Positions 1 to 29,867 of a stretch of 29,867 nt of DNA are shown in pieces. The stretch comes from a virus (taxonomy: Duplodnaviria; Caudoviricetes): the IMG/VR virus record IMGVR_UViG_3300025368_000016, positions 1 to 29,867 of that record; one strand, 5' to 3'. Below the pieces are notes generated by a model. It saw only the letters and a list, made by a program, of their open reading frames with translations, was not told where the DNA came from and did not search any database. The position numbers were made by a program, and so were the translations under genes. Every line of letters starts with the position of its first letter. Within the stretch, counting starts at the first letter, position 1.

Positions 1-191
1 GAAGTAAAACTTGCGGGCGTATATTTAACTAAATCGTAATTAAATTTCAAATCCGGGATTGAATTGGTGAAAAAATCAACTCCAATCAGAAGCGGATGCC
101 CCCAATCAATCTCCACGTCATCCCACGCGCTGGGCACCATGTTGGGCGGCAGCAGCAGCGGATGACGGTCGTAGCGGCGGATGTAGGCCAT
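1..191 (-). CDS. Partial CDS (runs off the window edge); probable receptor-binding / LamG-like lectin protein N-terminus
   Basis: Not in the ORF track. ATG at 191 with an open frame to the edge: MAYIRRYDRHPLLLPPNMVPSAWDDVEIDWGHPLLIGVDFF... The IDWxHPL motif resembles N-termini of phage LamG/ConA-like proteins (recalled, not searched). Confidence 0.6.
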   Translation of the reverse strand, partial: MAYIRRYDRHPLLLPPNMVPSAWDDVEIDWGHPLLIGVDFFTNSIPDLKFNYDLVKYTPASFT

Positions 192-203
192 GGCGCGTCA
201 GCC

Positions 204-707
204 TTAGCCGTTGAGGTTGAGGTTGGTGGCGCGGAGATAGGACGCGAACGCAGCCGAGGAATTGGTGGTCTGACCCGAGTTGTTCGCCAAGAAGAACTTA
301 CCTGACCCACGCGGCAGCATAAACCACGCCGTCGTGCCGACCATGGCCGTGCTCGCGGCGGTCAGGCCCAGCGTCATGTTGCGCATGTAGTAGCCCGATG
401 ACGGCACGGTAGATGAAGCGCTGCCCGACCCGTAGGCCAGACCGTCACCGTAGGTGCTGCCGTCGCCGTTCAGCGGAAGCCAATACAGCGTCCAATAAGG
501 CGATCCCGTCAGCGCCGTGCTGCCATTCAAACAAGTGAACGAGAACTCAAAATAGAGATCGTCGTTGGAACTGTTGTCGAACGCGGTGGACAAAACGCCG
601 GACCCTGATGCTAGGCTGTTGAACGACGCCACCGTGAAGTAGGAGGAGAGGTTGAGGTAAGACCCGGAATTAAGCGTGCCGGGAGCAAGTTTCAAAATAG
701 CAGTCAT
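204..707 (-). CDS. Hypothetical virion-associated protein (tail-fibre accessory cassette), 167 aa
   Basis: Ser/Gly/Thr-rich, beta-strand-like sequence. Its start overlaps the upstream stop (TAATG at 707). Lies downstream of the tail fibre. Confidence 0.7.
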   Translation of the reverse strand: MTAILKLAPGTLNSGSYLNLSSYFTVASFNSLASGSGVLSTAFDNSSNDDLYFEFSFTCLNGSTALTGSPYWTLYWLPLNGDGSTYGDGLAYGSGSASSTVPSSGYYMRNMTLGLTAASTAMVGTTAWFMLPRGSGKFFLANNSGQTTNSSAAFASYLRATNLNLNG

Positions 708-1210
708 TACACGTTCCTCGCAGCCGTCAGGTCTTCTTCATTCACGCCATTTGGCCAGCCAAGCTGCGCTTTCAAAGTGAGTGTTGAAGGCGTCCTGAGC
801 GCAGTGATGGCTGTTGCTGCCGCTTGCGGGACGAGATTCGCCGTTACAAGTTCTGCCAATCCTGCATCAAAAATGCCCGCCTTGGTCGCGTCACTGGTCT
901 GGATCACCGTGAGGCCGCCGCCGTTGGCCCCAGCCACGAGGTATTGCAAATTGAGGCATACGTCCCCGGAAGCACTCGCCGTGGTCTTGGCTGCTTCCGC
1001 CGCCCGCGCTACCGCAGGCCATGCGCCATACGCCAGCAACAGGTTGAAGGCGTCATGGATGCCCGTGTCCAGATTGGGCTGCGTCACTGTGGCCGCATTG
1101 ATGTCCGCCAGAATCTGAGCATCCGTCCACCCAGGGTTGGACGCCTGGCGTTCGGCAGCAGCGGCTTTAAGCCCTACGTAGTCCGGCATATCATGCACTC
1201 GTGATTTCAA
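707..1210 (-). CDS. Hypothetical phage protein, ~160-167 aa (true start may be the ATG of MPDYVG)
   Basis: Tightly packed between the tail fibre and the 204..707 gene; normal protein-like composition. Confidence 0.7.
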   Translation of the reverse strand: MKSRVHDMPDYVGLKAAAAERQASNPGWTDAQILADINAATVTQPNLDTGIHDAFNLLLAYGAWPAVARAAEAAKTTASASGDVCLNLQYLVAGANGGGLTVIQTSDATKAGIFDAGLAELVTANLVPQAAATAITALRTPSTLTLKAQLGWPNGVNEEDLTAARNV

Positions 1211-4200
1211 GGTTGAGGACAGAGTTGGTAGGCGACCCAGAAGCGGACGTGATCACAACTGTGATCTGCTGACCGGCGGCGACGCTGTTGGCACCCGTGG
1301 CGACCGTGTTCGTGGCAGAGGACGTGACGCTCACCGCAGATAGGCCCGTCACGTTGGTGCCAGCGATCTGGATCGCCGCCGTAAACGTGCCGGTTGTGCT
1401 CACGCTATCAAGCGAATTGATCGTGAACGCAACAGGCGCTTTATACAGCATGATGTAGGTGCCGTTTGCAACAATCGCGCCATTGTCAAAAATAAGCTGA
1501 ATAGACCCGTTAAGGTTGGCAATTGTGCCAACCGTGGAGTTCACGCTCATTTTACCGGCGGACGAGATCGTGACTGCATCCGTTGCGCCGGAATTGACGA
1601 CAAAGTGAATGGCATTGCTCGTCGTGGTGCCAAGCGCCAGATCGCCCGAGGTTGCGGTCACATAGGTGTTGTTCGCGCCGTTGAATGCACCAGACCCGGA
1701 GAAGTTGCTCCCGTTGATACCGAAGTTGCCGTAATAGGTGCTGCTGGTCCCAAGGTTGTTGGACACCACAACGTCGGCAGAGGCGACCGTGCCACTGTTG
1801 CTGTTCTGTATAATGACTTGGCCGTAGCTGTTGGCGCTATAGTTCAACGCAACCAGATTGTTCACGTCGCTATAGGTCATCGTTCCATACGAGAACGCAC
1901 CCGTGTTCGCTGCAGTGCCGATGGCTTTGGTTGTGGTGGAGCTTACCGCAGTCGTGTTGCCCGCGTTGTCAACATTCCAGAGCGTATTGTAAGGCTGCGA
2001 CGTGCTGGTGCTGTCGATCAGGACATAGGCATACCGAACGATGACGCCCGAATAGGTCGCATATGCGTCATACCAACCGTTGGTGGTGCCGTTGCTGGAA
2101 TTGACGATGACGCCCGTTGTGCCACGAGCGGCGCCCAGAGACACCACATTGAGGCCGGTCTTGGAGTTGTATCGAGCGTATTGCGACTGGTTGACCGGAG
2201 ACGACATATCAATTTCGATGCCGGTCAGCGCACCGTCAACGTTGCCCGTAGCGCCTGCCACCGCGCCCCACACACGGGCGTTGACGACGGCACCCGTGCC
2301 GCTCATCTGGCGACCAACAACGTCCTTGGCCACCGTAGCGGTGTCGTAGAGCGTGCCAGTCGTATACGTGCTGGCGTCGTAGCAGAGAGCATTGTCATAG
2401 CCCGCTGCCTTCTCGTAGTTGGCCGTGCCCGACTGCGACGCTACAACCAATTGACTCACTGCGCCGAAAGCGTTGGTGTTAGCCGAGTTAGATGTCGCAA
2501 TGACTTGGGCCGATGTGCCTGCTGTTGGCGCTGACCCTTGGCCCAGAACCGATCCGTCCGAGATCGCGCCCAAAGACCCCGTGCCGGTCAGCTTTGCGCC
2601 GGAATCAAACTGCACCGCAAAGCCATTGGGGATTGCGACGCCGGACGTGTTGAACTTGTAGGTGCCCGCGGGGAAATAGTATGTCCCGAAGCCCGCGCCC
2701 TGCGTGGCCGTCACCATGGACGAGAACAGCGTCGAGTTGTCGCTGGTCCCCGTGGGGTCCAGGCCCCAATCCAACACGTTGATGTGGTCAGCCGCCCTGG
2801 CAGCCAACGTGCGAGCGGTCGTGCTGCTGGTGGCGGTCGAAGGGATCGCCGACGTAGTGGTCACGCCTGTGCCGCCGTTGGCCGGCGCCAACTGCCCGGT
2901 GACGTTCGTGCTCGACGCCAGGTTCAGCGTCCCGAACTGCGGCGCCGTGCTGCCGCCGACGCTGAGAAGCGGCTGGCCCGACGTGCCGACAGCAGTCACG
3001 CCGGGCGCATTACCTGCGCCGCCGCCGTAGACCACGCCGTATTGCGTGAGGGCGCCCGAAGATGCCCACGTGGACGCGCTGCTGAAATACGGAATGCCGC
3101 CAGACGTGCCCGCAACCGTCAAAGCAAGCGTGCCGCTGCTGGTGATAGGCGACCCCGAGACGGAGATCAGACCGCCCGTAAACGTCTGCCCGACGCTCGT
3201 GACTGTCCCGGTGCCGGATGGCGTGGCCCAGGTGCCATCGCCGCGCAGGAACGTCGTGCCGCTGGGCGTGCCCGTCACTGCGCCCGACAACGCCGTGGCC
3301 GACGAAATCAGCGTGCCGCTGGACGGCGCGGCAAGACCCGTCGCCAGCAAAGTGCCTGTCGTGCCGTTCCATGTTGGCACGTAACCGCTGGTCGAAGATC
3401 CTGGGCCGCTGACGTTGCCGCCGCCGCTGGGAGACGCCCATGTTCCGTCACCACGAAGAAACGTTGAACTGCTGGGCGTTCCGGTAACAGGGTTGCTGTT
3501 AGGCTGCAAAGACGACGTAAGCACATAGCCGCTCGTTGGGAGCGTTACGTTGCTGTTTGCTGTAGTGTTTAAAGTTACAGAATAGCCGCCAGTAGTAGAA
3601 AATTGATTAGTTGTAGAAATACTGCCGCCGAGCGTAATAGTGTAGCTGCCATTATTGTGACCGGTTCCACCATAAGTAGGAGAAATTACCTGCCCTTGCC
3701 AGTTAGCAAGAAGGACGTTTCCTGATGCGTCAACTGCAAACTTTGTTGCAAGGCCCAAACTTGCGGCAAACAGTGCAGAAACATTATTCCCGAAAACTTG
3801 AAAAGCAATTCCAGTGCCAGGACCGGTTGAATTAGTTGTAAAGACCGCAGTGCCGTCGCTATTGATTTGAGCAGCGGTAGCGCCGTTAGCATTCACAACC
3901 AGCGAAGGCGAAGTTTGACTTGACGTAGCGCCGGATACAGTTAGCGCCGTAGAAGAAGTTGAAGTGGTTGCAATAGTCGGAGCGTTAGCTAAGACAATGC
4001 CGCCACTGCCAGTCGCGGTGCTGCCGAGCGCGGACTGCACGCCGGTCCCGAGCGCTGTCAGCCCGGTGCCGCCGTTGGTCGTGCCGAGCGTCCCGGTCAC
4101 GCCCGTCGTGAGCGGCAGTCCAGTGGCGTTCGTGAGCGTCAGCGCTGACGGCGTGCCAAGGCTGGGCGTTGTGAGCGTTGGCGAGGTGGCCAGCACGATG

Positions 4201-5219
4201 CCGCCACTGCCAGTCACGGTGCTGCCGAGGGCGGACTGCACGCCGGTCCCGAGCGCTGTCAGCCCGGTGCCCCCATTAGCCGAACCGAGCGTCCCGGTCA
4301 CGCCCGTCGTGAGCGGCAGTCCAGTGGCGTTCGTGAGCGTCAGCGCCGAGGGCGTGCCGAGGTTAGGCGTTGTGAGCGTAGGTGACGTAGCCAGCACGAT
4401 GCCGCCACTGCCAGTCGCGGTGCTGCCGAGCGCGGACTGCACGCCGGTCCCGAGCGCTGTCAGCCCGGTACCGCCATTGCCGATTGCCAGCGTCCCTGCC
4501 AGCGTGATCGTGCCCGACGAGGTGATGGGGCCGCCGCTGGCCGTCAGCCCGGTCGTGCCGCCGCTGACCTGCACGCTGCTGACTGTGCCCGCGGCGTTCA
4601 GCGTCGATCCGGTGATCGACAGCCCGTTGCCGAGTGTCAGGCCGTTCACCGTCGTGCCGGTCGCGGCGTAGTAGGCAAGCTGATTGGTCGTCCCGGCGTT
4701 CACGGTGCCGGACCCGGTGCCGCCGCCCGTCGCCGAGATGGTGATGCCGCCTGCGCCGTTGGCGATCGTGATGTTCGACCCCGCCGTCAGCGTCGAGAGC
4801 GAATAGCCGGTGCCGTTGCCGATCAGCAGTTGGCCGTTAGTGGGCGTGGCCGTGAGCCCCGTGCCGCCGCTGCCGACCGCCAGCGCGCCAGGCAGCGTGA
4901 CGTTGCCGTTGGCGGCGATCGTGAAGGCCGTGATGCCGTTGACGATGAAGTTGAACGGCAGCGGCGAGGCGCCGTTGAAGCTCTGGACCGACAGGTAGGC
5001 CGCGTTTTTGGAAATGCCCAGGCCAAGCTGGCTATACTGGCCGACCGGCGCCCCCGCCGTGGTGACATTGGAGATCGCGAACGGCGTGCCGCCATTGGCA
5101 AACAGACCCAGGCTGGTGACACCCGGCGTGACCGACGTGCCCGCGTCTTGCAGGACGCCCGAGGTCGTCCAGGCGGCGAGGTGGCCGGGCGAAACGGAGC
5201 CTGTCTGCAGAATGCTCAT
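1191..5219 (-). CDS. Long tail fibre / tailspike, 1342 aa, with a pectate-lyase-3-like beta-helix entry motif
   Basis: Gly/Thr/Ser-rich fibre repeats (NGGTG, TFLRGDGTW twice). The segment INVLDWGLDPTGTSDNS...YYFPAGTY is typical of tailspike beta-helix starts. ATGA overlap with the upstream gene. Confidence 0.85.
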   Translation of the reverse strand: MSILQTGSVSPGHLAAWTTSGVLQDAGTSVTPGVTSLGLFANGGTPFAISNVTTAGAPVGQYSQLGLGISKNAAYLSVQSFNGASPLPFNFIVNGITAFTIAANGNVTLPGALAVGSGGTGLTATPTNGQLLIGNGTGYSLSTLTAGSNITIANGAGGITISATGGGTGSGTVNAGTTNQLAYYAATGTTVNGLTLGNGLSITGSTLNAAGTVSSVQVSGGTTGLTASGGPITSSGTITLAGTLAIGNGGTGLTALGTGVQSALGSTATGSGGIVLATSPTLTTPNLGTPSALTLTNATGLPLTTGVTGTLGSANGGTGLTALGTGVQSALGSTVTGSGGIVLATSPTLTTPSLGTPSALTLTNATGLPLTTGVTGTLGTTNGGTGLTALGTGVQSALGSTATGSGGIVLANAPTIATTSTSSTALTVSGATSSQTSPSLVVNANGATAAQINSDGTAVFTTNSTGPGTGIAFQVFGNNVSALFAASLGLATKFAVDASGNVLLANWQGQVISPTYGGTGHNNGSYTITLGGSISTTNQFSTTGGYSVTLNTTANSNVTLPTSGYVLTSSLQPNSNPVTGTPSSSTFLRGDGTWASPSGGGNVSGPGSSTSGYVPTWNGTTGTLLATGLAAPSSGTLISSATALSGAVTGTPSGTTFLRGDGTWATPSGTGTVTSVGQTFTGGLISVSGSPITSSGTLALTVAGTSGGIPYFSSASTWASSGALTQYGVVYGGGAGNAPGVTAVGTSGQPLLSVGGSTAPQFGTLNLASSTNVTGQLAPANGGTGVTTTSAIPSTATSSTTARTLAARAADHINVLDWGLDPTGTSDNSTLFSSMVTATQGAGFGTYYFPAGTYKFNTSGVAIPNGFAVQFDSGAKLTGTGSLGAISDGSVLGQGSAPTAGTSAQVIATSNSANTNAFGAVSQLVVASQSGTANYEKAAGYDNALCYDASTYTTGTLYDTATVAKDVVGRQMSGTGAVVNARVWGAVAGATGNVDGALTGIEIDMSSPVNQSQYARYNSKTGLNVVSLGAARGTTGVIVNSSNGTTNGWYDAYATYSGVIVRYAYVLIDSTSTSQPYNTLWNVDNAGNTTAVSSTTTKAIGTAANTGAFSYGTMTYSDVNNLVALNYSANSYGQVIIQNSNSGTVASADVVVSNNLGTSSTYYGNFGINGSNFSGSGAFNGANNTYVTATSGDLALGTTTSNAIHFVVNSGATDAVTISSAGKMSVNSTVGTIANLNGSIQLIFDNGAIVANGTYIMLYKAPVAFTINSLDSVSTTGTFTAAIQIAGTNVTGLSAVSVTSSATNTVATGANSVAAGQQITVVITSASGSPTNSVLNLEITSA
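3997..4472. repeat. 201-bp (67-codon) tandem repeat, about 2.3 copies, inside the tail fibre
   Basis: CCGCCACTGCCAGTC recurs at 4000, 4201 and 4402. Protein unit GGTGLTALGTGVQSALGST(A/V)TGSGGIVLATSPTLTTP.LGTPSALTLTNATGLPLTTGVTGTLG. Confidence 0.95.
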
Positions 5220-5836
5220 GGCGCGAACGTGATCGTCCCGTGGGTGGTGAAGGAAGTGGACAGCACGACGCTGCCCGAGCCGGTGGACGTGGTCACGCCC
5301 GTGCCGCCGTTGGTGACCGGCAACACGCCAGTCGGCCCGACACTGCTGCTGATCGTAATGCCGCCGGCCGTGTTGGAGATGCCGACGTTGAGGCCCGCGG
5401 TCAAATTGGCGACCGTGTATCCCGACCCATTGCCGATCAGCAGTTGACCGTTGGCGGGAATGGTTGAAACGCCCGTGCCGCCGTTGGCCGGCGTCAGCGG
5501 CGTCGTCAGCACCAACGTCGGGATCGTCACACCCGTAGCGGACACCTGCATCTGGAGGATGCTGTTGACGAGGAATTGCAGCGGCAACCCTGGCGTGCCG
5601 TAGACGTTGAGGTAGGCCGCGTTCGATGACACGCCCAGACCCAGCGTGGTGTAGGTTCCGGCGAACGGCCAGGGGGTCGCGCTGTTTGTGATGGCCAGCG
5701 GAGTCCCGCCATTGCCGTAGAGCCCGAGGCTGTTGACCGCCGGTTCGGTCGCAGTTCCGCCGTCTTGGATGACGCCATCCGTCGCCCAGATCGAAACATG
5801 GCCGGGGGTGACGATGCCACCCTGCTGGACGGTCAC
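5216..5836 (-). CDS. Short tail-fibre protein, 206 aa, paralogous to the N-terminus of the long fibre
   Basis: GTG start with GAGGAG SD. PGHVSIWATDGVIQDGGT vs PGHLAAWTTSGVLQDAGT; both contain NGQLLIGNG.GY. Confidence 0.85.
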   Translation of the reverse strand: MTVQQGGIVTPGHVSIWATDGVIQDGGTATEPAVNSLGLYGNGGTPLAITNSATPWPFAGTYTTLGLGVSSNAAYLNVYGTPGLPLQFLVNSILQMQVSATGVTIPTLVLTTPLTPANGGTGVSTIPANGQLLIGNGSGYTVANLTAGLNVGISNTAGGITISSSVGPTGVLPVTNGGTGVTTSTGSGSVVLSTSFTTHGTITFAP

Positions 5837-5848
5837 GGCGGGCGCTCC

Positions 5849-6013
5849 TCAGTAGGCCTTGGTGGCGGGCTTCTTCTTCGCCGGCTTGCTGGCCGCAGTC
5901 TTGCTCATGCTCTTACCGGCAGGAGGCTTACCGGTCGCGCTCTTGCCGGCCGGGGGCCTACCTGCAGGGATAGCGATCACCACGTCGGGCGTCTTCTTCG
6001 TCGGCTTCTTCAT
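5849..6013 (-). CDS. Small Lys/Pro/Ala-rich basic protein, 54 aa
   Basis: ATG at 6013 in an ATGA overlap, preceded by AGGAG; MKKPTKKTPDVVIAIPAGRPPAGK... Confidence 0.7.
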   Translation of the reverse strand: MKKPTKKTPDVVIAIPAGRPPAGKSATGKPPAGKSMSKTAASKPAKKKPATKAY

Positions 6014-6177
6014 GACTTGCTCCTGCGTTTGACGACGGCGTTGGCCTGCTTGACGGCAGATCCTTCGGACGCGCCTCGACCGAGGGCCGCGTTCGCCACG
6101 TGCGCCCATTGCCGCTTCGCTTTGGGCGTAGACGCAGCGGCGGTCTTGCGTTTGGCATCAGGCGGCTTCCAGGGCAT
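6010..6177 (-). CDS. Small basic protein, 55 aa, ChaB/DUF2188-N-like
   Basis: ATG at 6177 in a TGATG overlap, GAGG upstream. MPW...KRQWAHVANAALGRGASEGSAVKQANA pattern resembles ChaB-like helical hairpins (by eye). Confidence 0.7.
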   Translation of the reverse strand: MPWKPPDAKRKTAAASTPKAKRQWAHVANAALGRGASEGSAVKQANAVVKRRSKS

Positions 6178-6491
6178 CAGCGCCTCACCCAAAGGACGGC
6201 AAGCGCCAGCGCACCATACAGCCCGAGACCCACGAGCTGGTGAGCGGACGGATCGGCGGGGAGCGCGTTGTTGAACAGCCACCACACCGAGAAGAGAGCG
6301 ACGACGCCGGTCAACTGGCCGAGCGCTACAACCGTCCGTTGACTCAGCGCTTTGAGCGCCGTCAGCAACAGAGACAGTGCGGCGTCGTTGACGCGCTGCG
6401 CGGGGGCGGTCGATACGTCGGTGACGGGATCGGGAACCTCGCGGTCAACCCCCACTTGACGAAGACGCGATCCGTTGGCGGAACCTGTCAA
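6177..6491 (-). CDS. Small two-TM membrane protein, holin candidate (start uncertain)
   Basis: Two hydrophobic stretches (VVALGQLTGVVALFSVWWLF; LVGLGLYGALALAVLWV) and a basic C-terminus RR. Confidence 0.55.
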   Translation of the reverse strand: MTGSANGSRLRQVGVDREVPDPVTDVSTAPAQRVNDAALSLLLTALKALSQRTVVALGQLTGVVALFSVWWLFNNALPADPSAHQLVGLGLYGALALAVLWVRR

Positions 6492-6678
6492 AATTCGGTG
6501 CTCCTTCGTCGTCCGAGTCGTCAGGGGCGGCCTTCACTTTCTTCACCCCGACGTAATAGGCCGTGACGGCCTTGAAGGCGTCCAACCGCAGGTCCAACCC
6601 TACATCCTTGCCCTGTGCCTCGTCCAGAATGGATTTCGCCAGCGTGGCCAGGCCTTCTCCGACCGGATCAGCGCTCAT
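6445..6678 (-). CDS. Hypothetical protein, 77 aa
   Basis: ATG at 6678 in an ATGA overlap with the upstream stop (MSADPVGEGLATLAK...). The longer ORF-track version overlaps the upstream gene. Confidence 0.65.
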   Translation of the reverse strand: MSADPVGEGLATLAKSILDEAQGKDVGLDLRLDAFKAVTAYYVGVKKVKAAPDDSDDEGAPNFDRFRQRIASSSSGG

Positions 6679-8879
6679 TTGATGGCTCCGATCTCGCGGC
6701 CGACCTCGTGCAGCCCGCCGAGGCCGGCCGCGGTCATCGCTGCCCGCTTGGTCCATCGTTGGATAGCCAAATACTGCGCGTCCCGGCTTTGCAGCCGGTC
6801 GATCTCGTCCAGTTTTTTCGCCCACGCTTGGACTACGTCGGCCGGAAGCTCCTGACTTTTTTCCAAAATTATGTTGCGAACTGCCGAAGCAAGACGCTGT
6901 TTGGGCAAAGCGCCGTTGGCGATCTGCGCCTCCAGCAGATCAAAAGGCTCCCGCAACTGCTGTTGCGCGCTGGCCACGAGTTTGGCCTCGGACGCAATTC
7001 GGTCCTGAGCCTGCCGCGCCGTTTCCGTGATGGCCTTCCGACGTTCCGCCACGTCTTTCTCACGCAGCCCGCGCTGTTCCGTCACCTGGGAGATGTCAGC
7101 CTCGGCCTTCTCCAGCTGCGCCACCTGGGCCTCGACGCGGCGCTCGGCGTTCGGGAGGGTTTTGAGCCAGTCCGCGTTTTTCGCCGCCCACGCTCGGGCG
7201 GCTGCGGCGTCCTTCGCCTTGGCAAGCTGGCTGAACGCGTAGTTGGCGGCCGTCTGTTCAACTGACGCCACATCGCCGCCATTCAAGGCCACAAGTTGCT
7301 GGACGGTCTTGGGCGTCTTGAAGAAAAGGCCCGGCAACGAGGCCGGATCGGCCGCAGGCGTTTCGACATCGAACTTCTCGCCCTTGAGGGCCTTGGTGCC
7401 GAGCGCCGTTTTGGCTGGCTCCAGCAATTCGGACATCTGCCGGTATTTGGCGTCGGCCTGCGCCAAGGACGGCTCCCATTCCGCGATCGAGGCGGCAAGA
7501 TCGTTCGCCAACTGGCCGGCGCGCTGCTGGCCGATCGCCGCATAGCCTTCCTCCGGGCGGCCGCTCGCGGCGTCGCGGAGCTTCCGCAGCGTCTCGCGGA
7601 GCACGTTCGGCTGCGAATAGGCGATCTCGCCCTCTTGCGCCGGCACAACTTCCGGGCCCTCTTCTGTCGAGCGCAACTGCTCGCCCTGCGCCGGCACGCG
7701 CCGCCCCTCCAAATTCGGCAGCAGCTGTTTGGTCAGCAGAGACCGCTCTTCCTCAGAAACCTTGGTGCCGCCCTCAAGACTCAGCTTGTCGCGCAGCGAC
7801 GAAAGGAACTGTTGGCCGGACGGTGATTGCTGCCACACGTCGCCCGCCGCGTGACGGGCCTGCATGGCATCGGTGGCATCGCCGTAGGCCGCTTCCGCAA
7901 CCGATGCCCGGCTGCCGCGCACGCCGTCATACCAGCGCTTGATGTTGCCGAGCATCTCTGCGCCGATCTCAGGCGTGGACGGCGCGGACTCCAGCGTTTT
8001 GCGCACTTGGCCGGCCGCGTAGGCCGCCGTGTCCGCGACCTGGCGCTCTGCTGCCGCCGCGCCATGAGAACTGGCCGTGAGCTGCTGCACCGCCTGCTCC
8101 GCTTGCGCCTGCGTGATCTCGCCGTGCTGTTGCAGCAGCCGGATGCGCGCCTCAGTGGCCTCCGTCGAAGGCTTCAACAGATCCTCAGAGAACTTGCCGC
8201 TGCGAATGGAGTCCGCCAGTTTGTTCAACGACTCCTTGGCGCTGGTGCCCGAAACCACGCGGAACGGCTGCGCCAGTTTGTTGCCGAGATAGGACGCCCC
8301 TTGCGCGATGGTATCGGCGACGCGCTCGACAGCTGGGATCGCCGCATCGCCCGCCCCTTTCAGGGCGCTGACGACCGATGCGGCCGCGCCAGGCAATGCC
8401 TTGACGCCTTTGATGGCGCCGGCCCCCAGAGCGGCAGCGGCTTCCATCGCGGCGGCATCCGGCGGGAAAGCCTGAGCCGCTTCGAGCGTGCTGCCCGCGA
8501 TTTCTTTCGTGGACGGCAGATACGGCCGCACCGCTGCGCCAAATTGTGCGGCGCCGGGAAACTCGGGGTTGTCATAGGCCGCGGCCTGTTCGACTGGAGC
8601 TTGCTGCTGCGCCCGTTGGCGCTGTTCGGATGCGGCAATCGCCGTGACCGGGTTGAAGCCGGGATCGCCTGGCGCGAGCGCAGCGGTCGGTGCGGCGGGG
8701 ACGGCAGGCGGGGCGGGTGCCGCAGTCAGAGGAGGGGCGCCGCGCGCAATCGCTTTCACGGCGCGGTCGGGAAAGTCCTTTTGCGCGCGAGCGTAGACAT
8801 CGGCCGGCGAAAGCGCGTCTGGAGCGTTCTGGTAGACGTGCTTGGAGCCGTCATCAAAGGAAAGCGTGATGTCCGCCAT
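6675..8879 (-). CDS. Large Ala-rich helical protein, probable internal virion / DNA ejection protein, 734 aa
   Basis: TGATG coupling at 8879. N-terminal MADITLSFDDGSKHVYQNAPD-type module, helical composition, last gene of the ejection-protein block. Confidence 0.7.
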   Translation of the reverse strand: MADITLSFDDGSKHVYQNAPDALSPADVYARAQKDFPDRAVKAIARGAPPLTAAPAPPAVPAAPTAALAPGDPGFNPVTAIAASEQRQRAQQQAPVEQAAAYDNPEFPGAAQFGAAVRPYLPSTKEIAGSTLEAAQAFPPDAAAMEAAAALGAGAIKGVKALPGAAASVVSALKGAGDAAIPAVERVADTIAQGASYLGNKLAQPFRVVSGTSAKESLNKLADSIRSGKFSEDLLKPSTEATEARIRLLQQHGEITQAQAEQAVQQLTASSHGAAAAERQVADTAAYAAGQVRKTLESAPSTPEIGAEMLGNIKRWYDGVRGSRASVAEAAYGDATDAMQARHAAGDVWQQSPSGQQFLSSLRDKLSLEGGTKVSEEERSLLTKQLLPNLEGRRVPAQGEQLRSTEEGPEVVPAQEGEIAYSQPNVLRETLRKLRDAASGRPEEGYAAIGQQRAGQLANDLAASIAEWEPSLAQADAKYRQMSELLEPAKTALGTKALKGEKFDVETPAADPASLPGLFFKTPKTVQQLVALNGGDVASVEQTAANYAFSQLAKAKDAAAARAWAAKNADWLKTLPNAERRVEAQVAQLEKAEADISQVTEQRGLREKDVAERRKAITETARQAQDRIASEAKLVASAQQQLREPFDLLEAQIANGALPKQRLASAVRNIILEKSQELPADVVQAWAKKLDEIDRLQSRDAQYLAIQRWTKRAAMTAAGLGGLHEVGREIGAIK

Positions 8880-10597
8880 CACCAACCGCTCACAGACACG
8901 CCGGCCGGAACTGCCGCCGCGGCCGGCGTTGACGCAGACTTCGGCGCGGATTTTGGCGACATTCGATTGAGAAGAGATGCCGCTTCGGGCGACAACATGT
9001 TCGTCTCAGGATCTCGGAAATTCTGCAAGCCGGTGGTGCGTTCGTATTGCCGCTCCAGGCTTTCAAGCTGACCGACCATCAGCCGTTGCAGCACTTCGAT
9101 GCCGCCCAAATTCTGACCCAACGAATTGGCCGCGTTGATAATTGAGGCGGCGTCCTGTCGATCTGCCAAAGCGCCGGAGGACCTGGTCACGGCCCTCACA
9201 ACTTCGTCGGCCACGATGCGGCTTGCGGCAGCAAGGTTGGTCGGCGCCGAGCCGCCAAACGCCTGCTCCCACCGGTTCTTCGCGGCGTTGACGGCGCGCG
9301 TGTCGCCGTTCTTGAGCGCTTCGGCCAAATCCTTGGCCACGTCGAGATGGGACAGCGCCGTGCCGAAACTGCTGACGGTATTTCCCTGCAGCCCGGTGCC
9401 GAAATCCTTGTAGGCTTTGATCGTTGTTGCTGACTCAGCCAAGATTTGAGAATCAGACTTTTTATCGTTGGCCGGATTTCGCCGGGCTTCACGAAGCACC
9501 ATCGCCTGCACACCGCGGCTGGAGGTGTCCGCGATCCGTGACTTGGCTTCCAGGTCAATTCGGCCCGGCGTCCAATCAGGATGTTCAGCCTTGATGTCCG
9601 CCGACACGTCCGCAAGAGTCCTGGCCGTCTCGCTCATCCCGCTTCGGGCGGCCGGTTCGACTTTGGCCCCCGCCGCCTGAACCGCTTGGATTTGATCGTC
9701 CGACAGGTATTTCGTCTCGCCATTGACGACCACGGGTTTGAGAGACGTGGGCGTGTGCTCGGCCTTGAACATCTCCAGCTTGCGCGCATCGGCGCCCCGC
9801 GCGCCCCAAGCGTCCTGCTGCGCCTGCGGCAGATCCTTCCACGCCGGCATGGAGGGATTGGCCGCGCGCTGCTTCTCGTAGAGGTCTTGGCCTTGCATCA
9901 AATTGGCCATCCACTCGGATTTTCGCTCCATAATCTCCTGGCCGACTTGCAACGTGCGAAGCGCCGCCTCGTGCTGCTGAATGCCGAGTTGCGCGTCGCC
10001 GTGCTGCATCTGATACATATTCTGAGCCAGCATGGCCGCAGTCTTGAGGTCCGCCTGCCCCTCGGCCCAATTCTGTTTCATCTTGTCGTAGGCGCGATCG
10101 TAGGCCTGCATCTCCCACTGCGCGTTCTGCACGGCGATCTTGCTGTTCTCTTCCCACGACTGCTTGGCGTCCTCGTAGGCCTTGATGTCGCCCGTGCGAA
10201 TCGCCTTCATCGCCGACGCCGATGCGTTGAGCGCGGTCGTCAGCGGTTGCCGCGTCAGCGCGCCCGCGAGAATGCCGAGAACCGACGCCCACGACCCGAA
10301 CGCCTGGACCGGATTGGCCTCGGGCAGCTTCTTCGTCCACGGATCGACGTGCGGCGCTGTCGGCTCGGGATGCGTCTTGTCGAACGCCGCTTTGTCCGCC
10401 TTGCGCTGATCCGCGAGAGCGTCCTGCTTGACGACCATCTGCTTCATCATCGCCTGCGGCGTGACGGCCGCCACAGTCTTGTCAAGCGGCGTGGTCTTGG
10501 CGCCGTTCAGGGTGGCGGCCGTGTCAGCCGCTTTGACCGGCGCGGCCGGCTGGTCCGCTGTAGCCACATCGGGCGCGGGGGAATCCATCGTGGCCAT
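8879..10597 (-). CDS. Probable internal virion / DNA ejection protein, ~572 aa
   Basis: Ala/Gln-rich helical protein with one hydrophobic segment (FGSWASVLGILAGAL); position matches podovirus ejection genes. Confidence 0.7.
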   Translation of the reverse strand: MATMDSPAPDVATADQPAAPVKAADTAATLNGAKTTPLDKTVAAVTPQAMMKQMVVKQDALADQRKADKAAFDKTHPEPTAPHVDPWTKKLPEANPVQAFGSWASVLGILAGALTRQPLTTALNASASAMKAIRTGDIKAYEDAKQSWEENSKIAVQNAQWEMQAYDRAYDKMKQNWAEGQADLKTAAMLAQNMYQMQHGDAQLGIQQHEAALRTLQVGQEIMERKSEWMANLMQGQDLYEKQRAANPSMPAWKDLPQAQQDAWGARGADARKLEMFKAEHTPTSLKPVVVNGETKYLSDDQIQAVQAAGAKVEPAARSGMSETARTLADVSADIKAEHPDWTPGRIDLEAKSRIADTSSRGVQAMVLREARRNPANDKKSDSQILAESATTIKAYKDFGTGLQGNTVSSFGTALSHLDVAKDLAEALKNGDTRAVNAAKNRWEQAFGGSAPTNLAAASRIVADEVVRAVTRSSGALADRQDAASIINAANSLGQNLGGIEVLQRLMVGQLESLERQYERTTGLQNFRDPETNMLSPEAASLLNRMSPKSAPKSASTPAAAAVPAGVSVSGW

Positions 10598-11088
10598 CAC
10601 GCTGCCCCCGCCAGGCTGGCGACGAACGAGCCGATGGCCTTCTGAAAGGCGTCATCGCCCTGGGTGTTCGTCTGCATGATCTGGCCCAGGATCTGCGCGC
10701 TCATGCCAGTCATTTTCGTGCCGTCCGCGATCATGCCTTGCAACATCTGGTAACTGTTGGCCAACCGCTGATCGGCGTTTGACTGCAGCGACTGCGACTC
10801 CATGGTGGAGCCACCAAGGCCCATCTGAGAGTAAGACGACCGCACTGCGGCGTCGGCGGCGTTCTGCTGCTGGTTGAGCAACGCCGTGGCGCTCGGCGGC
10901 AAAGCGCCCATCGTGCCCTGGCCCAACAGTTGCGCGCCCTGGGTTCCGAGCAAATTCGCCTGCGTCTGCAGCTGCGCCTCACCTTTTGGCGCTTGATTGC
11001 CGCGCGCCGCGGCCAGCCCGAGCCCGAGGCCGCCGAGCACGGTCTGGGGGGTCGCGTAATTGCCGAGAGTGCTGAGAACGTCCGACAT
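10597..11088 (-). CDS. Small ejection/pilot-like protein, 163 aa, paralog of the C-terminal domain of 11098..12432
   Basis: AGGAG SD; Gln/Gly/Ala-rich; shares YSQMGL.GSTMESQ with its neighbour. Confidence 0.75.
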   Translation of the reverse strand: MSDVLSTLGNYATPQTVLGGLGLGLAAARGNQAPKGEAQLQTQANLLGTQGAQLLGQGTMGALPPSATALLNQQQNAADAAVRSSYSQMGLGGSTMESQSLQSNADQRLANSYQMLQGMIADGTKMTGMSAQILGQIMQTNTQGDDAFQKAIGSFVASLAGAA

Positions 11089-11097
11089 GAATTCTCC

Positions 11098-12432
11098 TTA
11101 CAGCGCCGACCCGGCCAGCGCACCTGCGAAGTTGCCGACCGCGCTGCCGAGAGCGTTCGATTGCTGCGCGTTGGTCTGCATGACCTGCGTCAACGCCGTG
11201 TTCGCCGCCTGCTCCATACTCATGCCCTGGGCCAGCAGGTTCTGCATGATCGTGTAGCCCTGGGAGGCCACGCGTTGATCGACGCCGGACAGGGCTTGCG
11301 ACTCCATCGTGGACCCGGCCAAGCCCATCTGCGAATACTGCGACTTGATCTGCGCCTTCATGGAATCGGCGGCCAGATTGAGTTGCGCCTGAGCGGCGGG
11401 CGGCAGGGCGTTGTTAAGCGACGAGTTGATGAGGTTGTTGCCCTGCGTGGCCAGCAGATTGGCTTGCGTCGTGAGCGGCGCCTGGCCCTTGACCGGTTGG
11501 TTGCCGTTCAACGCAGAAAGCCCCAGGCCGAGGCCCGCGACCGCCAATTTGGCATCTGACATCAGGCTGCTCTTGCCGCCGCTTGCCCCGGCGCCTCCCG
11601 CCCCGCTCGCACCGTCAGGCGACAGAGGGTTGGCGGGCTGCGGCGTGATGCCGAGCGCGGCCTGCAACGTGGACGGCTGCGGCGCGGTGCCGCCCAGCTG
11701 CTCGCCGAACGTCTGACCGGTGGTGGTCGGCCCCTGGTAGGCCAAGGTCTGGTCCAGCGTCAGGTTCTGCCCGGTGATCGGGTTGTTCACAAGGGTGGGG
11801 CCTTCCGGCACGCCCGCGCCAAGTGTGGCGGCTGTCCCGGCGGGCGTGCCCGCGCTCGCTCCCAGCGTGGCCGCCGTGTTGGCCGGTGCCGTCAGACTCG
11901 CGATCGGGTCGGGCGTCGGTGCCGTTGCGGCAAGATCAGTCGCGGTCGCAGGCACGCCCGCGGTGAGATCCGCCGGCAACGCACTCGACGCCGCGCCCGT
12001 GCCTCCCGCCACCGGAGCTGTGGACGCGGCCGACGCGCCGCCGGTCGGGGCGGTCGCTGCGGCCAGGCCGCCTGAGATGGCCCCGCCGATCGCACCCTGG
12101 CCGATATTGGTACCGGTGATCGCAGACCCCAGCGCCCCGGCGCCTGCGCCCAGCGCCGCTTCGCCGATGCCGCCCACGACGCCGCCGCCGAGAGCGCTGG
12201 ACAGCGCGCCGCCTGCGCCGCCAAGCACGCCCCCCGTGATTGCCCCGCCCAAAGCGCCTTTGGCCGGATCGCCACCCGCAATCGCCGCTTCGCCTGCGCC
12301 AAGACCGCCGCCGATCAGCGCGCCTGCGCCAACGTCACCAACGATACCGGCTGTTGCCGCGCCCGCTCCCAGAGCGCTCGCCCCGGCGGCAACCGTGTCA
12401 GCGATGGTAGCCACAATGGCGCTGATCCCCAC
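11098..12432 (-). CDS. Gly/Ala-rich pilot/ejection-like protein, 444 aa
   Basis: N-terminal glycine-zipper-like GxxxG repeats, Pro/Thr linker, Gln-rich C-terminal domain; follows the GNAT genes as in T7/P22-like gene orders. Confidence 0.75.
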   Translation of the reverse strand: MGISAIVATIADTVAAGASALGAGAATAGIVGDVGAGALIGGGLGAGEAAIAGGDPAKGALGGAITGGVLGGAGGALSSALGGGVVGGIGEAALGAGAGALGSAITGTNIGQGAIGGAISGGLAAATAPTGGASAASTAPVAGGTGAASSALPADLTAGVPATATDLAATAPTPDPIASLTAPANTAATLGASAGTPAGTAATLGAGVPEGPTLVNNPITGQNLTLDQTLAYQGPTTTGQTFGEQLGGTAPQPSTLQAALGITPQPANPLSPDGASGAGGAGASGGKSSLMSDAKLAVAGLGLGLSALNGNQPVKGQAPLTTQANLLATQGNNLINSSLNNALPPAAQAQLNLAADSMKAQIKSQYSQMGLAGSTMESQALSGVDQRVASQGYTIMQNLLAQGMSMEQAANTALTQVMQTNAQQSNALGSAVGNFAGALAGSAL

Positions 12433-12433
12433 G

Positions 12434-12895
12434 TCACGGCCCCCTGTTCAGAACTTTGGCGTGACCAACCTCGATCGGCTTGTGGCCGAGGTATCCCATC
12501 ACCCGAGCAAGCGCCGGATGTTCCAACTTGCTGGTCGTGTGCATCACGTGAACGCCCTCCGCCGTCAACTGCGCCTCGGCAAACGCCTGCAGTCGGACGC
12601 CGCATGTGCCCCGGCGAGCAGCCGGCGCCAGGTAGATGATATCTGACACAGCCCAGATGTTGTTCGCGTAGTGGAGATGCGGCCGAACGAAATAAATGGA
12701 GTAGCCGGCCAGCGCCCCTTCACGCCGCGCGGTGTAGAGCCGCAACAGGCCCGCAGCGTCGAGATGCAGATAGGCGGCGTAGTCCGGGCTTAGCGCGATG
12801 AAATCGCGATTGCGGGCGATCTCCTGCCAGTGCTCTTGCAGCAGCGGCTTGATCTCGTCCAGGGCGTCAGCCAGCCGCTCTTGAGCAAACTCCAC
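12434..12895 (-). CDS. GNAT-family acetyltransferase, 153 aa
   Basis: Motif-A-like IYLAPAARRGTCGVRLQAFAE; GAGGAG SD before the GTG start. Confidence 0.8.
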   Translation of the reverse strand: MEFAQERLADALDEIKPLLQEHWQEIARNRDFIALSPDYAAYLHLDAAGLLRLYTARREGALAGYSIYFVRPHLHYANNIWAVSDIIYLAPAARRGTCGVRLQAFAEAQLTAEGVHVMHTTSKLEHPALARVMGYLGHKPIEVGHAKVLNRGP

Positions 12896-12907
12896 GATGC
12901 ACGCTCC

Positions 12908-13402
12908 TCAAGCGTCGATATACCACATCTTCTGCTCTTGCAGGTCGGGGAACAGCGCCCGCAGATCGTCCATGGGAGCGCCCGGGCTGTCCCAGAACCG
13001 GAACCGGCCAGCGTTGTTCATCCGCATCCAGGCAGCGAAGTGCTTGTAGATTTCCAGGCCCTCGGGCTTGTATTGCCGGCCCGGCCGCACGTAGAGAAAC
13101 ACTTCCTGGACGGTGGCGATCGGGCTCATCGGCTCAAACGACAGCATCGCCAGACCCACCGCGTTGTCGGTGCAGACGAAGCTGTAGTTGTTGTCCGTGG
13201 ACCACTGCCGCATCCAGCGATAGATCATCTCGCGGCCCGGATCGCCAAAATCCTGCTGGATCATCGGAATGATCCAGGCGGCGCACTGGTCAATATCGAC
13301 CGACGTGACCCGGCGCACCGTCTGCTTGATCGGCGAGGTGTCGAACACCGGCCCGTCTTCGGGCGTGGCAACCTCGGCAAAGCGTCGTTTGGTCGCGCTC
13401 AT
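12908..13402 (-). CDS. GNAT-fold-like protein, 164 aa (divergent)
   Basis: VRRVTSVDID N-terminal strand and EVFLYVRPGRQYKPEGLEIYKHFAAW resemble a GNAT core with an altered acetyl-CoA loop. Confidence 0.55.
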   Translation of the reverse strand: MSATKRRFAEVATPEDGPVFDTSPIKQTVRRVTSVDIDQCAAWIIPMIQQDFGDPGREMIYRWMRQWSTDNNYSFVCTDNAVGLAMLSFEPMSPIATVQEVFLYVRPGRQYKPEGLEIYKHFAAWMRMNNAGRFRFWDSPGAPMDDLRALFPDLQEQKMWYIDA

Positions 13403-13418
13403 GTGATCTCCACGGGGC

Positions 13419-13760
13419 TCACGAAAGCCCCAGCTTGTTGCTGGCCTGAACGTGCTCCTGGGCGTGCAACCAAACCCACGCCGCGACCTGCTCAGGGCTG
13501 TTGAAGTCTACGTCACTGAGGTCATTGCCCGCAATGCCCAAGACGGCGTTGGTGCGCGAGTGGATGTCTTGGTGCAACTGCAGCCAATTCTCGCGGCCGT
13601 TGTTGTCTAACGAGATGGGGTCCAGCACGTAGGTGGGCAGCTGGAGGCCGGTCTTTTCCAAGATCGCTTGGTTCTGCCGCACATGCAGATCCGCGTTGGC
13701 AAACGAAAACTGGTTCATGCCGACGCGATCTCGGAACACGTTGAAGAGGGTCGCCAGCAT
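13419..13760 (-). CDS. Hypothetical protein, 113 aa
   Basis: ATG at 13760 in a TGATG overlap (MLATLFNVFRDRVGMNQF...). Repeated WLxLH motifs (WLQLHQDIH, WLHAQEH). Confidence 0.75.
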   Translation of the reverse strand: MLATLFNVFRDRVGMNQFSFANADLHVRQNQAILEKTGLQLPTYVLDPISLDNNGRENWLQLHQDIHSRTNAVLGIAGNDLSDVDFNSPEQVAAWVWLHAQEHVQASNKLGLS

Positions 13761-14464
13761 CAGCCGTAGACCCAGGCAGCGCCGTTGCAGAACACCGGCA
13801 TGACGTTGCTGCCGCCCCCGGCCAGCGCCGCCCCAACCGATGCCGTCGCAGCGCTGGCGTCCGTCACGTAGGCCCGGCTGCCGCGCAGCGCGGTCGAGGC
13901 CGCGGGCAGCGTGGCCACGGTGTAGGCGGTCGTGGTCTGAAACGTCGCTGCCGCGATGGCCGCGCCGGTCGCCCGGACCACGCTGCCCGTGCCGGTGCTG
14001 GCAACCCCCGTGATCGCCGTGCCACTGCTCCACTGCGCCAACTGCCCGCTCGTCGGGCTGCCCGAGATGGCCGCGGCGTTGGCGTTGGAGTTCAGATGAA
14101 ACCCTCCGGCGCCGCTGTTGAGCGCCGCATCATAGACCAGGTAGAAAACGTTGCCGGCCACCAGCTCGCCGCCGGCCAGCGCCACCGGGCCCGCGCCAGT
14201 GTCCTTGTAGACCGGCAGCGCGGTCAGGCTGTTCACCTGGGCGGTCGCCGCGCCCGTGTTGGTTGACGCCACGACGCCCGAGAACGCGCCGTAATCCGCA
14301 TACGCGGTCACGGTGGGCGTGTTCGTCTGTGGCGCCAGAATGATCGCGTTCGTGCCGCTGACTGCGCACGGAATCGGCGTGAGGGCTCCCAACGCGGCGA
14401 AATTGCTGTCGAGGTAGGAGAGCTGCGCCGTCGTCAGATTGGCAAAAGTGTAGGGCAGTGACAT
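13760..14464 (-). CDS. Tail-associated structural protein (short fibre/spike-like), 234 aa
   Basis: GAGG SD. N-terminal PYTFAN...LDSNF anchor-like motif; C-terminal YTVATLP...AYVTDA...PVFCNGAAW motif typical of phage fibre tips. Confidence 0.75.
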   Translation of the reverse strand: MSLPYTFANLTTAQLSYLDSNFAALGALTPIPCAVSGTNAIILAPQTNTPTVTAYADYGAFSGVVASTNTGAATAQVNSLTALPVYKDTGAGPVALAGGELVAGNVFYLVYDAALNSGAGGFHLNSNANAAAISGSPTSGQLAQWSSGTAITGVASTGTGSVVRATGAAIAAATFQTTTAYTVATLPAASTALRGSRAYVTDASAATASVGAALAGGGSNVMPVFCNGAAWVYG

Positions 14465-14471
14465 GGAAACC

Positions 14472-16565
14472 TCACAACAGCGATTGGTAGTCTTGGACCA
14501 CGGCTGAGACGGAGATCACCGTCATATCCGGCGCCTGCGTCTGCACCGTCATGCCGATCAGCGATCCCGGTTGCGTGGCCGCGTAGCCCGTCACCACGAG
14601 GCCCGCCCGGGCCCAGGCGACGACCGCCGACGACGCGTTGATCCAAGTCACGGTAGCTCCGCTGGCGTTCGTCCAGACCACGACCGGAGAGGCCTGCACG
14701 AACGTGGTTGACGTGCCGGTGACGCCGTTGTCAAGCGCAATGTTGAATGGCTGCGCGGACGGCTGGACGAAATTCAGCAGGGAGAACACCCGATTTGCCA
14801 TCTTGACGAAAAAGTAGGTCGGCTTCTGGTAGAGCTTCGACTGCGCGGTCTTGACCAGAGTCGTGGACGGCGTTTGAAACAGCGGGTAGATCGCCGTGCC
14901 GTCTGTGCCGTACGCGGTCATCTCAGAATTGATCTCTTGCGTCGCGACGTAGGTGAGGTTGACCTCCTGGCTGCTGGTCCACCAGCGCTTGCCGTCCCAC
15001 ATCAGCAGCTTGTTCGCCGGCTGGCCGGTCACTTGGTCAATGATCGGCAACAGCAGCATGTAGACGTGGATGCCGAACACGACCGCCACGGCTGCGCTGG
15101 GCGTGGACAGGCCATTGCCTGAAAAAGAGGCAACTGACCCATAGATGCCGTCAAGCGGCGTCGAGACTTTGGTGACGGCGCCGCCATAGGCCACGTGGAC
15201 GCCGAAAGAATTGGCAAAAATGACGTTCCGAGAGAACACCTGCACGCTTCCTGGCCAGGACGATCCAATCTGCGGATCGACGTTCTGGTTGGCGAAAGTT
15301 GTGGTCGGCGGCGTGCCGCTGGTGTTGACGCCAGAGATGTAGTTCAGCGAGCTGTCGGCCAGCGTGTAGAGGAACCCGTTCGACTGCTTGAGCGACGTGA
15401 AGCCGATCTTGAGAAACGAATTGTAGGACGGGAACGCGCCGCCGCCGTCCGCCGTCGAGAAGTCCGAAGGCGACTCAGGCGCCGTGAACAAGATCCGGTA
15501 GCCGTCGCCGACCCAGACCTGGTTCTGATACGTCTCCACCGTTGTGCCCGCCACGCCAAACGGCATGATAGCCACGGTTGCCCGCGCCACCGTGTTGTTC
15601 GCGTCCGTCACGTAGACGGTGGGCGGCGAGGAATAGGTCTGCCCGCCGTTGGTGATCGTGAACCCCGTGACCTGCCCGCCCGAGATCGTCGGCGTGGCCT
15701 GGGCGCCGTAGCCGCCACCGCCCTCGATCGTCACGGTTGACGTTGAGGTATAGCCGGCGCCGCCGTTGAGCACGTTGATGGCGGTCACGGAGCCAGAAGT
15801 CAGGACGGCCTGGCAGATGGCCGTCGAATAACCGCCGCCGCCCGAAAACGCGAGGTAGAGCACGTCGTAGTAGGAGTAGCCAGACCCGGGGTTCGTGACG
15901 TTGATTGTGGCGATCGCGCCGTCCTGCACCGTCGCCGTGAACGTGGCGCCGCTGCCCGTGCCGCCGACCGCGGTGATCGTTCCCGAAAACCCGCCGCCCG
16001 ACCCGTAGCCGAAACCGCCGCTCTGAATGCTGACGGTGGGGCCGATGCTGCCTGCCCGGTAGAACAGCGTGCCGTCCCACAGATAGTAGCCGTTGCCGAC
16101 CGTCTGGCCGTACGGCGTGCCGCCGGCCGGAGCGTTCGTGATGATGAAATACTGGCTGCCCCATTGCGAGACGCCGATGGACAGCGGGGACACGTACGCC
16201 AGGGTGCCAGCCGAGGCCACCGAGACCGTATCGCGCGTGCTGGTGTTCACGGCCACGATGCTGCCGTCCGACAAGAACACCAGGCAGTAAGGCGTGGAGG
16301 CGATGTTGCCGAACCAGTGCATGATGACCGCAAGGCCGGACGGCGCCGTGTAGAGCGCCCCGCCAATGCCATATAGCGTGCGGAGGTTGTTCTTCCCGAA
16401 CGGCATGAAGCCATCACAGATGTACATCTGGTCGTCTTCGATGGCCGGACGCGAAGGCTTGGTGTTCAACGTCTCGAAACCGTCGAACACCAGGTCCATG
16501 GCGTTTTCGGGCAGACCGATCTGCGATTGAGGCGAGCCGGGCAGGCCTCCGGTTGACTCGCTCAT
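14472..16565 (-). CDS. Tail nozzle / tubular protein B-like (P22 gp10-like position) with inserted Gly-rich repeats, 697 aa
   Basis: Size, beta-rich composition and position after the adaptor genes; internal INVTNPGSGY / NGGAGYT repeats. Confidence 0.7.
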   Translation of the reverse strand: MSESTGGLPGSPQSQIGLPENAMDLVFDGFETLNTKPSRPAIEDDQMYICDGFMPFGKNNLRTLYGIGGALYTAPSGLAVIMHWFGNIASTPYCLVFLSDGSIVAVNTSTRDTVSVASAGTLAYVSPLSIGVSQWGSQYFIITNAPAGGTPYGQTVGNGYYLWDGTLFYRAGSIGPTVSIQSGGFGYGSGGGFSGTITAVGGTGSGATFTATVQDGAIATINVTNPGSGYSYYDVLYLAFSGGGGYSTAICQAVLTSGSVTAINVLNGGAGYTSTSTVTIEGGGGYGAQATPTISGGQVTGFTITNGGQTYSSPPTVYVTDANNTVARATVAIMPFGVAGTTVETYQNQVWVGDGYRILFTAPESPSDFSTADGGGAFPSYNSFLKIGFTSLKQSNGFLYTLADSSLNYISGVNTSGTPPTTTFANQNVDPQIGSSWPGSVQVFSRNVIFANSFGVHVAYGGAVTKVSTPLDGIYGSVASFSGNGLSTPSAAVAVVFGIHVYMLLLPIIDQVTGQPANKLLMWDGKRWWTSSQEVNLTYVATQEINSEMTAYGTDGTAIYPLFQTPSTTLVKTAQSKLYQKPTYFFVKMANRVFSLLNFVQPSAQPFNIALDNGVTGTSTTFVQASPVVVWTNASGATVTWINASSAVVAWARAGLVVTGYAATQPGSLIGMTVQTQAPDMTVISVSAVVQDYQSLL

Positions 16566-16577
16566 GAGAAGACCCTG

Positions 16578-16614
16578 TTGACTAATCCTCTAAAAGCTTT
16601 TAAAGGATTTTCAA
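16578..16614 (+). promoter_or_regulatory. Putative promoter with overlapping palindrome upstream of the HNH gene
   Basis: TTGACT (16578-83), 17-bp spacer, TAAAGG. Palindrome AATCCTCTAAAAG/CTTTTAAAGGATT (16584-16609, 1 mismatch). Confidence 0.5.
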
Positions 16615-16639
16615 TCAGCATAGCAGCAAAGGTTTCCGG

Positions 16640-17164
16640 ATGCGAGGTCACAAAAATTCTCATCCTCCAATTTCTGCGGACTTTTTGAGGTCTATTTTGG
16701 AATACTCCGTAGAAACAGGAGAATTTAAATGGATAAAAACTTTGTCTAAGAGAGCAACCGCAGGAAAATTCGCCGGGTTTATTAACAAATCTGGATCTCA
16801 AATTAGAATAAAAATTGGAATTAATGGAGTTGACTATATGGCGCACCGGCTCGCTTGGCTGTACGTCACAGGAAGTTGGCCAGATTTTGAAGTTGACCAC
16901 GTCAATCTCGACGGAACCGACAATCGGTGGGCAAATTTGAGGTTGGCTACGTCTAGCCAAAACCAAAGAAACAGAAGACTGCAATCGAACAACACTAGCG
17001 GCTACAAAGGCGTGCATAAGCTTAAAAACAACGGAAAATTTCTGGCTTACATAAAAGTGCACGGAAAACAAAAACGACTTGGAATTTTTGACACGGCTGA
17101 ACAGGCCTACGAGCATTACGTTGCCGCTGCTGAAGAACTGCACGGGGAATTTTCTAGAATCTAA
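16640..17164 (+). CDS. Free-standing HNH homing endonuclease with C-terminal AP2-like domain, 174 aa
   Basis: AHRLAWLY...VDHVNLDGTDNRWANLR (HNH_3 type) and NNTSGYKGV...LGIFDTAEQA (AP2-like); clearly AT-rich relative to its flanks. Confidence 0.92.
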   Translation: MRGHKNSHPPISADFLRSILEYSVETGEFKWIKTLSKRATAGKFAGFINKSGSQIRIKIGINGVDYMAHRLAWLYVTGSWPDFEVDHVNLDGTDNRWANLRLATSSQNQRNRRLQSNNTSGYKGVHKLKNNGKFLAYIKVHGKQKRLGIFDTAEQAYEHYVAAAEELHGEFSRI

Positions 17165-17170
17165 CACTGC

Positions 17171-18106
17171 TTAGTATCGACCATAGATGTTCGAGACGCG
17201 CCCAGGCGACGCCGCCGACCGATACCGCGGCATCTGCGCGTCGAACAGCTTGCGGTAGTACTCAGCCGAGTTGAGGTTCTGCAGTTCGAGATAGCAATAG
17301 TGGACGGCCAGCCAGACCACGGCCTGCGTCCAGGGGTCGGGAATCGCTTCCACGTCCTGGTCAGTCTGCAGATCCTGCGGCCAGCAATAGCAGTCCAGTT
17401 CCAGCTGATAGACCTGACTCGGCAGCGGGTAGAAATAGAGGCTGCCGGACGCTCCCTGGCCGAACTGCGAGCACATCGTCGGGACGTAGTAGTACTGCCC
17501 CGGATATTGCCGGATCATCGCCTGATAGGTGGACCAGCTGTACTGCGGCAAGGAATACCGGTAGTTGGCGTAGACCAGCGTCACGCCGCGCACGCCGTAG
17601 ACGCCACCGTAGCCCGGGTAAGTCTGCAACGGGATGTCAGCAAAGTTGTAGGACTCCTGATACGGGTTGAGCGTCAGGATCGGTGATGTGGTCGCCATGG
17701 CCGCGGCGCCCGTCCCGGTCGGGTCCGAGATCGTGACAGCCGGCTGAAAATACCCGGCGCCGCCATAGACCACGTCGATGTTCGTGATCGCGCCGCCGAC
17801 GACCGTCGCGGTTGCTGTCGCCTGGGCGCCCGCCGGGTTGAGTGTCATGCCGCTGGGCTCGTCGGGCGCGGAGATGGTGACGGTGGGGCTGGTGTAGCCG
17901 CTCCCGCCCGCAGTCACGGTGATGGTCTCGACGGCGCCGGACGTGGGCGGCAAAGCGCGCAGGCATTGCGACCGCATCGCGACCTCGCGCCGGGCCCGGT
18001 TGATGTAGTCGATCAGCGTCAACGGATTGATTAGGCTCTGATCGGTGTCGCGGATCAGGTGCTGGCAGAGCTTCATGTAGGTGAAAAGCGTCGTTGTCTC
18101 GGCCAC
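17171..18106 (-). CDS. Head-tail adaptor / tubular protein A-like with inserted Gly-rich domain, 311 aa
   Basis: YINRAR...SQFGQG.SG.LY shared with the upstream paralog; position after the capsid genes. Confidence 0.75.
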   Translation of the reverse strand: MAETTTLFTYMKLCQHLIRDTDQSLINPLTLIDYINRARREVAMRSQCLRALPPTSGAVETITVTAGGSGYTSPTVTISAPDEPSGMTLNPAGAQATATATVVGGAITNIDVVYGGAGYFQPAVTISDPTGTGAAAMATTSPILTLNPYQESYNFADIPLQTYPGYGGVYGVRGVTLVYANYRYSLPQYSWSTYQAMIRQYPGQYYYVPTMCSQFGQGASGSLYFYPLPSQVYQLELDCYCWPQDLQTDQDVEAIPDPWTQAVVWLAVHYCYLELQNLNSAEYYRKLFDAQMPRYRSAASPGRVSNIYGRY

Positions 18107-18109
18107 CGA

Positions 18110-18817
18110 TCAACCCCCCTGCTGCGCCTGCACGCCGAGCTTGTTCGCCCGCGTGGGGTCCGGCTGTTGCACGTATTGCCCCGGGTTGACTTCGCCGTTG
18201 GAGATCTGACGGCCTCGGCTCGCGAACTTCTGATACTCGCGCCACATGCGGTCTGCGTCGGCCGCCCGCTGCGAGGACAGGAACGCGAGATACGCCGCAT
18301 AGTACGGCACGGCCTCGGTGAACGGCGCGGGAATGACCTCAACCGTGGTGTCGTCCACCAGGGCCGCCGGCACGCAGACCGCGTCCACATTGGCGGTGTA
18401 GCCATAGTCCGGCGCCGGGTTCAGATAGAGCGTGCCGCTCTCGCCCTGACCAAACTGCGAGTAGACGGTCGGCAGGCCCAGCTGCGGCACCGGATTGTTG
18501 AGATAGTAGAGCTGGAAATACGGAAACGGCCGCGGCGCCAGCCAACGTTGGCCTGACGCTAGGTTGACGGTGACGCCGCGCACGTTGAACACGCCGGCCA
18601 CGCCGGTCGGCACAGCGACTGACGAGAACGCGTAGGATTGCGTGCCGTACGTGAGCGCCAGCGTCGCGTAGGACCGCACGCAGTTGGTCTCGCCGGCAAG
18701 CTGGACGCGGGCCCGGTTGATGTAGCTGGTGATGTCGCTGGTGGCGTAGAGCGACGAGGTTGCCGCAGGGTTCTGGAGCAACTGAGTCGTCTGCGTCTGA
18801 TAGAGAGCCAGCACCAC
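18110..18817 (-). CDS. Head-tail adaptor / tubular protein A-like, 235 aa
   Basis: GAGGAGG SD; ITSYINRAR, LYLNPAPD, IPAPFTEAVPYYAAYLA pattern typical of podovirus adaptors. Confidence 0.75.
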   Translation of the reverse strand: MVLALYQTQTTQLLQNPAATSSLYATSDITSYINRARVQLAGETNCVRSYATLALTYGTQSYAFSSVAVPTGVAGVFNVRGVTVNLASGQRWLAPRPFPYFQLYYLNNPVPQLGLPTVYSQFGQGESGTLYLNPAPDYGYTANVDAVCVPAALVDDTTVEVIPAPFTEAVPYYAAYLAFLSSQRAADADRMWREYQKFASRGRQISNGEVNPGQYVQQPDPTRANKLGVQAQQGG

Positions 18818-18832
18818 TCGTCCTCCTCAACC

Positions 18833-18864
18833 AACAAAAAGGGGCGGGGCGCGAACCCCACCCC
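18833..18864 (-). terminator. Intrinsic terminator after the capsid/decoration genes
   Basis: Minus strand GGGGTGGGGT-TCGC-GCCCCGCCCC followed by TTTTTGTT. A second small hairpin (GGCTGA/TCGGCC, 18888-18867) precedes it. Confidence 0.85.
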
Positions 18865-18897
18865 CTGGCCGACGCCGGGTTTTCAGCCGTTCTCAGA

Positions 18898-19959
18898 TTA
18901 GAGCGGCTGCAGGTAGACCGTCAACGCCGCACTCTCGGCGGTGTAGAACGTCGAGGTGCTGGCCGTCGCGCCCGAGCCTGCGCCGTTGATCGTCAGCGTC
19001 GGGGCCGACGCCACCGGGGCGCCCGTGTTCACACAGAGCACCGCAGTGATGGTGCCCGCGCCGACCAGATTGGTGACGGCGGTTGCGTTGACGATGGAGC
19101 CGTAGTTCGGATCGTACGGGTTGGGCAGCAGCGTGATGGCCGGCACGGTGGTGTAGCCGGCGCCCACGTTCTGGAAGGTGAGGCCGGTGACGACGCCGCT
19201 GCTGATCGTGGCGGTGGCCGTGGCCGGAACGCCGGGCGACGGCGGCGACGGGATCAGCACGATCGGCGGCAGCGTGTATCCAGACCCGCCGCTCGTGATG
19301 TTGGTGGCGGTCACGGTGCCGGCGGTGGTCTGCGCGCCGGTCGTTGTGTTGGCGTAGGACACCGTCGTGGTCGTGGAGGCGGTCACGGTGTAGGTGCCGT
19401 TGTAGCCCGCCGGGACGACGCCCGCCACGGTGAGGATCGACCCGACCGGAACCGGGTAGGTCTGGGCCGCGAACGTCAGCGTGGCGATGGTGCCGGTGCC
19501 GCTCGCCGCGGTGGTCGCGACCGCCGACAGCGTCTGGTTGCCGAGCGCGCCGCCGACGACCGGCGTCCACACCGAACTGTTGCTGGACGAGACGGTGGTC
19601 GTGTTCGCCACGTAGCCGGACCCGGCCGCGCTGACGACCGCACCCGTGGCCACGCCCTGCGGGTTGATGACACGCTGGTTCTGGCCGTCGCTGTGGACGT
19701 AGCCCTCGCTCACGGAAGCCTCGCCGGCCGAATAGACCGTGCCGCCCGCGAACAGCCACTGGCCGGTCACGGGGTCAAGCCACTGCTGCGGTGCGCCGGC
19801 CACGATCCAGTCGCCCGCCGGAATGGGGAACGCCTCGCCGTAGCCGAGCGAGATCACGTTGGTGGCGGGCGTCGGAGCCGCGCCGATGAGGGAGGCGGGA
19901 TAGAGCGCCTGGGGGTAGGGCAGGCCGATGCCGGGACCGCCGAGCCGATTTTGTGCCAT
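18898..19959 (-). CDS. Virion structural protein, probable capsid decoration/cement, 353 aa
   Basis: AAGGA SD; lies between the capsid gene and the terminator; Thr/Gly/Ala-rich with GSGY repeats and a GYNGTYTVT beta-barrel module. Confidence 0.7.
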   Translation of the reverse strand: MAQNRLGGPGIGLPYPQALYPASLIGAAPTPATNVISLGYGEAFPIPAGDWIVAGAPQQWLDPVTGQWLFAGGTVYSAGEASVSEGYVHSDGQNQRVINPQGVATGAVVSAAGSGYVANTTTVSSSNSSVWTPVVGGALGNQTLSAVATTAASGTGTIATLTFAAQTYPVPVGSILTVAGVVPAGYNGTYTVTASTTTTVSYANTTTGAQTTAGTVTATNITSGGSGYTLPPIVLIPSPPSPGVPATATATISSGVVTGLTFQNVGAGYTTVPAITLLPNPYDPNYGSIVNATAVTNLVGAGTITAVLCVNTGAPVASAPTLTINGAGSGATASTSTFYTAESAALTVYLQPL

Positions 19960-19983
19960 TAGACTTGTCCTTCTGAGAGAGGC

Positions 19984-20604
19984 ATGATACCTGTGTATTC
20001 ACACAGCGGGAGCATACACTTGGTTACGCACGCCCCGAGGATTTGCCGCACATGCAGCGCCGAATTTGTACCCGCCGGGCCGCGGCAGATATTCTGCCGA
20101 ACGTCCTGCAACGTCGAGGGCAAAAATCGGCTGCGGGCCAAGTGCCGGGAAAGATGGGCTTCCAACGAAGAGTTTCGGTTGCGTCGAAGGAAATCCCGAA
20201 ACTCTTGGGCCGAAAACAACCCTGCGGCTTTCCAGGCTTTTATAGACAAGCAATTCCAAAAAATCCGCATAGACGAACCCTGGAAAGCCTTGCTGTACTC
20301 GAGCAAAAGCCGTTGTGCAAAACGCGGGCAGCCTTTCGGCTTGACCGAAACTTGGGCGAAAGACCGCTGGACCGGAAAATGCGAACTAACCGGCATACCG
20401 TTTTCGCTGGGTCGCAAAAAACAGGAACCGCGCGTTTTTTCACCAAGCATCGACCAGATCCGCCCCGGCGCCGGGTACACGACCGATAATTGCCGATTCG
20501 TGCTCTGGGCAGTCAATGCGCTCAAAGCAGACGGCAACGACGACAACATGTACCAGATCGCCGAGGCGCTCATGATCAAAAAGCGCTCCCTTGGAACCCG
20601 GTGA
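19984..20604 (+). CDS. HNH-like (beta-beta-alpha-metal) endonuclease-family protein with N-terminal Zn ribbon, 206 aa
   Basis: GAGAGG SD; CRTC...FCRTSC; CELTGIPF...SPSIDQIRPGAGYTTDNCRFVLWAVNALK; lower GC than its flanks. Confidence 0.75.
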   Translation: MIPVYSHSGSIHLVTHAPRICRTCSAEFVPAGPRQIFCRTSCNVEGKNRLRAKCRERWASNEEFRLRRRKSRNSWAENNPAAFQAFIDKQFQKIRIDEPWKALLYSSKSRCAKRGQPFGLTETWAKDRWTGKCELTGIPFSLGRKKQEPRVFSPSIDQIRPGAGYTTDNCRFVLWAVNALKADGNDDNMYQIAEALMIKKRSLGTR

Positions 20605-21601
20605 TAATTGCGTTTGCGGAAGGTTTCGAGGTGATGACGTTGTAGCCGAGCACTGTAACGCCCTGCTGGCCGATCTGGCCCAGCGGCACCAACGAATAGA
20701 ACCCAGAGAAGTCGAACGCCGCGTCCTCGCTCATGTAGAACGAGGTGTAGCGAGAATTGATGAAGAAGGCGGACCCCTTCGGGCAGAAGTGGTCGGCAAA
20801 GATCGGAATGCCAGCGATGTTGACGTTCGGGAAGGACGACCGCACCGGAGTGCCCATCGTGCCTTCCTGGCCCGGCCGGGTGAAGATCTGCTCGACGCCG
20901 ATGAACGAGTTGTTCAGGGTCGAGAAGTCGCCCGGGTTCATCACGCCGAACGTCGGCGCCTCGCCGCCAGCCGCATCGGTAATCTGAATGATGTACTGCG
21001 ACATCGTCTGACGCGTGAACCCGGAGGTCAGCGTCGAGGCGTTGTAGTACTGACCCTTCCAGTTGGCGTTGCCCGCAGACAGGCGGTTGATGCCGCCGTA
21101 GGTCGGGTAGTTCACGCCGTTGTCGAAGCCGTCCGCGAAGCCGTTCGGCTGCAGCGGGTTGGCGCCCGTGTTGCCCGAGAACATCAGCGGCGCGAGGTTC
21201 TGCACGGAGACGGCGTACACGTCATTCATGCGGGCCTTGAGAAGCGAAATCTCGCGGTCGGTTGCCTGGATCACCGTTTCGCCAAACGGCAGCGGCACCG
21301 GGACCACCCAATAGCAGGTGTTCCACTGTGCGTTCTGCACGCCCGGCGTGATGTTGGGCTGGTTGAAGCCGCCGCCGTAGCCGGTGAACTGGCCCTGCAC
21401 CATGGACTGGCCCTGGGTCGGAATGGTAATCTGCGACATGCCGCCCGCCACTTTCTGGGCGTTGCCCATCATGTAGAAGAACGTCGGGGTCGCGTAGTAC
21501 ATCTGCACGAAGAGCTTCGGAACGAATGCGCGGCGAGTGACCGCCGTCAGTTCGTTGTAAAGGGCTCCTGTGGGGGCTGCACCGGTACCGGGGATCGGCA
21601 T
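20576..21601 (-). CDS. Major capsid protein, 341 aa
   Basis: AAGGAG SD, strong codon bias, size and position after the scaffold; GIPIFADHFCPKGSAFFINSRY resembles an HK97-fold C-terminal region. Confidence 0.85.
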   Translation of the reverse strand: MPIPGTGAAPTGALYNELTAVTRRAFVPKLFVQMYYATPTFFYMMGNAQKVAGGMSQITIPTQGQSMVQGQFTGYGGGFNQPNITPGVQNAQWNTCYWVVPVPLPFGETVIQATDREISLLKARMNDVYAVSVQNLAPLMFSGNTGANPLQPNGFADGFDNGVNYPTYGGINRLSAGNANWKGQYYNASTLTSGFTRQTMSQYIIQITDAAGGEAPTFGVMNPGDFSTLNNSFIGVEQIFTRPGQEGTMGTPVRSSFPNVNIAGIPIFADHFCPKGSAFFINSRYTSFYMSEDAAFDFSGFYSLVPLGQIGQQGVTVLGYNVITSKPSANAIITGFQGSAF

Positions 21602-21616
21602 ATCAAGGTCTCCTTA

Positions 21617-22192
21617 TTACCGACCGCGCACCTGGCGCAGCGTGGTGTTGATCAGACTGTCCAGCGCCATCGGATCGTCGGGGTTGGCGAAGAGCTTCTG
21701 CATCTCCTCGCCGCCGCGGTTGTCCGGCTCGAACAGATCGAACCGATTGGCGCCCACGCTCTTGACCGGCTCGGCCGGCGGATGGAGACGCTCGAAAGCG
21801 GCGGCCGCGACCTCATGATCCGCGATGCCCTTCTCCTCCATGAACTTCTCGACTTCGGTCAGGCCCTCGTCGGTGTAGCCGTTGGCGCGCAGCCTGTTGC
21901 GGCCACGGTCCCAGGTCTGCTGCAGCTTTTCCATACGCTGCTGCTTCTCGCGCTCGGCCCGCTCGTCGGCGAGCTGCTGCGCCAGCGTGTCAAAGCGCTT
22001 GGTGATCTCGCTGATCTCGGTGCGCAGCGGCTCGTGCGCGTCCAGCTCGGGGATGACCAGATCCGGGTTCAGCGTCTTCTGGGCCTCCAGAACCTTGCGG
22101 CGCGTGGCCGGGTTGTTCAGGAGCTTCTGCATGGTCTCAGTGACCTGGCGGTGCGCCGCCCACTCGCTGGCTTCGACTTCGATCAGGGCCAT
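21617..22192 (-). CDS. Probable scaffolding protein, 191 aa
   Basis: Charged coiled-coil (LAQQLADERAEREKQQRMEKLQQ) directly upstream of the capsid gene. Confidence 0.7.
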   Translation of the reverse strand: MALIEVEASEWAAHRQVTETMQKLLNNPATRRKVLEAQKTLNPDLVIPELDAHEPLRTEISEITKRFDTLAQQLADERAEREKQQRMEKLQQTWDRGRNRLRANGYTDEGLTEVEKFMEEKGIADHEVAAAAFERLHPPAEPVKSVGANRFDLFEPDNRGGEEMQKLFANPDDPMALDSLINTTLRQVRGR

Positions 22193-22197
22193 GGAGA

Positions 22198-22365
22198 TCA
22201 GCCCTTATTCGGGACGTGCGAGATGGACATGTCGCCGGACTTCTGCGAGTTTGGCAGATGGCTCTTGCGACCGCCCACGTCGAGCTGGTCCATCGGGGTG
22301 CGCACGATCTGCGAGTCGGTGCCGCGCGGAATGGACTTCGTGGTGTCCTGGAAAATGTTGACCAT
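22198..22365 (-). CDS. Small hypothetical protein, 55 aa
   Basis: Not in the ORF track. TAAGGA SD, ATG at 22365, MVNIFQDTTKSIPRGTDSQIVRTPMDQLDVGGRKSHLPNSQKSGDMSISHVPNKG, TGA at 22200-22198; fills the gap exactly. Confidence 0.75.
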   Translation of the reverse strand: MVNIFQDTTKSIPRGTDSQIVRTPMDQLDVGGRKSHLPNSQKSGDMSISHVPNKG

Positions 22366-22377
22366 GTGCGTCGTTCC

Positions 22378-22806
22378 TTACTGAGCGGGAGGTGACATTC
22401 CGCCGCCGGCACCGCCGGCACCGCCGCCCGGAGGCTGCATGGCGCGAACAGCCGCGATCTGCGGCGACATCTGCTGGTTGCGCTGCATCAGCGCTTCGAG
22501 CGTGCTTTGCTGCACGCCAGAGGGGACCGACCCCTCGGGAATGTGCTTGAGAAGAGCGTGGACGGCCTTGACGACATCCTTGCCGACCTCGGACGAGATG
22601 CCGAGCGTCTTGACAGCGTCCTCAAGAATGCGGACAGCCACGGCCACGCGGGACAACCCCGCAGCTTCCATTCCCCGGTTGGGGGTGGGCTGCGAAACCG
22701 GGGAGGAGCCAAAAGGCGGCTGACCCGGATTCGACCCGGCACCCGGTGCTGCGGCTGCAGCAGGCGGGGCCGAGGGGGCTGCGGCTTGACCGAGGCTGCC
22801 CGACAT
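22378..22806 (-). CDS. Hypothetical head-region protein, 142 aa
   Basis: Pro/Gly-rich termini around a helical core; located between portal and scaffold. Confidence 0.75.
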   Translation of the reverse strand: MSGSLGQAAAPSAPPAAAAAPGAGSNPGQPPFGSSPVSQPTPNRGMEAAGLSRVAVAVRILEDAVKTLGISSEVGKDVVKAVHALLKHIPEGSVPSGVQQSTLEALMQRNQQMSPQIAAVRAMQPPGGGAGGAGGGMSPPAQ

Positions 22807-22810
22807 GGTC

Positions 22811-22846
22811 TTACTTGCGACCCTTGCGGTGCATCTTGCGAGCCAT
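22811..22846 (-). CDS. 11-aa basic micropeptide MARKMHRKGRK
   Basis: AGGAGG SD 5 nt before the ATG at 22846; TAA at 22813-22811; next gene starts 4 nt later. Confidence 0.6.
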   Translation of the reverse strand: MARKMHRKGRK

Positions 22847-22857
22847 GGTACCCTCCT

Positions 22858-22964
22858 GGCACTCAGTTGATCCGGCCGAACGCGAAAGCGATCGACACCG
22901 AGGGGGCTCCTCTCCCAACAACCGCCGCCCAGGGTCTTGCGACTCGGGAGGACAACTGCCTCGG
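22858..22964 (-). ncRNA. Candidate structured RNA / 5' leader of the head genes
   Basis: Closing helix CAGTTGTCC (22958-50) / GGATCAACTG (22873-64); GTC-GCAA-GAC GNRA hairpin (22943-34); hairpin GTCGATCGC-TTTC-GCGTTCGGC (22896-75). Folded by eye only. Confidence 0.4.
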
Positions 22965-22989
22965 ATGACTATCGGTAAACCCAAAGCCG

Positions 22990-23018
22990 TTGACGGAGAT
23001 ACATCACGGTTGTAGCGT
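22990..23018 (+). promoter_or_regulatory. Sigma70-type promoter for the HTH gene (predicts a leaderless mRNA)
   Basis: TTGACG (22990-95), 17-bp spacer, TAGCGT (23013-18); the ATG A is 7 nt after the -10 element and there is no SD. Confidence 0.6.
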
Positions 23019-23024
23019 GTTGGC

Positions 23025-23222
23025 ATGATTGCTTCGCGCTGGATCACGGTGAAAGAAGTGGCCGCGCTTTGCGGGGTCTCCAGAGCCTATTTGCTGCGCC
23101 ATCGGCAGGACGGCCACGCGCCGCCGCATCACCGCCGCGGGCGAAATATTCTCTACGACCGGGAAGAAGTGGGCGCCTGGATCGAAAGCCAACGCGTCGG
23201 AGGCCAGCAAGCGCGCAGCTAG
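23025..23222 (+). CDS. AlpA/excisionase-type helix-turn-helix DNA-binding protein, 65 aa
   Basis: WITVKEVAALCGVSRAYL...G..PP...RGRNILYDREEVGAWI matches the MerR-like winged HTH pattern of AlpA/Xis proteins. Confidence 0.85.
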   Translation: MIASRWITVKEVAALCGVSRAYLLRHRQDGHAPPHHRRGRNILYDREEVGAWIESQRVGGQQARS

Positions 23223-24871
23223 TGCTTGCCTTTGCCCTTTCCGAGCAGCTCCGGGTGCTCCTGAATCATTTTCGCTTTCTGTTGCTGCATCTCGGCATAG
23301 CGCTGCTTAAGAATGTCCTTCTGCGGGAACGGCAGCATCTCGATCGCGCTCTCGCCGCCGATGAACCCCGACTTGAGGCCGAACGCGATCAGCTGCTGGT
23401 GGTTGTCGGCGAAGATCGGGCTCGACGAATGGCTGTCCACGATCACGCGGCGGTCTTCCGGCAGGTCGTGCAGCAAGAACCCCTTTTTGTCCTCGGTCAT
23501 GTATTCCTGGGCGTCTTTAGCCTGCAAGAGATCCAACGTCTTGTCCGCCATTGCTGCGCACTGGCGCTCAACCAGCAACGACCGGTCCCGCAGCCGCGGT
23601 GAGGCCATCTTGGACAGCGTCTCCGCGTGATTGCCGGATCGCACGCCCATCTCGCCCTGCCCAGACAGGATGTTAGAGAACCCGGACACTTCCTCCATGA
23701 ACTTGTTCAGCGTGTCGATTGCCTGGAACGTCTGCGGCGGCAGCCCGGGCGTGAGATCGTTCACGCTGGCGCCCGCCGGCAGATCGACGTAGCCGGCCGC
23801 GCGGAACTCATCGTATTTTTCGTCGGTGATGCCGTCCGCGCCCACAAAGGCAAGAATCTTATCGAACTGCACGCCCATCAAACGCCGCAGATCGTCCATC
23901 CACGTGGCCAAAAGACCCTGGGGCTCCATAAGGTCTACGATCTCCGACCGGCCCCAGAAATACCCGGCCGTCTGATTCGGCTGCACCAGGCTGAACGGTT
24001 GAGTCTTCGGAGCGAACATATTCTCGCGCTTGAAATACGGGCTGACGAGGATGTCCGGTTCGATCAGCAGAACCGTCGTGTAGTCCTCGCGCTCATCGTC
24101 CTTCACCCACAGCTCGTGGAACGGCACAAGGTCAATGTTGACCTGAGGCCCGACCATGGACCCGCCGCCAGTCCCGGCCAGCTGCACGACGCCGCCCGGC
24201 GTCTGCCGCGCGCTCTCAATGCCGGTCGTGTTGAGGATGCTGGTGGACAGGACGTTGTGGAAGAAATTGCCGTTCAGCGTCTCGGTTGTCTCGCGGCTGG
24301 CGTTCGCCCGGATGCGCGTGAACATGGACTCGGCATCCGGCAGATGACTGATCCGCCGCCACACCTCGGGCAGCGTCATCAGGCCGCTCTCACACAGCGC
24401 TTCCTGCTCCTCGATGCTGTTGATGTCCTCGCGATAGACACCGAACTGCCAGGGCATGACGACGCGGGCTTCCACACCGGAGTGGCCCCACATCTGCTTC
24501 ATGATGGCGCCGCCGTATTGGAGCGCCAGATTGACGGCGTTGCCAAACTGGACATCGATGTCCTTGCGCTCCCACTCGCGCGTCAGCACGCGAGCCGCGA
24601 CCTCTCCCTTGGCCAACACGTCCGCTGCGTAATGCGCCTCGTAGTCCAGCACGAACCGCAACTCGGCCGGGCTGAACAAGTGCGACTGCAGCCGGTCCAC
24701 GTGAGCGAACAGCTTGTTCACGAGGGCGCGTTGCCCCGAGTCCCGCCCGGTTTCGACCCAGAGGTTGTGAACCCGGCACAGCGCCGCCCGCTGGCCGGCC
24801 GATGCGCGGCAGGCCTCCTTGATGTTGAGCACCTGGCGCAGAAGTTCGGTTTTGCTCGACGGCAGAATCAT
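23219..24871 (-). CDS. Portal protein, 550 aa
   Basis: Size and position between terminase and head genes; EEVSGFSNILSGQGEMGVRSG resembles P22-like portal motifs. Confidence 0.85.
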   Translation of the reverse strand: MILPSSKTELLRQVLNIKEACRASAGQRAALCRVHNLWVETGRDSGQRALVNKLFAHVDRLQSHLFSPAELRFVLDYEAHYAADVLAKGEVAARVLTREWERKDIDVQFGNAVNLALQYGGAIMKQMWGHSGVEARVVMPWQFGVYREDINSIEEQEALCESGLMTLPEVWRRISHLPDAESMFTRIRANASRETTETLNGNFFHNVLSTSILNTTGIESARQTPGGVVQLAGTGGGSMVGPQVNIDLVPFHELWVKDDEREDYTTVLLIEPDILVSPYFKRENMFAPKTQPFSLVQPNQTAGYFWGRSEIVDLMEPQGLLATWMDDLRRLMGVQFDKILAFVGADGITDEKYDEFRAAGYVDLPAGASVNDLTPGLPPQTFQAIDTLNKFMEEVSGFSNILSGQGEMGVRSGNHAETLSKMASPRLRDRSLLVERQCAAMADKTLDLLQAKDAQEYMTEDKKGFLLHDLPEDRRVIVDSHSSSPIFADNHQQLIAFGLKSGFIGGESAIEMLPFPQKDILKQRYAEMQQQKAKMIQEHPELLGKGKGKH

Positions 24872-24874
24872 GGT

Positions 24875-24903
24875 TTGCGCTTTGCGAACGGGTGTGGTAG
24901 CCG
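24875..24903 (+). promoter_or_regulatory. Putative promoter of the sRNA
   Basis: TTGCGC (24875-80), 17-bp spacer ending in TGG (extended -10 TGn), TAGCCG (24898-903). Confidence 0.45.
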
Positions 24904-24909
24904 AGAGGT

Positions 24910-24968
24910 GTAGGCGTTATCTTCCTCCCTAAACTTTCCCGGTGGCCTCGGCTGCCGGGTTTTTTTTT
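24910..24968 (+). ncRNA. Small RNA resembling the alpha-r8 / MmgR / GsrN family (Rfam suhB motif)
   Basis: GGCGTTATC-TTCCTCCCT-AAACTT followed directly by a GC hairpin and T9. This matches the family layout of a conserved UUCCUCCCU anti-SD core, an A(A/G)ACUU linker and a terminator. 5' end estimated from the promoter. Confidence 0.75.
24938..24968 (+). terminator. Plus-strand intrinsic terminator (3' end of the sRNA)
   Basis: CCCGGTGGC-CTCG-GCTGCCGGG then nine T. Two G-U pairs form only on the plus strand. Confidence 0.9.
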
Positions 24969-24973
24969 AGACC

Positions 24974-25480
24974 CTAACGCTTCCGCGCGACCTGCTTCCA
25001 ATCTGTCACCAACGTGCCTTCAAGGCCGCAGGTTGACAAAACCTCCGCATTGTAGGCCCCGAATGCGGCCAGGCAGACGGGCGCCCCCGAGTTGGCCGGC
25101 TGCGGCGTGCCGTCTGGTGTGCAGAACGATATCCGCTTCCGCAGAAACAGCACGGCGTTGGCGTCCTTCCAGATCGGCTGAAACCAGTCCGTCTCGACAC
25201 GAGCGTGAATCAGCGCAATGCCGTCTCCGTGCGCGGCCAGCCGACCGATCCACGTGCCGACCACGCGGCGGTCGAACGGCGGGTTCAACCAGACGCGGCC
25301 GTGCCACCGTTTGCTCAGACCGTCGTCCGCAAACGCCAGATTGTGCTTCGCGCAGTCCCACGGCCGAGGATCGGCCGCGCACGGGTCCAAATCAAACACC
25401 CCCAGACGATCCAGCAGACTTCGTGGCGTCAGATGCGTCTGCGACAGGCCAATGGCGCGCTGGTGGCTTCCGAGAGTCAT
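24974..25480 (-). CDS. Phage DNA N6-adenine methyltransferase (phage Dam-like family), 168 aa
   Basis: ATG at 25480; TP...FDLDPCA, DGL...W.GRVWLNPPF catalytic motif, ARVETDWF. Confidence 0.88.
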   Translation of the reverse strand: MTLGSHQRAIGLSQTHLTPRSLLDRLGVFDLDPCAADPRPWDCAKHNLAFADDGLSKRWHGRVWLNPPFDRRVVGTWIGRLAAHGDGIALIHARVETDWFQPIWKDANAVLFLRKRISFCTPDGTPQPANSGAPVCLAAFGAYNAEVLSTCGLEGTLVTDWKQVARKR

Positions 25481-25484
25481 GCGC

Positions 25485-26009
25485 CTAATGCTTCCCCAAA
25501 TTGCCCGCAGCAGCCACGCGGGGCGCCACGGCGGCGTGCTGCTGGACCACGCCCTGCATCGCCGACACGCCGGCCCCGGCATAGGGTCCGACCCGCGTGG
25601 ACCTAGCGTACTCGGCTGCGGTCGACTGATCCATGTGCCCGCCCGCGCCCGTCTGCGCCATGAACGTGGACACGGGGTTGCTGACCGCGGCGACCGATGT
25701 CTCGCCCTCGCGGGCGTTGTCACGCATGTTGGTGATGCGCATCGCGCCCATGTCGGCGGCACTCTCGCCCAGGGCCTCGGCCGCCAACTCGGCACGGTGC
25801 GCGGAACTGTCCTCCATCGCCCGATAGACGTTGTCGGCCACCTTGCCGATCGACTTGGCCACGTGTGGGGCGGACAGCTCGGGCGCGGTGCCTGTCATGT
25901 CAGCGCCGCAGAGGACGCACCGGTTCGGCGGCTCCTCCGTCGAGCGCATGTGGAGATGGTCGAAATAGCCCTCGCAGTCCGGGCATTGGTAAGTGCGGAT
26001 CACGGGCAT
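25485..26009 (-). CDS. FmdB-like zinc-ribbon protein, 174 aa
   Basis: ATG at 26009; MPVIRTYQCPDCEGYFD...RCVLCG. Confidence 0.8.
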   Translation of the reverse strand: MPVIRTYQCPDCEGYFDHLHMRSTEEPPNRCVLCGADMTGTAPELSAPHVAKSIGKVADNVYRAMEDSSAHRAELAAEALGESAADMGAMRITNMRDNAREGETSVAAVSNPVSTFMAQTGAGGHMDQSTAAEYARSTRVGPYAGAGVSAMQGVVQQHAAVAPRVAAAGNLGKH

Positions 26010-26011
26010 GG

Positions 26012-26173
26012 TTAGCGGGCCTTCTTCTTCGCCGCGCGCATGTTGTCCACGAGGTTCGGATACGGTCGGCCCGCGGCGGCAGCGGCTTTTTTGGCCGCCG
26101 TCTTCTGCGCTGGCGTCAGCGCGGTGGATGTCTTCTTGGGGCTTTTCGTGCCCCACACCGGCTTCCTGCTCAT
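26012..26173 (-). CDS. Small basic protein, 53 aa (GRPYPNLVDNM motif)
   Basis: Not in the ORF track. ATGA overlap with the terminase stop, GGAGGGG SD; MSRKPVWGTKSPKKTSTALTPAQKTAAKKAAAAAGRPYPNLVDNMRAAKKKAR. Confidence 0.8.
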   Translation of the reverse strand: MSRKPVWGTKSPKKTSTALTPAQKTAAKKAAAAAGRPYPNLVDNMRAAKKKAR

Positions 26174-28134
26174 CTGCCCCTCCAGGCCATGCGAGCCGCG
26201 AGCGCCGCGGCGGCGCGTCGGTCAGCCTGCTTCCCCTTGAAATACTGGTTCAGGCTGTGCGTGGCCAGCAAAGAAAACTGGTCCTGCATGGACAGCCTGG
26301 TGCGCGCGATCTCCGACTCCCGCGTTCGGTTCGACGCGATCAGCGGCCGGCGCTCGTATTGCTCCCAGCACAGCACCGCCATCGCCAAGGCCAGCACGCG
26401 GTCGTCGTGGTCGTCGCCCTCGGCCTTGATGCTGTCGCCGTCCCGCGTGACCACGCGGAGTTCGTCGATTGCGTCGCGCGACCGCAGGATGATGCCGCCG
26501 TTGGTAACAAAGTCGCGCAGGCGCTCCATCATGGCGACCTTGTTGACGCCGGTCGTTTTCCAGTGAACCGAGCCTTGCCCTGGCACGACCGCGTCCGGCC
26601 GCGTGTAGAGGTAGTTCTTGCAGTTGACGAAAAAATTCTTGAGGCCTTGCTCGTCCGCCTCTTTTTTGAGGTAGCCGCTGCTGACGATGCGCTTGAGGCT
26701 CTGGTATTCCTGCCACACCGCGACGCCGGGCCCGTTGATCTCCAGCATGAGGCGCGTGTTCTTGTACCAGCCCATCAGCGACGCCAGCACCCAGGCAAAC
26801 TGGTGTGGTTGCACGTTGGTGGACGCGAACTCGCCGACCTGTTCGATCTTGTCGGCATAGCAGCGCATGATCTGCGCGGCGCTGCGGTCGTTGTGCTCGT
26901 TGGCGCCGTAGGCCGGGTCGGCGGCCACGATGTAGACGCCCTCGGGCTTTGGCTCTTCCCAGATCTTTAACTGGATCTGACGCCGATGCCGCGCCGGCTC
27001 AATCGACATGCTAATAAAATCGGCGCCCGTGTAGAACATCCACGATTTGAAGTCGTCGCTCGCGGTGGTCTTGCTGATCTCCGTCAGCTTGTCCGACGAG
27101 AAGAAATTGCTCCCGTCGGTGGTAAACATCTCTTCCTCGACCCACGGGTGCTCGCGGCCCTGGTACTCGTCGTAGGCGATGCTGTCGTCCGAATCGCCTT
27201 CGTCGTCCTCGCCGTAGCCGAGCGGATTGGTTTCCTTGCGATACCACGCCAGCTGCTCGCGCGTGACCTTCCAGCCGTAGCGCTCCTCGACCTCGGCAAT
27301 GCGCTTCGCCTCTTCCTTCGTCACGGGTGGCGAGCCGAACTTCTCGAACTGCGCCGTGTGCGCCCGGATGCGGTGCGTCGGGACTAGATACCAGCCGGTG
27401 AAGATCGTGGCCTCTTCCAGATCGTTCGCCTTGGCCTTCTGCCAGAGCTTGTACCAATCCGAGCCCACGTTGCGGCCGGTGGACTCCCACAGGAACAGCC
27501 GGTTGGGGTTCTCGACCGCTAGCGACTTGCGAAACGACGACAGGCCCTCCGGGTTGTTGTAGGTGCCGACCTCGGACGCATGGACCATCGTGATGCCCTG
27601 GCCGCGGCCCAGCGCCCCGCCGCCCGCCGTCTGCTTCACGCCGGCCGACAGGAAAGTCACGGTGCTGCCGTTGCTGAACCTGCCGCCGTATCGGTTGGAC
27701 TTGAAGCTCGGAAACCGCAGCTTCGCCGGCAGGCTCGCCAAGGTGTACTCGACCTCGGTGCGCGCTTCGCTCATGTGCTGCGCCGTGTCCAGCAGGAACG
27801 CGCCGCGGGAGCCGGGGTGCAGCGCGATCCACATGGAGCTGAACGGACGGCAGATTGTCGAGATGCCCTGCTGACGACCCTTGCCCCATTTGAAATCATG
27901 GATCCCGCGTTGCAGACCGGAGAATACCTCGTCCAGGCCCCGCTCCTGCGCCGGGTAAAGTTGCCCACCCAGGACGATCTCGCCCTTCTCCTTCGACGGG
28001 ATCACGCAGTAGTTGAGGAACTCTAAAAACACTTCTTTGTAGGCTTTGGCTTTGTCGGCGGACCAGACTTCCCCCGTGTCCTCCAGGTGGTAGTCGCGAG
28101 TGTGGACTGCCGGAGCCTCAATCTCCTCACTCAT
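26170..28134 (-). CDS. terL: Terminase large subunit, 654 aa
   Basis: Walker A-like KGRQQGIST, Walker B-like MVHASE, coupling motif EST, RNase H-like nuclease residues ADPAYG / DRSA / HDDRVLA; ATG at 28134 in an ATGA overlap. Confidence 0.92.
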   Translation of the reverse strand: MSEEIEAPAVHTRDYHLEDTGEVWSADKAKAYKEVFLEFLNYCVIPSKEKGEIVLGGQLYPAQERGLDEVFSGLQRGIHDFKWGKGRQQGISTICRPFSSMWIALHPGSRGAFLLDTAQHMSEARTEVEYTLASLPAKLRFPSFKSNRYGGRFSNGSTVTFLSAGVKQTAGGGALGRGQGITMVHASEVGTYNNPEGLSSFRKSLAVENPNRLFLWESTGRNVGSDWYKLWQKAKANDLEEATIFTGWYLVPTHRIRAHTAQFEKFGSPPVTKEEAKRIAEVEERYGWKVTREQLAWYRKETNPLGYGEDDEGDSDDSIAYDEYQGREHPWVEEEMFTTDGSNFFSSDKLTEISKTTASDDFKSWMFYTGADFISMSIEPARHRRQIQLKIWEEPKPEGVYIVAADPAYGANEHNDRSAAQIMRCYADKIEQVGEFASTNVQPHQFAWVLASLMGWYKNTRLMLEINGPGVAVWQEYQSLKRIVSSGYLKKEADEQGLKNFFVNCKNYLYTRPDAVVPGQGSVHWKTTGVNKVAMMERLRDFVTNGGIILRSRDAIDELRVVTRDGDSIKAEGDDHDDRVLALAMAVLCWEQYERRPLIASNRTRESEIARTRLSMQDQFSLLATHSLNQYFKGKQADRRAAAALAARMAWRGR

Positions 28135-28328
28135 GCGTCCCGCTCCCCTGCGCCGTCGCACGCCGGGCAGTCCAGCACGACCGTTGACAGCTTGGCGGCG
28201 CGCAACAGCGTGGCCGTCAGAAGATCTCCGCTCCGCTCCATCCGGTCGGCCGTGCGTTGCCGCTCGTCCTCGGTCTCGGCGCGCAGAAAGATACCCGTGC
28301 CCTCGCAGGTGTTGCACTTCACCGCCAC
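28131..28328 (-). CDS. Small Zn-finger protein with two CxxCxGxG motifs, 65 aa
   Basis: CNTCEGTG and CPACDGAG; GGAGG SD. Confidence 0.7.
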   Translation of the reverse strand: MAVKCNTCEGTGIFLRAETEDERQRTADRMERSGDLLTATLLRAAKLSTVVLDCPACDGAGERDA

Positions 28329-28573
28329 GCCCGGCCTCCCGCGCGTTCTTGCATTCCGGCCTTCAACTCGTTGATCGCCAGCTCCACCTGACCCTGCACG
28401 CTCGACCAGAACACCGCAGGGTTCGGATTGGACGTGGTCGCGATCGCGTCAATCGTGATCATGGGGTCGCTCGGGGGGACAATCACGAACACGCCACCGA
28501 ACGTGCCCCGGGCGGCGTCGAGCTGGTCAGCGATGGCGCGCAAGGCGGTCGCGGCGTCCGCGTGTGTGGTCAT
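28319..28573 (-). CDS. Hypothetical protein, 84 aa
   Basis: Tightly packed in the operon with plausible composition. Confidence 0.7.
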   Translation of the reverse strand: MTTHADAATALRAIADQLDAARGTFGGVFVIVPPSDPMITIDAIATTSNPNPAVFWSSVQGQVELAINELKAGMQERAGGRAWR

Positions 28574-28576
28574 CGC

Positions 28577-28801
28577 TCAGCCCCCTTCCAGATACCGGTG
28601 CTTGAACCGGTTCTTGACGTTCGCGTGCAGCGCGGCGCCGACGCTCGGGGCCGTCTGCACCTGGCTCGCGACGCCCGGAGGCACGCCCTCGTAGATTACG
28701 GTTTTGCCGTTCGTGTAGACGACGTGCAACTCGCCGGAGGCGGTGTCATAGCCCACGGTGCTGACGTGGCTGCTGAACACGGGCTTGTGGCTCACGGGCA
28801 C
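28577..28801 (-). CDS. KTSC-domain protein, 72-74 aa
   Basis: SSHVSTVGYD...LHVVYTNG...Y.GVP...APSVGAALHANVK matches the KTSC pattern. Confidence 0.88.
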   Translation of the reverse strand: MPVSHKPVFSSHVSTVGYDTASGELHVVYTNGKTVIYEGVPPGVASQVQTAPSVGAALHANVKNRFKHRYLEGG

Positions 28802-28808
28802 GGGCTGA

Positions 28809-28888
28809 TCCTCTCGTGAAGCTCAATGCTGGCCATCAGACGGTCCTCTCGTGAAGCTCAATGCTGGCCATCAGACGGTCCTCTCGTG
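28809..28888. repeat. 35-bp exact tandem repeat, 2.3 copies
   Basis: TCCTCTCGTGAAGCTCAATGCTGGCCATCAGACGG at 28809 and 28844, plus TCCTCTCGTG at 28879. Confidence 0.97.
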
Positions 28889-29596
28889 GCGTTGCGGTTT
28901 CTGGTCGGCATGAGCGGCCTTCAACATCCTCTCCACCTGGGTTGGCGCGAACGGACGGCCGGTGCGGCCGACATATCCCAGATCCTCCAGCCGGTAGGAG
29001 ATGCGCCTGAACGAGAGGCCAGTCTTGCGCAAGCTGACGGCCTCGTCAAGTATCCGGCGTTCGGCCGGGTTGGCCACAAGCCTCGCGTCACGGCCCGCCC
29101 CCTCGACCTGATAGCCGAACGGCGCCTCGCCGCCGGCAAACCCGCCCGACCGCTGCTTGGCCCGCTTGCCGTCCATCACGCGCTCCGCGATACGGGTGCG
29201 CTCGAACTCGGCGAACGCCGCCAGCATCGTGAAAAACAGCTTTGCCACGCCGTTCTCCGTCACCGGATCGGGCCCCATGTCGGCAATCACGAGTTTGACG
29301 CTCATCTCCTGGAGCCGGCCCGCGGTGGCGAGGGCGTCCTGCGCGCTGCGGAAGATGCGGTCCATCTTGGCCGCGATCACGGTGTCGCCGGGCTTCAACG
29401 CCGCCAACATCTCGGCCCCGCCCGGGCGCTGGCTGATCGGAGTGCCGCCGCTGACGCCCGGGTCGGAAAACACACGGGTGATCTCCTCGCCGCGCATCAG
29501 GGCGGCCCCGGTGATGCGGCGGACCTGGTCGTCAAGAGAACTGCGGTCGGTGGCCTGCTCGGTCGTTGAGACGCGAACGTAGGCATAGATGCTCAT
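28871..29596 (-). CDS. Serine recombinase (resolvase/invertase catalytic domain plus short recombinase-type DNA-binding domain), 241 aa
   Basis: YVRVST (catalytic Ser), DPGVSG, RPG, KMDRIFRS, FAEFERTRIAER, GGEAPFGY; GGAG SD. Confidence 0.93.
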   Translation of the reverse strand: MSIYAYVRVSTTEQATDRSSLDDQVRRITGAALMRGEEITRVFSDPGVSGGTPISQRPGGAEMLAALKPGDTVIAAKMDRIFRSAQDALATAGRLQEMSVKLVIADMGPDPVTENGVAKLFFTMLAAFAEFERTRIAERVMDGKRAKQRSGGFAGGEAPFGYQVEGAGRDARLVANPAERRILDEAVSLRKTGLSFRRISYRLEDLGYVGRTGRPFAPTQVERMLKAAHADQKPQRHERTV

Positions 29597-29770
29597 CAAA
29601 ATCTCCGTCGTCTAGGGGGGTAAGGGGTGGAAATTACTGATCGTTGGCGGAGGATTACTGGTCGCTACCCGCCGTTAGCGGGCGTTACGGCGGAAAACGG
29701 AAAAATTTATGGGGGGCGTAGGGTTGGGTGTCCCCGAATCCTCCAACTTTGCGTCCCGGCGCCAAGCGGG

Positions 29771-29867
29771 GCCGCCGAGGGCCGCCGAGGGCCGCCGAGG
29801 GCCGCCGAGGGCCGCCGAGGGCCGCCGAGGGCCGCCGAGGGCCGCCGAGGGCCGCCGAGGGCCGCCG
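29771..29867. repeat. 10-bp tandem array (GCCGCCGAGG)n, at least 9.7 perfect copies, running off the window
   Basis: Read directly from the sequence. Confidence 0.98.

Follow-up and report, generated by a model that had tools for sequence, protein, structure and literature searches.

The window is the whole stretch of DNA analysed here, 29,867 nucleotides long. Its minus strand carries an 11-codon Arg/Lys micro-ORF directly ahead of the head genes. Conservation across related contigs shows that this micro-ORF is a real gene, kept across a large, uncultured family of tailed phages. It follows a leader that forms a conserved two-helix RNA in its branch of the family. In a freshwater branch, the same kind of peptide gene follows an H-type pseudoknot of an unrelated RNA class. 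From their placement and pairing, both RNAs likely control translation initiation of the peptide. By analogy with known autogenous systems, the peptide possibly regulates its own synthesis.

Head genes of the window

The window is a virus record that is 47% complete. The minus-strand gene order is terminase, portal, divergent HTH gene, leader, micro-ORF, 142-aa gene, 55-aa ORF, scaffold-like gene, and major capsid gene. The portal protein (23219..24871, -) has 30-31% identity to the annotated portals of MW202825 and MW202753. The 142-aa gene (22378..22806, -) is Pro/Ala/Gly rich, lacks a Shine-Dalgarno (SD) sequence of its own, and starts 4 nt past the peptide stop. Family searches gave no match for it, and a PHROG search gave none for the 55-aa ORF (22198..22365, -). 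A 191-aa acidic protein (21617..22192, -) is probably scaffold-like, judged by its position; its scaffold family match is a lead only (score 0.88). The major capsid protein (20576..21601, -) has an HK97 fold. It matches PHROG 9953 (E=2e-18) and, by Foldseek, phage capsids (best E=2.6e-10). A sequence search for a solved structure found none for this protein.

Only two relatives were found among 50,697 phage records, both of them metagenomic. Their identity to the window is 35-36% in the capsid protein and 30-31% in the portal protein. A blastn search with the window leader returned no match in the phage records.

The divergent gene (23025..23222, +) encodes an excisionase-like HTH_17 protein (PF12728, E=3e-12). 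Back to back with the leader is a candidate promoter for it, TTGACG-17-TAGCGT (22990..23018, +), which has 8 of 12 matches and is below threshold in the promoter scan. The ATG of the HTH gene lies 7 nt past this element (window 22990-23222, +). This arrangement suggests a leaderless repressor-type mRNA that adjoins the leader back to back. GTCAA occurs upstream in 31 of 67 leaders, against a background of 16%.

Micropeptide gene

The micro-ORF (22811..22846, -) has 11 codons, MARKMHRKGRK, followed by TAA. Its SD sequence is AGGAGG (22852..22857, -). An earlier note on this DNA had reported both, and both were confirmed when re-read from the sequence. An SD-like motif precedes the peptide family-wide.

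Homologous loci were collected by capsid homology. The best 80 of 98 loci were used, and 75 were testable. The peptide rule asked for an SD-led ORF of 8-25 codons with at least 40% Arg+Lys directly before the 142-aa homolog. Such an ORF precedes the head genes in 69 of the 75 capsid-anchored loci, so the position is kept across the family. The background of the rule is 16 matches in 1.31 Mb of other sequence, or 0.012 per kb. Among the six misses, L077, L079, L080, and L099 show an Arg/Lys ORF behind a variant SD; the remaining two are L100 and L101.

A DNA pattern for MAR...RKGRK-stop listed at least 120 loci (approximately 210 estimated). A regular expression that misses 10-codon forms re-found 90 of these loci, all in frame. 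In total, 226 coding sequences with 149 distinct peptides of 9-24 residues were collected. The 149 peptides contain 31% Arg and 24% Lys (55% K+R), and 14 of their 2,028 residues are acidic. Single-base codon differences are synonymous in 2,208 cases and replacements in 273 (818 unfiltered equal-length pairs). A C-terminal R-K-x-R-[KR] pattern is conserved. Length (9-24 aa), N terminus, and copy number vary freely. In L257, L267, L271, L273, and their relatives, the peptides are 20-24 aa long, with repeated Met-Ala-x-Lys units ahead of the RKGRK end.

The peptide site lies between the portal and capsid genes in the loci examined, in two branches that are approximately 35% identical in the capsid protein. 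Both GenBank relatives (MW202825 and MW202753) contain two unannotated peptide copies each; antisense ORFs are annotated there instead. A 482-nt contig of a near relative (depth 3.2, RNA-library run X1) extends from within the leader through the peptide to the 142-aa gene. This contig documents presence in an RNA library only. The portal lacked cover and L303 had none, and neither counts as evidence.

A leader peptide was among the readings of the earlier note. A classical attenuator peptide is not supported by the locus: a terminator scan of 22300-23400 found none, the next gene starts 4 nt past the stop, and the Arg codons are abundant rather than rare. CGU/CGC make up 74% of Arg codons in the capsid-anchored set, and AGA/AGG make up 2%. 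AGA, AGG, and CGA together are 5% of peptide Arg codons, compared with 12% in the capsid genes and 11% in the portal genes of the same loci.

Copies and coupling to the next gene

Among 67 distinct leaders of the window's branch, 51 have the start of the next gene within -4 to +12 nt of the peptide stop, and 2 show an SD belonging to that gene. This spacing and the missing SD point to translational coupling, and the 142-aa gene is likely coupled to the peptide. Two or three peptide copies occur in 9 of the 67 leaders (spurious row L062 left out).

In the freshwater branch, an upstream peptide copy is present in 112 of the 120 pseudoknot loci listed. The downstream copy is retained there, though the next long gene is 55-142 nt away. 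TTGAC stands between the downstream copy and the next gene in 85 of 93 cases. Tandem copies and retention when uncoupled from the next gene suggest that the peptide product matters beyond its translation.

Window-type leader RNA

We collected 17 distinct window-type leaders. These were the window, 10 found by protein homology, 1 from a metagenome scan, and 5 found later with a relaxed pattern. The metagenome pattern scan covered half of the collection and listed at least 121 loci (approximately 250 estimated). It gave mostly chance matches: 7 of 120 regex matches were true leaders, and only L182 was new. The hits L116, L120, and L028 were also chance matches. A K/R ORF follows all 17 leaders, and the 142-aa homolog is present in all six pattern-found loci.

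Pairing was examined with a duplex test, in which each strand was scored against its own partner and against permuted partners from other leaders. The test corrects only in part for relatedness among leaders; p values were similar after thinning to 14 leaders. This test was used because column-based covariation was partly blinded by the P1 3' strand, which shifts one column between rows. Column-based scores for the window-type RNA never rose above shuffles (47, 458, and 277 of 500 shuffles), and the 47/500 run used the wrong P1 register.

The best-supported helix is P1, which the earlier note had drawn as an alternative pairing. It joins CCGAGG (22959..22964, -) to CCUCGG (22898..22903, -). 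The two strands covary with p<0.0001 in 17 leaders, and p=0.008 in the five later-found leaders alone, which is the minimum possible.

P2 is directly stacked on P1. Its 5' strand is CAGUUGUC (22951..22958, -), and its 3' strand is GGCGGUUG (GGCGGYUG; 22919..22926, -). The 3' strand is the most conserved stretch of the leader, with invariant columns, and its motif played no part in finding 11 of the 17 leaders. The five inner pairs of P2 are paired in 83 of 85 cells (17 leaders), and where they vary, C-G and U·G replace each other. No pair of P2 changes on both sides (p=0.42), and the helix is conserved, not covarying.

P2 encloses a variable hairpin, P2b (22928..22948, -), which has a GCAA tetraloop in the window. 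A hairpin is present here in 12 of 12 leaders examined (p=0.0008), and its loop sequence is variable. The GNRA hairpin of the earlier note is thus present in the window, but a GNRA loop was seen by eye in 7 of 12 leaders and the stem sequence varies. Between P2 and P1 lies a purine-rich junction (22907..22918, -) with an invariant GAGGA at 22912-22908. GAGGA is found in 17 of 17 leaders, and it was the search anchor for 6 of them.

The third hairpin (22875..22896, -) that the earlier note had drawn exists in the window and L003 only. It is a lineage-specific insertion: the distance from P1 to the AUG is 123 nt with it and 88-108 nt in the other 15 leaders. It is deleted in the RNA-library contig of the near relative. 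An A/C-rich linker ahead of the SD contains CAAC (22866..22869, -), which occurs in 39 of 67 leaders against a background of 16%.

Other parts of the earlier drawing did not hold. Its closing helix, 22958-50 with 22873-64, had p=0.61 and reached -7.1 kcal/mol in the window and -4.3 or weaker in the other 11 leaders. Its pairing of CTCCC with GGGAG had p=0.94 in 12 leaders and 0.79 in 17. Folding energy was proposed there as a check, and it does not distinguish the leader from shuffles (z=+0.65 for 165 nt; -0.93 to +0.67 for five sub-regions). Across leaders it was no better, with a best z of -2.4 in L082 and +0.15 in the window. The hexamer GATAGT, suggested as a -10 element, is not conserved as such, and a sigma-70 promoter scan for the leader found none above threshold. 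What stood was the general claim of an undescribed cis RNA ahead of a micropeptide gene, with a fold that differs from the one drawn.

The suggested Rfam search returned no family match. Rfam 15 gave 0 matches in the window and 0 at E<=10 in 22750-23060. It also gave 0 matches in 14 related loci covering both RNA classes.

Three further candidates were rejected. HDV-like ribozymes have a nested double pseudoknot, which here would require GGUUG:CAAC pairing. Three leaders have GGCUG opposite an unchanged CAAC, and the CAGUUG:CAAC helix had p=0.61. An internal uORF from GAGGAG has a GUG start in the window and L003 that is absent in L020 (by eye). By eye, the CsrA-type loop that would enclose the SD is not retained across leaders.

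Comparison of the 17 leaders indicates that the window-type leader is a conserved two-helix RNA of this branch. The fold is missing from 56 of the 67 distinct capsid- or portal-anchored leaders that carry the peptide. A third leader motif was seen in L009, L012, L055, L057, L096-L099, L103, and L104. It consists of a short AACC/GGTT hairpin with an A-rich loop, then a variable stem, approximately 40-90 nt before the peptide start.

Alternative fold and candidate SD pairing

A pyrimidine tract (22947..22952, -) overlaps both P2, at its end, and the first positions of the variable hairpin. It is a candidate anti-SD. The tract matches its own SD in the duplex test with p=0.0004 in 17 leaders and 0.0002 in 14 thinned leaders. 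A sliding control showed that the complementarity of the tract peaks only at the SD, and control pairings in the same test had p=0.79 and 0.84. Pairing of the tract with GAGGA in the window-type RNA did not covary (p=0.79). The alternative helix P5 joins the 3' half of the variable hairpin to the 3' strand of P1. Its p value was 0.0006 in 17 leaders and 0.11 in the five later-found leaders alone.

In L031, L037, L039, L082, L089, and L495, anti-SD and SD match over 7-10 bp and carry lineage-specific changes. L495 is a later-found leader with a 10-bp match. The window's anti-SD pairing amounts to 6 bp at -9.6 kcal/mol, and 26% of other GGAR 13-mers do equally well. The pairing is also weak in L083, L125, and four of the five later-found leaders (p=0.21 in the five). 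Constrained folds differ by -9.4 to +4.9 kcal/mol between fold A and fold B in 12 leaders, and the window favors the open fold A by 7.4 kcal/mol. A separate local hairpin lies over the SD in L030 (3735-3771), and a similar one is present in L182.

Given the weak anti-SD of the window and of these other leaders, an SD switch is likely in part of the window-type group but no more than a candidate in the window itself. The peptide occurs without the window-type RNA in 56 of 67 leaders, so the switch is not required family-wide.

Freshwater-branch pseudoknot

Homology places the freshwater branch in the same phage family, with 79 of 80 long loci matching the portal, 142-aa, or scaffold homologs of MW202753. 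It contains an H-type pseudoknot between two K/R micro-ORFs (L250:4500-4547, L251:4519-4568, and L252-L491). In 36 distinct sequences, 97.7% of cells are paired and five pairs change on both sides. Covariation was 0.335 versus 0.129, a value reached by 0 of 500 shuffles. Tandem U·G/G·U pairs are invariant in 36 of 36 sequences and lie partly inside the regex used for collection.

An SD-led K/R ORF follows 115 of the 120 pseudoknot matches listed (approximately 460 viral contigs estimated). Of the other five, two are cut by contig ends yet show the ORF, and three are chance matches. The distance from the pseudoknot end to the SD of the second peptide copy is 6-12 nt in 96 of 96 cases. Covariation with an anti-SD was looked for in this class and none was found.

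The two RNAs belong to unrelated classes by fold and by model search. A covariance model of the window-type RNA (R2), run on 85 sources, recovered nothing below E=1 beyond the 12 leaders it was trained on. The pseudoknot model (R1), run on 75 sources, missed the window-type leaders. The freshwater pseudoknot is an undescribed and strongly covarying RNA, and counts as a separate finding.

A conserved 54-aa basic ORF lies directly after the portal gene and before the first micro-ORF (L250:4258-4422). It is present in 102 of the 120 pseudoknot loci listed. The branch also has a G/C hairpin abutting a TTGACA box, 3' of the second micro-ORF.

Proposed function of the peptide and its RNAs

Neutralization of packed DNA in tailed phages is usually credited to host polyamines and metal ions. 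Basic internal proteins serve in a few, such as T4. The earlier note had offered a protamine-like, DNA-condensing peptide as one reading. Judged from the sequences, this reading appears to fit best with the composition, gene position, tandem copies, and retention when uncoupled.

Our tentative model combines a minimal protamine-like head polycation with an RNA translational switch that free peptide turns off. The peptide would be needed in bulk at head assembly and packed into the head, where it would neutralize DNA. Fold A (P1, P2, and P2b) would leave the SD free; ribosomes would translate the peptide and then start again on the 142-aa gene, which has no SD. Formation of P5 between the variable hairpin and the P1 3' strand would give fold B, in which the freed pyrimidine tract would mask the SD. 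Once DNA and proheads had taken up their share, excess peptide would attach to the G·U-rich helix and reduce initiation, in the manner of T4 gp32 on its pseudoknot operator. The simplest ligand common to both RNA classes would be the peptide itself, again as with gp32. The stronger form, in which a stand-alone protamine gene of 9-24 residues evolved two unrelated RNA sensors that bind the peptide and meter it against DNA awaiting packaging, appears somewhat unlikely.

A strictly cognate RNA-peptide pair, another proposal of the earlier note, is weakened because a similar peptide follows at least two unrelated RNA folds. In addition, 56 of 67 leaders lack the window fold.

The peptide might instead act inside the infected cell, binding ribosomes, RNA, or DNA, with the RNA setting its level or timing. 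Basic peptides of the eL41/bTHX type and arginine-rich-motif factors are models for such a role. The composition would suit any nucleic-acid binder, the conserved C-terminal pattern suggests a defined contact, and the freshwater copies end the portal transcript, separate from the scaffold/capsid promoter. However, the gene lies between portal and capsid in both branches examined, and its free variation in length, N terminus, and copy number looks like bulk charge rather than a fitted ligand. We consider a role in the cell somewhat improbable.

Riboswitch-like sensing of a metabolite, ion, or host protein could also gate the head operon, with the peptide ORF mainly loading ribosomes for the 142-aa gene. 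The two mutually exclusive folds and the coupling geometry described above are consistent with this, and the invariant unpaired GAGGA and fixed G-rich P2 strand go beyond pairing needs. A loading cistron, however, explains neither the K/R conservation nor the tandem copies nor retention when uncoupled. Both unrelated RNA classes precede the peptide and no metabolic gene, and neither matches an Rfam family. We regard this as unlikely.

Least likely are static RNAs that stabilize the mRNA 5' end or hold the SD open to raise output, with a partly incidental anti-SD: P1 and P2 are kept in 5 of 5 later-found leaders and the anti-SD in 1 of 5, the pseudoknot class lacks an anti-SD, and the window prefers the open fold, but matched changes with the own SD in at least six lineages, covariation of P5, and the invariant tandem U·G/G·U pairs, odd for a pure stabilizer, argue against them.

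Comparison with known systems

SD-sequestering riboswitches and leaders have a conserved core together with a variable hairpin, and pairing of their anti-SD is incompatible with the core fold. The window-type RNA has a core, a variable hairpin, and a candidate anti-SD of this kind. Unlike those riboswitches, it has no Rfam match (at gathering score or E<=10), and its anti-SD is present in approximately half of members. Lambda N is a protein of approximately 100 aa in the N/boxB arginine-rich-motif system. The window resembles this system in placing an Arg-rich peptide beside a GNRA-type hairpin. It differs from boxB in that hairpin loop and stem vary and most family peptides have no such hairpin.

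T4 gene 32 is described as having an autogenous translational operator, with a pseudoknot and a UUAAA-repeat tract of >40 nt, that is bound by its product gp32 (PMC535899). By analogy, the peptide loci share a folded RNA 5' of the ribosome binding site and a candidate nucleic-acid-binding product, with a pseudoknot in the freshwater branch. Here the product is 9-24 aa, and repression is predicted only. The window-type RNA stacks two helices and has a candidate anti-SD; a pseudoknot is not supported in it. In the freshwater branch, 6-12 nt separate the pseudoknot from the SD, and a UUAAA-repeat tract of >40 nt is missing.

Adenovirus core peptide mu/X is described as 19 aa cut from a 79-aa precursor (PMC7998265). 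Microvirus J/VP8 is described as a very small basic product of ssDNA phages (PMC11945456). The peptide resembles both in being very small and very basic with few acidic residues, and it lies within head genes. Unlike mu, it is directly encoded with its own SD, start, and stop, and it has no longer precursor. Unlike mu and J, it belongs to a tailed HK97-fold phage, often in tandem copies with a structured RNA ahead, and its place in the virion is predicted.

T4 internal proteins are reported to contact packaged DNA through lysines, and T4 IPI* is reported to be an anti-restriction protein of 76 aa that is folded and carries a capsid-targeting sequence (PMC3012670). The basic residues of the peptide are like those that contact DNA in that tailed phage head. 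Unlike IPI*, the peptide has too few residues to fold and shows no evident targeting sequence.

Novelty and significance

Literature searches found no description of this peptide family, and no paper was found containing any of six representative peptide strings. Fremin et al. reportedly compiled a phage small-gene catalogue in 2022. Alignments of 8,495 IMG/VR candidate RNAs are described in PMC10690425. Within that paper's material, a search of supplementary files 3-6 gave no match. An unnamed entry for one of the RNAs or for the peptide may already exist in those alignments or in a small-gene catalogue.

The peptide gene is among the shortest conserved phage genes. It occurs in hundreds of uncultured phage contigs and was overlooked in the annotation of both GenBank relatives. 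If the protamine-like reading is correct, a dedicated polycation gene of 9-24 codons would add a protamine-like solution to DNA packing. If the feedback is also real, the leader would be an RNA switch that senses, as its ligand, the 11-residue peptide encoded behind it. Both RNA folds are short, well defined, absent from Rfam, and easily synthesized, so the feedback idea can be tested in vitro without phage culture.

Other features of the window and related loci

Members of the family occur in four genome bins (L125-L128), assigned to a deltaproteobacterium, Ca. Acidoferrum, and two Patescibacteria. L125 has a window-type leader. These contigs may be misbinned phage contigs, and no host is therefore assigned from them.

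A quick tree of capsid proteins requires two changes for the window-type leader and places L083 on a long branch. The capsid gene of L088 (5001-6056) has an in-frame stop, either an error or a broken gene, and L088 was left out of the protein alignment because of this internal stop. L003 contains a tRNA-Met-like sequence between the portal and HTH genes (5650-5730, -; by eye).

In the window, an HNH/endonuclease VII-like gene (19984-20604, +; PHROG 3322, E=6.5e-24) lies antisense, directly after the major capsid gene. At 24974-29599, the terminase gene is flanked by genes for a Dam-type methyltransferase, a zinc-ribbon protein, a KTSC protein, and a serine resolvase.

Follow-up and report, generated by a model that had tools for sequence, protein, structure and literature searches.

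The 102-bp gap between the portal protein and Dam methyltransferase genes of a tailed phage (Caudoviricetes; IMG/VR record IMGVR_UViG_3300025368_000016) holds a predicted small RNA gene that, judging from its sequence, very likely descends from the alpha-r8 RNAs of alphaproteobacteria. What is new is a stand-alone antisense alpha-r8 unit located in an accessory slot that is shared with counter-defence genes and carrying lineage-specific seeds.

The window analysed here is the whole 29.9-kb (29,867-nucleotide) linear virus record, with an estimated completeness of 47% (CheckV), in which the minus strand holds nearly all the genes. Complete distant relatives have genomes of 64-66 kb. No tyrosine integrase turned up in a search of 5 relatives, which included two complete but distant ones, so that the clade is probably non-integrating. 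The key features of the window are as follows.

24875..24880, plus strand: predicted -35 hexamer TTGCGC, starting 4 bp upstream of the portal start codon and pointing away from the portal gene
24898..24903, plus strand: predicted -10 hexamer TAGCCG, after a 17-nt spacer, without the -7T
24910..24968, plus strand: predicted small RNA of ~59 nt, with the 5' end inferred from the promoter (+/-2 nt)
24913-24936, plus strand: GGCGTTATCTTCCTCCCTAAACTT
24921..24930, plus strand: anti-Shine-Dalgarno decamer CUUCCUCCCU, identical at 9 of 10 positions to the family decamer UUUCCUCCCU
24922-24935, plus strand: 14-nt core
24938..24968, plus strand: intrinsic terminator, with a 9-bp stem and CUCG loop (24938-24959) followed by T9 (24960-24968)
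23219..24871, minus strand: portal protein gene (550 aa; label from relatives), without a Shine-Dalgarno-like motif before its start codon
24974..25480, minus strand: Dam-type adenine methyltransferase gene (start uncertain, frame open to 25795), with the stop codon at 24974-24976
ending at 26170, minus strand: terminase large subunit gene
28871-29599, minus strand: serine recombinase gene
elsewhere in the window, minus strand: genes for a zinc-ribbon protein, the major capsid protein and tail proteins

The gap spans 24872-24973 because the portal ORF starts at 24871 and the methyltransferase ends with the stop codon at 24974-24976. The portal label comes from GenBank entries named 'portal protein' at about 30% identity and from a match of the homolog P0023 to SU10_portal (29.6 bits against a cut-off of 30); the window's own portal-like protein has no Pfam or PHROG family match. 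The only short ORF that reaches the gap, at 24819-24932 and 37 aa long, is antisense to the portal start and overlaps it. An HTH_17 gene of the excisionase/AlpA-like type (65 aa, 47 bits; 23025-23222, plus strand) lies antisense just behind the portal gene, as it does in L237 and L235, so that the portal is bracketed by antisense units, with this gene behind it and the RNA before it. Genes for tRNA-Met(CAT) and/or tRNA-Lys directly follow the portal gene in some relatives (L237 7456-7532, L235 8906-9066 and L241 18574-18648), unlike in the window, where this position holds no tRNA.

The initial annotation had read the gap as a complete plus-strand unit, and every element that it named is in place: the promoter-like TTGCGC-17-TAGCCG, then TTCCTCCCTAAACT, a 9-bp hairpin and T9, all antisense to both neighbours. 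Because both neighbouring genes are on the opposite strand, the hairpin cannot terminate them, and on the minus strand no U-run follows it. This is the sole terminator-like site within 22000-27000; given that shuffled sequences average 4.0 such sites, the count of one is by itself no evidence. The fold of 24910-24969 has a z-score of -2.9, and the pattern of the 14-nt core is found in none of 300 Markov copies of the window. The first six bases of the decamer are predicted to be open and the last four to be partly held in a weak hairpin (unpaired probability 0.12-0.46); in the consensus fold of four sequences, the decamer is unpaired. The motifs GAAC and CGTT are spaced 25 nt apart in the unit, and EcfG promoters have a narrower spacing of 16-17 nt. 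A strict scan for E. coli-type promoters returned 0 sites; the predicted promoter fits those used by alphaproteobacterial sigma70, most of which are without the -7T (PMC8407463).

Among all Rfam families, suhB (RF00519, alpha-r8/MmgR) is the best match, covering 24893-24974 with 31.7 bits (E 4.9e-5 for 251 nt searched against all families and E 1.4e-6 on the whole contig), and all other families score at or below 20.8 bits, the value of the next best. This result bears out the assignment to an alpha-r8/suhB-type RNA made in the initial annotation. The covariance model that it had proposed as a check agrees on the family and falls short on the score: the gathering cut-off of RF00519 is 41 bits, and no Rfam match in the window reaches the gathering level. 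In the alignment to suhB, the core and the terminator are matched and the canonical 5' hairpin is missing. The low score together with the lost hairpin leads us to class the RNA as a shortened alpha-r8 variant rather than a plain member of the family.

In common with MmgR of Sinorhizobium meliloti, SuhB of Sphingopyxis granuli and SisA-D of Caulobacter crescentus, the phage RNA has a C/U-rich anti-Shine-Dalgarno core followed by CUAAACUU and an intrinsic terminator; the 9-bp stem with T9 directly abuts the core, as the definition of alpha-r8 demands. The stand-alone layout from a (here predicted) promoter to a terminator, with no fixed neighbour genes, is shared as well (PMC1273637). Unlike the cellular members, this RNA is encoded by a phage, has no counterpart to the GCCC-loop-GGGC 5' hairpin in the Rfam consensus, deviates from the family decamer at one of 10 positions, scores 31.7 rather than 41 bits, and has relatives with altered seeds at the same site. 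Nor does it belong with the subgroup of alpha-r8 RNAs linked to the N-formylglutamate amidohydrolase (FGase) gene, which is not adjacent here, the neighbours being the portal and Dam methyltransferase genes. Burkholderia anti-hemB (RF02837) and the Betaproteobacteria toxic sRNA (RF02278) share a CUCCUCCCU-like motif with a terminator but score only 15 and 11.9 bits, respectively. A further kinship suggested at the outset, with GsrN of C. crescentus, is not supported. Compared by description, GsrN likewise has a C-rich pairing loop and associates with Hfq, but it is sigmaT-controlled and is not described as alpha-r8/suhB: the available text of the GsrN paper refers to neither MmgR, RF00519 nor Rfam and reports BLAST homologs only in Caulobacteraceae (PMC5869019), and the available text of a study naming SisA-D as the Caulobacter alpha-r8 RNAs has no mention of GsrN (PMC12559287).

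The unit is conserved beside the portal gene in related phages, where the initial annotation had proposed to look for it. Among portal relatives drawn from IMG/VR and metagenomes, it is present in antisense in all 4 records with 84-99.6% portal identity (L001-L004), which together with the window form three lineages, the window being grouped with L001. The core is located 47-52 bp upstream of the portal start in these records, with suhB scores of 32-37.8 bits; the 14 nt are identical across the window, L001, L003 and L004, and TTCCTCCCTAAACT and TTGCGCTTTGCGA are invariant among the close relatives. The window and L001 share the 9/10 decamer, and the exact family decamer is present in L002/L003 and in L004; the near-canonical seed is limited to these 3 independent lineages. 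Four-fold-degenerate portal sites are 47-49% identical between the three lineages, compared with 36-47% for more distant pairs, and synonymous sites between the core-bearing lineages are near-saturated. The promoter geometry is similarly persistent: all 8 carrier sequences tested have a TTG at a distance of 4-6 bp from the portal start and, behind a spacer of exactly 17 nt, a TA, even as the sequence of this spacer diverges, whereas a single one of 25 non-carriers has TTG-N20-TA. The translation start of the portal on the other strand could account for some of the -35 conservation. The terminator sequences differ between relatives, yet each folds, with a hairpin and a T-run in all carriers; a U-G pair is replaced by C-G in L001, and an automatic four-sequence alignment that is poorly suited for counting covariation yields 1 two-sided change among 9 pairs, with several pairs broken. 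The constancy of the core and of the promoter spacing demonstrates purifying selection on the seed and the promoter geometry.

Beyond the close relatives, the unit persists with different bodies. At 63-66% portal identity, 12 of 15 loci have it at the same place, with the promoter and terminator kept and the seed altered; the portals of these altered-seed carriers are 64-66% identical. In type B (nine near-identical loci, L175-L183), GGGCGTTTCCTC is followed by a 9-nt insert, CCCT and the terminator; Rfam does not detect this version, the homology of which is argued from its position, its promoter, those 12 letters and its terminator. The type B unit of L175 contains TAATACCCT twice, in the seed region and in the terminator loop. 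In type C (L169-L171), CCCTAGACTT and the terminator remain, the UUUCCU half is gone and the 5' end is CU-rich, with suhB scores of 26-31.1 bits (E 1.2e-5 and 3.4e-6); the RNA bodies of L169 and L170 are identical over 47 of 47 nt at 58% four-fold-site identity. The remaining three lineages of this range (L172, L173 and L174) have no unit. The altered seeds and the unit-less lineages imply that the unit is dispensable and that not every member of the clade needs the canonical seed. No core was found near the portal start in loci below 56% portal identity among those with a portal start. On the portal tree, the presence of the unit needs three changes, which fit one gain followed by losses or several gains.

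The other side of the slot is variable. In L001, the portal of which is 99.6% identical to that of the window, an Acb2/Tad1 anti-defence gene (80-325) takes the methyltransferase's place beside the RNA terminator; Acb2/Tad1 is also found in the same terminase-portal interval of G107 and in L233 (15195-15443). The swap in L001 indicates that the RNA stays linked to the portal side of a slot in which counter-defence genes are exchanged. One might go further and picture the alpha-r8 scaffold of the host as an RNA-only cargo gene that alphaproteobacterial phages can re-programme. This integrase-less clade would then keep one antisense promoter-terminator cassette in the slot of Dam methyltransferase and Acb2/Tad1 in at least 4 seed versions, and every version would have acquired other host mRNAs as targets or escaped a host sponge, in a small-RNA seed arms race; we regard this scenario as speculative and rather unlikely.

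Copies of alpha-r8 are widespread among phages. A pattern search of IMG/VR for the core followed by T5, with no hairpin required, matched at least 119 loci (about 130 estimated), against 14 for a scrambled control pattern. Among the matches listed, a terminator-like hairpin accompanies 105 of 110 distinct sequences, compared with none of 9 distinct scrambled controls, and the exact decamer is present in 106 of the 110, most of it being fixed by the pattern itself. For 100 of the at least 119 loci, whole records were scored (the 19 others are close relatives, duplicates and leftovers): among the matches listed, suhB exceeds 41 bits in 79 of these 100, including 9 of the 12 scored records with direct terminal repeats. 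Contamination with host flanks was considered as the source of the viral matches and rejected, because FGase, the neighbour of the main host copy, is found in 0 of 100 viral records among the matches listed, a result that excludes this main copy only. Open reading frames of at least 60 aa, identified by a simple caller, were scanned at 76 loci among the matches listed; the nearest is a head, packaging, tail, connector or endolysin gene in 13 and an integrase in 7. At the 68 listed loci with both neighbours called, a co-directional gene precedes 54 copies, and 12 others form antisense islands as in the window.

In GenBank, 3 of 5 phage regions tested are above the cut-off: that of Bradyrhizobium phage ppBeUSDA76-1 (62.8 bits, at about 16066-16146 of its record, where it is unannotated) and those of two phages labelled Microcystis (L165 and L166; 62.8 and 47 bits), which suggests that the true host of the latter two is an alphaproteobacterium in the culture. 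The ppBdUSDA122-1 and BDU-MI-1 regions are below the cut-off, and the window's own RNA has no real match among GenBank phages. Several copies adjoin a tyrosine integrase gene, often convergently (L033, L048, L052, L054, L069, L076, L091 and L166); such an RNA gene may serve as the attachment site and thus provide a capture route. Many copies have in common an upstream CATAGG-TGTGCGG leader behind another hairpin (L030, L047, L061, L077, L087, L112, L127, L136, L146 and L163), and their neighbours, where scanned, include packaging, minor tail and HNH genes. Some records carry two or three suhB copies (G043 8231-8622, G007 6416-6630, G057 47902-48214 and G029 348-1505), in tandem in three of them. 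The literature searched, which excluded most subscription papers including the family-defining 2016 study, contained no report of alpha-r8 RNAs in phages; the text or supplements of the 2016 study may list prophage copies, and according to PMC12559287 that study invokes lateral transfer.

An alphaproteobacterial host, which the initial annotation had deduced from the RNA, is indicated independently by GapR in one of 5 relatives (G107, portal 66% identical), with 12 GenBank phage matches that all infect alphaproteobacteria, and by GcrA in another (G111, 56%). Among plasmids, the window's recombinase best matches sequences from Methylobacterium and Gluconobacter (40-47%, weak). Portal relatives were found neither in GTDB genomes with a single query nor among cultured phages in GenBank, where only two uncultured phages, at 30-36%, are related. 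A profile search also recovered 11 metagenome-bin contigs (27-54% identity), the mixed taxa of which were taken to reflect mis-binned phage DNA and were not used for host assignment.

The alpha-r8 family is defined by the terminator and a single-stranded decamer (PMC12559287). In SisA, the decamer pairs with the 5' UTR at the start region of mRNAs for TonB-dependent receptors and represses them in an Hfq-requiring manner, and the sponge CrfA removes SisA in carbon starvation (PMC12559287). SuhB, with Hfq, represses thnR, phbB and a TonB-dependent receptor (bioRxiv 10.64898/2025.12.09.693200), and MmgR limits PHB (PMC7143759). Because the phage unit has the parts needed for action of the SisA/SuhB type and cannot terminate its neighbours, we favor, on balance and by analogy, a trans-acting repressor of host translation that would pair through a UUCCUCCCU seed at host Shine-Dalgarno regions with the assistance of Hfq. 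Under this model, the host sigma70 polymerase would make the ~59-nt RNA, the U-tail would load it onto Hfq, and seed pairing would lessen the translation of host mRNAs during infection. By analogy with SisA and SuhB, the targets would be TonB-dependent receptors and carbon-scavenging or storage genes; the extra phage-made dose would keep the host in a 'feast' setting and outrun a CrfA-type sponge, possibly with a reduction of the receptors available to competing phages. Because the unit faces backwards, it could be housed within the late operon while late transcription would pass its terminator unhindered.

Several observations count against trans-repression: the sub-threshold suhB score, the 9/10 decamer with its last four bases predicted to be mostly paired, the empty strict promoter scan, the altered seeds and missing units at 63-66% portal identity, and the restriction of the near-canonical seed to 3 independent lineages. 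The possibility raised earlier that the RNA silences late genes of the phage itself is not borne out: judged by contiguous seed matches in the window, from which about half of the genome is missing, an AGGGAGG-type site is found at 0 of 35 gene starts and coding-strand AGGGAGG only opposite the RNA, and the seeds of three relatives match gene starts over at most 8 nt, the chance level.

Trans-repression has to be weighed against local roles. The head-on promoter and the fully complementary antisense RNA could form a gate in cis that dampens read-through into, or translation of, the portal and downstream genes until late in infection, with the seed being secondary. In favour of such a gate, no more than 4-6 bp separate the portal start from the promoter in any carrier, the promoter and terminator outlast changes of the seed, and an exchange of the neighbouring gene leaves the unit beside the portal. 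An 8-nt stretch of the L169/L170-type RNA also matches the portal start region (at chance level overall), and in the unrelated provirus L106 a copy lies between terminase and portal, again in antisense. However, antisense action in cis needs no particular sequence, whereas the host-type core of 14 nt has stayed invariant despite near-saturated divergence and the L169/L170 body is unchanged over its 47 nt; moreover, three close lineages do without the unit, and among the matches listed only 12 of 68 phage copies are antisense islands, 54 lying behind a co-directional gene. We therefore hold the gate to be unlikely, if a serious contender. That the opposite strand matters, with an SD-like AGGGAGGAA acting as a standby or stabilising site ~55 nt upstream of the portal start, would fit with that start lacking an SD-like motif and with the sole coding-strand AGGGAGG of the window lying at the RNA gene; but no start codon is at SD distance, the promoter geometry and U-tail belong to the plus strand, both altered-seed types and the non-carriers manage without the motif, and most phage copies among the matches listed are in sense orientation, all of which makes this role highly improbable.

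The other two readings concern the RNA itself. It might mainly soak up a CrfA-type host sponge or Hfq, freeing or disturbing host sRNAs rather than pairing with mRNAs. CrfA binds the alpha-r8 core (SisA G33-C45), each of the two RNAs lowers the level of the other (PMC12559287), and the phage RNA consists of little beyond the core and the U-tail. Against such a decoy, the same seed directly represses mRNAs in SisA (PMC12559287) and SuhB (bioRxiv 10.64898/2025.12.09.693200), the altered seeds would presumably pair poorly with such a sponge, and no CrfA-type sponge is known for the host; we consider this role quite improbable. Finally, the sub-threshold score, the lost 5' hairpin, the altered seeds and the patchy presence could point to a decaying relic of a captured host gene that has no present function, but the core, promoter spacing and terminator structure are kept despite near-saturated synonymous sites, and even the altered L169/L170 body is conserved over 47 nt, so that a relic appears very unlikely.

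Most of the host-acting phage small RNAs described in the available literature come from prophages of E. coli and Vibrio. The svsR RNA of the E. coli prophage NC-SV lowers a host outer-membrane uptake protein and limits other phages (PMC12803456), offering a model for the benefit that a trans-acting repressor might bring to the phage studied here; compared by description, it differs in being a lambdoid prophage RNA of Enterobacteriaceae, as opposed to a clade without a tyrosine integrase. The prophage sponge RNAs AsxR and AgvB (PMC12559287; PMC4104026) are also phage-encoded and plug into the host Hfq network but antagonise host sRNAs, whereas the present RNA copies one. The sequence establishes the anatomy of the unit, its family resemblance and its stand-alone antisense position. 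Copies of this alphaproteobacterial RNA, well studied as a regulator of carbon status and of TonB-dependent receptors, turn up in about a hundred viral records as well as in cultured phages. Phage alpha-r8 would thus be an RNA counterpart of an auxiliary metabolic gene, missed by protein-centred annotation, and a host marker for uncultured phages, and its altered-seed versions would provide a natural series for how a small RNA changes its targets.
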